Both the position numbers and the translations under genes were made by a program. The notes below the pieces were generated by a model, which saw only the letters and a program-made list of their open reading frames with translations, had not been told where the DNA came from and did not search any database. This document shows positions 1-64,000 of a DNA stretch of 64,000 nucleotides, piece after piece. The DNA is from an uncultured Sulfolobales archaeon. Lineage in GTDB: Archaea; Thermoproteota; Thermoprotei_A; Sulfolobales; NBVN01. The DNA lies in assembly GCA_938083005.1 (NCBI GenBank), contig CALKCU010000015.1, forward strand, positions 3,407-67,406. Reading direction: 5' to 3'. How positions within the stretch are numbered: position 1 is the first letter of the stretch; each line of letters opens with the position of its first letter.

Positions 1-324
1 GGAAGCGAGACGCCGTTCCACCTTCTGAGATTCTACCCGCACTACAAGCTCAGCTACCTACCCCCTACGGACGTAGCCACCCTCGAGAAGCTCGCTCGAG
101 TAGCGGTGGAGGAGGGCCTGAAGCATGTGTACATAGGCAACGTCCCGGGGCATAGGCTCGAGCACACCTACTGCCCTAAGTGCGGACACTTAGCCGTGAG
201 GAGGTATGGGTTCTACATAACCGAGTGGAACCTAAAGCCCGGAAACACCTGCCCCGAGTGCGGGTACAGGCTCAATATAGTTGGCGAGTTCAAAGGCAAC
301 AGAGCGTACAGCTACTTCTGGTGA
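1..324 (+). CDS. Radical SAM activase (AmmeMemoRadiSam/PflA-like), C-terminal fragment; 5' end lies outside the window
   Basis: Frame 1 is open from base 1 (GSETPFHLLRFYPHYKLSYLPPT...HVYIGNVPGH). It ends in a CPKCG...CPECG zinc ribbon, a pattern typical of the C-terminus of this radical SAM family. Confidence 0.6.
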   Translation, partial: GSETPFHLLRFYPHYKLSYLPPTDVATLEKLARVAVEEGLKHVYIGNVPGHRLEHTYCPKCGHLAVRRYGFYITEWNLKPGNTCPECGYRLNIVGEFKGNRAYSYFW

Positions 325-397
325 CCGAGGCTAACGCTACTACGAGGCCTCAGTGCGCATCTTTTTGGGCTCCACAGCTCATCTTGGGTAGAAAGCG

Positions 398-958
398 TTG
401 AAGGCGTTCGTGGTATCGGACACTCACGACAGATTGGACACCCTCAGGAGGTTCCTCGATATCCTAAGGTCCGCGATCGGGCCGGTGTACCTCGTTCACC
501 TCGGCGATGTAGTGTCTCCATTCACTCTGAGGTACATAGTCGAGTCTCTCCCCAAAAGCGTGACCCTCAAGGTCGTCCTCGGGAATAACGATGGTGACAA
601 GGTCCTCCTGAGCAGGATCGCGGAGGTGGCGGACCAGCCCGAGGAGCTAGAGCTCTGCGGGATGAGAGCGATAGCGTTCCACGGGTTTAAGTCTCCCGAG
701 CTCACCGAGAGGGTCGTCAGCGGGATAGCGTGTGGAGGTCGCTACGACGTCGTCATGTACGGGCATACGCACAGGTTCAGGCTGGAGAAGCTGTGCTCGA
801 GCTATCTGCTCAACCCGGGGACTCTCTCGGGCTACCTAGCGGAGAGAGCTACGTTCGCCCTCGTAGACTGCGAGACGCTCAGGGCGTCCATAATCGACCT
901 GGACACCGGGATGGAGGTCCTCAGCTCCCGGATCGCAGTAGAGCCGTGGGAGAGATAA
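398..958 (+). CDS. Metallophosphoesterase, MJ0936/YfcE-type phosphodiesterase
   Basis: 186 aa with a TTG start. Motifs VVSDTHD, GDVVSP, GNNDGD and GHTH match the calcineurin-like phosphoesterase signature. Confidence 0.85.
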   Translation: MKAFVVSDTHDRLDTLRRFLDILRSAIGPVYLVHLGDVVSPFTLRYIVESLPKSVTLKVVLGNNDGDKVLLSRIAEVADQPEELELCGMRAIAFHGFKSPELTERVVSGIACGGRYDVVMYGHTHRFRLEKLCSSYLLNPGTLSGYLAERATFALVDCETLRASIIDLDTGMEVLSSRIAVEPWER

Positions 959-1034
959 CGCCGGGTCGTCCAGAGGTCGGGAGACAAAAGCCTTCCTAGG
1001 AGCGTCAACGCCTCTCCGGCGATGCTCCCGCCGT

Positions 1035-2084
1035 TCAGTAGACGCTTTTTACGACCCCCAAGTACCCGTCGGTCTTCGATATCGACGCCCTGGCCTCCTT
1101 CTCGAGCTCCGTCAGCGCTCTTATAGCGTCTACGTTCTCGGGGATCACGTTCGACTCGTTGGGAGTGGCCCATATCAGATACACCTCTCCCCCATCTCGC
1201 GAGACCGAGATGCTCTCCCTCCACACCGGTACCTCGTAGAGATCTCCGCGCGGCCTCCCGAGGTCCCTCGACAGCTCGAAGATGGCGTTGAGCCCGTCAA
1301 TGCCGTCCTCACCGCTTACGAAAATGACCCTGGGCTCCTCCTCGACGACTCTCACCACGTCCTCGAGCGTGACCCTGCTTCTCGTCTCGATCATGGCCAT
1401 GTGCAGGTGGTAGAGGTTGTGGCTGCCCTTAGCTGCCATGGTCACTATGTCTAGATCCTTTATCACGGTCTGCGCGTCGGGCCCGTGGTGCGACGGCACT
1501 CTGAGCTCCGGAACTACCGTGTTCATGATACCCGTCCTGCTAGACTCCCACACGTCGACGGCTCTCCTGAATATGACTACTCTCGCTCTCCTCACACCGA
1601 TCTTCTCGTGTATCGCCCCTACGACTCTGCATATGGCGGTAGTGTTGCAGCTCACCACTCTAACGAACTGCTTCCCCAGGGCCTCGCCATAGTTCCTCTG
1701 AGCGACGAACGATACGCCCGCGACTTCGTGCTTCTCGCCCCCCTGGAAAACGGCCTTGACACCGTACCTCTCGTATAGCCCCCTGTTCTTAGCACCCACT
1801 CCGGCCGGAGCGCAGTCCACCACAACGTCCACATCACCACTCCTCAGGAGCTCTTCCAGCGTGCCCTCCACCCTCAGCCCCCTCTTCGCCATCTCGGCGG
1901 CCCTCTCGGGGACCGAGGCGTATACCGGGAACCCCCTGACTGCCGCTAGCTTTACCCTCCAGTCGGCGACCACGTCGGCTACCCCCACTAACCTCATGTC
2001 GGGCTGCCGGAGGACGGCGTCGGCTACCCTCTTACCTATAACGCCGTACCCGTTGACCAGAACCCCGATATTTGTTTTAACCAA
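1035..2084 (-). CDS. gap: Glyceraldehyde-3-phosphate dehydrogenase, archaeal type II
   Basis: 349 aa. It has an N-terminal GYGVIGKRVADA Rossmann motif and a VSCNTT catalytic Cys motif. Length and layout are typical of archaeal GAPDH. Confidence 0.9.
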   Translation of the reverse strand: MVKTNIGVLVNGYGVIGKRVADAVLRQPDMRLVGVADVVADWRVKLAAVRGFPVYASVPERAAEMAKRGLRVEGTLEELLRSGDVDVVVDCAPAGVGAKNRGLYERYGVKAVFQGGEKHEVAGVSFVAQRNYGEALGKQFVRVVSCNTTAICRVVGAIHEKIGVRRARVVIFRRAVDVWESSRTGIMNTVVPELRVPSHHGPDAQTVIKDLDIVTMAAKGSHNLYHLHMAMIETRSRVTLEDVVRVVEEEPRVIFVSGEDGIDGLNAIFELSRDLGRPRGDLYEVPVWRESISVSRDGGEVYLIWATPNESNVIPENVDAIRALTELEKEARASISKTDGYLGVVKSVY

Positions 2085-2142
2085 GCGGTACCACCGAGCT
2101 ACGCTCTCAGAGCTGCTCGTATTTATTCACGCCCCATACTAC

Positions 2143-3933
2143 ATGAGCGGTGTCCGCTTGAGGATAGACGAGATAGCCAAGCTGATAAATGAGGTGGTCT
2201 CGGTCCCCAGGTACCACCTGGTGGGGCTGACGAGGAGCGGGCACGTGGTGCTCGGTTCCACTGCGGAGGGGGTCTACAAGCTCTACATCGTCGAGCCGGA
2301 GACGCGAGAGCTGCGTAGGCTGCTCGACGAACCCGTCTATCCGATAGTGAGAACTTCCAGAAGTACCGACATCGTCGTGTATACCGTCGATAAGAGCGGG
2401 GGATACGAGAGAGTCGCGGTCTACGGCATAGACGCCAAGACCGGAGAGAGGCTCAGCCTGTCGGAGAACGTTGAGCCGCACAGGATAACGGGCCTGGCTT
2501 ACGACGGTGCGAGGGTCGCGTGGTCCGGCTCCCTCGGGCCGAGGGCGTTCGTGTACGTGTCCGAGGTCTCTAAAGCCGGGCTGGCGGAGCTCGTAGCCGA
2601 GGTCAAGGGGAGGGAATACGTTTCAGACGTTAACGAAAAGTACGTGGTCGGGTGGGGACACCTCAGGGACGATCCCTTCAGTGCGGAGCTGTTCGTCCTA
2701 GACATGGACTCTCGCCAGGTGAGCGTGTTCACGCCCAGGGAGGGCAGCGTCAACCGCGAACCTAAGCTCCTCGGGTCTAAGGTGCTGTTTGAGAGCAACT
2801 ACGAGGACCTAGACACGTTCAAGCTCTACGTCTACGACTTGGAGACGCACGAGCTTCGGAGACCGAGGACTAGTTGCGAGCACGTGGACGAGTTCGACCC
2901 GGTGGAGTTCGTGGACTTCGGCTGGACCTCCGACGGGAGGGTCTGGGCGATAGGGAAGAGGCGCGGGAACTCTAGGCTGTTCGTGGATGGTTGCGAGGTT
3001 AGGACTCCCGAGGGCATGATCTTGAACGCCGAGGTGGGCGGCGATAGCGTCTACGTGACTCACACATCGTTTAGGGAGCCGGCCAGGATACTCAGGATAG
3101 ACCTCGCCACATCGGAGCACCAGGTGGTCGTCGGAGCGGAGCTCCCCCGTGAGCTCTCGGAGGCGCTGAGTGAGGTGGTATTCGTAGAGGTCGAGTCGGA
3201 GGGCGGCGTAAGGGTCCCGACCTTCGTCTTAGTGAGCTCTAGGAGCCCTAGGCCCGGACCGACCGTCGTCTACCCGCACGGTGGTCCCTGGGCTGAGGTG
3301 TCGAACTCCTGGTCTCCCCTGCTCTCACTGCTGGTAGCGCTGGGCTACCACGTGGTGGCGCCGAACTTCAGGGGCTCGACCGGTTACGGTGAGAAGTTCC
3401 GAAAGCTCGACCTCGGCGACCCGGGTGGCGGGGACCTCGCCGACGTGGTGAGCGCGGCCAAGTGGTCTGCGAAGAGCGGCATAGCCGACGATAGGAAGCT
3501 GGCCATATTCGGCTACAGCTATGGAGGGTACTTGAGCTTCATGGCCATGGTGAAGTACGCGGAGCTTTGGAAGTGCGGGGTGGCTGGTGCTGGCGTGACC
3601 GACTGGGAGGAGGATTACGAGCTGGCCGACGCGTACTTCAAGAGGTACGACGAGATACTCTTCGCCGGCAGGAGAGAGCTCTTCAAGGAGAGATCCCCGA
3701 TAACCTATATAGAGAACATGAGGTCGCCTCTGTGCATTATTCACCCCCAGAACGACTCCAGGTGCCCTCTGAGGCCCGTAATGAGGTTCGCGTACAGGCT
3801 GATGGAGCTCGGAAAGCCGTTCGAGCTCCACGTTATACCAGACATCGGTCACGCCATAACCCTCGACTCTCGCGCCATGGAGAAGTACCTGCTGTACTCG
3901 GTCCTCTTTCTGGACCCCTGCCTATCCGGGTAA
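2143..3933 (+). CDS. S9 family serine peptidase (acylaminoacyl-peptidase-like)
   Basis: The track ORF starts at 1756, but its first 129 codons are antisense to gap. ATG 2143 (MSGVRLRIDE) is the first credible start. The C-terminal hydrolase has a GYSYGGY nucleophile elbow, HPQNDSRCP and DIGHAI. It is strongly similar to my recollection of A. pernix acylaminoacyl peptidase. Confidence 0.85.
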   Translation: MSGVRLRIDEIAKLINEVVSVPRYHLVGLTRSGHVVLGSTAEGVYKLYIVEPETRELRRLLDEPVYPIVRTSRSTDIVVYTVDKSGGYERVAVYGIDAKTGERLSLSENVEPHRITGLAYDGARVAWSGSLGPRAFVYVSEVSKAGLAELVAEVKGREYVSDVNEKYVVGWGHLRDDPFSAELFVLDMDSRQVSVFTPREGSVNREPKLLGSKVLFESNYEDLDTFKLYVYDLETHELRRPRTSCEHVDEFDPVEFVDFGWTSDGRVWAIGKRRGNSRLFVDGCEVRTPEGMILNAEVGGDSVYVTHTSFREPARILRIDLATSEHQVVVGAELPRELSEALSEVVFVEVESEGGVRVPTFVLVSSRSPRPGPTVVYPHGGPWAEVSNSWSPLLSLLVALGYHVVAPNFRGSTGYGEKFRKLDLGDPGGGDLADVVSAAKWSAKSGIADDRKLAIFGYSYGGYLSFMAMVKYAELWKCGVAGAGVTDWEEDYELADAYFKRYDEILFAGRRELFKERSPITYIENMRSPLCIIHPQNDSRCPLRPVMRFAYRLMELGKPFELHVIPDIGHAITLDSRAMEKYLLYSVLFLDPCLSG

Positions 3934-3977
3934 CACCTCGCCGGGAACCGGTCGGGCTGCCCGATTAGGTTTGCCGC

Positions 3978-3987
3978 TTTAAAATAA
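3978..3987 (+). promoter_or_regulatory. Box-A/TATA element (TTTAAAATAA) for the 4019 gene
   Basis: A/T-rich box in GC-rich surroundings, about 32-41 nt upstream of ATG 4019. A GGTGGAGGTG Shine-Dalgarno (SD)-like run lies at 4004-4013. Confidence 0.45.
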
Positions 3988-4018
3988 GCTGCCCTTGAAG
4001 AGAGGTGGAGGTGTAGAG

Positions 4019-4426
4019 ATGGCCGAGAACATCTCGGAGACGCTGAGGTACTTGGTCATCAAGGTGCTGGCCGGGGACTTCGTTACACTCCACTCTCTCA
4101 AGGAGTATCTGATCGACGGGGAGTCTCCCTCCGCCCTGAGCTACAAGTACAAGGTGGGCAAGTTCAAGCTGAGGGGATACATACAGAGAGTACTCGAGAA
4201 GGCGGGCAATTATAGGGTAGCCCAGTACATCGTTAAGACTTCCTACGCCTACCTCAGCAGCCTGACCCCGGTGGTGGTCAAGGTCCCCGGGGGCTACTAC
4301 TGCACCGCGTGCGAGAAGCCCGTCGCTATGAACCCTGAGAGGCACATCAGGCTAGAGCATAAGGACCTCGTTAACAGGATCATTGCCGAGTGCGTGCGGG
4401 TCGTCGTTAAGAGGAGCGAGCCGTAG
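4019..4426 (+). CDS. Hypothetical protein with C-terminal C2H2-type zinc-finger motif
   Basis: The track ORF starts at 3995, but the SD-like GGAGGTG precedes ATG 4019 (MAENISETL). It carries the motif YYCTACEKPVAMNPERHIRLEH (C-x2-C-x10-H-x4-H). I recognise no family. Confidence 0.5.
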   Translation: MAENISETLRYLVIKVLAGDFVTLHSLKEYLIDGESPSALSYKYKVGKFKLRGYIQRVLEKAGNYRVAQYIVKTSYAYLSSLTPVVVKVPGGYYCTACEKPVAMNPERHIRLEHKDLVNRIIAECVRVVVKRSEP

Positions 4427-4434
4427 GGAGGGTC

Positions 4435-5127
4435 ATGGCGTTCCTAGACTTCCTCGGTGCAGCGCTTAGCATCTCGGCGAGGAGGAGGGTCCTGCTAGAG
4501 AGAATCAGGAGGGTCCTGGGCTCGTGTAAGAAGCGGGAGGAGTGCGTCGTGAGGGTGTTCAAGATCCTCCTGGACTTCATAGAGAAGAACCCGGAGGAGA
4601 ATACCAGGATAGCCGTTAGCGTGGCCGACTCCCTCCCTGCGGAATACGGCGTCAGCGTAGTGAGGCTCGTGGAGGCCCTCCGAACCCAGGAGACCCACCC
4701 CGGCTACCATGGCGCTGGGGACAGGGTCCTCCAGGATAGCACCGTGGGTAGGATACTCTCCGGAGACGTGGGATGCTCAAACCTCGAGGACGCGGTCTAC
4801 CTAGCCGAGGAGTCGAAGGACTTCGTCGCCATAGCGCTAACACTAGCCGTGCTGGAGAAAGCCGGTGAGATGAGGAGTTGCGAGCGTGATCTAGCGCGCA
4901 GCCTGCTATCCCTCGTAAGGATACTTTACGAGCGTGGCAACAGGGATCTACTCGCTTCGATACTAAACAAGTACTCCGTCAGAATATACGTACACAAGAG
5001 CGGGGATGAGATAAAGAGCGCCAGAGTGACTATAGGTAGCAAGATGTCTATAGACCTGACCGAGATCGTGAGTCTCGTGTATTCTGACCTCAACGCAATC
5101 ATGTCCTTGGGGGAGACGGGGGGCTAG
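4435..5127 (+). CDS. Hypothetical protein
   Basis: 230 aa ORF lying 8 nt after the preceding gene. Third codon positions look GC-rich. No recognisable domain. Confidence 0.45.
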   Translation: MAFLDFLGAALSISARRRVLLERIRRVLGSCKKREECVVRVFKILLDFIEKNPEENTRIAVSVADSLPAEYGVSVVRLVEALRTQETHPGYHGAGDRVLQDSTVGRILSGDVGCSNLEDAVYLAEESKDFVAIALTLAVLEKAGEMRSCERDLARSLLSLVRILYERGNRDLLASILNKYSVRIYVHKSGDEIKSARVTIGSKMSIDLTEIVSLVYSDLNAIMSLGETGG

Positions 5128-5183
5128 CGCGAGACCCGCGCTCGAGAACGGGGGCGTTCCGCGCGGACGTCTACAAAAGTAGG

Positions 5184-5203
5184 GAAAATAAGAAATAAAA
5201 ACC
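5184..5203 (+). promoter_or_regulatory. A/T-rich promoter region (GAAAATAAGAAATAAAAACC)
   Basis: This is the most A/T-rich stretch of the 5' half of the window, 27-46 nt upstream of GTG 5230. It is consistent with a leaderless transcript. Confidence 0.45.
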
Positions 5204-5229
5204 CCAGCACACAGGGCTCGGGGGCTGAC

Positions 5230-5442
5230 GTGGAGACAGACGTTTTAGTGTCCGTCAGACTTCCCAGGAGCGTTGTAGAGCTTATAGATCACCTCGTGAA
5301 GGCGGGCATCGTTAGCTGCCGCAGCGAGGCGCTGAGGCTGGCGGTAGCGCTCAAGCTGAAGAGCTTGGGCTACGACGTGGAGCCCAGGAAGCTAGACGAG
5401 ATCCTGAGCAGGCTTAAGAGCCCGAGAGGGCTAGGCGAGTGA
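5230..5442 (+). CDS. Ribbon-helix-helix (CopG/Arc/MetJ-like) DNA-binding protein
   Basis: 70 aa with a GTG start. It has an N-terminal beta strand (VLVSVRLPRSVVELID) followed by two helices (CRSEALRLAVALKL), the typical RHH layout. Confidence 0.65.
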   Translation: METDVLVSVRLPRSVVELIDHLVKAGIVSCRSEALRLAVALKLKSLGYDVEPRKLDEILSRLKSPRGLGE

Positions 5443-5780
5443 GCTACTGGGAGCCCAGGTGGGTGAGGAGGGAGATAAAGTCTCACGGAATCTCCATAAT
5501 CACGTGCTACGACACCACCACGTCGCTGATCATCTGCCCGATCTGTAGCACTATAGCAGTCGATGAGCTTTGCCCCGAGAACCGCGAGGGCGGTATCCCG
5601 GTGGCGGACGCGCCCCTCTTCGCGTCTCCGGAGGACCTGATAAACCACCTAAGGACCCATTGGCATGCCAAAAGGTATAAGAAGATAAACGTCCCCACTG
5701 CACGGGGGACCGGTGAGGAGAGCGAGGAGGGCGCTCTTAGGAAATTCGTTGACAGCAAACGTTCTGGCAAGAGAGGGTGA
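5439..5780 (+). CDS. Small zinc-binding protein with basic C-terminal tail (hypothetical)
   Basis: 113 aa that overlaps the RHH gene by 4 nt (GTGA). Motifs are CPIC ... SPEDLINHLRTHWH, followed by a K/R/E-rich tail. Confidence 0.45.
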   Translation: MSYWEPRWVRREIKSHGISIITCYDTTTSLIICPICSTIAVDELCPENREGGIPVADAPLFASPEDLINHLRTHWHAKRYKKINVPTARGTGEESEEGALRKFVDSKRSGKRG

Positions 5781-5781
5781 C

Positions 5782-6603
5782 GTGATAATAGACTTCTGGG
5801 AGGGCGGGAGCGACCTCTACGGGTGGAGCTTGGGCTCCGAGTGTGTGGATAGAGTCCCGATATTCCTGCGAGGGGACTGTTGCCCGCTCTTTTCCGGCTC
5901 GCTGAGGGAGGTCGACGTGGAGGTCGCGGTAGAGGGCCCGGAGTCCGGTGTCGCCAGGAAGCTTGGCGACGTGAGTACCTCCGTCGTAGGCTATAGCGGG
6001 AGGCTATTCGTCCCGGAGCGCCCCGCCTGCGCGTACTACAGAGAGCTGCTCAGGAGGTCTAGAGCGGCTAAGATCTTTTCCCCCATCACTGGAATAGATC
6101 TTGAGGCTAGGATCGTGAGGACCTACCACTGCGACGTGGAGTACGAGGAGCTCGTGAACACGCTGCCCCTCCACTACTTTCTGACCAAGAGCCGGCTGAG
6201 CGGGCTGAGCGAGCACCTAGACTACGTACCCGCGTACGCGCTTACTCTAGTGTCCGGGACCCCTCTGAAGGACTACACCAAGGTGTTCGTGGGACACAGG
6301 GGCTACTCCGTGGGCTACGTCGTGAGCTACGGCGGCTATGCTGCTGGCAAGCTTGTTTACGCCATCGTACCCCTCGTCGAGAAGTCCCTTAGAGCTGAGA
6401 TCGAGAGCAGGACAGTAGCGGAGCTCAAGAGGCTTAAGCTCGTCGAGGGTCCCGTAAAGCTCGCTAGGTCCTTCTTCATCAAGTACTTCATAATGAGGGG
6501 GGATGTCGAGGAGATACGCAAGACCCTCCAGAGCCGCGGTGTTGTCCTGGCTGGGAAATACGGGACCTGGTCGGAAGCTTCTCTCTGCGATATATGTCAG
6601 TAG
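5782..6603 (+). CDS. Hypothetical protein (weak resemblance to the C-terminal half of FAD-dependent amine-oxidase/mutase-type proteins)
   Basis: The track ORF starts at 5713, inside the previous gene. GTG 5782 directly follows that gene's stop. The ending ...VVLAGKYGTWSE is reminiscent of the GR.g.w.Y tail of the FAD oxidoreductase fold. No GxGxxG motif is present. Confidence 0.4.
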   Translation: MIIDFWEGGSDLYGWSLGSECVDRVPIFLRGDCCPLFSGSLREVDVEVAVEGPESGVARKLGDVSTSVVGYSGRLFVPERPACAYYRELLRRSRAAKIFSPITGIDLEARIVRTYHCDVEYEELVNTLPLHYFLTKSRLSGLSEHLDYVPAYALTLVSGTPLKDYTKVFVGHRGYSVGYVVSYGGYAAGKLVYAIVPLVEKSLRAEIESRTVAELKRLKLVEGPVKLARSFFIKYFIMRGDVEEIRKTLQSRGVVLAGKYGTWSEASLCDICQ

Positions 6604-6920
6604 TAGGCGAAGGCAGCGTCGGCTACGAGGGGATCCTCTAGAGAGGCCAGGAGGTCGGGATCTCCGTCGTCACCGCCATCCGAGTACATGGCTATCGAGA
6701 GTATGAGGTCTTCGAGCTCGGCAGTGCTCGGAGGGCTCTTTACGACCACCCTCACTCCGTTGATCGATATGTAAGGGAGCGCCGAGTTTACCGCGACGGG
6801 TATCACGTAAACCTCGAGCCCGTACTTCCTGAAGATCTTCTGGGCAGCCTCCCACGCTATCCTAACGAGGTCTTCCGATACCTCGTCGTTGACCACCCCC
6901 ACGACCACGTCTACCGCCAT
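6597..6920 (-). CDS. Hypothetical acidic protein
   Basis: 107 aa. A CTTTTAAGG box (minus strand, 6952-6960) lies about 32-40 nt upstream of its ATG. The gene is convergent with the 5782 gene and overlaps it by 7 nt. Confidence 0.4.
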   Translation of the reverse strand: MAVDVVVGVVNDEVSEDLVRIAWEAAQKIFRKYGLEVYVIPVAVNSALPYISINGVRVVVKSPPSTAELEDLILSIAMYSDGGDDGDPDLLASLEDPLVADAAFAYY

Positions 6921-7118
6921 GAATTACCCGGAAACTCTACTGAGGAGGGTTGCCTTAAAAGACTTGGGGCCCAACTCCCGAGGTGCGTGCGGACCCCCTC
7001 CCTCTGCATGATAGCGCTTCAGCACCCCGGCACGCGCACGGCGGTGCGGCTACCACAACCTCAGGCCCGGAGGGGAAATGAACCGGCTCCTCTGAGAGGG
7101 CGTGCGCGTCGCTTTACC

Positions 7119-7781
7119 CTACGTGACGGCTTCGACCAGACAGTCTATAACCGCACCGGGGAACAGCGACCTCAGCCGCCTCACCTCGTCCGAGTAGAGC
7201 ACGGAGAACGCGTACCTGACGTTCGCGTTCCTACTCTCGGCTTTGGCCCTCGCGAGCGTTTCGATCGCATCCTCGTCGACCATCACGAGTACCACGGCAG
7301 AGTTCCCCAGGTTTCTAGTCCTAGAGCCGCCCCTCATGACGTGTATGTTGAGTAGCGAGGACTTTAGCCTGTGGGAGATGTGCGAGGCTATGAGCATAGT
7401 CTCGCTCGATGTTATCACGGTCTCGACGCGACTCCCGTGGAACACCTCCACGAGCCTCTCGAGTATGGAGAGGGCCACGAGCTTCGTGAATGCTACGTCC
7501 ATTAGCAGGTCTACCAAGCTCTCGCTCTTCAGGTACTCCACTACAGCCCTTCTAACGAGGTTCATGTCGGTCAGAAGCTTAACCAGGCGTAGGCATCTGC
7601 CGACCCGCGGTCTAAGCCTCCCGTTCGCGTACTTGCTCAGGTGGGCGTCCGGCACACCGAGGATCCGGCTCAGGGAGGAGAGCCTGAAGAACTTCCTGTA
7701 CGCCGAGAGTGCATCGACAAGGTCCACGTAGAGCAGGGACTCCGCGTACCTGCGCGATAGCATACTGTATATCTCGCTCAT
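7119..7781 (-). CDS. HTH domain protein with degenerate phosphoribosyltransferase-like C-terminal domain (paralog of the 51889 gene)
   Basis: 220 aa. The N-terminal HTH (LSSLSRILGVPDAHLSKYANG) aligns with the HTH of the 51889..52533 protein. The C-terminal VVLVMVDEDAIET sits where the PRPP loop should be but lacks the TG.T motif. Confidence 0.5.
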   Translation of the reverse strand: MSEIYSMLSRRYAESLLYVDLVDALSAYRKFFRLSSLSRILGVPDAHLSKYANGRLRPRVGRCLRLVKLLTDMNLVRRAVVEYLKSESLVDLLMDVAFTKLVALSILERLVEVFHGSRVETVITSSETMLIASHISHRLKSSLLNIHVMRGGSRTRNLGNSAVVLVMVDEDAIETLARAKAESRNANVRYAFSVLYSDEVRRLRSLFPGAVIDCLVEAVT

Positions 7782-7984
7782 AGCCGTTCTACGTTACTCG
7801 GAGTTTCGGCGTTAATCTACTTTCCGCGAGCTTGCTCCGAGAGGATCGAGGAGAACCGAGGACTACTTAGAAAGAGGGGTTGCGGCCTCCGGGGCAGTAG
7901 CCGGGCATTCGCTATCCGGGGACTCCCGTCCGCGAGAGCGAGTCCCCACCCATAGATCTCTCCCAGGCTCGGAAACCGGGAGGG

Positions 7985-9067
7985 TTACCAGAGAAACAGC
8001 CCTCTCGAGTGGATCCAGTCCTTGAGCAGGCCCGTGACCACAACAGGGGCCTTCCTCACCTCGCTCAAGGTGCTTACCCCTAGAGAGGCTAGTATGGCCC
8101 TCATCCCCAGTAGGAAGCCCTCCAGGAATTCGTTGAGATTCCTCTTCGAGTAGGCGACGAGCACCGGTCTCGCTAGACCCACCACATCGGCTCCCAACCT
8201 CAGCGCTTTCACGGCATCGTAGGGAGACCTCACACCCCCGCTCCCGATGATCAGGATCTCCCCGGAAACGTTCCTGACCTCGATTATCGAAGCGGCCGTG
8301 GGGATCCCCACCTCCTTAATCCCCTCGGCGGCGTACTGCTTGACCAAGTCGCCCGAGGCTAGAGCTCTGTGCAGCTCCACGAGGGCCCAGTTGGTGCCGC
8401 CAGCCCCGGCTACGTCGATGCACCTCACGCCCCCCGAGTAGAGCTCGGCAGCGAACTCCTTGCTGATCCCGAACCCTACCTCCTTCACTATTAGGGGTAC
8501 GGAGCTCACCTCAGCTGCTCTAAAGAGAGCGTCCAGACCCTTCGACATGCCGGCGGCTCCCTCGGGCTGGACTACCTCCTGGAAGTAGTTGAGGTGGACT
8601 GCTATAGCGTCGGCTTCTATCATCGACGCGAGAGAGTTCACAACACCGGGTCCGTACCTAACCAGTTCGCTAATCCCTATGTTGCCCACTATGGGCATCT
8701 CGGGGCAGACGTCCCTAGCCACTCTGTAGGTGTGTGCTAGCTGCTCGGACTCCAGAGCAGCCCTCTGGCTACCGAGGCCGAGAGCTATCCTGAACCGGCA
8801 CGCGGCCTCGGCCAGGGATCTATTTATGGCCTCGGTTCCGGGAGCTCCACCGGTCATGCCGGTTATCATAACCGGGGCGGCTATCTCTTTCCCGAGGAAG
8901 CCGACCCTCGTCGATACCCTATCCGGCTCCACCGCCGGCAGAGCCCTCTGAGGCAGGAATACGTACTCGAACCAGGCCGTTCCGGGCCCCTCGACCGGCT
9001 TGCTAAGGACTATCTCTATGTGCTCGAGCTTCCTCCTAACCGTGCTCCAGCCGCTCTCTAGTACCAT
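7985..9067 (-). CDS. fni: Isopentenyl-diphosphate delta-isomerase, type 2 (FMN-dependent)
   Basis: 360 aa TIM-barrel protein. Motifs are EHIEIVL, PVMITGMTGG, GLGSQR and GSGGVRS, as in IDI-2. Confidence 0.9.
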   Translation of the reverse strand: MVLESGWSTVRRKLEHIEIVLSKPVEGPGTAWFEYVFLPQRALPAVEPDRVSTRVGFLGKEIAAPVMITGMTGGAPGTEAINRSLAEAACRFRIALGLGSQRAALESEQLAHTYRVARDVCPEMPIVGNIGISELVRYGPGVVNSLASMIEADAIAVHLNYFQEVVQPEGAAGMSKGLDALFRAAEVSSVPLIVKEVGFGISKEFAAELYSGGVRCIDVAGAGGTNWALVELHRALASGDLVKQYAAEGIKEVGIPTAASIIEVRNVSGEILIIGSGGVRSPYDAVKALRLGADVVGLARPVLVAYSKRNLNEFLEGFLLGMRAILASLGVSTLSEVRKAPVVVTGLLKDWIHSRGLFLW

Positions 9068-9849
9068 ACTATCGAACCCGCGAAGCTGTCTGACGCGAGA
9101 GCGTTGTAGAGCCCGCCCTCAACGAGGCCGCTAACGATCTTCACCTTGACGTTGCGCAGGCCCAGCCTCTTCCCCTCGTAGAGCTTCCTTAGCATACCCC
9201 CGGTTACGTCCACCCCGGAGGAGCTCTCGGAGAGGAAGCCGAGGACCTCGTCGATCGAGGCCTGCGTGATCCTCCTAGCCCCGGAGTGGACCTTCGGGTC
9301 GCGGTCGTAGAGTCCGTCGACGTCGGTCACGAAGACGATCTCGCTCGCTCCCAGCTCTCTAGCGATATACCAGGCCAGAGTATCGCCCGAGAGGACCCCG
9401 AAGCCTCCGTCCGATGCGACGACGTCTCCGTAAGTGAGCGGCACCAGCCCTCTGCGGAGGAGAGCGGTGAGGGCCTCGGTGTAACACACCGGGTTTCCGG
9501 AGGCGATAGCGCAAAAGCTTCTGGGAGGCAGGGACACCGCGGGTAGCCCGGCCGCTATGGCGTACTTCCTCAGAACGTAGTCGAGAGTGTCCATAGAGTC
9601 AGCGGTCTCGACGAAGCAGCTCTCGTCTATCCTACCGAGCCTCGAAACGCAGCTCTTGACGACGGGGTGCCCGTAGCTCCCCCCGCCGTGTATGAGCACT
9701 ACCCTGGCCTCTCCTCCACGCTCGCTGTAGTACCTGCCGAGGTCTCGGAGGAGGCTTCGGATAGCGTTCCACCTGAGAGCCCTGGGCTGGTCCTTGAACG
9801 TAATGGCGGAGCCCCCTAGCTTGACCACCCTCACGTTGTCGAGCTCCAA
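9058..9849 (-). CDS. Isopentenyl phosphate kinase (amino-acid-kinase fold)
   Basis: 263 aa. Motifs VVKLGGSAITFK and VLIHGGGSYGH match the archaeal IPK pattern. It overlaps fni by 10 nt. Confidence 0.85.
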   Translation of the reverse strand: MELDNVRVVKLGGSAITFKDQPRALRWNAIRSLLRDLGRYYSERGGEARVVLIHGGGSYGHPVVKSCVSRLGRIDESCFVETADSMDTLDYVLRKYAIAAGLPAVSLPPRSFCAIASGNPVCYTEALTALLRRGLVPLTYGDVVASDGGFGVLSGDTLAWYIARELGASEIVFVTDVDGLYDRDPKVHSGARRITQASIDEVLGFLSESSSGVDVTGGMLRKLYEGKRLGLRNVKVKIVSGLVEGGLYNALASDSFAGSIVWY

Positions 9850-10003
9850 GCCCGTAGCCCCAGCAGTTAGCGGGACTCACGTAAAAATGCCAGGGACATA
9901 CCACCGTTAACCCGGGCTACTACTCCCGCAGCACCTCTGTGACATGTTCTAGAACGTCCTAGAAGGCCCCAGCCTCAGTGGAGCAAGACCGGTACTCGGT
10001 CTG

Positions 10004-10330
10004 CTAACCGAAGAGAGCTGCTATCCCCTCAGCTATGGTCTCTTCGGTTACCTCCTCCTTCTTCTCTTCCTTGGAAGGCTTAGAGGCCTCGGCTCCCGTA
10101 GGCTGGGCGGGAGCCGCCGCGGCGGTCGGCTGGACCGTCACGGCTGGAGCGAACACTGTTGCCTGGCGGATCACGTCGCTTATGTTTATCTCTTTTAGAG
10201 CTGCCACCATCATCTTCACTCTGACCTCGTCGACCGCTATCCCGGCTGCCTCCAGCACCCTCCTCAGGGACTCCTCGCTTATCTCCTTCCCGGCAGAGTG
10301 GAGGAGCAGCGAGGCGTATATGTACTCCAT
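10004..10330 (-). CDS. rpl12: 50S ribosomal stalk protein P1 (L12e)
   Basis: 108 aa. It has MEYIYASLLLHSAGKEI at the N-terminus, an Ala/Pro hinge, and an acidic EEKKEE...GIAALFG C-terminus. Confidence 0.9.
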   Translation of the reverse strand: MEYIYASLLLHSAGKEISEESLRRVLEAAGIAVDEVRVKMMVAALKEINISDVIRQATVFAPAVTVQPTAAAAPAQPTGAEASKPSKEEKKEEVTEETIAEGIAALFG

Positions 10331-10363
10331 GCCCTCTTTACCCCCGAACTCTTAGGCTAGTAC

Positions 10364-10370
10364 TTTAAAA
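10364..10370. promoter_or_regulatory. Shared palindromic box-A (CTTTAAAAG) between divergent rpl12 and thrC
   Basis: This is the only A/T box in the 43-nt gap. It lies 34-40 nt from the rpl12 ATG and 28-34 nt from GTG 10398. Confidence 0.45.
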
Positions 10371-10397
10371 GCTTTGCTATCCCCTTTGGGGAAGAGC

Positions 10398-11483
10398 GTG
10401 CGCGTGCTTAGGTGCCCCGAGTGCGGGCTAGAGGTCCCGCCACTGTCTCCAAGCAACACCTGCCCCAGGTGCGGAGAGCCCCTGTTCCTGGAGGTCGACC
10501 CGGAGGATATCGTCAGGGAGGGAGCGAGGAGCCTGGTCCCGGGGGACCTAAAGAGGGTAACCCTCGGTGAGGGCGGGACCCCGCTCATCCAGCACGGGAG
10601 GCTTCTGCTCAAGCTCGAGTTCCTCAACCCGACGGGCTCTTTCAAGGACAGGGGAGCGGCTCTCACGATATCGAGAGCCCTGGCGGCCGGCTGGAGGACG
10701 GTGGTCGAGGACTCCTCCGGTAACGCTGGCATAGCCGTGGCCGCGTACGCGGCCAGAGCGGGCATCAGGGCGAGGATCTACGCACCGGCCGACGCGCCGC
10801 AGGGCAAGCTCAGGCTCATAAGAGCCTTCGGAGCCGAGCTCATGACCGCCAGGACCAGGGACGAAGCCCGTAGAGCGGCCCTGGAGGACAGAAGCGGGGT
10901 CTACGTGGGGCACGTCGTTGAGCCGTTCTTCATCGAGGGCGTGAAGGACCTGGCCCTGGAGCTCGTCAGGTCCGGGGAGAGGTTCGACGCGATAGCGGTG
11001 CCCGTGGCCTCCGGCTCACTGTTCCTGGGGCTCTACAAGGGGTTCGAGGAGCTCGCTAGGCTGGGCCTAGTCGATGGCGTGCCCACCATGGTACCCGTAG
11101 AGGCCTGCGGGTTCGCTAAGCTCACGAGGTACCTGAAAACTGTTTTTCTCGCCTGCGAGGAGGGGGCCAGGAGCCTCCTGGCGGACGCGCTTAGGCTGAC
11201 CGCGGTGCCCAGGCTGCGCCAGATCGCGGAGAGAGCCGGGAGGGTCTCACCGTACGTAATCGTGGTAGGGGACGAGAGCATCGGCGAGGCCCTCAGGGAG
11301 CTCTACTCGATCGGGCTACCGGTCGAGCCGACCAGCGCGGCCGTCTACGCTGCGGCCAAGCACGTAGCCAGGGACGTCGGGGGTCGCGTGGTCGTCCCGC
11401 TGACCGGTTCGGGGCTCAAGTACGTGCCCGCTCCCAGCGAGCTCCTCGACAGGTACCTCTTCGGAGCAGCGCCGCCCCGCTAA
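10398..11483 (+). CDS. thrC: Threonine synthase (PLP-dependent, with N-terminal zinc ribbon)
   Basis: The motif NPTGSFKDRGA contains the PLP lysine. The N-terminus has CPECG...CPRCG. The track start TTG 10374 is only 4 nt from the TATA box, so GTG 10398 (VRVLRCPECG) is the more likely leaderless start. Confidence 0.85.
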   Translation: MRVLRCPECGLEVPPLSPSNTCPRCGEPLFLEVDPEDIVREGARSLVPGDLKRVTLGEGGTPLIQHGRLLLKLEFLNPTGSFKDRGAALTISRALAAGWRTVVEDSSGNAGIAVAAYAARAGIRARIYAPADAPQGKLRLIRAFGAELMTARTRDEARRAALEDRSGVYVGHVVEPFFIEGVKDLALELVRSGERFDAIAVPVASGSLFLGLYKGFEELARLGLVDGVPTMVPVEACGFAKLTRYLKTVFLACEEGARSLLADALRLTAVPRLRQIAERAGRVSPYVIVVGDESIGEALRELYSIGLPVEPTSAAVYAAAKHVARDVGGRVVVPLTGSGLKYVPAPSELLDRYLFGAAPPR

Positions 11484-11550
11484 CCACGGCGGGGTAGCAC
11501 AGTTCTCGAGCGCCGCCCGCCGCTTTTAATCTTCCGGTCCCACTACTCGG

Positions 11551-12480
11551 TTGGATGAGCTATCGGTGGGGTCGTTGGATAGCGCGTGCGCCGAGCTGGC
11601 GAACCGGGCAGCGCTATCGAAGATGCTGTCCGTAGCGGAGGCCAGGCCTCTGGAAGCCCTGCTCAAGCTCTCGGAGTGCTTGGTCAGGGAGCCAAGGTCG
11701 GCTGTCGTGGGAATCACGGGTCCGCAGGGAACGGGCAAGTCCACCCTGATCTCGCGCTTGGTCGGGGAGCTGAGCAGCGAGGGGCGCACGGTGGCCGCGC
11801 TGCTGGTAGACCCGTCCTCCCCCCTCACCGGGGGCGCTGTCCTCGGCAACAGGCTGAGGATCAGAGACCTCCCGGACGGAGCCTTCGTCAGGAGCGTGTG
11901 GGCCGAGGACGAGAGGGCCGTCCCGCTCAGGGCCCTGATATCGCTCGAGCTGCTGGAGGCGGCCGGCTACGACTACGTGATCGTGGAGACCCCGGGCGCC
12001 GGCCAGGTAAACACGAGCGTCCTGAGGATCAGCGACCTGGTCGTGGTCGTTCTGATGCCCCTCCTCGGAGACGAGGTCCAGGTGATAAAGGCGGGGCTGA
12101 TGGAGATAGGGGACGTCTACGTAGTAAACAAGGCCGACCTGCCGGAGGCCGACCTCATGTACAGCTACGTCAAGCCCTTCGCGAGGGGGAGGCCCGTGGT
12201 AAAGGTCTCAGCTCTCTACGGAGAGAACATGGAGGAGCTGCTGAGCGCTGTGAGGAGCGTGCTAGAGCGGAGGAGTCTGGAGGGTGCGAGGGAGAGGAAG
12301 AGGATCGAGCGGAGGAGGTACCTGCTGGAGGAAGCGCTACTAGAGCTGCTGCACAGCGCGATCCGGGAGGAGCTGGGCAGGGTCGGTGGAGAGGAGCTGC
12401 TGAAGAGACCCGAGGCCTTCGCGGAGCTTGTGAGAGGCTTAAAAGCCAGGCTGGCTAACAGGATTACTGGGGGCCCGTAG
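11551..12480 (+). CDS. meaB: MeaB/ArgK-type G3E GTPase (methylmalonyl-CoA mutase-associated)
   Basis: 309 aa. It has the P-loop GITGPQGTGKST, plus LLVDPSSPLTGGAVLGNRLR and NKADL, the signature of the MeaB/ArgK family. Confidence 0.85.
   Translation: MDELSVGSLDSACAELANRAALSKMLSVAEARPLEALLKLSECLVREPRSAVVGITGPQGTGKSTLISRLVGELSSEGRTVAALLVDPSSPLTGGAVLGNRLRIRDLPDGAFVRSVWAEDERAVPLRALISLELLEAAGYDYVIVETPGAGQVNTSVLRISDLVVVVLMPLLGDEVQVIKAGLMEIGDVYVVNKADLPEADLMYSYVKPFARGRPVVKVSALYGENMEELLSAVRSVLERRSLEGARERKRIERRRYLLEEALLELLHSAIREELGRVGGEELLKRPEAFAELVRGLKARLANRITGGP
12438..12445 (+). promoter_or_regulatory. Box-A (CTTAAAAG) for tRNA-Pro, embedded in the meaB coding sequence
   Basis: Lies 26-33 nt upstream of the tRNA 5' end at 12471. 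The other tRNA promoters in this window show the same spacing. Confidence 0.5.
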
Positions 12481-12566
12481 TTTAGCTTGGCAGAATGCGG
12501 GGTTCGGGTCCACACCTCGCGCGGCGGAAGTCCCCGTGGTCCGGGGTTCAAATCCCCGCGGGCCCA
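12471..12566 (+). tRNA. tRNA-Pro (anticodon CGG) with 22-nt intron
   Basis: Hand fold: acceptor GGGCCCG/CGGGCCC; anticodon stem CGGGG/CCCCG; loop TT-CGG-G, with the anticodon at 12505-12507. The intron spans 12509-12530 at position 37/38. The T arm is CGGGG-TTCAAAT-CCCCG. CCA is not encoded. Confidence 0.85.
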
Positions 12567-12729
12567 CCTACGACATCGCGGCGCCTTACTCTGACAGCGT
12601 CCCCGCGAGCCGGGGCGGCGGGTCGAGCCTCGCATCAACTCCGGGTCTCCCGCCAGGAGACCCTCCGTCCTTCGGACGCGCCAGCCTGAGCCCCCCATCG
12701 AGGAGATATTTTGGCGCCCGCCCAAGCCT

Positions 12730-13845
12730 GTGGGGTGTAGTCGCGTGGAGCGTAGACTCAATGCCGTTCTGAACCTCATGGAGCAGCTCAACGTCGATAT
12801 GCTGGTCGTTACCCAGCCCCCCAACGTCACCTACTTCACCGGGATTCCCAGGTCCTCGGGAATAGCACTAGTTATTGAACGAGATGGACCCCTCGTAGCG
12901 CTCGTACCGGCTCTGGACTACTGGAGAGCGATACACTCGGCCAGGGCAAGCGGGCTGGCTGTAAAGCCTTACGCGATGTATAAGCTGCCGGACATAGACC
13001 TTCAGCTCGTCGAGCCCCCGCACGTGTACGTTGCGAAGATCGTGAAGGAGAGGGGCCCGAGAGTAGCCGTCGACAATCCGTACGGGAGGGTGGGGTTCGA
13101 GATCGAGAGGATTCCGGGAGTGAGAGTCGTCGACTTCTCGGAGCAGATATCGGACCTCAGGGCCGTCAAGCAGCAGGAGGAGCTAGACCTCATGAGGAGA
13201 GCCCTCTCGATCGCGGAGGGGGCCGTGGAGAAGGTCCTGGGAGAGCTCAGACCCGGCGTCTCGGAGAGGACTATAGCAGCCGCACTCGAGTATTACATGA
13301 GGCTCGGCGGGGCCGACGGGCTGGCCTTCGAGAGTATAGTGGCCTTCGGGGCCAACGCTGCCTACCCGCACGCTACGGTGACCGACAGGACCCTGAGGGA
13401 GGGCGATCCCGTTGTAATTGACGTAGGGGCCCAGGTCGAGAGCTACTCGTCGGATCTCACAAGGACGGTCCTAGTGGGAGGGGTGAGCAGCGAGGTCAAG
13501 AGGGCCGTGGAAGTGGTCTCCGAAGCCGTGGACGCGGCCGTGGACCGGGTCCGGGACGGTGTTGCCGCCGAGGACGTGGACACCGCGGCTAGGGAGGTAG
13601 TGAGACGGGCGGGCCTGGGGAAGTACTTCGTGCACTCCCTGGGACACGGGGTCGGAATCGAAGTGCACGAGAAGCCCCGCCTCGCCCAGGGGTCTAAGGA
13701 GGTCTTGAAGGAGGGCATGGTGGTGACCATCGAGCCGGGGGTCTACGTTCCCGGAGCTTACGGTGTGAGGATAGAGAACATGGTGTTGGTCAAGAAGGGC
13801 GGGGCCGAAGTCCTCAACAGGTTACCCAAGATTTTCTCAGTCTAG
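12730..13845 (+). CDS. M24 family Xaa-Pro aminopeptidase/dipeptidase
   Basis: 371 aa. The pita-bread metal ligands appear in VIDVGA, SDLTRT, HSLGHGVGIEVHE, IEPG and RIEN. The exact start is uncertain (GTG 12730 or a later GTG). Confidence 0.85.
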   Translation: MGCSRVERRLNAVLNLMEQLNVDMLVVTQPPNVTYFTGIPRSSGIALVIERDGPLVALVPALDYWRAIHSARASGLAVKPYAMYKLPDIDLQLVEPPHVYVAKIVKERGPRVAVDNPYGRVGFEIERIPGVRVVDFSEQISDLRAVKQQEELDLMRRALSIAEGAVEKVLGELRPGVSERTIAAALEYYMRLGGADGLAFESIVAFGANAAYPHATVTDRTLREGDPVVIDVGAQVESYSSDLTRTVLVGGVSSEVKRAVEVVSEAVDAAVDRVRDGVAAEDVDTAAREVVRRAGLGKYFVHSLGHGVGIEVHEKPRLAQGSKEVLKEGMVVTIEPGVYVPGAYGVRIENMVLVKKGGAEVLNRLPKIFSV

Positions 13846-14067
13846 CTAGGAGCTGGGTAGGGGAGCGGGCCCAGCCTGATCCCCGAGCTGCCCGCCTCCG
13901 CGCGTTCACCGGCTTTCTTTCGTATTCGGAGCCCGTCTCGCCGCGGCGATGGTGTCACCGCCGTGTCTGGACGGCCGCGGAGCTCTGATCCGGCTCGGAT
14001 CCACGATCTAGCTTGTAGACCTCTTTCAGGGATAGAAGGAAGCGTTACTGCGGATTCTGCCCGAAGC

Positions 14068-15330
14068 CTAGACTATTTCAACGAACGCCTCAACCTTGAT
14101 CGGCGGGGAGGTCTCCGACACTAGTTCATCCGACTCCTTCGAGAATGCCGTATAGCTCGTCCTCCCCACTCCGATCACTCTGATGGGCTTGGTTAGGGGT
14201 ATCTTGACAGCCCTGATGTACACGGATTCTCTCAGGTCCCCCCGCTCCACTCTAAACGCAGACTGGGGGACTATCCTCACGTACCCCTCCTCTAGAGAGG
14301 ACGAGGCCGCTCCGTCGATAGCAAATCCACGCTTAGTCTCCTCCAAGAGCTCTTCGTCCTTCCAGTCGCCGCTCTCGAACACTAAGGAAGTGTGGATTAG
14401 CCTCGCCTCGCCCAGAAGGCCGTAGACCGAGCCCGGGTAGGAGCCGGCCCAGTAGGCTGTTTTAATGCTGTGGTGAGCGTCGATTATAGTACCGCCCTCG
14501 ACGAGCCATCTCCTCCTCGCGATAACTCCCTCGTCATCGAAGAATCTCGCGGTGGGCTTGCGCAGGTCCCCTGGAGAGTCGTATATCTTTACGTCATGAC
14601 CCTCGAACAGCCTCCTGCCCAGCACGACGCGGCTGCGGAACCCGGTCAGCAGGTGCGATAGCTCGTGAAAGAGGGATGTGGAGGCTTCGTGAAGAAGGAT
14701 CACCTCCGCTCTCCCCATCTCGGTCAGGCTGGGCCTCTTAGCCGCGCTCGAGGCCTTGGCCCTCTCCCTGGCTAGCCTGAGAAGCTTCTCAACCATGCCC
14801 TCGGCGCTCTCGTCGAACCCTTGAGGCGCTACCCTGCTCAACGTGATGTCCCTAGATACCCCCTCCGCGCGCTTAAGGTCGACTCGGACCTCGACTAGGT
14901 TCCTCTCCTCCAGGGCCTCGGTGAGATCGTCAGCCTTAATGCTTCTGCGCATCCTGAGCCTTCTCAGCGTTACAACCTGCTCGTAGCCGGGTAGCCTGTA
15001 GTCCCTGAGGAGGTTGAGGATATCGTCGATGGAACTGGAAGCCTCCTCCTGGGAGCCCAGGGTCAGCTTTCCGGAGTAGAACTCTACCTCGAAACTCTCC
15101 GGGACGTCGCACCTCTCCAGGTCCGCGACTCTGACCATCGACTCCACCTCCGCCTCGAGCTTGGCTACGTCTGAACAGTTCAGGCACGCGCTCACAAACC
15201 AGCAGCCCCCGAGGAGCCTCCGGGCGCCGAGGAGTTGGACCTGGTACCTCGCTTGGCTGACCAGATTCCCGGCTATCCTAACCTCGTCTACCTGCCTCAG
15301 AAGAGATACCACGTCCCTCCTCCTGATCAT
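14068..15330 (-). CDS. TldD/PmbA family metallopeptidase
   Basis: 420 aa. It has the HExxH-type motif FHELSHLL, and its C-terminal region is typical of TldD/PmbA (...SAFRVERGDL...). No partner subunit gene lies adjacent. Confidence 0.7.
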   Translation of the reverse strand: MIRRRDVVSLLRQVDEVRIAGNLVSQARYQVQLLGARRLLGGCWFVSACLNCSDVAKLEAEVESMVRVADLERCDVPESFEVEFYSGKLTLGSQEEASSSIDDILNLLRDYRLPGYEQVVTLRRLRMRRSIKADDLTEALEERNLVEVRVDLKRAEGVSRDITLSRVAPQGFDESAEGMVEKLLRLARERAKASSAAKRPSLTEMGRAEVILLHEASTSLFHELSHLLTGFRSRVVLGRRLFEGHDVKIYDSPGDLRKPTARFFDDEGVIARRRWLVEGGTIIDAHHSIKTAYWAGSYPGSVYGLLGEARLIHTSLVFESGDWKDEELLEETKRGFAIDGAASSSLEEGYVRIVPQSAFRVERGDLRESVYIRAVKIPLTKPIRVIGVGRTSYTAFSKESDELVSETSPPIKVEAFVEIV

Positions 15331-15399
15331 GGCTCGCTGCAGGGATCCTTTCGCGGATAATAACCTTGCGGCGGAGGCCTAAAGTCCCGCTCCAAAGCT

Positions 15400-15474
15400 C
15401 GCTGCGGCCGAGCCGGACCGTGGACCGTACGTTAAGCCAGCTCCGACAACAGCCTTTAAACCGCTGCGGCCGAG
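15400..15474. repeat. 13-nt direct repeat CGCTGCGGCCGAG (15400-15412 and 15462-15474)
   Basis: Exact duplicate 62 nt apart in the 162-nt tldD/cinA spacer. The second copy sits between the TTTAAA box (15455-15460) and GTG 15493. Confidence 0.6.
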
Positions 15475-15492
15475 TCCTCCCCGGAGAGCTTC

Positions 15493-16302
15493 GTGAGTAA
15501 GCGCGCGGCGTGGATACTCACGCTCGGAACCGAGGTAGCGCGGGGGCTCGTGGTCAATACCAACGCCGCCTTCCTCGGCAGGAGGCTCTCGCAGCTGGGG
15601 TTTGTCGTTGAGGGAGCGATAACGCTGGTCGACGACAGGGAGCTGATAGCGAGCTTCCTCAGCTACGTGATGAGGGAGCGCAACCCCAGCCTCATAGTCA
15701 CGACCGGGGGGCTAGGCCCTACGCACGACGATATAACTCTGGAGGCCGTCGCCGAGGCTCTTGGCAGGCCCCTGGTCCTCGACCCGAGAGCCCTAGAGAT
15801 GCTCAGAGAGAAGCTGGTTCCCAGGGGGTACGAGCTGACTAGGGAGAGGGTCAAGATGGCCTACATGCCCGAGGGCGCCGTACCCGTTCCAAACCCGGTC
15901 GGGACGGCTCCGGGGGCTATGCTAAGGCACGGGGATACTACAATCATCTGCCTCCCCGGGGTCCCGAGAGAGATGGAGGAAATGTGGTTGAAGTACGTAG
16001 AGAACCTGATCAAGGATCTCGCGGGCGTCTCCGTAGCCGAGGGCTCTCTGGTGATCGTAGGGGTCCCCGAGGCCGCGATGGCACCGGTACTGAGAAGCCT
16101 ATCCGAGACCTACGGCTCCAGCTACGTTAAGTCCCACCCTCGCGGCTACGAGCTTTCGAACCCCGTGCTCGAGATCTACGTATCGGCGATCGCCTCAGCG
16201 GAGGAGGGGGCTAGAGCTCTAGTCAAAGAGATATGCGAGAGAATCTCCGGGGAGGCGATAAGATTAGGCGGGTCCGTTAAGGACTACAGGTGTCAGCCTT
16301 GA
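15493..16302 (+). CDS. CinA-like / MoaB-Mog family molybdopterin-binding domain protein
   Basis: 269 aa. The motifs TLGTEV..G.VVNTNAAFL and TTGGLGPTHDDIT are the hallmark of the MoCF-biosynthesis/CinA N-terminal domain. Confidence 0.8.
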   Translation: MSKRAAWILTLGTEVARGLVVNTNAAFLGRRLSQLGFVVEGAITLVDDRELIASFLSYVMRERNPSLIVTTGGLGPTHDDITLEAVAEALGRPLVLDPRALEMLREKLVPRGYELTRERVKMAYMPEGAVPVPNPVGTAPGAMLRHGDTTIICLPGVPREMEEMWLKYVENLIKDLAGVSVAEGSLVIVGVPEAAMAPVLRSLSETYGSSYVKSHPRGYELSNPVLEIYVSAIASAEEGARALVKEICERISGEAIRLGGSVKDYRCQP

Positions 16303-16670
16303 GTACGGTGGTCGCACGCGTGGAGCTCGGAGAAGTGAGGGAGCGTAGGATAGTCGAAACCTCGGTCGAGGAGGCTGTGAGGAGCCTGCTTTTCGAAGTC
16401 TTGGGGTTCTGGGACCCCAAAGCGTCGGACCTGGTCGTTACGAGAGAGAGACTGTCGGACATCAAGCCAGAGCTCGCAGAGCAGTACGGAGACGTGGACA
16501 TATACATCGTCAGCTACGACATCGAGTGGAGGGGCGACGTGGTCGTCGATAAGAGGTTCTTCGTAGTCATGAAAAACGTGGGTGGAGTTGTTGACGAGGT
16601 CTTGTCGGAGCTCGCCGACCTCTCCAGGGAAGCTCTCCTCGAGACTGAGAAGGAGCTTAAGAGTCTCTAG
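16290..16670 (+). CDS. Hypothetical protein
   Basis: 126 aa that overlaps the upstream gene by 13 nt. No recognisable motif. Confidence 0.4.
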   Translation: MSALSTVVARVELGEVRERRIVETSVEEAVRSLLFEVLGFWDPKASDLVVTRERLSDIKPELAEQYGDVDIYIVSYDIEWRGDVVVDKRFFVVMKNVGGVVDEVLSELADLSREALLETEKELKSL

Positions 16671-16779
16671 GGCCAGACCCGGAGCTTCCGCGGAAGCCAG
16701 CTACGAGGAGAGGCGAGGGTTTCTCCTGAGGCGCGCCGCAAGAGAGGTGGACAGCTACAGCGCGATGTCGCAGTTCAGC

Positions 16780-16788
16780 TATATAAAG
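16780..16788 (+). promoter_or_regulatory. TATA box (TATATAAAG) for the C/D box sRNA
   Basis: Strong TATA element about 25-30 nt upstream of the predicted sRNA 5' end. Confidence 0.5.
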
Positions 16789-16807
16789 GGGCTAGCGCAT
16801 TCATGTA

Positions 16808-16872
16808 GGCAGATGTTGAGGAATCCGGGATCTGACGCCGAACGCGTGATGTGGCTTAACTTAGCTGAAGCG
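16808..16872 (+). ncRNA. C/D box sRNA (2'-O-methylation guide), dual guide
   Basis: Box layout: C ATGTTGA (16813-16819), 12 nt, D' CTGA (16832-16835), 10 nt, C' GTGATGT (16846-16852), 12 nt, D CTGA (16865-16868). The core is 56 nt with its own TATA box, in a 288-nt ORF-free spacer. Fibrillarin and Nop5 are encoded in the same window. Confidence 0.55.
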
Positions 16873-16958
16873 CCTCCGCGAGCCTCAGTGCTCGAGTGTC
16901 GGGCGGGCGTGTCTACACAGGCGTGGGCGTTCAAGCGCGTAGGAGGTACTGAGCGTGG

Positions 16959-17567
16959 TTGAAGCTCATGGGCTCCGTGAGGGAGAGGCTTCGGAGAGCG
17001 CCTCTATTCGTGGCTAGGCGCGCTGCGCGCCTACACCCGAACTTCCTAACAGCTCTGGGGCTCCTCTTCGCCCTCCTGACGCCGCCCGTGGCCTACCTCA
17101 CTAAGAGCTCCCTCTACGCGGCCGCTACCGCGTCGCTGTCTATGCTAATGGACGCGCTCGACGGTGCCGTCGCGAGGCTGCGCGGGTCAGCATCCAAGCG
17201 CGGAGCTTTCATCGATTCTCTAGCGGACAGGTTAAGCGACGCGTCCATAGTGCTGGCCCTATACCTCCTGGGCTGCAGCTACCTACTGGTCTACGCGGTG
17301 GCCGTTCTGTCGATGGTTATCAGCTACATTAGGGCCAGGGCCGAGTCTCTGGGAGTCGGGGGGCTAGCCGAAGTGGGGATCATGACGAGAGAGTTCAGGT
17401 GCCTGTTCCTGCTCTCCATCTACCTCCTCCACCACATGTTCGGAGCCCGCGTAGCGGACTACGCTCTAGCGGTACTACTCGCGGCGCTGGGCGCGACCGT
17501 GGTCCAGAGGGGTCTTTACGTGCTCAAAGCACTCGGAGGACGCCGTAACGAGGCATCGCGTATCTGA
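16959..17567 (+). CDS. CDP-alcohol phosphatidyltransferase family membrane protein
   Basis: 202 aa with multiple transmembrane (TM) segments. It carries the signature DALDGAVARLRGSASKRGAFIDSLADRLSD (D-G-x2-A-R-x8-G-x3-D-x3-D). Confidence 0.8.
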   Translation: MKLMGSVRERLRRAPLFVARRAARLHPNFLTALGLLFALLTPPVAYLTKSSLYAAATASLSMLMDALDGAVARLRGSASKRGAFIDSLADRLSDASIVLALYLLGCSYLLVYAVAVLSMVISYIRARAESLGVGGLAEVGIMTREFRCLFLLSIYLLHHMFGARVADYALAVLLAALGATVVQRGLYVLKALGGRRNEASRI

Positions 17568-17736
17568 GCCGCGCCTCCCTCCCGGGGACGTCTTCCCCGC
17601 CTAGATGGAGACCTCGCCCTACCGAGCCCGGTAGCGACCTGGGACCCCACGAAAGCGATGGGGTCTCTCGGGTGAGGTGGAGGTCTCCGGGTTCGGGAGA
17701 GCGTCGACGAGTGTCTGGGGACAAGCCGCTCCGAGG

Positions 17737-18489
17737 TTAGAGTTCTACGGTCAGACACTTGGTTGGGTGCAGAACCGTGAGCCCCGCGGGGAGTTCGGTG
17801 GGGTTCAACTTGAAATCAGCTAACCCGAAGTGAAGCGGCATCACAAGCCTGACCCCGGCCTCCAGGGCCACGCGCAAGCAATCGGAGACCGTGGAGTGGC
17901 CGAGCGATCTAGCCAGGGAGCCTTCCGAGTCCGGGAACGAGACCTCGTGCATCAGGAGGTCGCAACCCTCGGCCAGGCGCGCCAGCTGCTCACTGTACGC
18001 CGTGTCCCCGCTGTAAACGAAGCACCCTCCGGTTCCCTCGTCCTCGACCCTGATCGCCAGGCTGGGGACCGTGTGGGAGGCTTCAGCGAACTCGATCTTC
18101 AGTCCTGCGATCCTGATCGAGTCGCCCGGCTTCACCTCTACGAACTCGACGCAACACTCGAAGCTGGATACCGACACCGCCTCCAGCAACATCTTTATGG
18201 AGTGTAGAGTCTCCCGGGGCCCTACTACCTTGAGCTTCCCCCCGACGACCTTAGCGAACTGGATTATAGTCGGCAGCCCGAGGACGTGATCGCCGTGGTT
18301 ATGCGTGAGCACGACTGCCCTGAGCTCTCGGACATCGGTGTACCCGCACTCGAACATGCTCCTGAGGACTCCCTCGCCCGAGTCCAAGAGGGCGAGCCCC
18401 TCACCGGGGCCTCTCGAAACGAGGATAGAGGTGTGACCGTAGAGAGGGTCCGAGACCCACCCGCCGTAGCCGAGCAGAACGACCCTCAC
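17737..18489 (-). CDS. MBL-fold metallo-hydrolase
   Basis: 250 aa with the HNHGDH motif and later His/Asp ligands. It overlaps the infB stop by 4 nt, so co-transcription is likely. Confidence 0.8.
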   Translation of the reverse strand: MRVVLLGYGGWVSDPLYGHTSILVSRGPGEGLALLDSGEGVLRSMFECGYTDVRELRAVVLTHNHGDHVLGLPTIIQFAKVVGGKLKVVGPRETLHSIKMLLEAVSVSSFECCVEFVEVKPGDSIRIAGLKIEFAEASHTVPSLAIRVEDEGTGGCFVYSGDTAYSEQLARLAEGCDLLMHEVSFPDSEGSLARSLGHSTVSDCLRVALEAGVRLVMPLHFGLADFKLNPTELPAGLTVLHPTKCLTVEL

Positions 18490-20312
18490 TTCTTGGCACC
18501 CGAGAGCGCGCTCAGCAACTTGCGGGCGGATAGGCTTCCCCCCTTCGCCAAGATCTCCGCTATCTCCCTCGCAGCCTCCACTAAGTCTTCCGTCAGCTTG
18601 TTGGAAAACTTCTCGGTGAGGACGGTCAGATCGTGCTCGCTGGGCTCCGTGTAGAGCACGTCTCCCTCGTCGAAGTGTCTACCAACCAGGACGTTCCCCC
18701 TGATCGATATTGCTACTCTATCGCCCTTCCTGGCCTCCGCGACGGGCTTGCCCATGCTCTGGATCTGCATCACCTCACCGAGGGTTTTGCCGTCGGCTCT
18801 CATCAACCTGCTCCTAGGCCTTAGAACTCCCGACAGCACCTCGATGCCGACGATGGCCGGGTCGCTCCTCCTGAAGACGTAGCCCGGGAGGACCCTGATC
18901 TTCGCCGGGAGGGTCAGCGCGGAGAACTCCCTCTCCGCCTCCCTGGTCTTCTCCTCCTTGACCCACTGCTCGTAGGCCTCGATAAGCTTGTACATTATCC
19001 TGTCCCTGAAGATCCTGACGCCCTCGGCGCTCGCCACCTCCTCAGCTTCCGGCAAGACGCCGACGTTGAAGAGCAGGGCTACGCCGAGGTATCTGTTCTC
19101 CCCGGCGACGAGAGCGGCCTCCAGCACCTCTCTCTTCGTCAGCGGACCTATGTCGGCTATCCTAACGGGCACTCCCCGACGCTCTAGAGCCGATACGAGG
19201 GCCTCGAGAGTCCCGAGGGTGTCGGCCTTGGCTACGACACCGTTTATGTTCTTCGAGAACCTGACAGTGCCGACCTCCTCTTTCACCTTGTTCACCAGTT
19301 GCGGGATATGCTCCTCGGACTCCGCCACGTAGACCGGCGCTCCGGCTACCGCGTTCTCGAGGTTTGGAGCGACTATCCGCACGCCGGCGGCTGCGGCGAC
19401 CTCGTCGACCGCGGCCAGCTCGGCCCCGGCTACCCTTATCTCCTCCAGGGGCTTCGGCATGAGGAGAGCTCTGACCCGGGTTACTACGGGGTCCGGTATC
19501 CCCCCGACGACGATCGCGTCCCCCCTCCTGATAACGCCATCGTATATGACCGCGTCCACGCACGTCCCGATCCCGGTTAGCTCCTTCACCTCGAGGACGA
19601 CGCCCCTGGCCGGTCCCTCGGCGAAGGCTATCCTCTTCACCAGGTACCTCTGGACGAGCCCCGCGAGGACTGCCAGTAGCTCAGCGAGCCCCTCGCCGGT
19701 CTTAGCCGACACAGGCACTATTGCGATGCTCTTAGTGAAGTCCTTTATGCGGTCGAACCTCTCCGCGGGTATGTTCAGCGAGAGGAGCTGTCCCGAGAGC
19801 CTGTAGACGAGCCTGTCCAGCTCCTCGGCAACTCTCGAGCTCTGGCTGCGGAGCGACTCTAGGAAGGACAGCGTGTCCGTGCTCCTCCACCCGCTTACCC
19901 TGTCTATCTTGTTAGCAGCGACGAGGAAAGGCACCTTCCTACTCATCAATATCTCCATGCTCTCAACGGTCTGGGGCATGACCCCCTCGATCACGTCGAT
20001 GACCACTACGGCGAAGTCCGCTACGGCACCCCCTCTCTTTCTCAGGTTTGCGAATATCTCGTGCCCCGGCGTATCTATGAAGAGCAGGCCCGGTATCGTG
20101 AGCTTTATCTGGAACATCCTCTTAAGGGGAGCGATTATATCTTCTATGACTGAGAGCGGTACGAACGACGCGCCCACGTGCTGAGTCATCTCGCCCGGCT
20201 CCTTCTTTATGACAGCGGTCCCCCGTATCTTGTCCAAGAGCGTAGTCTTCCCGTGGTCTACGTGTCCCAGCACGGTCACTATGGGCGATCTAACCTTAGC
20301 CTTCTCGACCAC
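18486..20312 (-). CDS. infB: Translation initiation factor aIF5B (IF-2)
   Basis: 608 aa. GTPase motifs are GHVDHGKTTLLD, DTPGH and NKID. The four-domain length is typical of aIF5B. Confidence 0.95.
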   Translation of the reverse strand: MVEKAKVRSPIVTVLGHVDHGKTTLLDKIRGTAVIKKEPGEMTQHVGASFVPLSVIEDIIAPLKRMFQIKLTIPGLLFIDTPGHEIFANLRKRGGAVADFAVVVIDVIEGVMPQTVESMEILMSRKVPFLVAANKIDRVSGWRSTDTLSFLESLRSQSSRVAEELDRLVYRLSGQLLSLNIPAERFDRIKDFTKSIAIVPVSAKTGEGLAELLAVLAGLVQRYLVKRIAFAEGPARGVVLEVKELTGIGTCVDAVIYDGVIRRGDAIVVGGIPDPVVTRVRALLMPKPLEEIRVAGAELAAVDEVAAAAGVRIVAPNLENAVAGAPVYVAESEEHIPQLVNKVKEEVGTVRFSKNINGVVAKADTLGTLEALVSALERRGVPVRIADIGPLTKREVLEAALVAGENRYLGVALLFNVGVLPEAEEVASAEGVRIFRDRIMYKLIEAYEQWVKEEKTREAEREFSALTLPAKIRVLPGYVFRRSDPAIVGIEVLSGVLRPRSRLMRADGKTLGEVMQIQSMGKPVAEARKGDRVAISIRGNVLVGRHFDEGDVLYTEPSEHDLTVLTEKFSNKLTEDLVEAAREIAEILAKGGSLSARKLLSALSGAKK

Positions 20313-20842
20313 TATTCTCCACCTTAGTCTAGCTTGTCCTTCAGAACTAATAACGACGCGAAGACCCTCATCCGATCCCCCCGCGTCCGCTCGCCCGTCC
20401 GCGGATCTTTCGTACGGAGCTATTTCTGAACTCGCGAGAGCCTCCGGGCCGTCGCTCGACGCTCACAAGCTCTCTCCCCATCCCGCCTTCAGGCCCTAGA
20501 ACTTCGAGTCAATCGCACGATTAATGAAAGAAGATCACGTTCGAGCTACCGTCGTGGAGCACGGGTCCAGTCCGTGCTATGCGCAGCGATGGGCAGGCGC
20601 AGGCGAGGTCCCGCTCTCAGCCAGCGACCCGGCGGGCGAGACCGGCCTCGCTGGCGGGGGCAAATTAGATGTGATGCGCTGAAGCTCTCCGGTGACGAGC
20701 TCTGACATCTCCCGGTCCTGCGAGCGCTGTCGAGGGCCTCAGAAGGCTGCGCGGCGAGATCCTGAGGTGGTTCAGTAGACACGGCAGGAGGTTCCCGTGG
20801 AGGGGGGAGGTCGGCTGGTACGGTATCCTCGTCGCGGAGTTC

Positions 20843-21364
20843 ATGCTCATTAGGACCAGGTCCGAAGTTGCCGAGAGGGTCTTTCTCGAGTTCATACGGG
20901 AGTACCCGGAGCCGGAACTGCTCTGCTCGTCCGATCCCGAGAGGGTTCTCGACTACTTCAGCAAGCTAGGACTCCCCTCTAGGGCCAAGAGGCTGATCCA
21001 GGCGGTCTGCGCCGTCCTGGAGGAGTGCGGTGGGGAGATCCCCTGCGATTACAGAGAGCTGAGGAGGCTGTCGGGAGTGGGCGACTACATAGCGAGGGTC
21101 CTGCTGTCCAGGGTCTGCGGGAAGCACTATTCGTTCGTAGACTCGAACGTCATCCGCGTCCTCTCGAGGTTCGCGGGCGTGCCGCTGAAGGCTTCGGAGG
21201 CCGCCGGGATCTTAGAGGAGGCGTTTGCCGGCGGAGACCTCCCCCCCGTCAACGTAGCCCTGATCGATCTGGGCTCGGGAGTCTGCGGACCCAGGAGGCC
21301 GCGCTGCCCGGAATGCCCCCTCAGGGAGGAGTGCTCCTATTTCTCGTCTCCTCCAGCGCCCTGA
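20843..21364 (+). CDS. HhH-GPD DNA glycosylase with 4Fe-4S cluster loop (MutY/EndoIII family)
   Basis: It has the HhH motif LSGVGDYIA, VDSNVIRVL (MutY-like) and C-x6-C-x2-C-x5-C (CGPRRPRCPECPLREEC). The conserved-looking N-terminus (LRWFSRHGRRFPWR...) is encoded upstream of the first canonical start codon; see findings. Confidence 0.8.
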   Translation: MLIRTRSEVAERVFLEFIREYPEPELLCSSDPERVLDYFSKLGLPSRAKRLIQAVCAVLEECGGEIPCDYRELRRLSGVGDYIARVLLSRVCGKHYSFVDSNVIRVLSRFAGVPLKASEAAGILEEAFAGGDLPPVNVALIDLGSGVCGPRRPRCPECPLREECSYFSSPPAP

Positions 21365-21417
21365 GGAAGCCTTCGGTATTTTTGCTCAACTGCGTGCTCC
21401 TGAGCGGCGAGCGCAGG

Positions 21418-22413
21418 ATGATCTGGAGGGTCCTCTCGTACCCCAGGTACAAGCTGACCTCCTTGCCTACACCCATGGAGAGGGCCGCTAGGCTGAGCAA
21501 GGAGCTCGGGATCGAGCTGATCGTGAAGAGGGACGACGTAATGGAGCTGTGCATGGGTGGCAACAAGGTCCGGAAGCTCGAGTTCATACTGGCCGACGCG
21601 CTGAGCAAGGGGTGCGATGTGCTGATAACCCGGGGGGCCGCTCACTCGAACCACGTGAGGCTCACGGCGGCCGCCGCCAGGAGGGCCGGCCTAGACGTGT
21701 ACGCGGTGATCACGCCGCCCGGCAGCCTAGCGACTCAGGGCAACGTGCTCCTGGATAGACTCCTCGGAGCGAACATAGTCCCGGTCGACAGAGCCGAGGA
21801 GGCCGATGAGACCATGCTAAAGCTCGCCGAGAGGCTCAGATCCGAGGGGAGGCGTCCGTACGTGATCCCGGTGGGGGGAGCCTCCGAGCTGGGAGTGCTG
21901 GGCTACGCGCTAGCAGCCCTCGAGATACTGCAGCAGTCCCTGTCCCTCGGGCTCAGGCCCAAGTACATAGTCCACGCCACGGGAACCGGTGCGACCCAGG
22001 CCGGGCTAGCGCTCGGGCTCAAGCTACTCGGGGCGGCTGACGTAAAAGTCCTGGGGATATCGAACGGCAGGAGGTCCCCGGAGGTCGTCGGGAGGCTGGT
22101 CGATCTCTTCAACTCGACGGCGAGGATGCTCGGAGTGGACCTCAGGGCTTCGGAGGAGGACTTTGAGGTATACGACGAGTACACCTTCGGCGGATACGGG
22201 GTCATAACCTCGGAGGTTGTGGATGTGATGAAGTACGTGGCGAGGACGGAGGGGATAGTCTTGGACCCCGTCTACACCGCGAAGGCCATGTACGGGCTCA
22301 TCGACCTAGCCCGGAGGGGCGCGATAGAGAGGGGGAGCGCCGTAGTGTTCATACACACGGGTGGAACCCCCATAGCTTTCCAGTACGCTTCTGAAGTAGA
22401 GAAGTATCTTTAA
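21418..22413 (+). CDS. PLP-dependent D-cysteine desulfhydrase / ACC deaminase family protein
   Basis: The track ORF starts at 21025, overlapping the glycosylase gene. ATG 21418 (MIWRVLSYPRYKL) is the credible start. The motif GGNKVRKLEF carries the PLP lysine. Confidence 0.85.
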   Translation: MIWRVLSYPRYKLTSLPTPMERAARLSKELGIELIVKRDDVMELCMGGNKVRKLEFILADALSKGCDVLITRGAAHSNHVRLTAAAARRAGLDVYAVITPPGSLATQGNVLLDRLLGANIVPVDRAEEADETMLKLAERLRSEGRRPYVIPVGGASELGVLGYALAALEILQQSLSLGLRPKYIVHATGTGATQAGLALGLKLLGAADVKVLGISNGRRSPEVVGRLVDLFNSTARMLGVDLRASEEDFEVYDEYTFGGYGVITSEVVDVMKYVARTEGIVLDPVYTAKAMYGLIDLARRGAIERGSAVVFIHTGGTPIAFQYASEVEKYL

Positions 22414-22441
22414 CGTCCGAGCCGGAGCACGTGAGCGGTTT

Positions 22442-23284
22442 CTAAGCTGACTCCCGAGACCACCTCCCTAGCGTGGTCGAGTACAGCTGGAAGAGGTAGT
22501 CGGGTCCTGCGTTAAACACTCTCATACCCGACAGGTCGCTCTCCGGGACCCTCCCCGTACACTCCTTGAGCCTCTTGGACAAGAAGCGCTTCCGCTGATT
22601 GAAGAGACACCTAAGGAACTCCTCGTAGCCCCTCAGCTCCTCACTCCACTCCCTCCTTCTCTTGAGGACCACCACCGCGGACCACACCTTGGGTCTAGGC
22701 CTGAAGGAGTCCGGAGGGTACCTCCCGTAGACCTCGACGTTCATGAAGGTCTGGGTGAAGGCCGATATCCTCCCGTACTCCCGGGTCCCCGGTGCGGCGG
22801 CGAGCTTCCTAGCTACATCGTCCTGCAGCACCAGGACGGCGCTCCTGAGTGATGACTTAACCAGGGTCGTCACGACCCGGGACGATACTACGTAGGGAGT
22901 GTTAGAAACGAGGACGCAGCCCTCCCTTAGAGAGCGGATCAGGGGTATACCGTCGGACGCCACCACGTCTACCAGGTCCCTCGAGAACCTCCTCTTTAGG
23001 TAGTCGACGAACCTAACGTCTATCTCCGCGCAGAGTACGTATCTGAAGCGGCTCCCCAGGAACAGGGTGAGAGAGCCGAGGCCCGGGCCGAGCTCGTACA
23101 CGTAGCACTCTCCCCCTGGACACAACTCCTCGAGCCTCTCCAGCACCTCCAGAGCCAGGCGGCAGTCCACCATGAAGTGCTGGCCCAGCCTCTTGAGTGG
23201 TCTGAACTCCCTGATGAGCTCCCGCACTCTCCTCAGCTCCAGGCACTCCTTCGAGGAGTTCGTGAAACCCCCGACTAGCGTCAC
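22442..23284 (-). CDS. rsmA: 16S/18S rRNA adenine dimethyltransferase (KsgA/Dim1)
   Basis: 280 aa. Motifs are LGQHFMVD, the SAM-binding ELGPGLGSLT, and NTPY. Confidence 0.85.
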   Translation of the reverse strand: MTLVGGFTNSSKECLELRRVRELIREFRPLKRLGQHFMVDCRLALEVLERLEELCPGGECYVYELGPGLGSLTLFLGSRFRYVLCAEIDVRFVDYLKRRFSRDLVDVVASDGIPLIRSLREGCVLVSNTPYVVSSRVVTTLVKSSLRSAVLVLQDDVARKLAAAPGTREYGRISAFTQTFMNVEVYGRYPPDSFRPRPKVWSAVVVLKRRREWSEELRGYEEFLRCLFNQRKRFLSKRLKECTGRVPESDLSGMRVFNAGPDYLFQLYSTTLGRWSRESA

Positions 23285-23332
23285 TCAGTTTAAGCTAAAG
23301 AGCCCGACGGGTACTCTACAAGGGCCAGCTGG

Positions 23333-24625
23333 TTGAGCTCGGCGATCGAGGTATCCCTGGACGGAGGTCGGGTGCTCAGAGTCGTCGGCCCGGTAAGGGT
23401 CGAGGTGCTCTCTGGCGTAGTCTTGGTGGTTGGCTCGAGATATCCGGCGGGTTCGTCGTTCGTAGTCCACAGGCTCAGGTCTTACGGAATCAAGGCACTC
23501 TCGCCGGCTAGGCTGCGGCTCACTCTTGGCGAGGGCTCGAGGGTCGAGGAGTGCGGAGAGAGTGAGGAGGTGGTCGACGACTGGCTCAGCGCCTCCGAGT
23601 ACGTAGTGAGGAGGTGCTTAGAGAGGGGGCGGTGCAGGGTCCTGGTGGTCGGCCCGCCGGAATCGGGGAAAACCACCCTAACGGCGTTCCTGGCCAACCG
23701 CCTGAGGGAGGCCGGGTTTAGGGTGGGGGTTATAGAGGGCGATGTGGGACAGGAGGACGTCCTAGTCCCGACCACGATAGCCCTAGCGGAGGTCTCGAAG
23801 CCCGTCCTGTGGCTGAGGGAGCTCGAACCGTCGTCGTTCAGGTTCGTGGGCTGCACCTCCCCTCAGTACTGCTACTCCGAGAGCGTCATGGCCATAAGGG
23901 AGCTCGTGGACGAGGCTGCCAGGATAGGCTTCAACGCCGTGCTCGTAAACACCGACGGCTGGGTCGGCACTGCTTTAGGGATAGAGCACAAGCTGACCAT
24001 CATTAGGTGGGTAAGGCCGGACCTGGTGATAGCGACGAGCGCGGACGTGCACGACGTTATATCCAGGTGCCTCAGCGGATCGACCGAGGTGTTACAGGTT
24101 CGGAGGCCGGCTATCGTGCGGGAGAGGAGTAGGGAGGAGAGGCGCGAACTGAGGACCCAGGCGTACAGGAGGTACTTTAGCAGGGGGAGGGTGAGGAGAG
24201 TGAGGCTGGAGGGGGTCGCTTTGTTCAGTGCGTGTGCTCTCGCGGGGCGTCCCCTCTCGAGGGATGAGCTAGCAAGAGCTCTCGGGGTTCCCAGTAGTGA
24301 GCTGGGGGCGGTGCTCTACTCGTCCAGGGTGGGGGACACTCTTTACGTAGTCGCCAGGGAGTTCGCGGGCAGTAGCGCGAGCTTCTCGGACTCCAGGAGG
24401 GTTGTAGTTATGAGTCCCGAAGAGATTAAGGGAGCGCTAGTTGGGTTGCTGGGGGACGGAATGCGCGAGGTTGGCGTCGGCATAATATGGGGAGCGGAGT
24501 TCGAATCGCGAGAGCTCACTATCCTAACCCCGTGGGAGGGGGGGATAAGGGGCCTGATCATTGGCAAGATAAGGCTCAACGAGAACTTCGAAGAGGTCGG
24601 TAGGGTGACGAGATGTACTCTCTAG
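23333..24625 (+). CDS. Clp1/Grc3-type P-loop polynucleotide 5'-kinase homolog
   Basis: 430 aa. It has the P-loop VVGPPESGKTT with a Walker B-like VNTDGW. Domain order is as in archaeal Clp1. Confidence 0.65.
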   Translation: MSSAIEVSLDGGRVLRVVGPVRVEVLSGVVLVVGSRYPAGSSFVVHRLRSYGIKALSPARLRLTLGEGSRVEECGESEEVVDDWLSASEYVVRRCLERGRCRVLVVGPPESGKTTLTAFLANRLREAGFRVGVIEGDVGQEDVLVPTTIALAEVSKPVLWLRELEPSSFRFVGCTSPQYCYSESVMAIRELVDEAARIGFNAVLVNTDGWVGTALGIEHKLTIIRWVRPDLVIATSADVHDVISRCLSGSTEVLQVRRPAIVRERSREERRELRTQAYRRYFSRGRVRRVRLEGVALFSACALAGRPLSRDELARALGVPSSELGAVLYSSRVGDTLYVVAREFAGSSASFSDSRRVVVMSPEEIKGALVGLLGDGMREVGVGIIWGAEFESRELTILTPWEGGIRGLIIGKIRLNENFEEVGRVTRCTL

Positions 24626-25905
24626 CTAGAGTAGTGGAGGCCCAGGCCAGCAGGGGGTACGTCAAGAGGATAGCCGGAGAGCTCGAGCCCGACATAGAGC
24701 CAACCAAGCACCTCGCGGAAGCCGATAGGACCGGGTCCACGATCCTGTTCCGGGTAAGAGGCTCGGGGCTGGAGTGCGTTGGCGGAGTCATCAACACGAG
24801 GGAGAAGCTCTACGAGCTGCTCGGAGCGGGGGGAGACGAGGAGGCTTACAGTAAGCTCTCAGCAGCCCTCAGCGGTAGGGCCCAGGACGGCTTCAGAGTG
24901 CTGGGGTTCAGCGAGCTCTTCAGGCCTTTCGAGGGGTCCCTGACCTCCCTCCCGGCAGTGAGGTTCTACAGCATTGACGGCGGGAGGTACGTGACGTCAG
25001 CGATAGTGATAGCTAAAACCCCGGATCTCGATTCGTACAACGCCTCCATACATAGGCTCATGCTGTTGAGCGAGCGCGCCGTCGCCATAAGGCTGGTCCC
25101 CCGCCACCTCTACAGGATATACGAGCTGAACAGGCGATCGGGCGCCGAGACTAGGGTTGCCGTCGTGATCGGGGCCCACCCACTCGTAGAGCTCGCCTCG
25201 TCAATGTCTCCGCCCTACGGAGTCTTCGAGCTCGAGCTCGTGGAGAAGCTGGGCGGAGGTCCCCTCGAGGTAGCGTACACCCCCGCGTATGGCCTCCCGG
25301 TTCCCGCGCACGCTGCTGTAGTATTCGAGGGCAGGATCACGGGAGATTTGGTGAAGGAGGGTCCCTTCGTGGACATACTCGGGCTCCCGGATAGGGTTCG
25401 CGACCAGCCCGTCCTAGCGGTAGACCGGGTGTACGTGTCCAAGGACCCGGAGTACTTTCACGTCATACTCCCCGGAGGGGTGGAGCACTTCTTGCTGATG
25501 GGCTTCCCCAGGGAAACGGCTGTGTGGGAGGCTGTCAGGAAGGTCGTGCCCAGGGTAGTGAAAGTCAGGCTAACCAGGGGCGGGTGCATGTGGCTCCACG
25601 CGGTGATATCTATCTCTAAGGAGAGTGAAGGAGACGGCAAGTCGGCCATAATGGCCGCCTTCGCGGCCCACCCAAGCCTCAAGCACGTAGTCGTAGTTGA
25701 TGAGGACATAGATCCCGACAACCCCGAGGAGGTGGAGTGGGCCATAGCCACGAGGTTTCAAGCGAGTAGGGGGCTGGTGGTGGTGAGGGGCGCCAGGGGG
25801 TCGACGCTGGATCCGAGCTCCGAAGACGGGCTCACGGACAAGGTGGGTGTGGACGCTACCGCTCCCCTGAACCGCCGCGAGCTCTTCACGAGGCTCAGAG
25901 TCTGA
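24613..25905 (+). CDS. UbiD-family decarboxylase; candidate trans-anhydromevalonate-5-phosphate decarboxylase
   Basis: 430 aa with UbiD-like sequence throughout. It lies directly upstream of both aconitase-X subunit genes. The function is inferred from context. Confidence 0.8.
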   Translation: MYSLARVVEAQASRGYVKRIAGELEPDIEPTKHLAEADRTGSTILFRVRGSGLECVGGVINTREKLYELLGAGGDEEAYSKLSAALSGRAQDGFRVLGFSELFRPFEGSLTSLPAVRFYSIDGGRYVTSAIVIAKTPDLDSYNASIHRLMLLSERAVAIRLVPRHLYRIYELNRRSGAETRVAVVIGAHPLVELASSMSPPYGVFELELVEKLGGGPLEVAYTPAYGLPVPAHAAVVFEGRITGDLVKEGPFVDILGLPDRVRDQPVLAVDRVYVSKDPEYFHVILPGGVEHFLLMGFPRETAVWEAVRKVVPRVVKVRLTRGGCMWLHAVISISKESEGDGKSAIMAAFAAHPSLKHVVVVDEDIDPDNPEEVEWAIATRFQASRGLVVVRGARGSTLDPSSEDGLTDKVGVDATAPLNRRELFTRLRV

Positions 25906-25918
25906 CGCGGGTGAGCGC

Positions 25919-27079
25919 GTGCATCTGACTAGGGAGGAGGAGAGGATGCTGTCCGGAGAGCTCGGAGAGCCCGTGGCCAAGGCTATCGAAGTGCTCGTGA
26001 GCGTGGGAGAAGCCCTCGGTGCTGAGAGGCTCATCGAGGTTGCGCACGCGCACGTATCCGGGGTCTCGTACTTCAACGTAGGAGACCCCGGCCTGGAGTT
26101 CATTGAGGACCTATCGAGGGGGGGAGCTAGGTTCGCCACCTTCACAACGGCAAACCCCTACGCCGCACTGGCGGTTTACGGCTCCAAAGGCTTCAACGAG
26201 GAGCTCGTTGCCAAGCAGATGAGGATTGTCGAGGCGCTGAAGAGGATGGGAGCGAGAAGCTTCACCTGCGCTCCGTACTACGTGAGGACTCCCTCGGTGG
26301 GGGAGCACCTGGCCTGGGCGGAGAGCAGCGCCGTGCTTTACGCGAACAGCGTGCTCGGGGCCATGACCAACAGAGAGCCCGGTATCGTAGCCCTGATGGC
26401 CGGGATCGCTGGCCGGACCTACCTGGGGAAGGCCCACGAGGGGCTTCCTGGAGAGGTGGAGTACGTAGTGGACATCGAGAGGCCGAGCGATCCCTCCGAG
26501 GCCGGAGCTTACGGACTGCTCGCCGGCGAGCTCCTGGGGAGCTCCACACCGCTGGTCCGGGGTCTGGAGGGACTTCCGGATAGCTTCCTCAAGGAGTTCC
26601 TAGCAGCCTTGGCCACGAGCTCTCCGTCGCACCTGGCGGTCCTAGAGGGCGTAACCCCGGGCTACCGCAGCGTCGGCGCGGCGAGCGCCGAGAGGGTATC
26701 CCTCGGGAGATCCGACATATCCAGGCTCTACTCGGAGGCGAGGAGTTGCAGCTCGCCCCTCTACTTGGTCGGATGCCCTCACCTATCCCTCGAGGAGCTC
26801 GAGGAAGTGCTGCTTAGGGTGGAGGGGGTCGAGAGGGGGGAGCTCTGGCTGACCGTCGGCGAGCACTACGCTCGCTACCTCGTGGGCGTGCGGCGCGCGG
26901 AGAGAGTGAAGATACTGACCGGGGCCTGCGCTGTGGCTACGAGGTTAGACCTCTTGGGGGTCGACTGCGTGATAACGGACTCCGCCAAGGCTCTCGCCTA
27001 CCTACCCAAGCTCGCCAACGTCAGGGCGTTCCTCGTAAAGAGGAGAGACCTGCTGAGGATGGTGTCCGACCTTGACTGA
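25919..27079 (+). CDS. Aconitase X catalytic (large) subunit, DUF521; candidate phosphomevalonate dehydratase large subunit
   Basis: 386 aa with a GTG start. The N-terminus MHLTREEERMLSGELGEP...IEVAHAHVSG is typical of DUF521/AcnX. Confidence 0.8.
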   Translation: MHLTREEERMLSGELGEPVAKAIEVLVSVGEALGAERLIEVAHAHVSGVSYFNVGDPGLEFIEDLSRGGARFATFTTANPYAALAVYGSKGFNEELVAKQMRIVEALKRMGARSFTCAPYYVRTPSVGEHLAWAESSAVLYANSVLGAMTNREPGIVALMAGIAGRTYLGKAHEGLPGEVEYVVDIERPSDPSEAGAYGLLAGELLGSSTPLVRGLEGLPDSFLKEFLAALATSSPSHLAVLEGVTPGYRSVGAASAERVSLGRSDISRLYSEARSCSSPLYLVGCPHLSLEELEEVLLRVEGVERGELWLTVGEHYARYLVGVRRAERVKILTGACAVATRLDLLGVDCVITDSAKALAYLPKLANVRAFLVKRRDLLRMVSDLD

Positions 27080-28073
27080 GGTCCCCCTATACCCGATCGG
27101 CAGGGCCCCCAAAGAGAGGGTCTGCGGAGAGCTTCTGGTGTACGGAGGCTTCGTGTCGCCCCTCGGGGACGTAGACCCGGAGACCGGCCGCCTGAGGGGC
27201 GGTGGCGCTCTAGGAGGCAAGGTGGTAGCCGTCAAGGGCTTCACCGGCAGCACCGTTGGGCCCTACGTCGTCTACTCGCTGAAGAAGAGGGGGCTGGCGC
27301 CCAGAGCCCTCGTCGTCGAGCAGCTCGACGCCAACGCCGTCGCCTCGGCGGTGGTAGCCGGGATCCCTCTCTACAGAGTCGACAGCCTGTCCGAGGTCGA
27401 GAGGCTTTACGGTGAGGGTCTACGCTTCGTCTGCGCGGAGTCCGGGAGGCTTAGACCCCGCGGGCTCCTGATAGCAGTAGAGGGAGTAGACGGCGCCGGC
27501 AAGACCACGGTCTCGAAGAGGCTGCGCGACATCCTCGAGAGGTGCGGCTTCAGGGCGGTCTACACGTACGAGCCCTACTACGACGCGGTGAGGTCCATAT
27601 TCGAGTCGAGGTCCATGGAGCTGACGCCAGCCGTCGAGGCCCTGCTGCTGGTCGCCGACAGGTACTCCCACTACGAGTCCGTGATCAGGAGGGAGGTAGA
27701 GAGGGGGAGCGTGGTGGTCCTGGACAGGTACAAGTACTCCACGATAGCCTACCAGGGAGCGGCGGGCCTCCCGATCGAGTGGCTCCTGGAGATCCAGAGG
27801 TACCTCCCGGATCCTGACCTCGCGATATACCTCGACGTAGACCCTGAGGAGGGGCTGAGGAGGAAGGCCGCGAGCGGGCCGAGGTCCCTCGCCTACTTCG
27901 AGGAGGACGTGGAGAGGATCAGGAGGGCCCGGGAGATATACCTAGGCCTGGCGTCCGAGGGCAAGCTCGTGCTGGTCGACGCGAGGGTCGAGCTTTCCAA
28001 AGTGATGGAGAAGGTGGTCGACGCGATCGAGGAGAGGCTCGGGCTCGACCTCAGGGAGTGCTCGCGGGAGTAA
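27072..28073 (+). CDS. tmk: Fusion: aconitase X swivel (small) subunit, DUF126 + thymidylate kinase
   Basis: Single 333-codon frame. The N-terminal ~125 aa are DUF126-like (GKVVAVKGFTGSTVGPYVV...APRALVV). The C-terminal ~200 aa begin with the dTMP kinase P-loop LIAVEGVDGAGKTT. It overlaps the large-subunit gene by 8 nt. Confidence 0.75.
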   Translation: MTEVPLYPIGRAPKERVCGELLVYGGFVSPLGDVDPETGRLRGGGALGGKVVAVKGFTGSTVGPYVVYSLKKRGLAPRALVVEQLDANAVASAVVAGIPLYRVDSLSEVERLYGEGLRFVCAESGRLRPRGLLIAVEGVDGAGKTTVSKRLRDILERCGFRAVYTYEPYYDAVRSIFESRSMELTPAVEALLLVADRYSHYESVIRREVERGSVVVLDRYKYSTIAYQGAAGLPIEWLLEIQRYLPDPDLAIYLDVDPEEGLRRKAASGPRSLAYFEEDVERIRRAREIYLGLASEGKLVLVDARVELSKVMEKVVDAIEERLGLDLRECSRE

Positions 28074-28223
28074 GCCTCGTGGGGTCGAGAGGACCCCGCG
28101 GTCGTAGAGGAGGCCGCGTGAAACCCCGATGACGCGGGGATCTGCCCGGCCTCGGGAACCCAAGCTCGCGGAAGCCGGGCCGACCGGGGCGAGACTGGGG
28201 GATCAAAACGGGTGGAACCGCCT

Positions 28224-28394
28224 CTAGACGAACCTGAAGTATATCCCGGCGGGTACTCGGTAGTAGCACGGACCGCACCAGGGACACCACCGGGACGGGT
28301 CGACCATGTACTGGTACTCGCTCACGGCCACATATACGAACTCGCTGATGTTGTAGTCGTTTTGGATGTCCTCATAGTCTCCGTGATTTACCAT
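28224..28394 (-). CDS. Small Cys/Tyr/Trp-rich ORF (56 aa), hypothetical; below the ORF-track size cutoff
   Basis: Hand translation: MVNHGDYEDIQNDYNISEFVYVAVSEYQYMVDPSRWCPWCGPCYYRVPAGIYFRFV*. Third codon positions are mostly G/C. It may be the tail of a frameshifted larger gene. Confidence 0.35.
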   Translation of the reverse strand: MVNHGDYEDIQNDYNISEFVYVAVSEYQYMVDPSRWCPWCGPCYYRVPAGIYFRFV

Positions 28395-28686
28395 GCCACC
28401 GGAGATATATCGATGATCCCTTGGCCGACAAGCTTACCATGAATGCCGAGGCGAAGCCTGCGGCGGCAGTGCATGGCGCGGACCCGATCCCGAAACCGAG
28501 CGCCGCGCAAATGCCGAGCGCGGCGATCGACTCGGCCGGGATGGACACCTCGAAGTCGGCCCCGCACTTATCGAAGTGCTTGAAGATCTGCTCTAGTGCT
28601 ATGCTCTCGCCGGGGTCGAGGCGCCCATCAGCTAGGGACGTCTCCGGGATACTGAGCCTCTGCCAAGTAGTGCCGCTAAAGAACAT
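28372..28686 (-). CDS. Hypothetical protein with one hydrophobic Ala/Gly-rich segment
   Basis: 104 aa ORF that overlaps the next ORF by 23 nt in another frame; see findings on the frame-hopping chain. Confidence 0.35.
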   Translation of the reverse strand: MFFSGTTWQRLSIPETSLADGRLDPGESIALEQIFKHFDKCGADFEVSIPAESIAALGICAALGFGIGSAPCTAAAGFASAFMVSLSAKGSSIYLRWHGKSRRL

Positions 28687-28714
28687 CTGCAGCAGGTCGC
28701 TATGCGGTAGCCCT

Positions 28715-29125
28715 CTATCCGCTCCTCCCGAGATCCGAGATTATATAACCGCTGGTTAGGACGTCTCCGGTGAAGCTCTCAACGTCGTCCCCGATGTACT
28801 CGCAGGAAGAAGCGTAGCAATAACAGTAGTAGACTTTCCACACACGGTAGATAGATCTCGCCCATATCCACGCCCACACCGCTTTGAGCGGTGATAGTAT
28901 ATCGCTCCAATGGAAGTAGTAAGTGGCTCCGCCCCACGTGAAGCCGCCGCCTTTCCACAAAGTCACGTCGGGCCACACGCCTTTCGAGATCTTGTCGAGT
29001 ATCTTCCCGGTAGTCAAGGTGGGGTAGATCCCGACCTTCTCCCCTCTCATGCCTATGTTTATAGACACAGTGACTGAGCCGCTATACCAGTAAGCGTTCT
29101 CGGCTATCAGCACCGGCGTCTTCAT
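28715..29125 (-). CDS. Hypothetical W/Y/C-rich protein
   Basis: 136 aa (…TLWKGGGFTWGGATYYFHW…VWAWIWARSIYRVWKVYYCYCYASSCEY…). Its frame stays open upstream into the 3' end of the preceding gene without a start codon. Confidence 0.4.
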   Translation of the reverse strand: MKTPVLIAENAYWYSGSVTVSINIGMRGEKVGIYPTLTTGKILDKISKGVWPDVTLWKGGGFTWGGATYYFHWSDILSPLKAVWAWIWARSIYRVWKVYYCYCYASSCEYIGDDVESFTGDVLTSGYIISDLGRSG

Positions 29126-29202
29126 GTAGTACTTTCCGTTTTGGTACCTGAAGTAGTCTACCGGCAGCCTCGAGAGGAGGTCCTCGGGCCTGATCTCCGC
29201 TA

Positions 29203-29865
29203 TCAGTTCCCTGTAGATGTAACCGTGAAGGCCTCCGCCTCGAGTCTCGAGACGTGACCGTACCTCACGTCGAGGTGCGCGAACGTCTGCGAACCTCTCA
29301 CCAGGCCCGCCGAGACCCTCAGGGACCTCCCCCTCGCTATCTCGACGGGCTTGTAGGACAGAGAGTCGTAGGCCTCGAACATTATCTCACCGGAGCTTCC
29401 GTTGTATATGAATAGCCTGACTATCAACCCCGAGTAGGTTCCCTCGGGGTCCCCTCCCCTCGACTCGTAGACTGAGACCCACCCCCTGGAGATCTCGAGG
29501 AGCTCCTCCGACTCGAAGAACATCGCCCTCCTGGGCTTAGCCGTGATCTTGACCAGCGTCACGACATCCTCCCTCCACCTCGGGTCCGGGGGAGCCATAG
29601 CGTTGATCTCGAGGTAGATGAGAGTGTCCGGGCGGTCGAGGAGGTGGGTCACGTCCACGAGCCTCCCTCTTATGGGATCGACCTCGTAGAGCCTCAGCTC
29701 GAGGAGTATCCCGGGACCTGCGGCGGCGTTGGTCGCGCTCGGGACACCGTACACGGCAGCGTAGATAGCGTAGAGGGCCACCGACAGGGAGCCGGCCAGC
29801 AGGAGGGCTAGGACGGGCACTCCTTTTAGGCTACTGCGAAGGATGCGCAACCGCTCCACCGTCAT
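29203..29865 (-). CDS. Membrane-anchored hypothetical protein
   Basis: The track start is 29922, but a TTTTATTA box (minus strand) lies about 29 nt upstream of ATG 29865 (MTVERLRILRSS). A signal-anchor segment VPVLALLLAGSLSVALYAIYAAV follows. Confidence 0.5.
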   Translation of the reverse strand: MTVERLRILRSSLKGVPVLALLLAGSLSVALYAIYAAVYGVPSATNAAAGPGILLELRLYEVDPIRGRLVDVTHLLDRPDTLIYLEINAMAPPDPRWREDVVTLVKITAKPRRAMFFESEELLEISRGWVSVYESRGGDPEGTYSGLIVRLFIYNGSSGEIMFEAYDSLSYKPVEIARGRSLRVSAGLVRGSQTFAHLDVRYGHVSRLEAEAFTVTSTGN

Positions 29866-30076
29866 TGACACCAGCGCACCTTCCCCTAATAAAACCTCTT
29901 GCCGGATTCCGCTGACCGGCATCGATCCGCTCCCCTCCCGCGCTCCACTCCGCGCGGGCGGCTCAGTTTATGGGGCCGAGCTGGGGCTTCGTGCCAGCCG
30001 CTCGGAGGGGTCAGCCCGCGGACGTAGGATCGGGCTGCCGCAGTTGTAATTTGTAACTAGTGCCGCCCTAGACCGG

Positions 30077-31456
30077 GTGCTGGCCATTGTCCGGGGGCTG
30101 CAGAACACGGCGCTAGCCCTCGTGCTGGCCTTCTTGGCGACCGTGGCTAGCGTCGGCGTAGTCCTGTTTCAGGACGACCTGAGCGTAGTCTTCTCCAGCT
30201 GGGCGGATGGCAAGCCCAAGATGATGGTCAAGCTCGAGATACCCGTACCCGGAGTCGGCGCGGACTTCTGCTACGTGGCCGTCATGAGGTTCCCGGGCCG
30301 CCTGAGGCCTACGAAGGCTAACGAGCTCGAGATGGTCCACTCGGGCAGGCACGGACCCGGCGAGACCGTCGTAGTGAGGGAGCTCCACCGCGCGATAGTA
30401 GCCGAGGAGAGCTACGACCCCAGGACCGGGGAGTACGGGGTCGAGTACTACGAGCCGGTCGAGTACCTCGCCATGGTCCTATGCGTGGGGGGAGGCGGGA
30501 CCGAGTACAAGTACGGGAGGGTCCACCAAGTGTTCCCGAGGAGCCTAGTGTGGACCCACAGAGTGGAGGTAGAGCTCGTCGAAGAGAAATCGGGGAGGAA
30601 AGCGGAGAGCCCGTCCGCGGGCCACGTAGCGCTGGTCAGCTCCGCTGACGGCGTTACGTCTATCACCGCCCCCGTCAGCTGCGACCTGGGGAGCGTCCCG
30701 AGCATATGCTCAGGCGAGCACGTGAGGAGGGAGTGCTTCACTTACGTTAAGGGCCCGGTCCTCCGCTCTCTGGAGGGCCTCACGACCTCCTTCGCGATAT
30801 ACGGGCAGGCCGATCCGCGCCCCTCAGTGGTGTACCTGGAGGCCTACTACGACATCGTGCCGGCACTAGCCCCGGACCTCTGTAGAAGAGAGCCGGAGTG
30901 GAAGAGTGCGGGGAAGAAGGAGGTGGTCGCCTTGGCCGACTCGGAGGCCTACCCACTCTCAGGTAACATGCGGGACAGAGTGTACCTCGGAGTAACGTTC
31001 GTTTACACGCAGGGCTGCTATTCCGACCCGTTTACGGGAGGCTTCTGCTGGTGGAGTATACACCCCACGGACGTCTCTAGTGTCAGGAGGAGCGAGCAGC
31101 TGGTCGCGGACGGGACCCTGCCGTGGTACATGCTGGAGCTGGCGAGCTACGACCCGCACCCGCCCGTGGTGCCGTCCTACGTCAGAGAGGCCGCAGACTA
31201 CGTGAAAAAGATACCCTTCGCACCGCCGAGGCTGACGGACAACATACTCGCGGACATCGGAGTGGCCTTCACGGTAACCGTCGAGTGGAAGTGGGTATCG
31301 TTCTCCCTCGCGATAAGCTTCTACGGAGCGGGCAGGGACGACGGGTACTATACGACCCCGTACGTGAGGGTCGAGAACCCGGCCTGGAGGACCTACCGGT
31401 GGTGGTACAAGGACGACGACCCGATGACCTACGAGCTCTTCTTCAAGTGGAAATGA
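30077..31456 (+). CDS. Secreted/membrane-anchored hypothetical protein, W/Y/C-rich
   Basis: 459 aa. It has an N-terminal hydrophobic segment (ALALVLAFLATVASVGVVLF) and many paired Cys. The C-terminus is ...AWRTYRWWYKDDDPMTYELFFKWK. I recognise no family. Confidence 0.55.
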   Translation: MLAIVRGLQNTALALVLAFLATVASVGVVLFQDDLSVVFSSWADGKPKMMVKLEIPVPGVGADFCYVAVMRFPGRLRPTKANELEMVHSGRHGPGETVVVRELHRAIVAEESYDPRTGEYGVEYYEPVEYLAMVLCVGGGGTEYKYGRVHQVFPRSLVWTHRVEVELVEEKSGRKAESPSAGHVALVSSADGVTSITAPVSCDLGSVPSICSGEHVRRECFTYVKGPVLRSLEGLTTSFAIYGQADPRPSVVYLEAYYDIVPALAPDLCRREPEWKSAGKKEVVALADSEAYPLSGNMRDRVYLGVTFVYTQGCYSDPFTGGFCWWSIHPTDVSSVRRSEQLVADGTLPWYMLELASYDPHPPVVPSYVREAADYVKKIPFAPPRLTDNILADIGVAFTVTVEWKWVSFSLAISFYGAGRDDGYYTTPYVRVENPAWRTYRWWYKDDDPMTYELFFKWK

Positions 31457-31810
31457 CCTGGTAACGATAGGCTTTTCCGCTCTCCGCCCTGCTCGGGAGA
31501 CCCGCGGGCGGGCTGGGGTTTATGGTCCCGCTCGCGGGTATGCCTATGGAGTGCCGGGTCCGGCGGGCTCCACTGATTCTCGAGGCGTGGATCGCTCGGT
31601 GATGTACCTTGAAGCCCTCCCCAGGCTCGGGCGCGGTCCTCTGAGCGAGCCGGCCTGGTGGGAGAGCTGATCCAGCTGGTGACCGCGGGTCGCTAGGCGT
31701 GACCGCGTGCCGGGCTCCAGCCCCGCTCCCGCACCCTGCTCGCGGCGTGGGAGCCCTCTAGCGCGGGCTGTAGTGAAAAGAGTGGAGAGAGCTCGAGGCG
31801 GCGAGAGCGC

Positions 31811-33226
31811 TCAGGAGCAGTACTCGTTGAGCAGGGAGTCCAGGGCCCTGACCACGTACTCGTATATGCCCTGGCCCATGATGATCGACCTGTTCATAGC
31901 GTAGGACCTGAACTCCCCCTGGTCCACCAGCTCGCAGGGCCCTCCCCGGGCTCTGACGAGGTCTATAGCTAGGTCTACGTACTCCACGGTGTTGGGGATG
32001 AGGAGCTCGGGCTTGGTGTTGATGTTCGCGTATATCCCCTTGAGCTCCCCGCTGCTGCTGAAGTACTGGTGGACTACGTAGGGGACCCCCTCAACCACGG
32101 TGGTCTTAATGACGTCGCCGACCTCCTTTCTAACCCCGAGGCCGTCGTACACACCGCTGCTCCTGGTCCTCCTCTCAAGGACCAGCCTGAACCCGTCGCC
32201 GTGGTTGACCTCGACGACGGTGGCCGCGCCGAGCTTTATGCTCTCGCCGTTGAGGGTCTTGTGGCTTATCACGAGCTCCCCGACCTCCTTGATGATCTTG
32301 GCCGCGAACCTCCTCACGATCCTCCTCAGGGTCTCCCTCTCTACGTACGCCGAGACCTCGTCTAGCAGCTCAGCCAAGTCGCGGTAGAGACTCCTGGAGG
32401 ACCTTATCATGTGATGATAGTCGGCGGTCGGCGCGACGGTCCTCCTCACTTCGTCGAGCCTCAGCTTGGCGTCGTAGGTCAGGTGCGCGACTATTATCTT
32501 TTCGCCCTTGGTGATCGCGGAAACCTCTCTTACGTCACTCACGCTCCCCTCGAGAACGCTGAGCTGCTCGACCAAACGCGGGAGTTCGGCGGTGATAGCC
32601 TCTAGATCGGCCTCGTCCGCGTTGCTCCTCCACTTGATGCTCACCCCCCTCCTAACGTATTGAGACGAGATGCTGAGCAGCTCGGATATCCTCGCCTTGT
32701 TCTTCAGATGGGGGCTGAAGAGAACGCGGGAACCCCTCCATACTACTGCGAAGTCTCCTACCACTCTCATCCCGGGCACCACGACCATCCTCTCACTCGG
32801 CTGTACGGGCACCCTGATTACCGATGCGAGTATGATCGCGCCCTCCCTGCACTCCCGGTACTCGACCATCTCGGCGGGTCCGTAGGGCGTTTTCACGATA
32901 CACCTACCGTCCCTCATACCCTCGACGAGGACCATTAGCGTGGCGTACAGCCCCACTGAGGGAACGTAGGTAACGGCCTCGGGGATGTGCTCGATGAGGG
33001 TCTTGGCCACGGCCTCGGCGTGATCCGAGTGCCCTATTACGAGTATCTTCGAGGTGTCGTCGTTGTCCGTCTTGACCGTTACGTCCGCTGGGAGCCCCCT
33101 GTTTGTCGACAGGCGCAGCCTCTCGGCGAGGGCATCGCTGAGGTCGACGAGAGTGTACCCCTCCTCGTGGAGGATCTTGGAGATAGCGGTGGAGTAGATA
33201 CCGCGCACTCTCACCTTGACGCTCAA
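31811..33226 (-). CDS. FAU-1/AubA-type RNA-binding protein (probable RNase E/G-like ribonuclease, DUF402 C-terminus)
   Basis: The track start 33280 overlaps the upstream gene. TTG 33226 is preceded by GGAGG and gives MSVKVRVRGIYSTAISKIL..., matching the conserved FAU-1 N-terminus as I recall it. Confidence 0.75.
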   Translation of the reverse strand: MSVKVRVRGIYSTAISKILHEEGYTLVDLSDALAERLRLSTNRGLPADVTVKTDNDDTSKILVIGHSDHAEAVAKTLIEHIPEAVTYVPSVGLYATLMVLVEGMRDGRCIVKTPYGPAEMVEYRECREGAIILASVIRVPVQPSERMVVVPGMRVVGDFAVVWRGSRVLFSPHLKNKARISELLSISSQYVRRGVSIKWRSNADEADLEAITAELPRLVEQLSVLEGSVSDVREVSAITKGEKIIVAHLTYDAKLRLDEVRRTVAPTADYHHMIRSSRSLYRDLAELLDEVSAYVERETLRRIVRRFAAKIIKEVGELVISHKTLNGESIKLGAATVVEVNHGDGFRLVLERRTRSSGVYDGLGVRKEVGDVIKTTVVEGVPYVVHQYFSSSGELKGIYANINTKPELLIPNTVEYVDLAIDLVRARGGPCELVDQGEFRSYAMNRSIIMGQGIYEYVVRALDSLLNEYCS

Positions 33227-33240
33227 AGCCTCTACCCTCC

Positions 33241-33525
33241 TCAGTCCCTGATGCTCGATAGTATCGCGATTATGTTCCATATCATCGTTCTAGCGTAGGA
33301 GGGCATGTTCGGGTCCTGACTTATCTCGTCTAGCACGCTCGCCGCGTTGGCAGCTCTCACACCGGGCGACAACGACCTATCGTTGAGCATCTTCAGAGCT
33401 TCGAAAGCGGCCCTCCTTATGTTCCTGGGGATCCCCGAGTCCACGATGATCCTGTTGAGCATCGTAACGACCTGGTTCAGTTTCATCTCGTTTATCTGGT
33501 CCTTGCTTATGTCGGGTCTGCCCAA
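33241..33525 (-). CDS. UPF0147 family small helical protein
   Basis: 94 aa. The motifs IPRNIRRAA...L...SL.PGVRAANA...L.EIS.DPNMP..ART.IWN match the archaeal UPF0147 pattern. Confidence 0.7.
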   Translation of the reverse strand: MGRPDISKDQINEMKLNQVVTMLNRIIVDSGIPRNIRRAAFEALKMLNDRSLSPGVRAANAASVLDEISQDPNMPSYARTMIWNIIAILSSIRD

Positions 33526-33651
33526 CTCTCAACCCTCACAACCTGTACCCAGGAGTCTTAAAAGTGAGGAACATCCGCCCACGCCACGCCGGTGGAACTC
33601 CTGTTCAGCGAACCCGGAGGGGCTGGAGCAGAGAGAAGGGTCCTGCGCTGA

Positions 33652-33897
33652 CTAAACAGCTCCCTCGCCCGATCGGCGTCGGGAGGCTTCGGACGGGGAG
33701 GTCCTCCTCGGTCTATGAGGGCTTATCTTGATGCTTTCGAGCGCCGGGGTCTTCAGCTTCTTACCGCAGTGGGGGCAGTTCGAGCCCAGCTTCGCGATGA
33801 GCTCCGAGGGCGTGGGCAACCCGTAAGAGTCCTGCCCGACCCTAAGGAACTCGTAGAGGACGTGATTGCAGGAGCCGCACCGGTAAATAACTGGCAA
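33652..33897 (-). CDS. Small zinc-ribbon protein with basic C-terminal tail (hypothetical)
   Basis: 81 aa. The TTG start is preceded by GGTGAGG. Motifs are CGSC...CPHCG, followed by an R/S/P-rich tail. Confidence 0.5.
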   Translation of the reverse strand: MPVIYRCGSCNHVLYEFLRVGQDSYGLPTPSELIAKLGSNCPHCGKKLKTPALESIKISPHRPRRTSPSEASRRRSGEGAV

Positions 33898-33914
33898 AAA
33901 GCCTCACCCCCGAG

Positions 33915-34023
33915 GTAATACTCTTTGTAATACATAGTTAAGCAGCGGTTTACTAAATACCAGCCGCGAGCGGAGAACGTGGTAATACCGCTCCCGCGCC
34001 TGTCTCCGTTGCTAGAGTAATAC
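33915..34023. promoter_or_regulatory. Array of four GTAATAC (GTAWTAC palindrome) sites
   Basis: Exact GTAATAC occurs at 33915-21, 33927-33, 33982-88 and 34017-23, within 110 bp of otherwise GC-rich sequence. The array lies between the RHH gene and the zinc-ribbon gene. Confidence 0.45.
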
Positions 34024-34176
34024 CCTCTTAACCCTCGTTCCGCCGACGGCTTTCTCTCTTATATAGTTTAGAATGGCTGCCCGGATGAGCTCGGACCTCG
34101 ATATCCCCAACATCTCCGCGACCCTGTTCAGCTTCTCCACGGTCTCTTCATCGAGCTTGAAGGTCACCACTCGCAC
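34012..34176 (-). CDS. Ribbon-helix-helix (CopG-like) protein, 54 aa; below the ORF-track size cutoff
   Basis: Hand translation: VRVVTFKLDEETVEKLNRVAEMLGISRSELIRAAILNYIREKAVGGTRVKRVLL*. It shows the classic RHH beta strand plus SRSELIR helix. Confidence 0.6.
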   Translation of the reverse strand: MRVVTFKLDEETVEKLNRVAEMLGISRSELIRAAILNYIREKAVGGTRVKRVLL

Positions 34177-34221
34177 GGACCGCACCGAGGGATGGTCCCC
34201 AGCGGGATAGATGATCCTTCT

Positions 34222-34236
34222 GGTAACAGCGTTACC
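34222..34236. promoter_or_regulatory. Perfect palindrome GGTAAC-AGC-GTTACC upstream of the RHH gene
   Basis: Lies 46-60 nt upstream of GTG 34176. Its half-site GGTAA is shared with the GGTAATAC(C) sites downstream. Confidence 0.35.
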
Positions 34237-34432
34237 CGGGGGGAGAGCGCCGAAACTAACCCTCGCTCAGAGGGGCCGACCGCGAGAGTGCGAGCGCGGA
34301 CCCTCGGTGGAGGGGCGAGGCCTGGTCTCCTACGGAAGCCGTGTTGAGACCCGGGGCCTCGACGTTGGGGTCTGGGCCTCCGGTGCGCGGACTAGATAAA
34401 AAGCCGATAACCGGTAGCGTCTCGGATGAGGA

Positions 34433-34981
34433 GTGAGCCAGGGCCGAGCGCTCGGCGGGAGGTTGCTCGCCGCCGTCCTTCCGGCGGCTACGCTGCTGTT
34501 CCTCTTCAGCTATTGCTACCTCGGTGCCGCTGCGGGGAGCCCTCTCTTCAGGTTCCTGCTAGAGACTACCCTGGGTAACGTAGTTCTGGGACTGGCAGCG
34601 GCCTGCTACGCTTATCACATCGTCAAGGGCTACATATCGCCCACTCACGCGAGCGGGGAGCCGGGCCTCCTGGAGGAGCTCGACTCGGTCCTCCTCTCGC
34701 TCTCCATGGCGGTGGCCTTCTACCCGGTCTTCCGGTGCCTGCTCGGAGCCCCCGGGAACCGCCTTGCTCCCGCTCTACTGTCCCTCGCCGCCTCCGCGCC
34801 GATCGCGCTACTCACGGGGGGGAGAGGAGGCAGGCTCGTGAGGATCGCTGGCTACTCTAGCGCGGTTCTAGTAGCCTCGGCGGCGCTGAGCTCGGCCGAT
34901 AGGCTAGCGGAGTCCTTCGCCGAGCTGGCTAAGCTTATCTCGGACATCGAGATGCTAGCAAGAGAGCTGGGCGTGGCGTAG
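34433..34981 (+). CDS. Polytopic membrane protein (hypothetical)
   Basis: 182 aa with a GTG start and several hydrophobic segments. It is the first gene of a tightly packed + strand operon. A GATAAAAAG box lies at about 34396. Confidence 0.5.
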   Translation: MSQGRALGGRLLAAVLPAATLLFLFSYCYLGAAAGSPLFRFLLETTLGNVVLGLAAACYAYHIVKGYISPTHASGEPGLLEELDSVLLSLSMAVAFYPVFRCLLGAPGNRLAPALLSLAASAPIALLTGGRGGRLVRIAGYSSAVLVASAALSSADRLAESFAELAKLISDIEMLARELGVA

Positions 34982-34983
34982 CG

Positions 34984-35181
34984 TTGAGCACCGTTAGGAC
35001 CCTGACCGTAGTCGTGATCTCTTCATCGATATTCCTCCTAGCCCTCTCGGTGGTTCTGATGCTGCGCGCTCTGGTCGCAGCCTCCATCGTAGCCCTGACC
35101 TCCGGGCTGGCCCTGCTCTCGGCCGGCGTGCGGCTGGCGGGCCTCCTCACTGGGGAGGAGAAGTGCGGAAAGTCGGCCTAG
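34984..35181 (+). CDS. Small two-TM membrane protein (hypothetical)
   Basis: 65 aa, almost entirely hydrophobic. It starts 2 nt after the previous stop and overlaps the next gene by 19 nt. Confidence 0.4.
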   Translation: MSTVRTLTVVVISSSIFLLALSVVLMLRALVAASIVALTSGLALLSAGVRLAGLLTGEEKCGKSA

Positions 35182-36452
35182 CCCTGCTCCTGCTGCTTAA
35201 AGCCTCAGCGCTCGCCGCCCTGCTGCTTACCATAGCCGCGGTAGCGGTGCTGGAATACGCCGACCTGCCGACACCGTACCCGACAGGCTCATCGCCCATA
35301 AACCCGGGGCACTTCGGGACGTCCATGCTGGTGGAGATGCTCGAGGGTTACGGACTCCGAGTGGGCTACGTATCGGACTGGAGCTACGTGCGCACCGAGG
35401 GGGAGAGGGTCGCTGTTCTAATAGTCTCGCCCGAGCTCGGCTACGACCACGGCGAAGCCAGCATCATAGCGAGGCTACTGACGAGCTCCGGCGGGGTCCT
35501 CGTGGTAGCGGACGAGACCACCGCGTCGAACGCTGTGCTCGAGCTCCTCGGAGCTCGAGCGAGAGTCCTAGGTAACAGGCTCTTGGACGAGCGCTACGAC
35601 CTCTACCCGAGGTCCACCTTCCACCTCGGAGCTCTGGAGATCGTCCTGAGGCTAGACAAGGCGTCGGAGGTCGGCAACTGCGAGACCGTCATCGGGTTCG
35701 CCGAGTCCTACGAGTACCCGTCTACCGAGCCTGAGTTAAAGCCCGTCGGCTGCGTTGAGAGCCTGGACAGCGTGACGGTCCTGGTGCTCGGTGACGGATC
35801 GCCGCTGACGAACCAGGCGCAGCAGCTGGGCGGGGCCTACAGGGAGCTAGCGAAGTTTGTGGCGCTCGCGATAAGGGAGAAGTGCGGGAGGGAGTGCAGG
35901 GTCTTCATGGAGGCGGGGAAGTACGCGTCCGGTGAGAGCTTCTTCTCTAGCATCCACGGGGAGCGCGCGTCGTTCCTAGAGCTCCTGAACGGCGTGTCCT
36001 ACTACCTAAAGTCGTTGGAGAGCGCCCTCGCCACCGATCCTTTGGAGGGAGTCAGGGGCGAGGCGGTGGCGCTACTCGTCTTGGTGATCGTGGTGACCGC
36101 CTCCGCGAGGTTGAGCGGGGAGAGAGCTCCAGCCGAGCCTCTCAAGAGCCTCACGTGGAGAGGTAGGGAGGACTTCAGCAAGGTGTTTGAAGCCTTGACC
36201 GAGCTACTGTCCCTGATCGGGTGCGAGACCGTCCCGAGCGACGAGCTGGTCAGGTGCCTGGAGAGAGCGGGCTATAGCCGCGAGTTCTCAGCTAAGCTCT
36301 CGAGGTTCGTGAGGTTCTCGACGTTCGCTCTCGGCCGCAAGACTCTTTCGTACATGCCTATATGGCGCCTCATGATCCGCAGAGCGCTGAGGTACGCGGA
36401 GGAGATGCTCGAGCTCTCCGAGGCCAAGCTCCTAGGGGAGGAGAGTGCGTAG
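35163..36452 (+). CDS. DUF4350-like membrane-anchored protein
   Basis: 429 aa. It has an N-terminal TM segment, then ...NPGHFGTSMLVEMLEGYGLRV...VLIVSPELGY...GGVLVVADE, and a second TM segment near residue 300. This layout is typical of DUF4350 partners of DUF58/MoxR. Confidence 0.55.
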   Translation: MRKVGLALLLLLKASALAALLLTIAAVAVLEYADLPTPYPTGSSPINPGHFGTSMLVEMLEGYGLRVGYVSDWSYVRTEGERVAVLIVSPELGYDHGEASIIARLLTSSGGVLVVADETTASNAVLELLGARARVLGNRLLDERYDLYPRSTFHLGALEIVLRLDKASEVGNCETVIGFAESYEYPSTEPELKPVGCVESLDSVTVLVLGDGSPLTNQAQQLGGAYRELAKFVALAIREKCGRECRVFMEAGKYASGESFFSSIHGERASFLELLNGVSYYLKSLESALATDPLEGVRGEAVALLVLVIVVTASARLSGERAPAEPLKSLTWRGREDFSKVFEALTELLSLIGCETVPSDELVRCLERAGYSREFSAKLSRFVRFSTFALGRKTLSYMPIWRLMIRRALRYAEEMLELSEAKLLGEESA

Positions 36453-37779
36453 GTACGGTCGAGCCTCCGGGACGCGTAGGTACCCCGCTCTCACCGCTGC
36501 TGTGATCGCGGTATCCGTGGCGCTAGCCCTCCTGGACGCCACACCGGTATCCCTGCTCATCGCCGCCTACTTTCTGGTATACTCCGCGGTCAGCTACTCC
36601 TACCTGCGGTGTGCGAGCAGGGGCATTGCGTGCCGAGCAGAGAGGGTGGAGCTTGAACCGCGGGAAGCCGACGCCGTTCTCCGCGCGCAACTGGCCATCA
36701 CACCCGGAGCGAGGTTCGCCAGCCCGAGGCTGTACATCGAAATGCCTCCCCAACTCTCGCGCGTCGGTGTACGCGCCGCGACGGTCTTGAAGCTCGAGCC
36801 GGGGGCTGGTCGAGCTAGGGTCGAGACCCGGCTGCCCAGGCGTACCGGGCTCCACGTTATAGGTCCCCTAATCCTAGCGCTGGCGGATCCGCTCGGGATT
36901 TTTGAGGTGCCCGTCTGCGAGCTGAGCCCTGTAGTAGTCAAGATACCGCCGAAAGCCGGTTTGGCCCCACTAGCTAGGTGGTACGGCATCGTGCGCTCGT
37001 CCTCCGGTGCCAGGACTCTCAGTCCGGGGCTTGGCGTGGAGTACCACAGCACGAGAGAGTACCGCCCGGAGGACGAGCTCCGCCACATCGACTGGAAAGC
37101 TACGGCTAGGCTCGGGAAACTCCACGTAAAGGTATTCGAGATGGAGACCCCCCTGAGAGTGCTCCTCGCGCTCGACGCTCAGAGTCACATGTTCATCGGT
37201 AGCCCCAGGTCTCTCTTCGAGTACTGCGCCGACCTAGTAGCAGCGCTAGCCAGCTACCTCCTCAAGCGCGGGGACAGGTTGGTGCTCTCGGTCATCACGG
37301 AGGACGGTGTAAGGCATACCAGTGAGGTCAGGGGCCATAGGGGGCTTGTAGAGGTACTCGACGTGCTCTCCAGCGTCGAGTGGCCGGCGCGCCCCCCGGT
37401 CCTGAGAGCGAAAACCCCTCCGTGGAGCGGGAGCCTGAGAGCTCTCGGTGAGTCTCTCGCGGACTTCTCAGCGGTCGTGCTCTTCTCCCCAGTCCTGGAC
37501 GAGCGGAGGGCGCTCGAGATATCGGACCTGGCCAGGAGAGCGCGGGAGAGCGGAGTCGAGTTCATAGTGGTCGCCCCGTTGGTGACCTTCTTCAGCACGG
37601 CGAGCAGAGTGGACGACGCCGTGTACAAGGTCCTCCGCTTCAACATGGTGAGCAGGGAGATCAAGAATGTAAGACTACTGGAGGGGTCTGGAGTGCGAGT
37701 GATCAGACTATCTCCGCACAGGGCCTTGGAGAGAGTGGTCGCAGATCTCGAGAGGACCCGGATAACCAAGGCTCGGTGA
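36445..37779 (+). CDS. DUF58 domain protein (vWA-like, MoxR-associated family)
   Basis: 444 aa with two N-terminal TM segments. It has the hallmark HIDWKATARLGKLHVKVFE and then a vWA-like region (VLLALDAQSHM). Confidence 0.8.
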   Translation: MRRYGRASGTRRYPALTAAVIAVSVALALLDATPVSLLIAAYFLVYSAVSYSYLRCASRGIACRAERVELEPREADAVLRAQLAITPGARFASPRLYIEMPPQLSRVGVRAATVLKLEPGAGRARVETRLPRRTGLHVIGPLILALADPLGIFEVPVCELSPVVVKIPPKAGLAPLARWYGIVRSSSGARTLSPGLGVEYHSTREYRPEDELRHIDWKATARLGKLHVKVFEMETPLRVLLALDAQSHMFIGSPRSLFEYCADLVAALASYLLKRGDRLVLSVITEDGVRHTSEVRGHRGLVEVLDVLSSVEWPARPPVLRAKTPPWSGSLRALGESLADFSAVVLFSPVLDERRALEISDLARRARESGVEFIVVAPLVTFFSTASRVDDAVYKVLRFNMVSREIKNVRLLEGSGVRVIRLSPHRALERVVADLERTRITKAR

Positions 37780-38058
37780 CCGTTCTAGCCTGTCTACGCG
37801 TGACGCTGGATCCTCCTCCCGTCCCGCCGGGAGCTTTTGGAGTGTGAGCGAGAACCCCCGCCCACCTCCTGCTGCGCGCTCTCGCTCGGGCTTCTCGCCC
37901 TACGTACCGAGCACACCGGCCCCGGCGATCGCTCGCGGGAGGTCGTCAAGCTCTACGCTGGGAGGAGATAGCCCTACGATCCCCACTCCCACGGCCGACC
38001 TCGCTATGAGCCTTGCGGCGGAGTTCGGCTGGGGCGCTAAAGCCTCCCGGAGACAGAG

Positions 38059-38064
38059 TTTTAA
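38059..38064 (+). promoter_or_regulatory. Box-A (TTTTAA) for tRNA-Cys
   Basis: Lies 26-31 nt upstream of the tRNA 5' end. Confidence 0.5.
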
Positions 38065-38089
38065 GCCTCGAAGCGCTTCCTGTTGCGGA

Positions 38090-38177
38090 GCCGGGGTGGC
38101 CGAGCGGTCTAAGGCGGCGGGCTGCAGTGGGGTGGAAACCCGCTCTCTCGCGGGTTCGAATCCCGCCCCCGGCTCCA
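38090..38177 (+). tRNA. tRNA-Cys (anticodon GCA) with a very short intron; CCA encoded
   Basis: Hand fold: acceptor GCCGGGG/CCCCGGC; discriminator T, the U73 Cys identity element; anticodon stem GCGGG/CCCGC; loop CT-GCA-G, with the anticodon at 38124-38126. About 10-11 extra nt (38128-38137) follow position 37. The T arm is GCGGG-TTCGAAT-CCCGC. Confidence 0.8.
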
Positions 38178-38283
38178 CTAGAGCGGGCTGCTAACGGAGG
38201 GGGTCTCGCCACTCCGCAGCCTCGCCCAACGAGAGGGGCGTCTCCTGGCCTACGGATTCCGTCCAGGGCGACATGGTGAGAGA

Positions 38284-40410
38284 CTACTCGTGGAGCGACA
38301 TGTAGCAGCCAGCTCTACGCTCGTAGATATCTCCAGACCTCTTCAGATCCTCCAGTATTCTCTCCAGCGTCCTACGGTCTATGTCGAGGGATTCCGCTAC
38401 CCTCTCGAGATCCCTATGCTTTGCGCACTCCCCCCTCCTGGTGCTCTCCCTTATGTGCTCGAGTATCGCTATCTCCTTGTCCCTGAAGCTCTTCGGCTTT
38501 CCGGACATCAGTATGTCTATGTCCATCATCCCGGTCTCCACGTCCATCCCGACCTTCTCTAGCACCGCGTTCATCAGCCTCACGGCCTCTAGAGCGTCCT
38601 CGGGCTCGACCTCGTTCTTCAGCGCCATCCTCGCGTGGGCCTCCGAAAGTCTTATTAGGGCTTCAAGCTGCCTGGTCGTTATCGCTAGGGGTGCGTTGGG
38701 GTCCGAAGCGCTCCTCCTCCTGAGCTCGATGTAGTAGCTCTCGATGATCCTTCTAGCTTCCTCGGTCAGCTTAGGCTTCACGTACTTCCTCGCGTAGGCT
38801 ACATACTTCCTCAAGAGGTCCGGGGGTATCTCCGCTCTCGCCCCCTCTATGCCGTGAACCTCTAGCACGTGCCTGACTATGTGTCTATCCCTCTCTACAT
38901 CGGCCACGTCCTTGATCACAAATATGAGGTCGAACCTGGATAGTATGGTTACCGGGAGGTTTATGTTCCCCGAGAGTCCGAGGCTATCAACGTACCTCCC
39001 CCGCTTAGGGTTCCCGGCGGCGAGGACTGAAGCTCTGGCGCTAAGCCTCGCGTGAATGCCCGCTTTGGATATGGTCACCGTCCCCTGCTCCATGGCCTCG
39101 TGGATAGCGACTCTATCATCCTCCCTCATCTTATCAATCTCATCTATGGACACGATGCCCCCGTCTGCCAACACCATGGCTCCGGCCTCCAGGAAGAACT
39201 CTCCGGTCTGCTTATCCCTGATGACGGCTGCCGTTAGACCGGCGGCGGAGGAGCCCTTGCCCGTGGTGTAGAGGCCCCTGGGCGCTATCCTAGATGCGTA
39301 CTGAAGGAGCTGGCTCTTGGCGGTGCCCGGATCTCCTATTATGAGGACGTGGATCTCTCCCCTTATCCTCGTCCCGTCGGGTAGGGTCTTGGGAACGCCC
39401 CCGAAGAGGAGGAGAGCAATGGCCTCTTTGAGGTCCCAGTATCCGTAGATGGCCGGGGCTATGCTGGCTATGATCTTCCTCCTTACCATGGGGTCTCGCG
39501 AGAGCTCCCTGATCTTGGCCTCGTCCTCCGGGCTTACGCTCACCTCCTCGAGGAGCCTCTGAGCGGGTATCACGTTGTTCGCTTCGACGCAGAAGTCGTA
39601 CACCGGGGACAGCTTCCTGCCCTTCAGTCTCACTATCCCTATTAGAGTGACCCTGTCACCGGGCCTCGCGGTGTCCACTATGTCCTCCGTCAGCACCACG
39701 TCTATAGACCTGGGGAGCTGTCCGGGGGGTATGTCCTCGGGCCTCTCCTGCAGGGTCAGTAGCTGCCAGTCGACGAAGCTCGACTTCTCCAGGACCAGCC
39801 TGAAGGAGCCCCTCCGGGGGAAGCCGCTCTTCTCACTGCTCTCCTCGGGAGTCTCGCTCTCAGCTAAGCACTTGGGGCAGTACGCTGGCCTCTCCACCTC
39901 CTCGAGTTCTCTATCGTCTGGAGGCCAGCTGAACTCGTGCTGAGCACCGTCGGGTAGCACGTGGACGTATGTCGCTCTTACGATCTTCTCCCTCGGCGGC
40001 GTAGACCTCACCACGACTCCCTCGAGCATGACCAGTCTGTTCAGTAGGTCGCTCCGTATCTCCCTCATCGGCGTCGGCTTGACCCAACCCGTCAGCCTGC
40101 TGTAGAATCTCCGCACCTTCTCAGCGTACTCCCGGTTCATGCCCTCCACGACGGCCTTGATCGCTCTGGATAGAGCCTCCAGGGCGACCTGAGGTTCTCT
40201 GTCCAGGGCTAGGACAAGCCTCTCGTCGTACCTGACTAGGTCCTCGTAGTCCACCGGTATAGACTTCCTCTCGTAGTGAACCATTTCCTTGATCCGCTTA
40301 ACGTACTTCCTCTCTCCGTACTCGTCGACGTAGTTCTGGAGAAAGTCCTGGAACTCTGTTACGTAGTCTACCTCCATCCCGGCGCTGTCCAGGGGCTGGC
40401 TATTCGGCAT
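38284..40410 (-). CDS. mcm: MCM replicative helicase
   Basis: 708 aa. It has a zinc motif CPKC, Walker A GDPGTAKSQ, Walker B SIDEIDKM, an arginine finger SRFDL, and a C-terminal wHTH domain. Confidence 0.95.
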   Translation of the reverse strand: MPNSQPLDSAGMEVDYVTEFQDFLQNYVDEYGERKYVKRIKEMVHYERKSIPVDYEDLVRYDERLVLALDREPQVALEALSRAIKAVVEGMNREYAEKVRRFYSRLTGWVKPTPMREIRSDLLNRLVMLEGVVVRSTPPREKIVRATYVHVLPDGAQHEFSWPPDDRELEEVERPAYCPKCLAESETPEESSEKSGFPRRGSFRLVLEKSSFVDWQLLTLQERPEDIPPGQLPRSIDVVLTEDIVDTARPGDRVTLIGIVRLKGRKLSPVYDFCVEANNVIPAQRLLEEVSVSPEDEAKIRELSRDPMVRRKIIASIAPAIYGYWDLKEAIALLLFGGVPKTLPDGTRIRGEIHVLIIGDPGTAKSQLLQYASRIAPRGLYTTGKGSSAAGLTAAVIRDKQTGEFFLEAGAMVLADGGIVSIDEIDKMREDDRVAIHEAMEQGTVTISKAGIHARLSARASVLAAGNPKRGRYVDSLGLSGNINLPVTILSRFDLIFVIKDVADVERDRHIVRHVLEVHGIEGARAEIPPDLLRKYVAYARKYVKPKLTEEARRIIESYYIELRRRSASDPNAPLAITTRQLEALIRLSEAHARMALKNEVEPEDALEAVRLMNAVLEKVGMDVETGMMDIDILMSGKPKSFRDKEIAILEHIRESTRRGECAKHRDLERVAESLDIDRRTLERILEDLKRSGDIYERRAGCYMSLHE

Positions 40411-41017
40411 ACCTCAACACCGAGTCCCTCCACGATCTGATAACCCTTCTCAGCAGAGTGTACAGCACCATCTCCTCCAGTACGTTGCTTACCTCGCTTA
40501 CGTGTCTAGCCTCCAGGTACAGCGCCGCGCTCATCAGCTTACCCAGCCTCAGGTCAAGCATGTTGCTCAATACCCTCTTAAGCCTCTCCGCGGCAGAGAG
40601 GCTATCCGGGGTCTTCTCCTCGCCGAGCTTACGTATCGTCATCCCGGCGGAGAGGTATAGGTCCTCTCTCACATCTACCAGCTTTCCTCCCTTGGACGTC
40701 CTCTCCATGTGATAGTACCTAAACAGGTCGACGTCCCTCAGGGTTACGTCGCGGAGCTCTACGTAGCCGCCCCTACGCAACTCCAGAGCCAGCCACAGCG
40801 GTAGGCTGACCTCGTCACCCTTCCTAACGTTGATAGCCTCTCTTCCAACCATCACGACGCCAAGGTCTCGGAGGGCTATGGTCCTTACGCTACTCAGAAG
40901 CCTACGAACCCTGGTGAGAGCCATGTAAGCCTCGGGAGACGCTAGCATCTGGCTTCCACCCAAACTGAGGCTCATCTTTGGAAACGTATTAGCCTGAAGG
41001 TTAATAGGGTTCCTCAC
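40400..41017 (-). CDS. GINS23-like DNA replication complex subunit (tentative)
   Basis: 205 aa that overlaps the mcm start by 11 nt. A beta-rich segment (VSLPLWLALELRRGGYVEL) is followed by a helical domain (LDLRLGKLMSAAL), as in archaeal Gins23. The gins23-mcm linkage is known in Sulfolobus. Confidence 0.55.
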   Translation of the reverse strand: MRNPINLQANTFPKMSLSLGGSQMLASPEAYMALTRVRRLLSSVRTIALRDLGVVMVGREAINVRKGDEVSLPLWLALELRRGGYVELRDVTLRDVDLFRYYHMERTSKGGKLVDVREDLYLSAGMTIRKLGEEKTPDSLSAAERLKRVLSNMLDLRLGKLMSAALYLEARHVSEVSNVLEEMVLYTLLRRVIRSWRDSVLRYAE

Positions 41018-41712
41018 ATGTAAGCTGCGAAGACCATGGCGTGGTCCTTGTCGTAGGGATCCAGGTGGACTACGTCCAAGATCTTAAAGTTGTTCGCCTC
41101 GAGAGTCCCTATCTCCCTTACGTATATCTCGTCAGGCTCCTTGGTGACATCGATGCTCCTGGCCTTGATAGCTAGGTAGAGGTGGCCCCCACTCTTGAGG
41201 AAGAGCCTGGCGTTGGCCGCGACGATGCTAGCCTGTTCCGGCTGGGCTATGTCGGCGTAGAGGACGTCGACTCGCGGTACTATCAGGGAGTACCTCTCGG
41301 GGAACCTAGCGTCAGCCAGTATGGGCACTATGTTCTTCCTGTAGTCGGCCACCGTGACGAGCTCTCTCATGACCCTGGGCGCGAACTCGACTGCGTAGAT
41401 TCTCCCCCTGTGCTCAACTATGTCGGATATGTGGCTCGCGGTAGTCCCGCTGCCAGCGCCCAGGTAGAGCACCTTGCTTCCCGTAGATATCGCTAGCTCC
41501 TTTATCCCCTTGTAGAGAGCTGCTGCCAGCTTGCTCCTTATATGGTTCCACTCCCTGTACTCGACATTCCCGTAGTTGAAGAGCCACTCGCCGTAAACCC
41601 TCCGACCCGGAGTCAGGTTCTTGGTAGCCAGCCTGACGGACCCGTCCTCCAGCTCCACTATGTACACTCCCCTGTAACTCGAGTGCTCCTTTACCGACAC
41701 TACCTCTACCAC
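41014..41712 (-). CDS. flpA: Fibrillarin (rRNA/tRNA 2'-O-methyltransferase)
   Basis: 232 aa. Motifs are VLYLGAGSGTTASHISDIV and DVLYADIAQP. Confidence 0.95.
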   Translation of the reverse strand: MVEVVSVKEHSSYRGVYIVELEDGSVRLATKNLTPGRRVYGEWLFNYGNVEYREWNHIRSKLAAALYKGIKELAISTGSKVLYLGAGSGTTASHISDIVEHRGRIYAVEFAPRVMRELVTVADYRKNIVPILADARFPERYSLIVPRVDVLYADIAQPEQASIVAANARLFLKSGGHLYLAIKARSIDVTKEPDEIYVREIGTLEANNFKILDVVHLDPYDKDHAMVFAAYM

Positions 41713-41764
41713 GGACCCACCTCTTTGGGTTGGCTTGGAAAGCTTATAATCTGTTCTCGTTCAC

Positions 41765-42964
41765 TCACTTCTTCGAGCGCTTCCTCGTGGGTTTAGGAGG
41801 CCTCTGCGCTGGAGCCTTGGGAGGCTTTGCGTAGAGGGCCTTGACCTCCTCTATCCTGTCCTCGAGCAGCTTCCTGAGCCTCTCAGCGATGATGCGACCC
41901 GTGTAGAAGTCCGCCCTAGCGGCTATCGCGAGCTTCGTGGCCAGCGCCCTGGCTATCTTACCCCTCTGCCACCTGGGCGACTTGTGTATCTCCGGGTACT
42001 GGAAGATGACGCCGTGCTTGGGCGGCCTGCCCCCGGTCCTGAGGGCCCTGAAGAGGGCCTTCTCGGCTCCGAGCACCTGTATCGTGCTGGCCGGCAGCTT
42101 CGCCAGGTCCTCGAGGCTCCCAGCGAGACTCAAGAGGCGGGCTCCAAGTAGCGGGCCCACCAGCTCGGTTACGTTGGGGGCTACCTCCTTCATCACCTGC
42201 TCTAGGTAGTCCGTGAGGTCCCCCCTTATCTCGTAGAGCCTCAGGATCAGCTCGGCAAACGATTTCACCTTGTCCATGTCTAGCTCGGGCAGATCGGCGC
42301 CTATGCTCTCCCTAGCAGCCTTTGCTATCCTCTCCGCTCTGGCCTCCTTGATTCCGTGCTTAACCAGTCTCGCTGTAGCGAACTGCTGCCTAAGCCCCAG
42401 GGCCGATACCAGCCTCGCGTACTCCTCGTGCTCCTTCACCAGGTCGTCCAGCTCCGGGAAGTGTATGCTGTACCACTCCCTTAGCCTCGACGCGAAGAGG
42501 TTTATCGTCTTATCTACGTCGTCTATGGCTCTGATAGCCTGTATGGCTACGAGGTCCCTCTTTAAAGCCTCGCGCCTCAGCTTGGATCTCGTGGCTCCCA
42601 TGGCTATCTCGTGGACTAGCTCCACGAACTCCTCCTCGCTCTTGACCAGACCCTCCTTGACAGCTATACCTGGGAGCATCTCCCTCAGCCTGGCGAGCAT
42701 CTCCTCCCTAGGATCCACCACGTGGCTCAGGTTCCTCCGAGCTAGGAATGAGGCCTCGAGGTCCGAGGGAACGACAAAGACCACGTCAGGGCTGGCGATC
42801 CTACCGACTAGCTCCACGAACTCCTGGCTCACCTCCCCATCCTCTATCCTGAGAGCTCTCTCGATAATGTACCCGAGGTCCCTCGGCACTACGCTGTACT
42901 CCACCGAGCCGTCCTCTCTCATAGCCAGTGCCCCTATCACGGTCTCCATTAACGCTATTTTCAT
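41765..42964 (-). CDS. nop5: Nop5 (Nop56/58) C/D box RNP core protein
   Basis: 399 aa. It has a coiled-coil middle, a NOP domain (AEKALFRALRTGGRPPKHGVIFQ) and a lysine-rich tail. Confidence 0.9.
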   Translation of the reverse strand: MKIALMETVIGALAMREDGSVEYSVVPRDLGYIIERALRIEDGEVSQEFVELVGRIASPDVVFVVPSDLEASFLARRNLSHVVDPREEMLARLREMLPGIAVKEGLVKSEEEFVELVHEIAMGATRSKLRREALKRDLVAIQAIRAIDDVDKTINLFASRLREWYSIHFPELDDLVKEHEEYARLVSALGLRQQFATARLVKHGIKEARAERIAKAARESIGADLPELDMDKVKSFAELILRLYEIRGDLTDYLEQVMKEVAPNVTELVGPLLGARLLSLAGSLEDLAKLPASTIQVLGAEKALFRALRTGGRPPKHGVIFQYPEIHKSPRWQRGKIARALATKLAIAARADFYTGRIIAERLRKLLEDRIEEVKALYAKPPKAPAQRPPKPTRKRSKK

Positions 42965-43113
42965 GTAGGCCCTCCCTCGATAGTAGTAACTTTGCCCATA
43001 ATATAAGTGCTAGGCGAACGGCGTACCGGTAGCTGCCGACCCGCTTAGCGGAGGCGACACCGCGGGGAGTTACGCGGATAAATTATCCGGGAGGAGTCTA
43101 GCTCGGGCACTCG

Positions 43114-43584
43114 ATGAGCTGTCGAGACAGCGTCTCCGCTTTCATCGAGAGGCACGGAATCTCCGGCTACCTGAAGAGGTTCCACATCGCCGTTACGACC
43201 GTCGATAGCGCGGTCAGGGCCACCGGTAGCCCACCGTCCAGCATAGTCAAGACTCTGGTGGTCAAAGTAGACGGCGGGTACGCGGCCGTAATCATCCCCG
43301 GGGACAGAAAGCTATCGCTCCAGAAGGTGGCCAGGGTTCTCGGATCCGAGAGCGCTAGGCTGGCTAGGCCGAGTGAGGTCAGGGACGCGACGGGCTTCGA
43401 CGTGGGCGGAGTGTCCCCCCTGTCCGACTGCGTAAAGTCCTTGCGGACAGTCGTAGACCCTAGGGTCGTCGAGAAGGACTGGGTGTGGTGCGGGGGCGGC
43501 GACCCGCACTCCCTGGTCTACGTCTCCGTGAGAGACCTTGTTAGGGTCCTGCGACCGGTAGTAGCGGACGTCTCCGAGGGGTAG
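43114..43584 (+). CDS. YbaK/ProX-type aminoacyl-tRNA deacylase domain protein
   Basis: 156 aa. The motifs VKTLVVKVDGGYAAVIIPGDRKLSL.K and GFDVGGVSPL are the YbaK/EbsC signature. Confidence 0.8.
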   Translation: MSCRDSVSAFIERHGISGYLKRFHIAVTTVDSAVRATGSPPSSIVKTLVVKVDGGYAAVIIPGDRKLSLQKVARVLGSESARLARPSEVRDATGFDVGGVSPLSDCVKSLRTVVDPRVVEKDWVWCGGGDPHSLVYVSVRDLVRVLRPVVADVSEG

Positions 43585-43593
43585 GTGGTTTGA

Positions 43594-44052
43594 GTGCCGG
43601 GAGGTGGTAGGGCCAGGGGGTACAGGGCGGAGAGAGAGTTAGTGATCCAGCTGTGGAGGAGGGGTTTCGCCGTCGTGAGGGCTCCGGCGAGCGGATCTAG
43701 GATAAGGAGGGCCGCATACCCCGACGTAGTCGCTATCAAGAGCGGGCGGGTAGCTGTGTTTGAGGTCAAGTCCAGGTCCAAGGAGGAGACGGTGTACATC
43801 GAGAGAGAGCAGGTGACGAAGCTCGCCGAGTTCGCCAAGAGAGCGGGGGGCAAGGCTTTCATCGCCGTCAGGATCTCGGAGAGGGGGTGGGTCTTCGTCC
43901 CGATAGAGAACCTGGAGCCGACGGAGACCGGCTACAAGGTCAAGAAGGAGGCTCTCGCAGAGGGCTTAAGCCTAGAGCAGCTCGAGGTATCTCTCGGCCT
44001 GAGGGAGACTCTACTAAAGTACACTAAGCCTCCGCAGGAGGCCGAGCGCTGA
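43594..44052 (+). CDS. hjc: Holliday junction resolvase Hjc
   Basis: 152 aa. The motifs G...ERELV..L...GFAVVRAPASG....PDVVA......V.EVKSR match the archaeal Hjc nuclease motif. Confidence 0.85.
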   Translation: MPGGGRARGYRAERELVIQLWRRGFAVVRAPASGSRIRRAAYPDVVAIKSGRVAVFEVKSRSKEETVYIEREQVTKLAEFAKRAGGKAFIAVRISERGWVFVPIENLEPTETGYKVKKEALAEGLSLEQLEVSLGLRETLLKYTKPPQEAER

Positions 44053-44153
44053 GCTCCCCCTGCCCTCGCCTTATCGGTTCCCGTTCGCGTGCCACGTACT
44101 AGGTCGCGCATCTCTTTCGAGAATCAGCTCTAAATCCCGGTGAGCTTGGGCGC

Positions 44154-44471
44154 GGGGGGCGTGCGGCCCCCGCCTTCGCCCAGCAGCTCACCTGCTCGAG
44201 GACTCCCCACGCCGTCCTCCATCCGGTGACCCGCGAACGCCGGTGCCGGGGGTTAGGTTGCTCCCTTCCGGGCCTGGCCGGGTTCCCCCCGCGAAGGCGG
44301 TAGACCCTCCCCTCCGGGAGGGCCTCCGCCACCACCGGCCCCGCGGGGCGGACTTCACCGCTGACGCGGGGGCCTCCGAGCGGGAGCCGCCGGGCGGGCT
44401 AGGTTACTGGCCCCGCCTTACGCCTTCGGGTACGGGAGGTGGCGAACTCCCAGCCCTACCCGCACGCCCCC
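44154..44471 (-). ncRNA. Signal recognition particle RNA (7S/SRP RNA)
   Basis: The minus strand contains the universal helix-8 motif GGCCAGGCCCGGAAGGGAGCAACC. The 5' GGGGGCGTGCGG pairs with the 3' CCGCACGCCCCC over 12 bp. At about 318 nt it matches archaeal SRP RNA size. A TTATAA box lies about 26 nt upstream. Confidence 0.85.
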
Positions 44472-44492
44472 GAGTGCTGTGTTTATGCTCGC

Positions 44493-44498
44493 TTATAA
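44493..44498 (-). promoter_or_regulatory. TATA box (TTATAA) for SRP RNA
   Basis: Correct spacing to the predicted 5' end at about 44471. Confidence 0.5.
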
Positions 44499-44571
44499 CC
44501 ACCTAGACTTCACGACTCTCCGATTCCCAGAGAGTGCTCTCGCTCACGCTCTCCAGAAGCCGCGCCGGGTC

Positions 44572-46074
44572 TTACAGCGTCACCTTCCTCTTATAGTACT
44601 CCCCAACGAGCACGTAGAGCGGCAGGAACTCTATCCTACCCAAGTACATGGACGCCATAAGCAGCGCTTTAGCTACCGCTGGGGTTGCCGAGCTCGTTAT
44701 GCCGGTGGAGAGCCCTACGCAGGAGAGAGCCGAGGCGGCTTCAAAGAGAGAGTCCACGTAGCTGTAGCCCGCGAGACCCGAGGAGATTAGCGACAGGTGG
44801 AGGAGCACCGAGACCGATACCAGCGTGAGCGCGTAGAGGGAGACGTAGGAGAGCACGGCCACGAGCTCCTCGTCTCTGATCACCTCCCCGCCCACCCTCC
44901 TAACTACCACCGCGGGCTTCGGAATGAGCACCCTGCCCATCTCCCACAGCACCGATCTCACCATGATCGCTGCGCGCTTGATCTTAATGCCCCCGGAAGT
45001 CGAGAACGTGGCCCCTCCGACAACCATTGACAGGGTTATCACCACCTTCACGGCGTCCGGGTGCTCCCTCACCGGCGTGAGAGAGAAGCCCGTCGTGGTG
45101 AAGCCCGAGACTAGGTGGAAGCTCCAGGTCCAGAAGGACTGCTGGGAGTTGGTCGCGATCGCTGAGACCCCTAGCAGAGCGAGGAAGACTGCTAGGAGGG
45201 CGGCGAACCCCCTGACCTCTACGGACCTCGCGAATTCCCGAAGGCGGCCGAGGGTCAGGTTGTAGAGGTCCATGAAGTTGAGAGAGCCGATGACCATAAC
45301 TACTACCGCTGAGAAAGCTACGAAGCCTCTCCCGGTCCAGAACCAGTAGCCTAGGCTCTCTGACCTAGAGGACATGCCTCCGGTGGCTATGGCCGTCATC
45401 GAGTGCATGAGCGAGTCTAGCGGTTCCATGCCCGATAGAGTGAACAGGAGAGCGCCGAGGATGGTATACGCTACGTATATGGTGAAGAGCCTTCTTGTTG
45501 TGGAGATCACCGTCGGGGCTAGCCTCGCTCCCCTCTCGACGGCGTAGACGCTCCTGATGGTCCTGTGGAGGAAGGGTAGGAAGACTCCAGAGAAGACTAC
45601 GACTCCTAGCTCCCCGATCCACTGGGTCAAGGCCCTCCAGAATAGGACCACTCGGGGCAGGGCCTCGGGTCTGTCTACGACTGTGAGCCCTGTACCGGTA
45701 AACCCGCTCATGGACTCGAAGAGGGCGTCGAGCAGAGGCATGCCAATCGTATAGGAGTACAGGGCAGCTGAGAACAGCGGTGCGAGAAGCCAGAAGACGG
45801 AGACCACTAAGAGGGCGTCGACTATATCGACTATGAAGTACCTCCTCAGGGGGACTAGGACTGACAGCGACACCGCGCCGAAGGCTAGAGCTAGCTCGAC
45901 GATCTTCAGGCTAGCCTCCCTCTCGGAGGGCTCTAGTGCGAGGACGTAGCCGCTCAAGCCCACGAGCAAGGCCACGGCGGAGACGGTTAGCAACAGCACT
46001 GCTAGTGTGGACGCGAAGCCCTTAGCCCTGCTGTACACCTCCATAGGGTCTCCGACAGTCTTTCCCGACAACAT
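44572..46074 (-). CDS. trkH: TrkH/KtrB family cation (K+) transporter
   Basis: 500 aa polytopic protein. It has repeated selectivity-filter-like motifs (SGFTGTGL, GFTTTGFS, TGGMSS, CVGLSTG). Confidence 0.85.
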   Translation of the reverse strand: MLSGKTVGDPMEVYSRAKGFASTLAVLLLTVSAVALLVGLSGYVLALEPSEREASLKIVELALAFGAVSLSVLVPLRRYFIVDIVDALLVVSVFWLLAPLFSAALYSYTIGMPLLDALFESMSGFTGTGLTVVDRPEALPRVVLFWRALTQWIGELGVVVFSGVFLPFLHRTIRSVYAVERGARLAPTVISTTRRLFTIYVAYTILGALLFTLSGMEPLDSLMHSMTAIATGGMSSRSESLGYWFWTGRGFVAFSAVVVMVIGSLNFMDLYNLTLGRLREFARSVEVRGFAALLAVFLALLGVSAIATNSQQSFWTWSFHLVSGFTTTGFSLTPVREHPDAVKVVITLSMVVGGATFSTSGGIKIKRAAIMVRSVLWEMGRVLIPKPAVVVRRVGGEVIRDEELVAVLSYVSLYALTLVSVSVLLHLSLISSGLAGYSYVDSLFEAASALSCVGLSTGITSSATPAVAKALLMASMYLGRIEFLPLYVLVGEYYKRKVTL

Positions 46075-46205
46075 TTATTTGTCGGCTCGAAGCCGCTCCC
46101 GCGCTCAGCCCCCTGCGGAGGAGAGGTTGGGACTCGCTGCCCCGGGACCGCCTTCTGCTGGCAATCGAGCTGGCATAGCCTCGAGCGCGCTACTTCCTCG
46201 GGGTC

Positions 46206-47498
46206 TCAGGGGATCCAGAAGTGCCTTATATACGATATATAGAACCCCGCGACTATGGCGGTACCTATCACTCCAGCTACGTTGGGTCCCAGCGCGTGGT
46301 AGAGCACGTAGAGACCGGGTTTAGCGAGCTGTGCCTCCCTCTGCGCTACCCTAGCGGATATGGGGACCGCCGAGACGCCGGCGCACCCTATCACCGGGTT
46401 GACCTTACCCCTCGTAGCAAAGTAGAGCGACCAGGCGAACAACAGCCCCCCAGATGTGGAGACGGCGAACGCTATCAAGCCCAGGGCCAGTATCACGAAG
46501 GCCCTGATGACGAAGTCGAGGATGGCTATGGGGGAGGCCTCCGGCACGTACTGCAGCAGGAAATCGTAGGAGAGGGTCGCGCCCACTCCCAGCATCGTGA
46601 GTATGGTCGCTATGTCGAGGAGGGGGTCGGCCATGGTCTTGAAGTACCTCTCGAGCTCGGCTATCTTGGCGGAGGCCTCCTTGACGATGTTGCCCAGGGC
46701 TAGCGCTGCTACGAGCGGAAACGCTGCCGGGACCAGGGCGCCCACCACGAGGAGGCACACTAGCCAGAACACGAGTACGTGCCCCGGGGTCACCTCCCTG
46801 GGGCTCGGCATCTCCACGGCTCTGTACTTCCTCGGCACGAGGGCCCTAATTATGGGCGGCTGAATCACCGGTACCAAGGCGATGTAGCTGTAAACCGCGA
46901 TCGTAAGGGGTCCCACTAGGTGGGGCGCTATGTTCACTGCGGTGTATATCGTTGTCGGTCCGTCAGCCCCGCCGACGACCCCTATGGCCATAGCCTCGTT
47001 CAGCCGGAATCCGAGGGTTAGAGCGGTGAGCGTTACCACGGTTATCCCGAGCTGAGCGGCGGAGCCTATCAGAGCGCCCGCGGGGAACGATATCAGCGGC
47101 CGGAAGTCCGAGAGCGCGCCTATGCCAGCGAATATGAGTATCGGGCCCACCTCGCTTCTGACCACGAGGTGGTATACCCATCCGAGGAGCGATGTAGCCT
47201 CCGGCGAGCACACCTTCGTGAAGCCCTCGAATTCTATCACGTTCACTAACCCCTTGATCCCTTCGAGCTCTGCCGGGAGCCGACCGCTCAGATTCTGGCA
47301 CACGTACCTAGCTAGATGGAGGCCCGGCGCGTTAGCCAGGATCATCCCGAGGCCTATGGGTATCAGTAGAAGAGGCTCGACGCCCTTCTTCACAGCCAGC
47401 AACACTAGGACGGACCCCCAGACTATGAATATAGCACGTATGGCGAGCTCCTGGGGATCGCCCAGGGCCAGTCCGGGAAACAGTATGGAGGGATCCAT
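46206..47498 (-). CDS. oadB: Na+-translocating decarboxylase beta subunit (OadB/GcdB/MmdB family)
   Basis: 430 aa polytopic protein. The motifs FAGIGALSDF and GVVGGADGPTTIY are typical of this family. Confidence 0.85.
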   Translation of the reverse strand: MDPSILFPGLALGDPQELAIRAIFIVWGSVLVLLAVKKGVEPLLLIPIGLGMILANAPGLHLARYVCQNLSGRLPAELEGIKGLVNVIEFEGFTKVCSPEATSLLGWVYHLVVRSEVGPILIFAGIGALSDFRPLISFPAGALIGSAAQLGITVVTLTALTLGFRLNEAMAIGVVGGADGPTTIYTAVNIAPHLVGPLTIAVYSYIALVPVIQPPIIRALVPRKYRAVEMPSPREVTPGHVLVFWLVCLLVVGALVPAAFPLVAALALGNIVKEASAKIAELERYFKTMADPLLDIATILTMLGVGATLSYDFLLQYVPEASPIAILDFVIRAFVILALGLIAFAVSTSGGLLFAWSLYFATRGKVNPVIGCAGVSAVPISARVAQREAQLAKPGLYVLYHALGPNVAGVIGTAIVAGFYISYIRHFWIP

Positions 47499-47571
47499 GA
47501 CTCAGCACCGCACTCGCATCTTCCCTCAAGAATAAAAGCCTTTGGAGGTCTCAGGCCAGTGGCATTAAGAG

Positions 47572-47578
47572 TTTTAAG
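47572..47578 (+). promoter_or_regulatory. Box-A (TTTTAAG) for tRNA-Ile
   Basis: Lies 26-32 nt upstream of the tRNA 5' end. Confidence 0.5.
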
Positions 47579-47603
47579 TGCTGGCGCGAAGGAAAAACCC
47601 TGG

Positions 47604-47681
47604 GGGCCCGTAGCTTAGCCTGGTTAGAGCGCCCGGCTGATAACCGGGAGGTCCGGGGTTCGAATCCCCGCGGGCCCACCA
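47604..47681 (+). tRNA. tRNA-Ile (anticodon GAT), intron-less, CCA encoded
   Basis: Canonical cloverleaf: GGGCCCG-TA-GCTT...AGAGC-G-CCCGG-CT-GAT-AA-CCGGG-AGGTC-CGGGG-TTCGAAT-CCCCG-CGGGCCC-A-CCA. The anticodon lies at 47639-47641. Confidence 0.95.
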
Positions 47682-47896
47682 CGCGTTCGTACATGCCAGC
47701 TATCCACCGGTCTCTCGTCAATGTCCGAGAGACGGGGGGCGCGCACCAACCCCCCAGTTATGAGGAGGTAGCCCCGCGCGTGCCCGAGCGGACCATCGCT
47801 CTCGCCTCCCGCATGTAGGTTTGCGGTCGACGTAACTAACGTTAGGACGCCTTTGCGGAGGTAGCTTTTTAAACCTCCTAGCCGTATAGGCTTGGG

Positions 47897-48697
47897 GTGC
47901 TTAGGATCGTGGACATAATGACCCTCGCGCTGATCCTGGTCGTCCTCTTCATAGGCTTGCCCCTCCTGTCCTCGAGCATAAGGGTTCTGAAGGAGTACGA
48001 GAGGGGAGTGCTCTTCAGGCTCGGTAGGCTCGTGGGCACTAGAGGTCCGGGGATCTTCATCATAATACCCTTCGTGGACTCCCTGGCCAAGGTGGACCTC
48101 AGGATAATGACCATCGACGTCCCCAAGCAAGAGATAATCACCAGGGACAACGTCAGCGTCAAAGTCGACGCCGTAATATACTTCCGGGTCGACGACCCGG
48201 TAAGAGCTGTCGTGAGGGTCTCTAACTATATGTACGCTGTGTCTCTGCTGGCCCAGACCGTCCTCAGAGACGTGGTGGGGCAGGCAGAGCTGGACGACCT
48301 TTTGACCAAGAGGGAGGATATAAACAAGAGGATCCAGGGTATCATAGACGAGCTAACCGCCCCGTGGGGGGTCAAGGTGGTGGCCGTCACCCTGAAGTCC
48401 GTAGAGCTGCCTGAGAGCATGGTGAGAGCCATGGCCACCCAGGCAGAGGCCGAGAGGCTGAGGAGAGCCAGGATAATCCAGGCAGAGGCCGAGAGGCAGG
48501 CCGCCAGGATACTAGCCGAGGCCGCTCAGACCTACGAGGATAACCCGAAGGCCTTGAGGCTCAGGGAGCTGCAGACCTTGGTTGAGATAGCAAGGGAGAA
48601 GAACCTGATAATAGTCACGGAGAGCTCGTCCGTGGTCGGGACTTCGCTAGCTGCGGCAACGGCTGCGGCGCGCCAAGCGTCTCAGGTCGGTAAGTGA
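47897..48697 (+). CDS. SPFH/Band 7 (stomatin-like) protein
   Basis: 266 aa. It has an N-terminal TM segment, an SPFH core (YERGVLFRLGR...TRDNV.V.VDAV.YFRV) and a QAEAER coiled-coil repeat. Confidence 0.9.
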   Translation: MLRIVDIMTLALILVVLFIGLPLLSSSIRVLKEYERGVLFRLGRLVGTRGPGIFIIIPFVDSLAKVDLRIMTIDVPKQEIITRDNVSVKVDAVIYFRVDDPVRAVVRVSNYMYAVSLLAQTVLRDVVGQAELDDLLTKREDINKRIQGIIDELTAPWGVKVVAVTLKSVELPESMVRAMATQAEAERLRRARIIQAEAERQAARILAEAAQTYEDNPKALRLRELQTLVEIAREKNLIIVTESSSVVGTSLAAATAAARQASQVGK

Positions 48698-50037
48698 TGA
48701 TCCTTAGAACCGCGCACTCGTACCTCGCTCTACTCCTGCTTTCGGCACTCCTCCCCCAGATAACAGCTATCGCGATAGCTGACACAGTAAACGTTGGCTC
48801 CCTAGTCCTCGTTAGAGTGGTTCCGCCCTGGGACATTATCGATCCGGGCATCGCGGAGTGCGTCGTGGGAGCGATCGATTACGCCGAGTCGAGAGGGGTG
48901 AGCGTGCTGATAGAGCTGGAGACTTACGGTGGGTACCTGGACTCCGCGTTCACGATAGGAGATAGGCTAGCTACGTCCAGAGTACCCGTAATCGCCTACG
49001 TCTCCGGGGGAAAGGCCTTCAGCGCTGGCACGTTGATATCCCTTCCTGCACACGTACTCGTGCTCTCGCCGATAGCCACCATAGGAGCCATGCAGCCCGT
49101 AGCCCTGAACCCCGTGACTGGCCGGTACGAACCGATAAACGACACCAAGATAATCAACCCTATAATAGAGAAGGCCGTGTACTACGCGGAGCTCCGGGGC
49201 AGGAATGCGACCACCGCGAGGCTGTTCGTGACGAAGAACCTGGTTCTGAGCGCCTACGAGGCCGTGAAGTACGGTGTGGCCGACTACGTTGCGAGAGACT
49301 TCGGCGAGCTCCTCGAGTACTTGAGCGGGAGGAGAGTGACCGCGGGCGACGCTACCTACGTGATGTCCAAGCCTCTCAGAGTAGAGGAGTACTCGTGCGG
49401 CATCAGGTCCAGGTTCCTATCCATACTCTCCAACACTCTCCTCTCGAGCGTTTTGACGACCATCGGCATATTGGCTACCATATTCTCCATAGCCTCGGGA
49501 AGGCTCGAAGCCCTCCCCCTGGCCCTGGTGTTCTTGTTCCTCGGCCTAGTGGGCTCGGGGTTCAACCCCAACCTAATCTCCATCTTCCTCATACTGCTGG
49601 GAGCCGCACTCCTGTCTATAGAGCTGTTCGTGACCCCGGGCTTCGGAATACTCGGGATAAGCGGCATAGTGATGCTAAGCACGGGCTTTGCCCTTATGCC
49701 CACCGGGGGGCCCACATTCGTAGCTCCCGAAGCCGCGTTTCTCGCGATATCGAGGTACGTAGCCCTGGGGATAGGGGTGGGTCTCGGGTCTCTGATGGCC
49801 TTTATTCTGTACAAGGTCGTGCAAGCCAAGAGGCGGAGGGTGACGCTGTTCGAACTCGAGGGGAAGATAGGGAGGACCGTGGACCGCATACCAGCAGGCG
49901 GCGAGGGCTTCGTGATCGTCGAGGGGGAGTACTGGAAGGCGTGCTCCGATGAAGACATAGAGCCAAACTCTCCGGTAGTGGTAGTAGGCAGGAGGGGGAG
50001 CCTGCTGATAGTGAAGAAGCATGCTAGGGGTAGCTGA
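48694..50037 (+). CDS. NfeD-type membrane-bound ClpP-class serine protease (stomatin operon partner)
   Basis: 447 aa. It has a ClpP-like domain (GGYLDSAF...GKAFSAGTLI), TM segments, and a C-terminal NfeD OB domain (GEGFVIVEGEYWKA). It overlaps the SPFH gene by 4 nt. Confidence 0.85.
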   Translation: MMILRTAHSYLALLLLSALLPQITAIAIADTVNVGSLVLVRVVPPWDIIDPGIAECVVGAIDYAESRGVSVLIELETYGGYLDSAFTIGDRLATSRVPVIAYVSGGKAFSAGTLISLPAHVLVLSPIATIGAMQPVALNPVTGRYEPINDTKIINPIIEKAVYYAELRGRNATTARLFVTKNLVLSAYEAVKYGVADYVARDFGELLEYLSGRRVTAGDATYVMSKPLRVEEYSCGIRSRFLSILSNTLLSSVLTTIGILATIFSIASGRLEALPLALVFLFLGLVGSGFNPNLISIFLILLGAALLSIELFVTPGFGILGISGIVMLSTGFALMPTGGPTFVAPEAAFLAISRYVALGIGVGLGSLMAFILYKVVQAKRRRVTLFELEGKIGRTVDRIPAGGEGFVIVEGEYWKACSDEDIEPNSPVVVVGRRGSLLIVKKHARGS

Positions 50038-51169
50038 CTTACCGCTCCACGATGGCCACGTTCCACCCTGGCTCTTCGACGTTATGAAGAGAGTGGCTGG
50101 GGCCGTAGTGAAGCTCGTCGTCTTCGAGTATGGACCTTCGCGTTTGCTGTCGAGACTTGCTAACCCGCTGTGGTTCCAGGCGTTTAACAATGTCATAGGG
50201 ATGGACTGGGACAGTAGCGGGTCGACGACTATTACTACGGCAGTCCTGCGCGAGGTACTGGAGCGGGAGAACTTGGGGGTCTGGGCCGTTGGTGGGAAGG
50301 GGAGCAAGTCGCTGGAGGTTCCCAGGGACCTTAACATGCTGGCGGGCTCGGGCCTCATAAGCTCCAGTCTGGCCGACCGATTGACGCGGATCTCGAGGCT
50401 CACAGCCAAGACGGACTCGGCACTCCTCCAGGACGGTTTCTCCCTCTACCACCACGTGGTACTGTTCGACGAGGGGGGCGACTGGGTGGTCATACAGCAG
50501 GGTATGAACGCCGCCGAGAGATTGGCCAGGAGGTACCACCTCACGTGGGAGAGAGCGGATCCCAGCGACATCACCGTGGAGCCTCATAGCGGGGTCCTGT
50601 GCGAGAGGAGCACTATACCGCTAAACCTCAGCGCCAGAGACTCCCTCGGGAGCCGCAAAGTCGTGCTGGACCTGGTGCGAGAGGGGGCATCGAGGGTGGC
50701 CAGGCACCTGCGCGTAGTCAACGCCATCGTCAAGGGCTACAGACCCCTCTTCGGGGAGCCTCCCAGACCCATAGCTCCGGGCATCCCGTACTACAGGCCG
50801 GTCAAGCTTACTCGACGTCTCCTCGAGGTGCTGAATGAGGCGTACGATGTTCACCCGTCGAGCTTTCCAGAGCTTCTGCTCAGGACGAGGGTGGGTCCGG
50901 AGACTCTGAGGGCCCTATCGCTCATCTCTGAGCTGATCTACAGGGAGCCTCCTCCCCTGGGGGACGTAGAAGTCTACAGCCCGTTCAAGTACGCGTACGC
51001 TATGGGAGGCAAGGATGGGGTCCCCTATCCGGTCAGGAGGGACGTTGCCGAGAAGGTCGTGAGAGACCTGTACGAGATAGTGAGGGCTGCCGAGCTGAAC
51101 CAGAGGGACAAGCTGAGAGCGTTCAGGTCTCTCTCCGAGCTGGCTCCGCCCGATCTAGTGCCCTTCTAG
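50021..51169 (+). CDS. DUF763 domain protein
   Basis: 382 aa. The N-terminal motifs ADLPLHDGHVPPWLF..M, LANPLWFQAF and GMDWDSSGSTT match the DUF763 signature as I recall it. It overlaps nfeD by 17 nt. Confidence 0.7.
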   Translation: MLGVADLPLHDGHVPPWLFDVMKRVAGAVVKLVVFEYGPSRLLSRLANPLWFQAFNNVIGMDWDSSGSTTITTAVLREVLERENLGVWAVGGKGSKSLEVPRDLNMLAGSGLISSSLADRLTRISRLTAKTDSALLQDGFSLYHHVVLFDEGGDWVVIQQGMNAAERLARRYHLTWERADPSDITVEPHSGVLCERSTIPLNLSARDSLGSRKVVLDLVREGASRVARHLRVVNAIVKGYRPLFGEPPRPIAPGIPYYRPVKLTRRLLEVLNEAYDVHPSSFPELLLRTRVGPETLRALSLISELIYREPPPLGDVEVYSPFKYAYAMGGKDGVPYPVRRDVAEKVVRDLYEIVRAAELNQRDKLRAFRSLSELAPPDLVPF

Positions 51170-51432
51170 ACTCTCTCCACCTCTATCTCTATATATGGAA
51201 CGTATTTAAACCCCCTCTTCTCACTCCCGATCCTGACGTTCGCCAGCTTGATGCTATCTCCGAGCCTAGACTTGAGAGCGTTGTACAGGGTCACGGCCCT
51301 ATAGATATTGTCCCCATAGCCCCTGATGACCACCGACTTAGCGCCCTGGTTGAAAATTATGGCTATAGACGCCATGTAATCGCTGATCGCCCTCTTCCCG
51401 ACGCTTATCTTGTACGAGCTCGCCTCGCTCAC
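51166..51432 (-). CDS. albA: Alba family DNA/RNA-binding protein
   Basis: 88 aa. The pattern GKRAISDYM........GAKSVVIRGYGDNIYRAVTLYN matches the Alba fold. Confidence 0.85.
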   Translation of the reverse strand: MSEASSYKISVGKRAISDYMASIAIIFNQGAKSVVIRGYGDNIYRAVTLYNALKSRLGDSIKLANVRIGSEKRGFKYVPYIEIEVERV

Positions 51433-51888
51433 TAAGGCTTCCCGGTAGTGTCAAGACGATTAAGTTAAATAAGTTTGCGGCGAAAGCCCTCGCGTCGAGA
51501 GGGGCACGGAAACCGCACACCCGCCTCCGAGGACTCTAACCTGGAAGGGCTCGCAAGCCTCAGCCCACCTCATTCCCACCGGGACGGTCTCCACGGGGGC
51601 TCGGAACAATGGCTGAAGCAGTGCTCCGAGCCCTCCGAGGATGACTCCGCCGCGTTAAACGGGGCTCCCACCTCGTTGGGCTTCACGGTCGCCCACGACC
51701 CCGCGAGCGAGGTGAAAGTCCCTCGGCTCGGCAGGTATCTAAAGACAAACGGTACCGGGAGCAGCGAGCTTAAATGCTGTTAATCTAAGTGTGTTAAGTA
51801 GGAGGGAGCTATAGCGAATCCGGGGTCCCCAACCACAAGCAAGGACCTCAGGTACCACTCGGTCGAACTCCTCAGACTCTACAAAGGG

Positions 51889-52533
51889 TTGATGAAGTAT
51901 AGGGAGATCTCGGAGATCGTCGGGATCCCCCCTCCAGCTATCTGGCGCTACATCTCCCTCAGAGTGGTTCCGAGTCCCGAGAGAGCTGAGGAGATAGTTA
52001 GGGCGCTAACCTCCAAGGGCGTGGTCTCCAGGGTTATCGGGAGATACCTGAGGTTCAAGGACGGCGCTGTCGACACTAGCGGGATTCTAAGCAACGTCAT
52101 GCTGCTCAAGATACTAGCTTACGTGGCCTTCTACAGCTTCAGCGACGTAGACACGGTCCTCACGGTAGAGCTGGATGGGGTGCCCGTAGCGACCCTCGTC
52201 GCAGACCTCTTCAAGTCCAAGCTTGCTGTAGCCCGCAAGGGGGTCCCCTTCACGTCCGAGGCCGTTTACGAAGTCGAGTACGTCTCGAGGGACCCTCCGT
52301 CTATAGTGAGGCTGCACCTGCCATCCTCAGGGCTGAGGAAGGGCGAGAGGACTCTAATAGTAGACGATATCATTAGGACCGGGAGAACCACGTCGGCTCT
52401 GATAAAGCTGATAAGGGGCGTCGGGGCTGAGCTGGTCGGAGTGTTCTCTCCGATCGCCATCGGAAGGAGCTGGCAGGAGACTCTAAAGGACCACCTGGAT
52501 GTGATAGTCACGATACTAGAGGTCGAGGGGTAG
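51889..52533 (+). CDS. HTH + phosphoribosyltransferase-fold protein (PurR/GfcR-like putative regulator)
   Basis: It has the HTH YREISEIVGIPPPAIWRYIS and an intact PRPP loop TLIVDDIIRTGRTTSAL. The frame is open from 51802 and the homologous N-terminal helix lies upstream of the first canonical start codon; see findings. Confidence 0.7.
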   Translation: MMKYREISEIVGIPPPAIWRYISLRVVPSPERAEEIVRALTSKGVVSRVIGRYLRFKDGAVDTSGILSNVMLLKILAYVAFYSFSDVDTVLTVELDGVPVATLVADLFKSKLAVARKGVPFTSEAVYEVEYVSRDPPSIVRLHLPSSGLRKGERTLIVDDIIRTGRTTSALIKLIRGVGAELVGVFSPIAIGRSWQETLKDHLDVIVTILEVEG

Positions 52534-52539
52534 GGACGA

Positions 52540-53385
52540 GTGGGACCGAGGGGCTCCTGGCGTTCGGTCGCGCGGTCTTTCGCGTCCGCTCTCACTATAG
52601 AGGTAGTCTCGCCGAAGATCAGTGGAGTCACGGCATCGGAGTCTCTGAAGGGGATGAGCTCTCCACGCTTCATCCACACATCGTTTTACGTATACGACAC
52701 CATAATGGAGCTCTCCGCCTACGAGGGCTGCGCGCCTCTCGGGAGGACCCTGCTGAACCTCGTGAGCTCCGCTCTGGGGGACCCGGTTATCGGGACCAAC
52801 ACCTGCCTGGGCTACGGGCTGACCGCTATCTCTCTGGCATCATCCATACTCTACTCCCTCAGGGATGGAACCTGCGATGAGCCGGGGGAGTGCGTACTAG
52901 CCGGGTACGGGAGATTTGAGGAGTGTGCTAGGAAGGAGGGTCCCGACGAGTTGCTCAGGTCGATAGAGATCGCCGGTCCGAGCTACCACGGAAGGTACTA
53001 CTCTCCAAGGATCCCGGGCAGCATATTCGACCTGCTGCTGGAATCGGCTCCTTGGGACCTGGTGGCCTACAACATAGTCAGCAGGTTCTCCGCGACTCTA
53101 GGGCTTTACGACCTCGCGAAGTCGGTGTCTGTGGATGAGCTCGTCGGGACCGCCGGTAGGCTGTACAGGTACGCCGCGAGCAGGTACCCCGACGGCATAG
53201 CGTTCAAGTCGGGAGGTGTCATGCTCTCTAGACTGGTACAGGAGATAGCCTCCAGCACGGCGGTAAGCGAGGGGGACGCGCGCAGCATCCTGGTCGGTGA
53301 GATCGGCGTGAACCTAGGCTCCGTCTCGGACATAGTCGGATCAGCGCTAGCCCTGGTCCTCCTCAAAAGAGAGTGGGGAGAGTAG
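52540..53385 (+). CDS. CitG/MdcB-like triphosphoribosyl-dephospho-CoA synthase family protein
   Basis: 281 aa. The motifs LTIEVVSPKISGV, GTNTCLGYGL and VNLGSVSDIVGSALALVLL parallel the E..PKPG.V, G.NT.LG and NPG..AD..AAALFL motifs of PF01874 as I recall them. Confidence 0.55.
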   Translation: MGPRGSWRSVARSFASALTIEVVSPKISGVTASESLKGMSSPRFIHTSFYVYDTIMELSAYEGCAPLGRTLLNLVSSALGDPVIGTNTCLGYGLTAISLASSILYSLRDGTCDEPGECVLAGYGRFEECARKEGPDELLRSIEIAGPSYHGRYYSPRIPGSIFDLLLESAPWDLVAYNIVSRFSATLGLYDLAKSVSVDELVGTAGRLYRYAASRYPDGIAFKSGGVMLSRLVQEIASSTAVSEGDARSILVGEIGVNLGSVSDIVGSALALVLLKREWGE

Positions 53386-53386
53386 C

Positions 53387-54004
53387 GTGATGTTGGCCGC
53401 CTCGAGGATAGCTAATCCCTACCACCTGGACTACGTAGTTAAAGTCGTCAAGCACTCCGAGGCCGACGTAGTACTGCTCTGCGGCGACGTCGGTATCAAC
53501 GAGAAGTTTATGAGAGAGCTCTCCAGCCTTAGCCTCAGCATTCTAATGGTGTCCGGAGACGATGACGATATATACGTTATCAAGCTAGCGAGGAAGTACA
53601 ACGTACTGATAGACGGGGGGACTACAGAGGTAGCCGGCGTTAGAGTCGGTGGCGTAGGAGCCATCAACACCTCTCTCGACATCTCCTCCCTCACGTCTCG
53701 CGTAGAGAGAATCGACGTGCTGCTGACGCACCTCCCACCCCACGGATGTCTGGACAGGCAGCCCCCCCTCTACATACCCACGGGGCTTAGATCCCTGCGC
53801 ATGTTGCTCGAGGTCGTGAAGCCCTCGCTCGTTTTCGTAGGCCACAGCGCTAGACCCGGCCTAGACTACTGCGGAGGCGCGCTGGTGATAGGAGTAGCCG
53901 GCTTTCTCGTGCTCGTGGATTCCCCGAAGCCTCGGTGGGTGAGGTTTATACCGCTGGACCGGGCTCCTAGCTCAGGGCCCGCCAGTGAGCCGCGGTCCGA
54001 CTAG
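53387..54004 (+). CDS. Metallophosphoesterase (calcineurin-like)
   Basis: 205 aa. Motifs are VVLLCGDVG, VSGDDD, LLTHLPPHG and GHS. Confidence 0.7.
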   Translation: MMLAASRIANPYHLDYVVKVVKHSEADVVLLCGDVGINEKFMRELSSLSLSILMVSGDDDDIYVIKLARKYNVLIDGGTTEVAGVRVGGVGAINTSLDISSLTSRVERIDVLLTHLPPHGCLDRQPPLYIPTGLRSLRMLLEVVKPSLVFVGHSARPGLDYCGGALVIGVAGFLVLVDSPKPRWVRFIPLDRAPSSGPASEPRSD

Positions 54005-55163
54005 CTGCAGGGTAGGATTCCTGGTTAACCCGATAGCCGGCATGGGTGGAGCCGTAGGGCTCAAGGGCACTGATGGAAGGCTTTACGTCGAGGCGCTGAA
54101 GAGGGGGGCTAAGCCTGTTGCCCCGGCTAGGGCCTTGAGGTTCCTCTCGAGGCTCTCGGAGGTCTGCTCCTGCCGTATAGAGCTGTTAGTGGCCGGGAGC
54201 GTTATGGGTTGCCGCTACGCCTCCGAGGCTTGCCTGGAGAGCTACGTCTGCCTGGACGTACCGGGCTCGAGCGAAACGACTAGAGAAGACACCGTGAGAG
54301 TAGTGAGAGAGTTCCTCCGTCTAGGAGTGGACGCTATAGTCTTCGTCGGAGGAGACGGCACCGCCCGGGACGTCCTGGAGGCCAGCGAGGGGCTCGTGCC
54401 CGTTCTCGGTGTCCCCTCAGGCGTCAAGGTATACTCCTCCGTCTTCGCCGTCTCTCCCGAGGCAGCTGCTGACATACTCTCGGACTACTGTCGGGGAGAG
54501 GGGGCCCTCGATGTCGGTGAAGTCGTGGACGTCAACGAAGAGGCTCTGCAGAACGACGCCCTGGAGATAAAGCCCTACGGTAGGGTATCCACGCTGTCCT
54601 CGGGAAACTTGAGGGTCGGCACTAAGGAATTCGGAGCGGCGGAGGACGTCGAGGGGCTGGTGGAGTACTTCGTGTCCGAAGTGTATAGACCGGGCGTTCT
54701 CTACATACTCGGACCCGGCTCCACCACGAGGGCTATAGCCACCGGGCTCGGGGTCAGCAAGACCCTCCTAGGATTCGACGCGGTCCTCGATGGGAGGCTC
54801 GTTGGCAAGGACCTCTCGGCGGAGGACATAAAGAGGCTCATTGCGACGTTTAAGGAGGTCTGTGTGGTCCTCTCAATAGTGGGCGGGCAGGGCTACCTCA
54901 TAGGTAGGGGGAACCAGCAGCTGACGCCCGAGATCCTAAAGATGATCGGCAAGGATAGAATAATGGTGGTCAGCTCGAGGGGCAAGCTAAGGCGGTTAAG
55001 GCACGTCCTCGTGGACACGGGCGACCCAGACGTGGACAGGGAGTTCTCCGGTTACTACAGAGTCGTCACCGGGTTCGGTGAAGAGTACGTGGTAAAAGCG
55101 CTACCAGCTTCAGACCCCGAGGCCTTGAGGTCCCATCAGTCCCCAAGCGGGACCCCTCGGTAG
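53985..55163 (+). CDS. ATP-NAD kinase-like family protein
   Basis: 392 aa. It has VGFLVNPIAGMGGAVGLKGTDG at the N-terminus and the VFVGGDGTARDV diacylglycerol/NAD-kinase motif. It overlaps the previous gene by 20 nt. Confidence 0.7.
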   Translation: MSRGPTSCRVGFLVNPIAGMGGAVGLKGTDGRLYVEALKRGAKPVAPARALRFLSRLSEVCSCRIELLVAGSVMGCRYASEACLESYVCLDVPGSSETTREDTVRVVREFLRLGVDAIVFVGGDGTARDVLEASEGLVPVLGVPSGVKVYSSVFAVSPEAAADILSDYCRGEGALDVGEVVDVNEEALQNDALEIKPYGRVSTLSSGNLRVGTKEFGAAEDVEGLVEYFVSEVYRPGVLYILGPGSTTRAIATGLGVSKTLLGFDAVLDGRLVGKDLSAEDIKRLIATFKEVCVVLSIVGGQGYLIGRGNQQLTPEILKMIGKDRIMVVSSRGKLRRLRHVLVDTGDPDVDREFSGYYRVVTGFGEEYVVKALPASDPEALRSHQSPSGTPR

Positions 55164-55169
55164 CGGCTG

Positions 55170-55607
55170 TCATCTAGGAAACTCTAGGACGAACTTCTTC
55201 TTACTCTTCCACCAGGTCACGTATCTAACTCCGCTCTCCTTTAGGGTCCTGGCCAGTCCTTTGTCGGCCGTCAGCACGAACGCCTCAGCTCTCCCCAGGG
55301 AGTACTTGAGGATACACTCGTCCGTCCTGGAGCAGTCCGCGAACTCAACGAACCCCAGGGCAGCGCTCTGCTTGTTCAGCTCGGCCAGCGCTAGTCGGGC
55401 GGCAGCAGCCCTGCGCCCTCTACCGGTGGCCAATCTCTCCAACTCCCGTAGGACGGGCACGAGTAGTGAGACTCGGACTACTGGGCAATAGCCCCTAAGA
55501 ATCTCCACGGCTTCTCTCAGCGGGTCTACGGCCTCCGCAACCAGCAGGAGGGCACTAGTGTCCGGTATCAGCTCGCACGTGCGGTACTCCTGGCTAGTCC
55601 CTGACAA
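55170..55607 (-). CDS. PIN domain nuclease-fold protein
   Basis: 145 aa. Acidic PIN residues appear in IPDTSAL, RTDECIL and LTADKGL. It overlaps the eif2g stop by 14 nt. Confidence 0.75.
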   Translation of the reverse strand: MSGTSQEYRTCELIPDTSALLLVAEAVDPLREAVEILRGYCPVVRVSLLVPVLRELERLATGRGRRAAAARLALAELNKQSAALGFVEFADCSRTDECILKYSLGRAEAFVLTADKGLARTLKESGVRYVTWWKSKKKFVLEFPR

Positions 55608-56826
55608 CGCCCCAACCGACGAGCCTCCACCTGTTCATAATGTTCCTGCTTATAGCTATCTTCATGCCCTTCCACGCGATGACCGGTTTGTCCACGAGCT
55701 CTACCTCGAACCAATCGCTGGTCAGCCTCTTAACCACGGCCATGGATATAGCGGTCCCGGCTGTCACTATTATCCTCTCGCCAGTCCTCAGGGGCGGGAC
55801 CTTCTGCAACTCCTTAGTTCCCACAACCCTCTCGAAGAGGAAGTAGTCGGCGAGGAGGTGAGTCCTTGGCTGGGGTAGTTGGTCGGCGAGCCCCACGACA
55901 GATCCTACTAGCTTATCGGCCTTGGTTAGCGAAGGGTCTAGGCTCGTCCCTATAGCTACTAACCCGCCCGGCCTCGCCTCCTTGTAGGATCTCTCGCCGA
56001 ATCTGATGCTCTCCACCCTTGTATACAGCTTTTTGTAGACGGTCCTGCCACCCTCGACCGTTCTCACCCCGGGGCTTATCTCTATCTCGTCCCCCACTCT
56101 AAACACTCCCCTAGTTACCGACCCCCCCACTACTCCACCAACGAGATTCTCGGGAGGGGTTCCGGGCTTGTTCACGTCGAAGGACCTCGCAACGAACATC
56201 AGGGGCTTGGCGGCTAGATCCCTCTCGGGGGTCTTGAAGAAGCCTTCGATCGCTGACAGCAATACGTCTATGTTTACTTTATGAAGAGCGCTCACAGGAA
56301 TTATCGAAGCCCCCTCAGCGAACGTGCCGCTCAGAAAGGCCTTGATCTCCTCATAGTTCCTCTTAGCCCGCTCCCTGCTTACTACGTCGACCTTGTTCTG
56401 CACGACTATTACGTCCTTTACTCCCACTATCTCCAACGCCTTGAAGTGCTCCCTCGTCTGGGGCTGCGGGCATGGCTCGTTAGCTGCCACGACTAGGAGC
56501 GCGCTGTCCATTATGGCGGCACCCGAGAGCATGTTTGCCATCAGGACCTCGTGGCCTGGGGAGTCAACGAAGGACACGCTCCTCCTGTAGACCGGGTCGG
56601 GGCACTCGAGGGGGTCCGTGACGTACCTCTCGTGAGCGGATCTCCCCGGACACTCGTAGACGTCGGCGTCAGCGTACCCTAGCTTTATAGTCATGGACCT
56701 CAGGAGCTCCTCCGAGTGCCTCGACGTCCAGATACCGGTTATGGCTTGCACGAGAGTGGTCTTGCCGTGATCTACGTGGCCTACTACGCCGATGTTTATC
56801 TCTGGTTGCCTGAGTTCCTGCTCCAT
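55594..56826 (-). CDS. eif2g: Translation initiation factor aIF2 gamma subunit
   Basis: 410 aa. GTPase motifs are GHVDHGKTT, DSPGH and NKVD. The three-domain EF-Tu-like length fits. Confidence 0.95.
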   Translation of the reverse strand: MEQELRQPEINIGVVGHVDHGKTTLVQAITGIWTSRHSEELLRSMTIKLGYADADVYECPGRSAHERYVTDPLECPDPVYRRSVSFVDSPGHEVLMANMLSGAAIMDSALLVVAANEPCPQPQTREHFKALEIVGVKDVIVVQNKVDVVSRERAKRNYEEIKAFLSGTFAEGASIIPVSALHKVNIDVLLSAIEGFFKTPERDLAAKPLMFVARSFDVNKPGTPPENLVGGVVGGSVTRGVFRVGDEIEISPGVRTVEGGRTVYKKLYTRVESIRFGERSYKEARPGGLVAIGTSLDPSLTKADKLVGSVVGLADQLPQPRTHLLADYFLFERVVGTKELQKVPPLRTGERIIVTAGTAISMAVVKRLTSDWFEVELVDKPVIAWKGMKIAISRNIMNRWRLVGWGVVRD

Positions 56827-56829
56827 GGA

Positions 56830-57540
56830 CTAGCCCCGCAACTCCTCGATGGTAAATCTCTCGACGAACGCCACCTCCCTCACTCCCTTAACGTACTTGA
56901 GTATATCGTACGCGGCCAGGGCCTTCGCGTACTGCACCTCCCTCCCCATTCTGAGCTCCCTTGGCAGCTCCGCGACGATCCTGCCCTGGTCAGCCTCCAG
57001 GCCGACCCTGATATCTTCCAGCTTTACCCCTCTGATCCTCCTCTTTATCAGGTGCTTCGCAGCCTCAACAGGGTCGTCGATGGCCTTGACTACCCGCATC
57101 TTAAGCCTCAGAGTCTTCCCAGCGAGAGCGTGGTTGAAGTCCACGATAACCCTCCCGCCCTCGACAGCTAGGATCCTCCCGACCTCGTCGTTTATCCTAA
57201 CCTCCTTACCCACCTCGGGCCTGACATTCCGCCTCTCGAACACCCTCCTGGGGAATATCTTGACCTTAGCCGGGTCCCGAGGTCCGAAAGCCCTCTCCGG
57301 AGGTATTTCGAACTCCTTCTCTACACCGATCTCACAGCTCCTTAGCGCCTCCTCGAACCCTTGAAAAAACCTCCCCTCACCGACGACCATAACCTCGGGC
57401 TCGTAGGGGGCTCCCTCAACGTACTTCCTGTGGAGTTTCGCCTCGGCTTCCGATGTAGTATCGACGAGCTCGCCGGTGTCTTTTACGTATAGGGAGTACT
57501 CGACGACTACTACTTGTCCCTCTCTTACCACATACCCCAC
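56830..57540 (-). CDS. FKBP-type peptidyl-prolyl cis-trans isomerase (long archaeal form)
   Basis: 236 aa. The N-terminal FKBP domain has an insert-in-flap (VVVVEYSLYVKDTGELVDTT...), followed by a C-terminal extension. Confidence 0.85.
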   Translation of the reverse strand: MGYVVREGQVVVVEYSLYVKDTGELVDTTSEAEAKLHRKYVEGAPYEPEVMVVGEGRFFQGFEEALRSCEIGVEKEFEIPPERAFGPRDPAKVKIFPRRVFERRNVRPEVGKEVRINDEVGRILAVEGGRVIVDFNHALAGKTLRLKMRVVKAIDDPVEAAKHLIKRRIRGVKLEDIRVGLEADQGRIVAELPRELRMGREVQYAKALAAYDILKYVKGVREVAFVERFTIEELRG

Positions 57541-57565
57541 CTTAATTCAGTTTCCCGGACGTGCC

Positions 57566-57571
57566 TTAAAA
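57566..57571 (-). promoter_or_regulatory. Box-A (TTTTAA on minus strand) for the FKBP gene
   Basis: Lies 26-31 nt upstream of ATG 57540, implying a leaderless or near-leaderless mRNA. Confidence 0.45.
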
Positions 57572-57904
57572 GTGACGCGCTATCCTAAGGCGGCTAAGTC
57601 GCTCGTCCCTGGATACTCGTTTATCTGGGGGCTCTCGTCCGCGGGGGCTGCGAGGTCTCCGCGGGTTCATGAAGCAGCCGCCAAGCCGACGGACAGGGAT
57701 CTCCGTCTAGAATGCTCTCTAAGCGCCTCAGAGCACGGTTTCCTCTTCCTGAGTCTTCGTGAAGGCCGACCCCTGCTCGGGGCCGGAGCGGACCGAGGCT
57801 TGCGAGCCTCTCCAAGGTATGCTGTAGGAAGGTGGTCCGGGGATTGGGTTAGCATCAGAGGGCGGGAGCCGAGTTCGAACGTCCAGAGCATGACCCTGTT
57901 GAGG

Positions 57905-58007
57905 CGCCGGGGGCGGGATTCGAACCCGCGCGGGGACGGTGCCCCAGTGGGTCTCACGTAGTGCCGGAACTCGAGCCCACCGCCTTAGGCCGCTCGGCCA
58001 CCCCGGC
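57905..58007 (-). tRNA. tRNA-Ser (anticodon CGA) with 17-nt intron
   Basis: Hand fold of the minus strand: acceptor GCCGGGG/CCCCGGC; discriminator G; anticodon stem GTGGG/CCCAC; loop CT-CGA-G, with the anticodon at 57973-57971. The intron spans 57969-57953 at position 37/38. It has a long variable arm TGGGGCACCGTCCCCGC and a T arm GCGGG-TTCGAAT-CCCGC. Confidence 0.85.
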
Positions 58008-58035
58008 CTACGTCCAGAAGTAGGGCGTGTGAGAG

Positions 58036-58040
58036 TTTAA
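58036..58040 (-). promoter_or_regulatory. Box-A (ACTTAAAC on minus strand) for tRNA-Ser
   Basis: Lies 29-33 nt upstream of the tRNA 5' end at 58007. Confidence 0.45.
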
Positions 58041-58147
58041 GTATGTGGGTGCGCGCGAGAGTCTGTAGGCGCTATGACTAAAGCCTCTTCGAGGGCGCGC
58101 AGGACCCCCCTGGCCGCGCTTGGGAGATCTCCTGGTCTGACCGGTAA

Positions 58148-59023
58148 CTATGGGGCAGAGCTTCCAGTTGGTGTTGCGGAACCCGCTTTCAAGCCCCCGA
58201 GGTTCGAGATCACGAGCTTCTTGATGAGTTCTTCTCCAGCCTTCAACGCGATGTCCAGAGCTGTTAACACCTCGGCCTCCGTAAAGCCTCCAGCCCCAGA
58301 CTTCTGGAGGCCGGCGATCCTTCCGTCCTCCGATACTGCCACCACTAGCCTCGTCTCGGCTACGCTCTCCTCCTCTAGATCAGGATCGACGAACATGACG
58401 TTCTCAGCCTTGGCTATGGTTACCGTAATCACTCTGTTCCTCAGGGGGAGGGGCGATGCCCTGGTACCCCTGTCCACCCTCACGTTCCCCGATTCGTCGA
58501 CTTCGACCTTGGGTAGGGAGGTGTTCATTAGCGCTGCGAGGGTCGCGATCGACGACGCGTCCACGAGGTTCCCGTCGTGGTCCAGCGCGTATATATCTAT
58601 GTAGACCACCCAGACTCTCCTCCCGGGTACTATGACCAGCTTGCTCATGTCTATAGCCTTTAGCTCTCTTAGCGACCTATCTATCACCCTGGCCAGCTCT
58701 ATAGCGTTCTCGTCTGGCGGCCCCGGCTCGAAAGTTGACAGCGCTGTGGGGACGAACTCCGCGTTTACGACTAGCGCCCCCTCGTTGGGAGCGTCTGGGT
58801 AGGGGCTCCCGACCTCGAGCTTAACCCCGGCCACGACTACGGTGTTGCCGAGCCTAACGAGGGCTGACCCGTCCGCGTTTCGCACGTAACCCGGCACTAT
58901 CTCTATGGGTCTATACTCCATCAGACCCCGTCCGGAGCTCCTCATACCCTTCTTCAGTATGCTCACGATGGTGCTGGCCTTGAGCCTAGGTATTACAAGC
59001 TCTAGGGACGGAGTGTGCGACAC
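58148..59023 (-). CDS. rrp42: Exosome complex component Rrp42 (RNase PH-like, inactive subunit)
   Basis: 291 aa with an RNase PH fold. Its position after rrp41 matches the conserved archaeal superoperon. Confidence 0.9.
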   Translation of the reverse strand: MSHTPSLELVIPRLKASTIVSILKKGMRSSGRGLMEYRPIEIVPGYVRNADGSALVRLGNTVVVAGVKLEVGSPYPDAPNEGALVVNAEFVPTALSTFEPGPPDENAIELARVIDRSLRELKAIDMSKLVIVPGRRVWVVYIDIYALDHDGNLVDASSIATLAALMNTSLPKVEVDESGNVRVDRGTRASPLPLRNRVITVTIAKAENVMFVDPDLEEESVAETRLVVAVSEDGRIAGLQKSGAGGFTEAEVLTALDIALKAGEELIKKLVISNLGGLKAGSATPTGSSAP

Positions 59024-59748
59024 TACTCCTCCACCCTAACCTTCATGTACTTGTCCCTGAGGGCCTCCCTAGACTTCTCGTAGATTTGAGCGGCTCCCTT
59101 GAGGGCCAGCTTTAGGGCTGCGTCAAACTCCTCCCTGGTGAGCACTCCGTTCAGCTGTAGGAGAGTGATGAGGCCTAAAGATGGGGCTACGGCTACCGGC
59201 ATATCAGCCTCCCCGAACATGTCCTCGAGCTCATCTACGTCTAGCAGTAACACTCCATCGATCTTGCCCACAGCAACCCCGACCACGAGATCCCTCATGG
59301 GTACACCAGCGTCGGCGAGGGCGAGCGAGGCCGCAGTTACGGCAGCTGTTCTAGTACCCCCGTCCGCGTTTATCACCTCGATGAAGATGTCTATCGCCGT
59401 CCTGGGGAAGGTCTCGGACATGACTACCGGCTCTAGCGCCTCCCTTATCACCTTGGATAGCTCTACCTCCCTCCTGGTGAGCGCTGGCGACTTCCTTTCG
59501 TGAGTCGAGAATGAGAGCATGTGGTAGCGGCACCTGATTATCGCTCTGTCCGGGAGCAGTAGGTGCTTTTGAGGTATCTCCCTCGGTCCGTAGACCGCGG
59601 CCAAAACTTTGGTCCCACCGTACTCAACCAGGGCTGAGCCGGACGCCTTGTTCAGAGCTCCGACCGTTATCCTAACGGGTCTCAGCTCGTCGTACTTCCT
59701 CCCGTCGTGCCTCAGACCGTCCTCCCTAATCAGCCTTGGCCTCTCCAC
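59023..59748 (-). CDS. rrp41: Exosome complex exonuclease Rrp41 (RNase PH-like, catalytic)
   Basis: 241 aa. Motifs are R.DGR...ELRP....G.....GSA and ADGGTRTA. Confidence 0.95.
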
Positions 59749-60460
59749 CTATCAGACCCCTCTTAACTTTCTCCCGGATAATAAACTCCTTGACCCTATC
59801 CGTCAGGCCCGGTATATGAGCCTCCCTCTCTATCTTGAGTATCGCCATCACCAAGACGTCCTCCAGCTCCTTGTTCGGGCAGTTGATGAGTATCCTACCA
59901 TTCCTCGCTACCAACACCTCACACCCGGTCTCGCCCTCCAGGAGCTGGTGCATGGAGCCCTTGCGTCCTATTACTCTCGCGACCTTCACCGGGCTTATCT
60001 CGACTATCGTTCCCCGGGTCACCTTTCCCAGGCCCTTACCCTTCGTGGTCACTACGGGCCCTCTGTTTCTGTCGAACACCTCTACCTTGGCCAGCACGGT
60101 ATCCCCTACCGCCAAGTACCTGCTGAGGTCCTCCTTGGCCGGGTTCACCGGTCTCCCTAGAAAGTCCACAGCGTAGAGTGTGGCCGTGAAGGGGGCTCTT
60201 ATGTCTAGCTCCCACGACGTGAGACCTAGGTCGACTACGTAACCTACGACCAGGTCCTCCGGTTGCGGAACGTAGCAGCCCTCGAGAGGTATCACGGCTA
60301 TCTCCTTAGTCTCGTTGTTGATCTGCGCTAGGCCGACGACCGCTGCCACGTACTTCTTGTTGACCTTAACCACGTAGCTGGGAGTCAAGACCTTGTAGTC
60401 CCCCTCGGCGAAGGCCTCACCGGGAACTACGAGGACCCTACGCGCTTCCTGCGACTCCAT
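59726..60460 (-). CDS. rrp4: Exosome RNA-binding cap subunit Rrp4 (S1 + KH)
   Basis: 244 aa. It has an S1 domain and a KH domain (VIGRKGSM). It overlaps rrp41 by 23 nt. Confidence 0.9.
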
Positions 60461-61161
60461 CAGAACACCTCTATCTTGACCTCCGACTGCCCCCTGGTGA
60501 CCCTGTTTACCTTGTCTATGACCTCTTGCTGCAGGCCCGCGGGCACTTCAAACTCTATCTCGTAGCTACCGTCCCTGCTCCACTGCTCCGCCTTCACCTC
60601 TCCTAGCTTTCTCAATTCCTGCACCGCCCTAGCGGCTACCTCGGGAGGGACCCTGATTCTGAACCTAGCCCTAGCTATTCTGATCGGCAGTATCCTCGAA
60701 ATGGTTTTGACTATAGCCGCGGCCTGCTCCTCGACGCTCTTGTAGAGGTCTATGACGACCCTGGCCTCCTCCATAGCCTTCTCGATCCTTTGGGGGGGTA
60801 TGGGCGTCTTAGTCTTCGGGTCTACAGCTGATCTGGCTATGTAGTTCACTATCTGCCTCCTCCTGCTCTCCAGCATCCTCCTCCTCTGCTCGGTGGTGAG
60901 CTGGAGCTCTCCCTTCTTTATTATCGCGTCGGCTACGACCCTGATATCGTCAGTGCCGAAGACCCTGACCAGCTCCTCCGGAGACGCCTTGTCCCCCTTC
61001 CGCACGTCTTTGTATACGTAGTCCCCCTTCAGGACCTCGTCGAGGTCCAGCTTCTTACCCTCCCTGTACTCGAGGGCCTTCTCAGGGTCTACAAGGATCT
61101 CGAACCTGTGGCCCTTGACCTCGTACCTCGCGATTACGTACTCTCTGCCTCTACTACTCAT
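60460..61161 (-). CDS. sdo1: SBDS/Sdo1 ribosome maturation protein
   Basis: 233 aa. The N-terminal FYSH domain motif is VIARYEVKGHRFEILVDPEKALEYREGK. Confidence 0.9.
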   Translation of the reverse strand: MSSRGREYVIARYEVKGHRFEILVDPEKALEYREGKKLDLDEVLKGDYVYKDVRKGDKASPEELVRVFGTDDIRVVADAIIKKGELQLTTEQRRRMLESRRRQIVNYIARSAVDPKTKTPIPPQRIEKAMEEARVVIDLYKSVEEQAAAIVKTISRILPIRIARARFRIRVPPEVAARAVQELRKLGEVKAEQWSRDGSYEIEFEVPAGLQQEVIDKVNRVTRGQSEVKIEVF

Positions 61162-61901
61162 CTATCTGCACCGGCCTCCACGATGAGCTTTCTTATCTCC
61201 TCTATCGCCAGCTTTCTGAAGATAGCCTCTTTCGCGTCTATGTACCCCACCTCGACGTACTGCGGGTCGAGGGGGCCCTCGCTACTAGTCCTCAGAGCCC
61301 TGAGAGCCAACAGCATCTGCTCCTTAGCGTCCATTCTCTCGTCGTAGTTCTTCTCGAGGTACTGGGTCGCGGCCTGCTCCCCCATCCCTACAGCGAGGGC
61401 GTTGTACCCGAAGTAGTAGCCGTTTATCTCGGTCCTGAAGAGCCTGACCCCCCTCCTGTCCACTCCGAGGAATATCAGAGAGACCCCGAAGGGCCTCACG
61501 CCTGCGTGCTGAGTGTAGAGCTGCTTTATATCGCAGACGTACCTCGTCAGTAGCTCGACGTCTATCTGCTCGTCGTAGACGAACCTGTAGTTCATGGCTA
61601 CCTGCCTGGCGTAATCTATGAGGACCCTTCCATCGGCTGCCAAGCCCGCGAACGAGGCTCCTATGTGCGTGTCTATCACGTAGACTTTCTCGACGGACCT
61701 CACGTCTATCAGCGGGGCTATCTTCCTCTTCTCAGCCACCATGACACCGCCCTTGTCGGTCTTGGTAGCGATAGTGGTCCAGCCCTTCCTTATGTTCTCG
61801 GACGCGTACTCTACCTGGTAGAGCTTTCCGTCTGGCGAGAACACCGTAATGGCCCTATCGTACCCCAAAGCCGGGGGTCCGAACGCCATACCCAGCCGCA
61901 C
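61158..61901 (-). CDS. psmA: Proteasome alpha subunit
   Basis: 247 aa with the motif YDRAITVFSPDGKLYQVEYA. The real start may be the internal ATG at 61889. Confidence 0.95.
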   Translation of the reverse strand: MRLGMAFGPPALGYDRAITVFSPDGKLYQVEYASENIRKGWTTIATKTDKGGVMVAEKRKIAPLIDVRSVEKVYVIDTHIGASFAGLAADGRVLIDYARQVAMNYRFVYDEQIDVELLTRYVCDIKQLYTQHAGVRPFGVSLIFLGVDRRGVRLFRTEINGYYFGYNALAVGMGEQAATQYLEKNYDERMDAKEQMLLALRALRTSSEGPLDPQYVEVGYIDAKEAIFRKLAIEEIRKLIVEAGADR

Positions 61902-62017
61902 CCGTGTCTTCTAGCTGTTCCGTAAAATAAGTTGAGTCCGCGATGATCCGCTCTCGCGACCGCTCTGCGGGTTCCCCGGTTCCGGGCTCTAACCGACGGC
62001 TTGCGTTACTGCTCGAC

Positions 62018-62734
62018 CTACGATACGCCTAGGTACAGCTTCGCGAACTCTCTGTGACTTAGCAGCTCCCGCGGGTCCCCCTCGTAGCGGATAGTTCCGC
62101 TAACCAGGAGATAGGCCCTGTCAGCAATCTGGAGGGCCCTCGCAGCGTGCTGCTCCACCAGGATGACCGATATCTTCAGCTCGTCCCTGAGCTCGACGAC
62201 CTTCTCGTGCACCTTCTTAACGAATATCGGGGCAAGGTCTGTCGTGACCTCGTCTAGTAGCATTACCTTCGGCTCCTTCATTAGCCCCAAGCCTATGGCT
62301 AGCATCCTCCTCTCGCCACCGCTTAAAGTTCCAGCCCTCCTGCTCCTGAAGTTCTTCAGCACCGGAAACATCCCGAAGACCAGCTCCAGCCTATCCGCTA
62401 GCTTGCTCTGGCCAAGCATGTACCCTGCTACCCTCAGGTTCTCCTCGACGGTGAGGTTAGCGAACACGTTGCCCATCTGCGGGACGTAGGATATCCCGAG
62501 TCTCGAGATCTTGTGGGGAGGCAGGCCTGTTATGTCGCGGTCCTCGAAGTACACTTTCCCGTCGTGTATCGTCGCGAGCCCGGTGATGCTGTTGAGCAGA
62601 GTAGTCTTCCCAGCCCCGTTAGGTCCGACCACAACCGTTATTTTACCGGGCTCGGCCTCCACGTTCACGTCGAAGAGCACTCTCAGCTTTCCATAGCCCG
62701 AGGTTAGATCTCGCACCCTGATCATATCATTCAC
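62018..62734 (-). CDS. livF: Branched-chain amino acid ABC transporter ATP-binding protein (LivF-like)
   Basis: 238 aa. It has Walker A GPNGAGKTT, the signature LSGGERRM and Walker B MLLDE. Confidence 0.9.
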   Translation of the reverse strand: MNDMIRVRDLTSGYGKLRVLFDVNVEAEPGKITVVVGPNGAGKTTLLNSITGLATIHDGKVYFEDRDITGLPPHKISRLGISYVPQMGNVFANLTVEENLRVAGYMLGQSKLADRLELVFGMFPVLKNFRSRRAGTLSGGERRMLAIGLGLMKEPKVMLLDEVTTDLAPIFVKKVHEKVVELRDELKISVILVEQHAARALQIADRAYLLVSGTIRYEGDPRELLSHREFAKLYLGVS

Positions 62735-63536
62735 CTATGTAGACCTTGATGACATTGGGATCGTTGGCTACCTCGCTGGGAGTTCCCTCCGAAATCACCG
62801 ACCCGCGGTCCATAACGTACACGTAGTCCGCGAAGGGCAGTGCTATGTCTATCCTGTGCTCGATCACGAGGAACGTCACGTCCATCGACTTGGTCAGGCT
62901 CCGGACGTGTCTGAAAATCTCGTGAGAGTATGCGGGGTCCGTGCCCCCTATCGGTTCATCGAGGGCTATAAGCTTAGCACCGGTGGCCAGAGCCCTGGCC
63001 ACCTCGAGCATCTTCAGCTGACCCGCGCCCAGTCTGTACGCCTCCCAGTCCCAGTAGTCCTTCAGTCCCACCTTTCCCAGGATCTCGAAGGCCCTCCTCA
63101 CTCTCTCTTCCTCCTCCTTGACCCAGAACCGCCTAAGGGGGGCGGCGAGGGGGTTCTCGCCCCTCTCCCCCAGGGCCACGAGCACGTTCTCCAACACCGT
63201 TAGGGCTAGGAACGGCTGAGGTATCTGGAAGGTCCTAACGAACCCCGACTTATAGACCCTATGGGGGGGCCAACCGGTGATGTCCAGCCTCCTCTTCTCA
63301 TCGTTGAACGGATCGAAGAAGACCCGGCCGCCGTCCGGCTTAAGGACCCCCGTGCAGACGTTTACGAAGGTGGTCTTCCCGGCTCCGTTGGGTCCTATGA
63401 GCAAGGTCATGCTGTTGCGCTTCACTTTGATGTTCACACCATTGACCGCGACCAGACCGCCGAATCTCTTCACCAGGTCGCACGTCTCGAGTATGAAGGA
63501 CAGAGTACCACCCTCACGACGCTCTTCTCGTAACAT
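62727..63536 (-). CDS. livG: Branched-chain amino acid ABC transporter ATP-binding protein (LivG-like)
   Basis: 269 aa. It has Walker A GPNGAGKTT, the signature variant LGAGQLKMLE, Walker B IALDEP, and a LivG-type C-terminus (DPNVIKVYIG). Confidence 0.9.
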   Translation of the reverse strand: MLREERREGGTLSFILETCDLVKRFGGLVAVNGVNIKVKRNSMTLLIGPNGAGKTTFVNVCTGVLKPDGGRVFFDPFNDEKRRLDITGWPPHRVYKSGFVRTFQIPQPFLALTVLENVLVALGERGENPLAAPLRRFWVKEEEERVRRAFEILGKVGLKDYWDWEAYRLGAGQLKMLEVARALATGAKLIALDEPIGGTDPAYSHEIFRHVRSLTKSMDVTFLVIEHRIDIALPFADYVYVMDRGSVISEGTPSEVANDPNVIKVYIGE

Positions 63537-63575
63537 TATTGAGGGTTAGAGCTAAAAAAGCTTTGGAGGGTTGTC

Positions 63576-64000
63576 CTAGGAGCTGTACCACGTTATGGTT
63601 CCCGTTAGGACGCTGTAGATTCCGGCGACCCTCCACTCGTACTTGTCGTCGATCTTAACGACGGCCCAGATGTCGTAATCGCCGACGCTCCTGTCTCCGT
63701 TTTCGTCGAGCTCTATGTAACCAGAAGCGCCTATGTATCTCTCCAGCACCAAGGGTATTACTCTCAGGACGGCCTCCGGGTCGTATGCGTTGACCGCGTC
63801 GAGGGCTAGAGCTAGAGTCCACGCTATGTCGTACACGAAATACGCATAGCCCATAGGCTCCATGCCCAGCTTGCTCAGAATCAGCTCCCGTATCTTAGCC
63901 CCGTGCGGCGAGATCCCGGGCGAGGTCATAGTGTTGTAGAACTCGACCGCTATGACCATCTCGGCTACTGCGGGGTCCAGGAGGGGTGTGATACCGGCCG
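63576..64000 (-). CDS. ABC transporter substrate-binding protein (type I periplasmic-binding fold), C-terminal part; 5' end lies outside the window
   Basis: The frame stays open to the window edge (…AGITPLLDPAVAEMVIAVEF…). The C-terminal sequence (...GASGYIELDENGDR..GDYDIWAV) is typical of Leu/Ile/Val-binding proteins. Confidence 0.65.
   Translation of the reverse strand, partial: AGITPLLDPAVAEMVIAVEFYNTMTSPGISPHGAKIRELILSKLGMEPMGYAYFVYDIAWTLALALDAVNAYDPEAVLRVIPLVLERYIGASGYIELDENGDRSVGDYDIWAVVKIDDKYEWRVAGIYSVLTGTITWYSS

Follow-up and report, generated by a model that had tools for sequence, protein, structure and literature searches.

We report that an uncultured Sulfolobales archaeon encodes, within one open reading frame (ORF), both the swivel domain of an aconitase X (AcnX) enzyme, which is the small subunit of archaeal phosphomevalonate dehydratase (PMDh), and a dTMP kinase (Tmk). 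The frame lies at 27072..28073 on the forward strand of the window (the whole 64,000-nucleotide stretch of DNA that was analyzed), opens with a TTG, and runs for 333 amino acids with no internal stop. It encodes a real, single-polypeptide fusion of swivel domain and Tmk. Judging from sequence comparisons, we think it probable, and hold with good confidence, that the product is a bifunctional protein, PMDh small subunit and dTMP kinase in one, born from the fusion of adjacent genes. The fusion is genuine but evolutionarily ordinary: both enzymes are well known and only the architecture that joins them is new. Nothing in these data currently points to new biochemistry.

Domain content of the fused frame

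Two protein families occupy the frame. The Pfam model PF01989 (AcnX_swivel) matches residues 29-100 (E 5e-18, 65.1 bits, cutoff 27) and PF02223 (Thymidylate_kin) matches residues 136-314 (E 5e-36, 124.5 bits, cutoff again 27), while the NCBIfam equivalog TIGR00041, "dTMP kinase," clears its cutoff of 83.25 with 137.8 bits. The narrower small-subunit equivalog NF003046 (PRK03955) gives the swivel half 52.8 bits, below its cutoff of 163. An initial annotation, made from the letters of the sequence, had described one uninterrupted 333-codon frame with an N-terminal DUF126/AcnX swivel and a C-terminal Tmk, and had proposed the two Pfam searches as a check; both families score above cutoff, the C-terminal half is Tmk, and the description holds throughout. 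It also holds for the 8 nt that the frame shares with the AcnX large-subunit gene (27072..27079, forward strand, TTGACTGA), where the TTG of the fusion precedes the TGA of the large subunit at 27077-27079; the same 8-nt overlap occurs in the relative L002.

The swivel half (AcnX domain 4; residues 1-131, 27072..27464, forward strand) is complete to its native C-terminal glycine and matches PDB entries 2hi6 (AF0055) and 7cnr_B (TK1248) at an E value of ~1e-11. Its S60-T61 pair (27249..27254, forward strand) sits in a GSTVG motif aligned to the same motif in TK1248; neither residue varies across 19 fusion proteins or 16 swivel domains. In the Thermococcus kodakarensis enzyme (TkAcnX), the roles published for Ser62(S) and Thr63(S) are those of catalytic base and substrate-carboxylate binding, respectively (PMC8184944); by alignment, S60 is the putative catalytic base and T61 the putative carboxylate binder of the fusion protein. 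The pattern C121-x-E123-x3-L127-x3-G131 aligns with the native C termini of stand-alone small subunits, which end in ACIEDEVLSIDG in the unfused relative L021 and in ACIEGGEVRFEG in the unfused relative L024. With dN/dS values of 0.09-0.27, the swivel half is under purifying selection.

The kinase half (residues 132-333, 27465..28070, forward strand) retains every motif expected of a Tmk. A P-loop, G138-V-D-G-A-G-K144-T145, can be read at 27483..27506 (forward strand), and in an alignment of 19 fusion homologues its G138, D140, G141, G143, K144, and T145 are invariant, as is the D218-R219-Y220 motif at 27723..27731 (forward strand). Residues K16, D90, and Y92 of Thermus Tmk are the aligned counterparts of K144, D218, and Y220. 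Invariance extends to YTYEPY at 164-169 (with E167-P168), R174, D196-R197-Y198, S223-T224-x-A226-Y227-Q228-G229, and the LID residue R264; the EP, DRY-type, AYQG, and LID residues all align with Thermus counterparts. The best PDB sequence match of this half is Thermus Tmk 5x7j (E 1e-24), and a Foldseek search with its AF2 model gave target-normalized TM-scores of 0.84-0.87 to the Aquifex, Thermus, and Escherichia coli enzymes. Purifying selection is evident here as well (dN/dS, 0.07-0.27). The C-terminal half is thus predicted from its sequence to be a canonical dTMP kinase that would make dTDP. Compared with stand-alone Tmk (Thermus thermophilus 5x7j, Aquifex 2pbr, E. coli 4tmk), the fused kinase has the same fold and the same DRY and AYQG motifs. 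Its P-loop carries Gly where the human/yeast-type enzymes have Arg, and its LID residue R264 is basic. It differs from the stand-alone enzymes in that it has neither a start codon of its own nor the first 3 to 5 native N-terminal residues, and its first beta-strand begins ~2 residues after the last swivel strand.

Between the two halves, the junction from C121 to G138 (27432..27485, forward strand; CAESGRLRPRG followed by LLIAVEG) is effectively linker-less. No start-like codon occurs in it, and the initial annotation was right that the kinase half has no start of its own: no in-frame ATG, GTG, or TTG is found between codons 94 and 150. In an AF2 model of the whole fusion (pLDDT 90, pTM 0.87), strands at 119-123 and 126-129 precede the Tmk strand at 132-138 with pLDDT of 93-95, so that the model predicts an ordered strand-turn-strand at the junction. 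Five junction residues (G116, C121, E123, L127, and G131) do not vary among 19 fusion proteins; across fused loci the junctions differ in nucleotides and are equal in length. So high a pTM points to domains set at a constant angle to each other, and this might be the mark of a functional constraint, something not required of a fusion that was purely neutral.

Distribution and origin of the fusion

Nineteen protein clusters, at 56-100% identity and drawn from NCBI, ENA, JGI, and Logan assemblies, show the fusion architecture; among the MAGs that carry it are GCA_033581075.1 (contig JAVQTV010000001.1, 1.4 Mb) and CALJEN01. Wherever a fused locus is complete, the tblastn hits of swivel and Tmk are contiguous, in the same frame, and in the same operon, and every one of 12 further metagenome loci was fused. 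Because the same fused frame appears in every complete related locus of the clade, the fusion lies far beyond chance. Members are all metagenome-assembled, with no cultured representative known; they are labeled Sulfolobales in the records of the metagenome-assembled genomes (MAGs) and are Desulfurococcales-like. A phmmer search run exhaustively over 1.84 billion representatives returned only one 50%-identity cluster matching the query over its full length, and a genome-contig scan with a single-sequence query returned one close relative. A word-indexed homology search with the 131-amino-acid swivel half returned 4 proteins; in the profile search that was used afterwards, the 120 best swivel homologues from outside the clade were all stand-alone. 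Over-long Tmk representatives (P0145, P0196, P0203, P0262, and P0163), considered as independent fusions elsewhere, carry no swivel domain. Neither a second tmk nor a second swivel gene was found by tblastn or by six-frame profile HMM searches in the window and all 25 loci, a search that covered the 64-kb window and ~10 kb of flank in relatives and thus a fraction of each genome. We found no description of a swivel-Tmk fusion in the literature searched.

The operon that carries the fusion has a fixed order in the fused clade: Clp1-like kinase, UbiD decarboxylase, AcnX large subunit, and, always last, the fusion. Its first gene (23333..24625, forward strand) encodes a 430-amino-acid Clp1-like P-loop protein of the polynucleotide-kinase type (CLP1_P, PF16575, E 1.6e-36), overlaps the UbiD gene by 13 nt, and keeps its place in every relative, fused or unfused. 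The UbiD-family decarboxylase that follows (430 amino acids; 24613..25905, forward strand) matches the Pfam models UbiD, UbiD_C, and UbiD_N and scores 322 bits with TIGR00148 against a cutoff of 245. Since its gene adjoins AcnX, and in light of the published pathway (PMC10040528), it is a candidate trans-anhydromevalonate-5-phosphate decarboxylase (AMPD) of the archaeal mevalonate pathway. The AcnX large subunit of PMDh (386 amino acids; 25919..27079, forward strand) is identified by PF04412 (AcnX, E 5e-98) and matches the T. kodakarensis large subunit, PDB 7cnr_A, at an E value of 2e-56. In alignment to 7cnr_A, it keeps G48-V49-S50, N53, N79, the E-S-S motif, and the cysteines of TCAPYY and GCPH; the third cysteine and the K-x3-Y motif were read by eye only, in an unaligned C-terminal tail. 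Roles of these residues were taken from published work (PMC8184944).

The unfused state survives among relatives. Six relatives, namely Zestosphaera tikiterensis (L023) and related Desulfurococcales-like MAGs (L006, L021, L022, L024, and L025), have a gene order identical to that of the fused operon and the same flanking genes, with RrnaAD upstream and DUF402 and UPF0147 downstream, but their swivel and tmk genes, homologous to the two halves of the fusion and in the same operon positions, are distinct ORFs, whereas the window's clade has one. In four of the six, the two genes overlap in the +1 frame, by 8, 11, 29, and 11 nt; in the other two they lie 38 and 23 nt apart. Simulating the loss of 1 nt from the L021 overlap produced a Cys-to-EG spacing of 16 residues, the same as in the real fusion, and the native swivel C terminus of L024 resembles the fused sequence ACIEGGFLRFRG followed by VLIAIEG. 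Fused Tmk domains are monophyletic in 100 of 100 neighbor-joining bootstraps, and Tmk identity is at least 54% between fused members and at most 48% between fused and unfused ones. That the fused Tmk domains form one clade indicates that the fusion arose once.

These data are consistent with a simple evolutionary scenario. In the ancestor of the clade, swivel and tmk were already adjacent, as the last genes of a conserved five-gene operon (Clp1-like kinase, UbiD decarboxylase, AcnX large subunit, AcnX small subunit, and tmk), with the start of tmk probably overlapping the stop of the swivel gene in the +1 frame. Loss of 1 nt from this overlap, or an equivalent frameshift, would then have removed the stop and joined the frames; a one-base deletion is the most likely event. 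Among the meanings offered by the initial annotation, a mere gene fusion finds its backing in these unfused relatives, where the genes are adjacent or overlapping in the same operon. Coregulation, which it had also offered, is right as well, but it predates the joining of the frames, since the genes already shared one operon when still separate.

Function of the halves and competing explanations

Archaeal PMDh, a type IIb AcnX, is exemplified by Aeropyrum pernix APE_2087.1 plus APE_2089 and by T. kodakarensis AcnX (PDB 7cnr/7cns, with TK1248 as chain B). It shares with the system described here a large subunit and a separate swivel bearing the catalytic Ser-Thr, a large gene placed before the small gene, and an adjoining gene for a UbiD-type decarboxylase. 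The literature searched yielded nothing on the A. pernix gene context (APE_2090). The type IIb small subunit is a free protein of ~130 amino acids, whereas here it runs without a linker into a 200-amino-acid dTMP kinase. In type I AcnX the swivel domain is also covalently fused, the partner there being its own catalytic domains 1-3; in the present protein the partner is an enzyme of an unrelated pathway. The swivel half would dock on the Fe-S large subunit encoded just upstream, supplying Ser60 and Thr61. We infer that the two halves retain their separate enzymatic functions and that the fusion reflects operon neighborhood and not a mechanistic coupling of the two pathways.

Several other explanations must be weighed against this reading. 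A frameshift error in sequencing or assembly could have merged two neighboring genes, and the overlapping genes of unfused relatives mean that an error of 1 nt would yield exactly such an ORF; more than 14 loci, assembled independently from various samples and pipelines and at 56-100% protein identity, nevertheless share this in-frame junction, a recurrence that rules out the artefact and makes its likelihood vanishingly small. It is also quite unlikely that two polypeptides are still made, whether from an internal start at a non-canonical codon or by proteolysis at the junction. An SD-like GGGAGG lies at 27443-27448, just upstream of the junction, and in the L010/L011 subclade an in-frame ATG precedes the junction glycine G131 by two codons, so that free Tmk could additionally be made there. 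In most members, however, the window included, the 10 codons upstream of the P-loop strand contain neither ATG nor GTG nor TTG, the predicted strand-turn-strand is not an exposed linker, and the GGGAGG encodes a Gly-Arg at the predicted hairpin turn and need not be a ribosome-binding site.

Other alternatives accept the single polypeptide and assign it a new role. Animal phosphomevalonate kinase has an NMP-kinase-like fold, and a fold of this type is in principle capable of serving the mevalonate pathway; the kinase half might have been recruited to phosphorylate a mevalonate-derived intermediate or isopentenyl phosphate, instead of or besides dTMP. Only its physical linkage to mevalonate-pathway genes speaks for such a role; the initial annotation had raised a moonlighting kinase acting on a mevalonate intermediate. 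That proposal goes unsupported and is highly improbable: the half scores well above the dTMP-kinase equivalog cutoff with all Tmk nucleotide-binding motifs invariant, its operon position is that of stand-alone Tmk in unfused relatives, and its best hit among stand-alone proteins named for cultured organisms is an Ignisphaera aggregans protein annotated as thymidylate kinase. Set against the swivel half, moreover, its dN/dS gives no sign that constraint has relaxed or shifted, and the kinases of the archaeal mevalonate pathway have already been assigned (PMC10040528). A structural advantage is a less distant prospect, if still an unlikely one. Tmk is normally a homodimer, and through it the fusion could tie two large-small units into a 2:2 complex, for heat stability or a 1:1 stoichiometry. 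The ordered, linker-less junction and a pTM implying a confident interdomain orientation would suit this idea, as would the invariant junction residues, the retention of the fusion under purifying selection down to 56% identity, and the behavior of A. pernix PMDh, a 1:1 heteromultimer whose surplus small subunit stays unbound (PMC10040528). Unfused small subunits, however, conserve those residues too, which thus reflect the swivel fold, not the fusion; a pTM obtained from a 19-sequence alignment is weak evidence of a fixed interface, and many relatives manage unfused. Such an advantage is compatible with the simple bifunctional fusion and adds an adaptive role to it. A bolder version, in which nucleotide binding or LID closure in a 2:2 complex built on the Tmk dimer would be passed on mechanically to the swivel domain, whose rotation by ~26 degrees closes the dehydratase active site, we judge very unlikely; if true, it would tie membrane-lipid precursor synthesis to DNA-precursor supply during growth.

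Consequences for annotation and phylogeny

The bifunctional reading has a practical bearing on genome annotation. Public databases label the fusion proteins "dTMP kinase" only, a label that hides the PMDh small subunit. Because the records say nothing more, the small subunit seems to be missing from these genomes, and reconstructions would wrongly count the archaeal mevalonate pathway as incomplete. The operon itself, in which tmk and a Clp1-like kinase accompany mevalonate-pathway genes, is conserved and has so far gone unremarked. As a rare genomic change with a single origin and an ancestral state kept in sister lineages, the fusion is usable as a marker for this uncultured thermophilic archaeal clade, and the loci together preserve a stepwise record from overlapping genes to a fusion that most likely came about through a single-base event.

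Elsewhere in the window, an ARAGORN tmRNA call at 47454-47681 is a probable false positive; it overlaps a tRNA-Ile in an archaeal genome. Downstream of the fusion, and outside it, a lineage-specific insert of ~3.7 kb (28100..31800) separates the fusion gene from a convergent DUF402 gene (31811-33280, reverse strand).

One reading frame in a mevalonate operon

The fusion ORF (27072 to 28073, +) runs for 333 codons without a break from a TTG start and shares 8 nt with the end of the ORF before it (25919 to 27079), stop codon included. All of the sequence features listed for it in the initial annotation are present. The two halves read there by eye are borne out by Pfam, which assigns residues 29 to 100 to AcnX_swivel (PF01989; E = 5e-18) and residues 136 to 314 to Thymidylate_kin (PF02223; E = 5e-36). 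The match to TIGR00041, the dTMP-kinase equivalog of NCBIfam, reaches 137.8 bits (cutoff, 83.25). The kinase half was also said to lack a start of its own, and indeed no in-frame ATG, GTG, or TTG occurs between codons 94 and 150.

Upstream lie genes for a Clp1-like P-loop protein (23333 to 24625), a UbiD-family decarboxylase (24613 to 25905), and, directly adjacent, the AcnX large subunit (25919 to 27079), all overlapping or closely spaced in an operon-like arrangement. In the archaeal mevalonate pathway, phosphomevalonate dehydratase is a heteromer of AcnX large and small subunits, and the next enzyme is a UbiD homologue (PMC10040528, PMC8184944). The large subunit of the window matches that of Thermococcus kodakarensis (7cnr_A; E = 2e-56); within the aligned region, it retains the residues published as binding phosphate, carboxylate, or the cluster. 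The window is otherwise ordinary archaeal core chromosome (60.7% GC) carrying aIF5B-like, MCM, Nop5, TrkH, and other housekeeping genes.

Distribution and origin of the fusion

On the question of how widespread the fusion is, a search of 5.8 billion proteins recovered the PF01989-PF02223 architecture in 19 clusters (56 to 100% identity) drawn from NCBI, ENA, JGI, and Logan, the named members of which come from "Sulfolobales archaeon" MAGs and are labeled just "dTMP kinase." Scanned exhaustively with HMMER, 1.84 billion cluster representatives yielded a single 50%-identity cluster matching the query end to end, and no swivel domain was seen in the other Tmk matches of unusual length from that scan. 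All of the best 120 swivel homologues outside the clade stand alone. We retrieved one genome locus, three loci for the database protein P0008, and twelve metagenome loci; in every complete fused locus the swivel match adjoins the Tmk match in a single frame, and the order Clp1, UbiD, AcnX, fusion is kept. Junction codons vary between loci at constant length. The fusion is genuine, not an artefact. One of the long Tmk matches from the HMMER scan, the non-window protein P0163 (327 aa), joins Thymidylate_kin to the C-terminal domain of endonuclease NucS, a further Tmk fusion that has gone unremarked.

By tracing the closest stand-alone Tmk (at most 48 to 50% identity) and swivel proteins to their contigs, we found six unfused relatives (L006, L021, L022, L023 from Zestosphaera tikiterensis, L024 from a Desulfurococcales MAG, and L025). 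All six have the identical operon and flanks (upstream RrnaAD, encoded on the other strand; downstream DUF402 and UPF0147), and in all six swivel and tmk are separate genes. Four of them show an overlap of 8, 11, 29, or 11 nt between the end of swivel and the start of tmk, which is read in the +1 frame; a gap of 38 or 23 nt separates the genes in the other two. Alignment with these pairs shows that the fusion holds the entire swivel subunit to its native C-terminal glycine (L021, ...ACIEDEVLSIDG*; L024, ...ACIEGGEVRFEG*; fusion, ...VCAESGRLRPRG131) and passes straight from G131 into the first Tmk beta-strand, LLIAVEG, with just the first few native Tmk residues missing. When 1 nt is deleted in silico from the L021 overlap, the Cys-to-EG spacing becomes 16 residues, the same as in the real fusion, and the Tmk domains of fused proteins form one clade in 100 of 100 neighbor-joining bootstraps. 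From the overlapping unfused pairs, the simulated deletion, the single Tmk clade, and the lack of the architecture among the matches recovered outside the clade, we conclude that the fusion arose once, when a small frameshift joined two overlapping genes.

Both fused and unfused Desulfurococcales-like lineages (window 23333 to 28073; L006 and L021 to L025) share a conserved operon of tmk and the Clp1-like P-loop kinase gene with UbiD decarboxylase and both AcnX subunits; the linkage of tmk and Clp1-like genes to the mevalonate pathway is older than the fusion. In Ignisphaera, tmk stands after trmO instead, and in Vulcanisaeta and locus L008 a hypothetical ORF of 95 to 97 aa comes after the swivel gene. 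The ENA metagenome assembly ERZ1669248 holds a fused-type (L010) and an unfused-type (L006) locus on different contigs, so lineages with and without the fusion coexist in one habitat.

State and meaning of the two halves

To judge from their sequences, both halves look functional. Swivel residues S60-T61, in an invariant GSTVG motif, align to GSTVG of the T. kodakarensis small subunit TK1248, in which the general base is proposed to be Ser62 and the carboxylate of the substrate is bound by Thr63 (PMC8184944). The P-loop, EP motif, R174, both DRY-type motifs, AYQG, and LID arginine are invariant in all 19 fusion proteins and align with their Thermus Tmk equivalents. For non-saturated pairs, dN/dS is 0.09 to 0.27 in the swivel half and 0.07 to 0.27 in the Tmk half. 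An AlphaFold2 model from the 19-sequence alignment (pLDDT 90; pTM 0.87) has a Tmk half resembling solved Tmk structures (TM 0.84 to 0.87), and the final swivel hairpin (strands 119 to 123 and 126 to 129) is predicted to lead into Tmk strand 132 to 138 through ~2 connecting residues (pLDDT 93 to 95). Neither the 64-kb window nor any fetched flank holds a second tmk or small-subunit gene, profile searches included.

No start-like codon lies within 10 codons of the junction in the window and most relatives, so in most members the kinase is obtainable only as part of the fusion. The exception is the fused L010/L011 subclade, which has an in-frame ATG two codons ahead of G131 (…LRMRG…; about 5385 to 5387 in both loci). 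Starting there would give MRGLVIAVEG (L010) or MRGIVIAIEG (L011), which resembles a native Tmk start, and in this subclade alone a free Tmk might be made alongside the fusion.

The best-supported reading is that the ORF encodes a putative bifunctional protein formed by joining adjacent, already co-transcribed genes, and that isoprenoid and nucleotide metabolism are linked here through operon neighborhood, not chemistry. This agrees with one of the earlier proposals, simply a gene fusion, given that the six unfused relatives keep the two genes as separate neighbors. A moonlighting kinase half acting on a mevalonate intermediate, also proposed, found no positive support; a Tmk score at equivalog level, unvarying Tmk motifs, and the operon position, which matches that of stand-alone tmk in unfused relatives, speak against it. 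The fusion might still have an adaptive structural role, in that Tmk dimerization could join two dehydratase units and fix their stoichiometry. Conservation at the junction is no argument for such a role, because unfused small subunits conserve these residues too.

Full-text literature searches pairing phosphomevalonate dehydratase, aconitase X, anhydromevalonate, or DUF126 with thymidylate (dTMP) kinase brought up no description of the fusion or of the linkage within the operon. The proteins themselves are in public databases, under-annotated, and the fusion is not a new biological system; its uses are as an annotation correction, a rare-genomic-change marker, and a clear illustration of the way fusions come about.

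Neighboring features of the window

A ~3.7-kb segment (28100 to 31800) separates the fusion gene from the convergent DUF402 gene, which lies directly downstream (at most ~500 nt) in every fused relative fetched. Its three ORFs (28715 to 29125 and 29203 to 29922, minus; 30077 to 31456, plus) have no Pfam match and are without homologues across the 25 related loci, and hydrophobic N termini are apparent by eye in two of them. The segment has the look of an insertion specific to this lineage. Right after the fusion stop codon (28074 to 28110) is a short, perfect inverted repeat, GGGGTC GAGAG GACCCC, with no T-run after it, which might be a transcript-end structure or chance in GC-rich DNA. An ARAGORN tmRNA call (47454 to 47681) overlapping tRNA-Ile(gat) (47604 to 47681) is almost certainly a false positive, the genome being archaeal. 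Introns are common in crenarchaeal tRNA genes, and the 98-nt length called for tRNA-Pro(cgg) (12471 to 12568), over the standard tRNA length, suggests that it contains one.

Follow-up and report, generated by a model that had tools for sequence, protein, structure and literature searches.

Adjacent open reading frames (ORFs) that lie in different frames, and overlap in stretches where both are open, may jointly encode one protein. Examples of such programmed frameshifting or bypassing are the fucA gene of Saccharolobus solfataricus (-1), the bacterial prfB gene (+1) and gene 60 of phage T4 (hop). The minus strand of the 64-kb stretch of DNA analysed here as a whole, called the window hereafter, carries four consecutive ORFs arranged in the same manner. 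The locus differs from fucA, prfB and gene 60 in that it has no slippery site, no conserved breaks, and three junctions of unrelated types. It is closer to bacterial and archaeal pseudogenes frameshifted by slipped-strand events, with which it shares a short-unit tandem duplication and a unit change in a dinucleotide run, as well as the clustering of several lesions in one dispensable gene within a variable genomic segment. From these pseudogenes it differs in nothing essential, and belongs to the same category. The protein encoded is related to TCELL_0472 of Thermogladius calderae 1633 (AFK50897.1 / WP_048162963.1), the type of a family whose named members are all called hypothetical protein. 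Full-length collinear homology (33-57% identity), an N-terminal hydrophobic helix, a C-terminal Cys cluster and the motifs YxKTPVLIAxN, GFTWGG, WIWARP, GLPHS, DGxLDPGE, NHG and PAGIYF are common to the window copy and the family. In contrast to TCELL_0472, the window copy is frame-broken three times, which makes a full-length protein impossible; it is a pseudogene of a TCELL_0472-like family, not a functional member of it.

The four open stretches (Table 1) are distributed over three frames of the minus strand, as the initial annotation had it. In-frame stops are absent from all four pieces. Both frames are open at each of the junctions, over positions 29386-29203 (junction 1), 28740-28715 (junction 2) and 28433-28372 (junction 3), and these overlaps are equal to those described earlier or wider. 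Frame 1 was searched for ATG, GTG or TTG triplets over 29386-29126 and none was found, in line with the earlier remark that the frame of ORF2 lacks a start codon before 29125. Peptide strings cited at that time are found in the translated pieces. The same annotation depicted the pieces as rich in W, Y and C; in the repaired product described below this is correct for Tyr (7.0%) and Trp (2.6%), with the small qualification that Cys accounts for only 1.7% (9 residues). The frames were also scored by a codon-usage log-likelihood, for which 21 long ORFs of the window served as training set. The best-scoring frame is 2, then 1, then 2, then 0, and the switches occur at ~29300-29240, ~28760 and ~28400, the same three places as the junctions. 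Because of this coincidence, all four pieces may be viewed as still coding-like. Non-coding pieces, an outcome contemplated in the initial annotation, are the opposite of what is seen, as the codon usage of coding DNA is kept. The changes of frame are genuine, belong to one coding region and form more than a chance pattern.

Table 1. Coordinates of the features identified at the locus (positions refer to the window)
Feature	Position	Strand	Remarks
Open stretch, frame 2	29958->29203	minus	ORF1; ATG at 29922 and 29865
Open stretch, frame 1	29386->28715	minus	ORF2; first ATG/GTG/TTG at 29125
Open stretch, frame 2	28740->28372	minus	ORF3
Open stretch, frame 0	28433->28224	minus	ORF4
TATA-like box TTTTATTA	29887..29894	minus	Putative, read from sequence; centred ~25 nt upstream of ATG 29865
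Pseudogene segment 1 (frame 2)	29222..29865	minus	HMM 13-201; frame ends at TGA 29205-29203
Pseudogene segment 2 (frame 1)	28735..29221	minus	HMM 210-375
Pseudogene segment 3 (frame 2)	28405..28734	minus	HMM 369-484; includes hydrophobic Gly/Ala-rich stretch
Pseudogene segment 4 (frame 0)	28224..28404	minus	HMM 482-535; stop TAG 28226-28224
Lesion 1, net -1 frame change	29222..29290	minus	Loss of 3n+1 or gain of 3n+2 nt
Lesion 2, perfect 7-nt tandem duplication ATCTCGG ATCTCGG	28728..28741	minus	Shifts frame +1
Lesion 3, CGATATATCTCC	28401..28412	minus	(AT)n tract
Lineage-specific segment, 3,731 nt	28079..31809		blastn synteny; holds the pseudogene and a 459-aa orphan gene
459-aa orphan membrane-protein gene	30077-31456	plus	Divergent from the pseudogene; N-terminal hydrophobic helix

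The four pieces were joined into a conceptual product of 568 aa, used as query in database searches. The fused product matches 10 intact proteins, 512-581 aa in length, at 33-55% identity and over 88-96% of the query, and a multiple alignment with these relatives is collinear from end to end. Genome and metagenome collections were scanned with the family alignment, and 41 related loci were found. The reading frame of the gene is unbroken in 37 of the 39 loci checked, and the gene is complete, with an open frame of 515-630 codons, in ~35 of them. The relatives are single uninterrupted ORFs of 512-590 codons from hyperthermophilic archaea, as Thermogladius calderae TCELL_0472. A profile HMM of 536 positions, built from intact relatives alone with the window copy left out, matches the window as four collinear pieces which cover, in order, positions 13-535. 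Both the collinear homology and the intact relatives are matters of direct observation. The initial annotation had proposed a BLAST-type comparison of the fused product with relatives; the intact single gene exists, and is collinear over the full length. Segment 1 encodes an N-terminal transmembrane helix (residues ~15-41) and an N-terminal beta domain, as judged from hydropathy and homology. The motif WCPWCxPCYY...PAGIYF, found at the C-terminus of the family, is borne by segment 4.

The alternative of an operon of four small proteins rich in Cys, Trp and Tyr, which would have arisen by gene fission and have a separate start for each protein, had been put forward earlier. Each ORF does contain an ATG, and ORFs 3 and 4 overlap as coupled genes sometimes do. 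The ATGs of ORFs 2, 3 and 4, however, align with conserved internal Met/Val/Leu positions of the single-chain relatives: ATG 29125 with the Y[VM]KTPV motif, ATG 28686 with the position L-M-x-x-F-F-S-G-T, and ATG 28394 with the position G-x-x-x-N-H-G. Moreover, ~30 conserved codons, which include invariant P, L, P, Y and F residues, precede ATG 29125 in frame 1, where no start codon is available. The operon is rejected because the ATGs are internal and conserved homology extends upstream of them in the new frame. Other data point in the same direction. Junctions 2 and 3 adjoin or fall inside beta strands of a confident AlphaFold model, ORFs 2 to 4 have no signal or anchor sequence by hydropathy, and the same four-way split is found in none of the loci checked. 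Instead of four separate conserved genes, which the initial annotation would have taken as evidence against decay, related genomes carry one uninterrupted ORF. We consider the operon very improbable.

The original gene would have spanned ~545 codons on the minus strand, from ATG 29865 to TAG 28224, probably behind the TATA-like box at 29894-29887. Measured against the usual spacing in archaeal promoters, that of TTTTATTA would fit a leaderless crenarchaeal transcript, and probably favours 29865 over 29922 as the original start. At its N-terminus, the product would have had a helix acting as membrane anchor or signal-anchor, and after it a large ectodomain, mostly beta and rich in aromatic residues. 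An intact copy in a close relative was sought in the genome and metagenome collections, and none was found above 55% identity. As no relative is closer than this, the ancestral DNA at the junctions was deduced from protein conservation.

Lesion 1 lies in the poorly conserved linker that joins the N-terminal domain to the C-terminal module. Its placement is loose, as the score is flat, at 645-648 bits, over 29290-29222, and only weakly best at 29233-29222. Compared with most relatives in the family alignment and the profile match, the linker of the window copy is shorter by roughly 8 residues or more, which makes the loss of 3n+1 nt the likely change; the Cys usual at this place in relatives is missing from it. 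A CTCGAGA/CTCGAGG near-repeat found nearby (~29250-29237) was considered as the cause of the lesion and discarded, since the shift produced by a 7-nt duplication has the opposite direction. What lesions 2 and 3 consist of is directly observed. At lesion 2, removal of one ATCTCGG copy yields TSGYIISGGADRGLPHS (also given as DDVESFTGDVLTSGYIISGGADRGLPH), and the invariant I..G...G.P motif is regained. Perfect 7-nt tandem repeats number 5 in the window, against ~4 expected by chance; the weight of this duplication comes from its place in a 26-nt junction window, and from the motif regained upon its removal. At junction 3, the sequence over 28413-28401 is TCGATATATCTCC, and the lesion is most parsimoniously read as the loss of one AT unit (2 nt) from an (AT)4 run. 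Restoring AT gives SSIYISGGMVNHG, translated as S-S-I-Y-I-S-G-G-M-V-N-H-G, of the same length as in every relative; the repaired region shares the stretch SSIYISGG with one family protein (P0008). With lesions 2 and 3 repaired, and one N added at junction 1, a protein of 545 aa is read from ATG 29865 without interruption by a stop, and its score against the family profile is 648 bits.

Both overlaps and codon usage are also what programmed recoding would leave, a possibility raised in the initial annotation. A full-length protein might be made through one -1 and two +1 events, or through a hop of 7 nt from one TCG codon of the duplication to the other. Both frames are open over every junction, the pieces carry no in-frame stop and keep coding codon usage, and the tandem duplication offers matching take-off and landing codons. 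Yet slippery heptamers of the X XXY YYZ type are not found anywhere in the frame of ORF1, and homology places the necessary -1 change at least 16 nt before the stop of ORF1, in ordinary sequence. Frame breaks at these positions are absent from relatives (37 of 39 loci unbroken), and nothing about them is conserved. The products of single-base slips also fit the family profile worse than mutational repairs: the best single-base skip, which mimics a +1 slip, falls short of the repair by 5.3 bits at junction 2 and by 7.2 bits at junction 3. Each junction is of a kind unrelated to the other two, and we know of no precedent for three different recoding events in one gene. Recoding is therefore given hardly any credence here, about as little as the operon.

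The four ORFs are very probably pieces of one ~545-codon gene, broken by three small indels, that is, a recently dead pseudogene. The first alternative of the initial annotation, a gene for a secreted protein of ~550 aa decayed by three frameshifts, is sustained by the collinear homology, the intact relatives and the lesion repairs. Three independent mutations of the replication-slippage type would have broken the frame: a net -1 change in the linker, a 7-nt duplication and the loss of an AT unit. Translation from the original start could still yield the first piece alone, of ~220 aa, with the membrane anchor and the N-terminal domain; ORFs 2 to 4 would be out-of-frame remnants, whose apparent start codons are conserved internal codons. 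The gene presumably yields no full-length product. Among spontaneous pyrEF mutants of Sulfolobus acidocaldarius, a hyperthermophilic crenarchaeon, 95 of 108 are indels, and only 1 is chain-terminating (PMC2688765). Because indels dominate there, three indels and no nonsense change make up the spectrum to be expected, and the slippage-type lesions of the window agree with the mutation spectra measured in Sulfolobus.

The same frame breaks would be observed had the three indels been introduced on assembling or polishing a metagenomic contig, while the gene of the organism is intact. The window apparently comes from a metagenome-assembled contig, as its Tmk fusion is 100% identical to a protein (P0177) encoded on a contig of 68,763 nt, and the repaired protein shows no substitution excess at conserved sites, as an intact gene would look. 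In contrast, the readable lesions are not homopolymer-length errors, one being a 7-nt tandem duplication, the other a dinucleotide-unit change. Codon-frame scoring revealed no further convincing frame break in the 64-kb window, where the candidate broken pairs checked either are distinct genes that carry different Pfam domains, or show no sign of a domain divided between them. The genes that flank the island described below do not differ in length from those of the closest genome. By our own arithmetic, the chance that 3 random errors over 64 kb all fall in one given 1.6-kb gene is ~7e-4. Three breaks in 1.6 kb, against 0 in the other ~60 kb, argue for relaxed selection rather than a uniform error rate, and family members are broken in unrelated assemblies as well. 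An artefact is therefore improbable, if less so than recoding or an operon, and we infer that the lesions arose by mutation, not in assembly.

Two of the 39 loci checked are exceptions to the unbroken frame. In one (L012) the TGG codon of the invariant Trp of GFTWGG is mutated to TGA, and the syntenic relatives (L005 and L008) are intact; in the other (L044) the family gene is frame-broken. These lesions differ from those found in the window, and the family decays independently elsewhere. The window copy also features a P to S change in WIWARP, and a G to E change in IPxG, at columns that are both invariant in the other 36 sequences. An excess of substitutions at conserved columns was sought, and is not found in the repaired protein, which has 6 changes in 96 columns vs 5-7 in other singleton lineages. 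Substitutions hence offer no separate sign of decay, and this result may mean that the decay is recent, that the test is weak, or that the gene is really intact.

The pseudogene resides in a segment of 3.7 kb directly observed as an island by blastn (Table 1). In the closest genome available, the segment is replaced by 516 unrelated nt, located between the conserved Tmk-fusion and DUF402 genes. The flanking AcnX-swivel/dTMP-kinase fusion has an orthologue 76% identical (P0178) on a 432-kb contig (locus L046), and homology at the nucleotide level (~82% identity, blastn) extends on either side of the segment, window 21418-28078 matching L046 2327-9004 and window 31810-33566 matching L046 9521-11277. 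As the nearest relative available lacks the segment, the gene is a dispensable accessory one, specific to the lineage. The direction of the island event, gain vs loss, is one that we infer; the gene was probably acquired horizontally, and would now be decaying. Direct repeats flanking the segment, and a terminator, were sought with no convincing result, and neither mobility genes nor a tRNA gene were seen in or beside it. The 459-aa neighbour was tested as a paralogue or linked partner of the family gene, and is neither.

Across 38 loci, conserved neighbours of the family gene do not recur beyond closely related genomes, and the genes next to it vary between lineages. The family is mostly confined to hyperthermophilic Thermoproteota: hosts are Desulfurococcaceae and other metagenome-assembled genomes (MAGs) classified as Sulfolobales, Pyrobaculum and Thermofilales MAGs, plus one Archaeoglobaceae lineage. 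Such a patchy distribution fits horizontal spread. From 1.84 billion proteins, an exhaustive profile search retrieved no more than 167 cluster representatives (E <= 1e-3), and a sub-group of the family shares the C-terminal module alone (profile positions ~238-534). The four pieces and 19 family members were scanned against Pfam, NCBIfam and PHROGs, and no match rose above noise. With the family profile, PDB sequences gave none at E < 0.4, and a literature search for the locus tag TCELL_0472 gave no match. In the repaired product, hydropathy exceeds 1.5 over residues 11-41, as expected for an N-terminal helix.

AlphaFold2 was run on one intact family protein (P0001) with a 19-sequence alignment, and the model is confident (pLDDT 87.5, pTM 0.85). 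From the N-terminus onwards, it predicts a helix (residues 3-32), a domain of beta structure, a linker of lower confidence, and then a large beta module, made by strands of 16-22 residues and a short helical, hydrophobic insert rich in Gly, Ala and Cys. The C-terminal module was also modelled alone (pLDDT 86.4). The very long paired beta strands of these models are reminiscent of aerolysin and ETX-MTX2-type proteins, and the Foldseek lists obtained with both models against the PDB are mostly of aerolysin type (3kog, Dln1, lysenin, LSL, parasporin-2, Cry23/51, epsilon-toxin and botulinum HA70). The matches are weak, with TM-scores <= 0.28 and probabilities mostly < 0.5. Among the aerolysin-type matches of the full-length model only 3kog reaches E = 8.4e-5; the C-terminal module gave no match at E <= 1e-3, all being at E >= 6.7e-3. 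A Foldseek search of BFVD (viral models) returned nothing useful. In contrast to aerolysin-type proteins, to which it has no sequence similarity, the TCELL_0472 family features an N-terminal membrane helix, and a uniformly hydrophobic stretch rich in Gly, Ala and Cys rather than an amphipathic insertion hairpin. The predicted resemblance is a lead, not a classification. As a working guess, the intact protein may be a membrane-anchored, extracellular, disulfide-stabilised, beta-rich surface protein. It is unlikely that the family is a membrane-anchored archaeal relative of the aerolysin-type pore-formers, and still less likely that three recoding events rescue the broken gene. Were the former true, the protein could be a toxin or cell-surface effector, horizontally gained and repeatedly lost, and the window would capture a loss in progress.

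The feature is an ordinary kind of pseudogene, and its value lies mainly in correct annotation, with a minor lead to an unstudied family. Annotation should combine the four ORFs into a single entry marked as a pseudogene, instead of listing four hypothetical proteins, and the locus should not be counted among recoding candidates. The case documents inactivation of the slippage type, by a short tandem duplication and the loss of a dinucleotide unit, in a hyperthermophilic archaeon. It also points to a small, uncharacterised archaeal family of anchored beta-rich proteins, for which a confident model, no clear fold relative and recurrent decay are the marks. An intact copy is carried by a cultured host, Thermogladius calderae, where it is open to study.

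The family to which the pseudogene belongs (TCELL_0472-like archaeal proteins) is inactivated independently in other assemblies, at loci L012 and L044. In the former the invariant Trp of the conserved GFTWGG motif is turned to a stop (TGG to TGA); the family members at L005 and L008, syntenic with L012, are both intact. At L044, homology to the family is spread across three frames. Two intact paralogues, L007 and L011, reside on separate contigs of one 'Sulfolobales' MAG (CALIBI01). Many proteins of 440–655 aa (among P0060-P0135) align to positions ~238–534 only of the family profile, and the C-terminal beta module thus appears, from these alignments, to be an independent evolutionary unit, joined to varied N-terminal parts.

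The 3.7-kb lineage-specific segment hosts, besides the pseudogene, a gene, divergently transcribed from it, encoding an orphan protein of 459 aa, with a hydrophobic helix at the N-terminus and a C-terminus rich in aromatics. The protein has no Pfam or NCBIfam match, and no resemblance between it and the family of the pseudogene could be detected; its gene is absent from the vicinity of family members elsewhere. Another spot variable relative to L046, the corresponding locus of the closest available genome, is located immediately downstream of the UPF0147 gene, and measures ~4.2 kb in L046, but only ~130 nt in the window. The L046 stretch includes a 975-aa gene without Pfam match.

In one gene an aconitase-X swivel domain (PF01989/DUF126), small subunit partner of the neighbouring AcnX, is fused to a dTMP kinase; ~19 proteins from related 'Sulfolobales' MAGs (P0177-P0195) show this fusion too, at a length of ~330 aa.

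Features in the window and in other loci

Feature	Location	Strand	Remark
459-aa orphan protein gene	window 30077-31456	+	
Swivel/dTMP kinase fusion gene	window 27072-28073	+	
AcnX gene	window 25919-27079		directly upstream of fusion gene
Inactivated family member L012	L012 6001-7362		Sulfolobales MAG SMAG_U13334
Variable spot past UPF0147 gene	window 33567-33694; L046 11278-15541		
'tmRNA' call	window 47454-47681	+	ARAGORN
tRNA-Ile	window 47604-47681		overlapped by 'tmRNA' call
Archaeal SRP RNA	window 44160-44466		
tRNA match, 103 nt	window 57905-58007	-	Rfam match, no ARAGORN call
tRNA match, 98 nt	window 12471-12568	+	

The 'tmRNA' is almost certainly a false positive, because the window is archaeal, as denoted by its SRP RNA, and no tmRNA is reported there by Rfam. 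Two tRNA matches are over-long, which is suggestive of archaeal tRNAs with introns.
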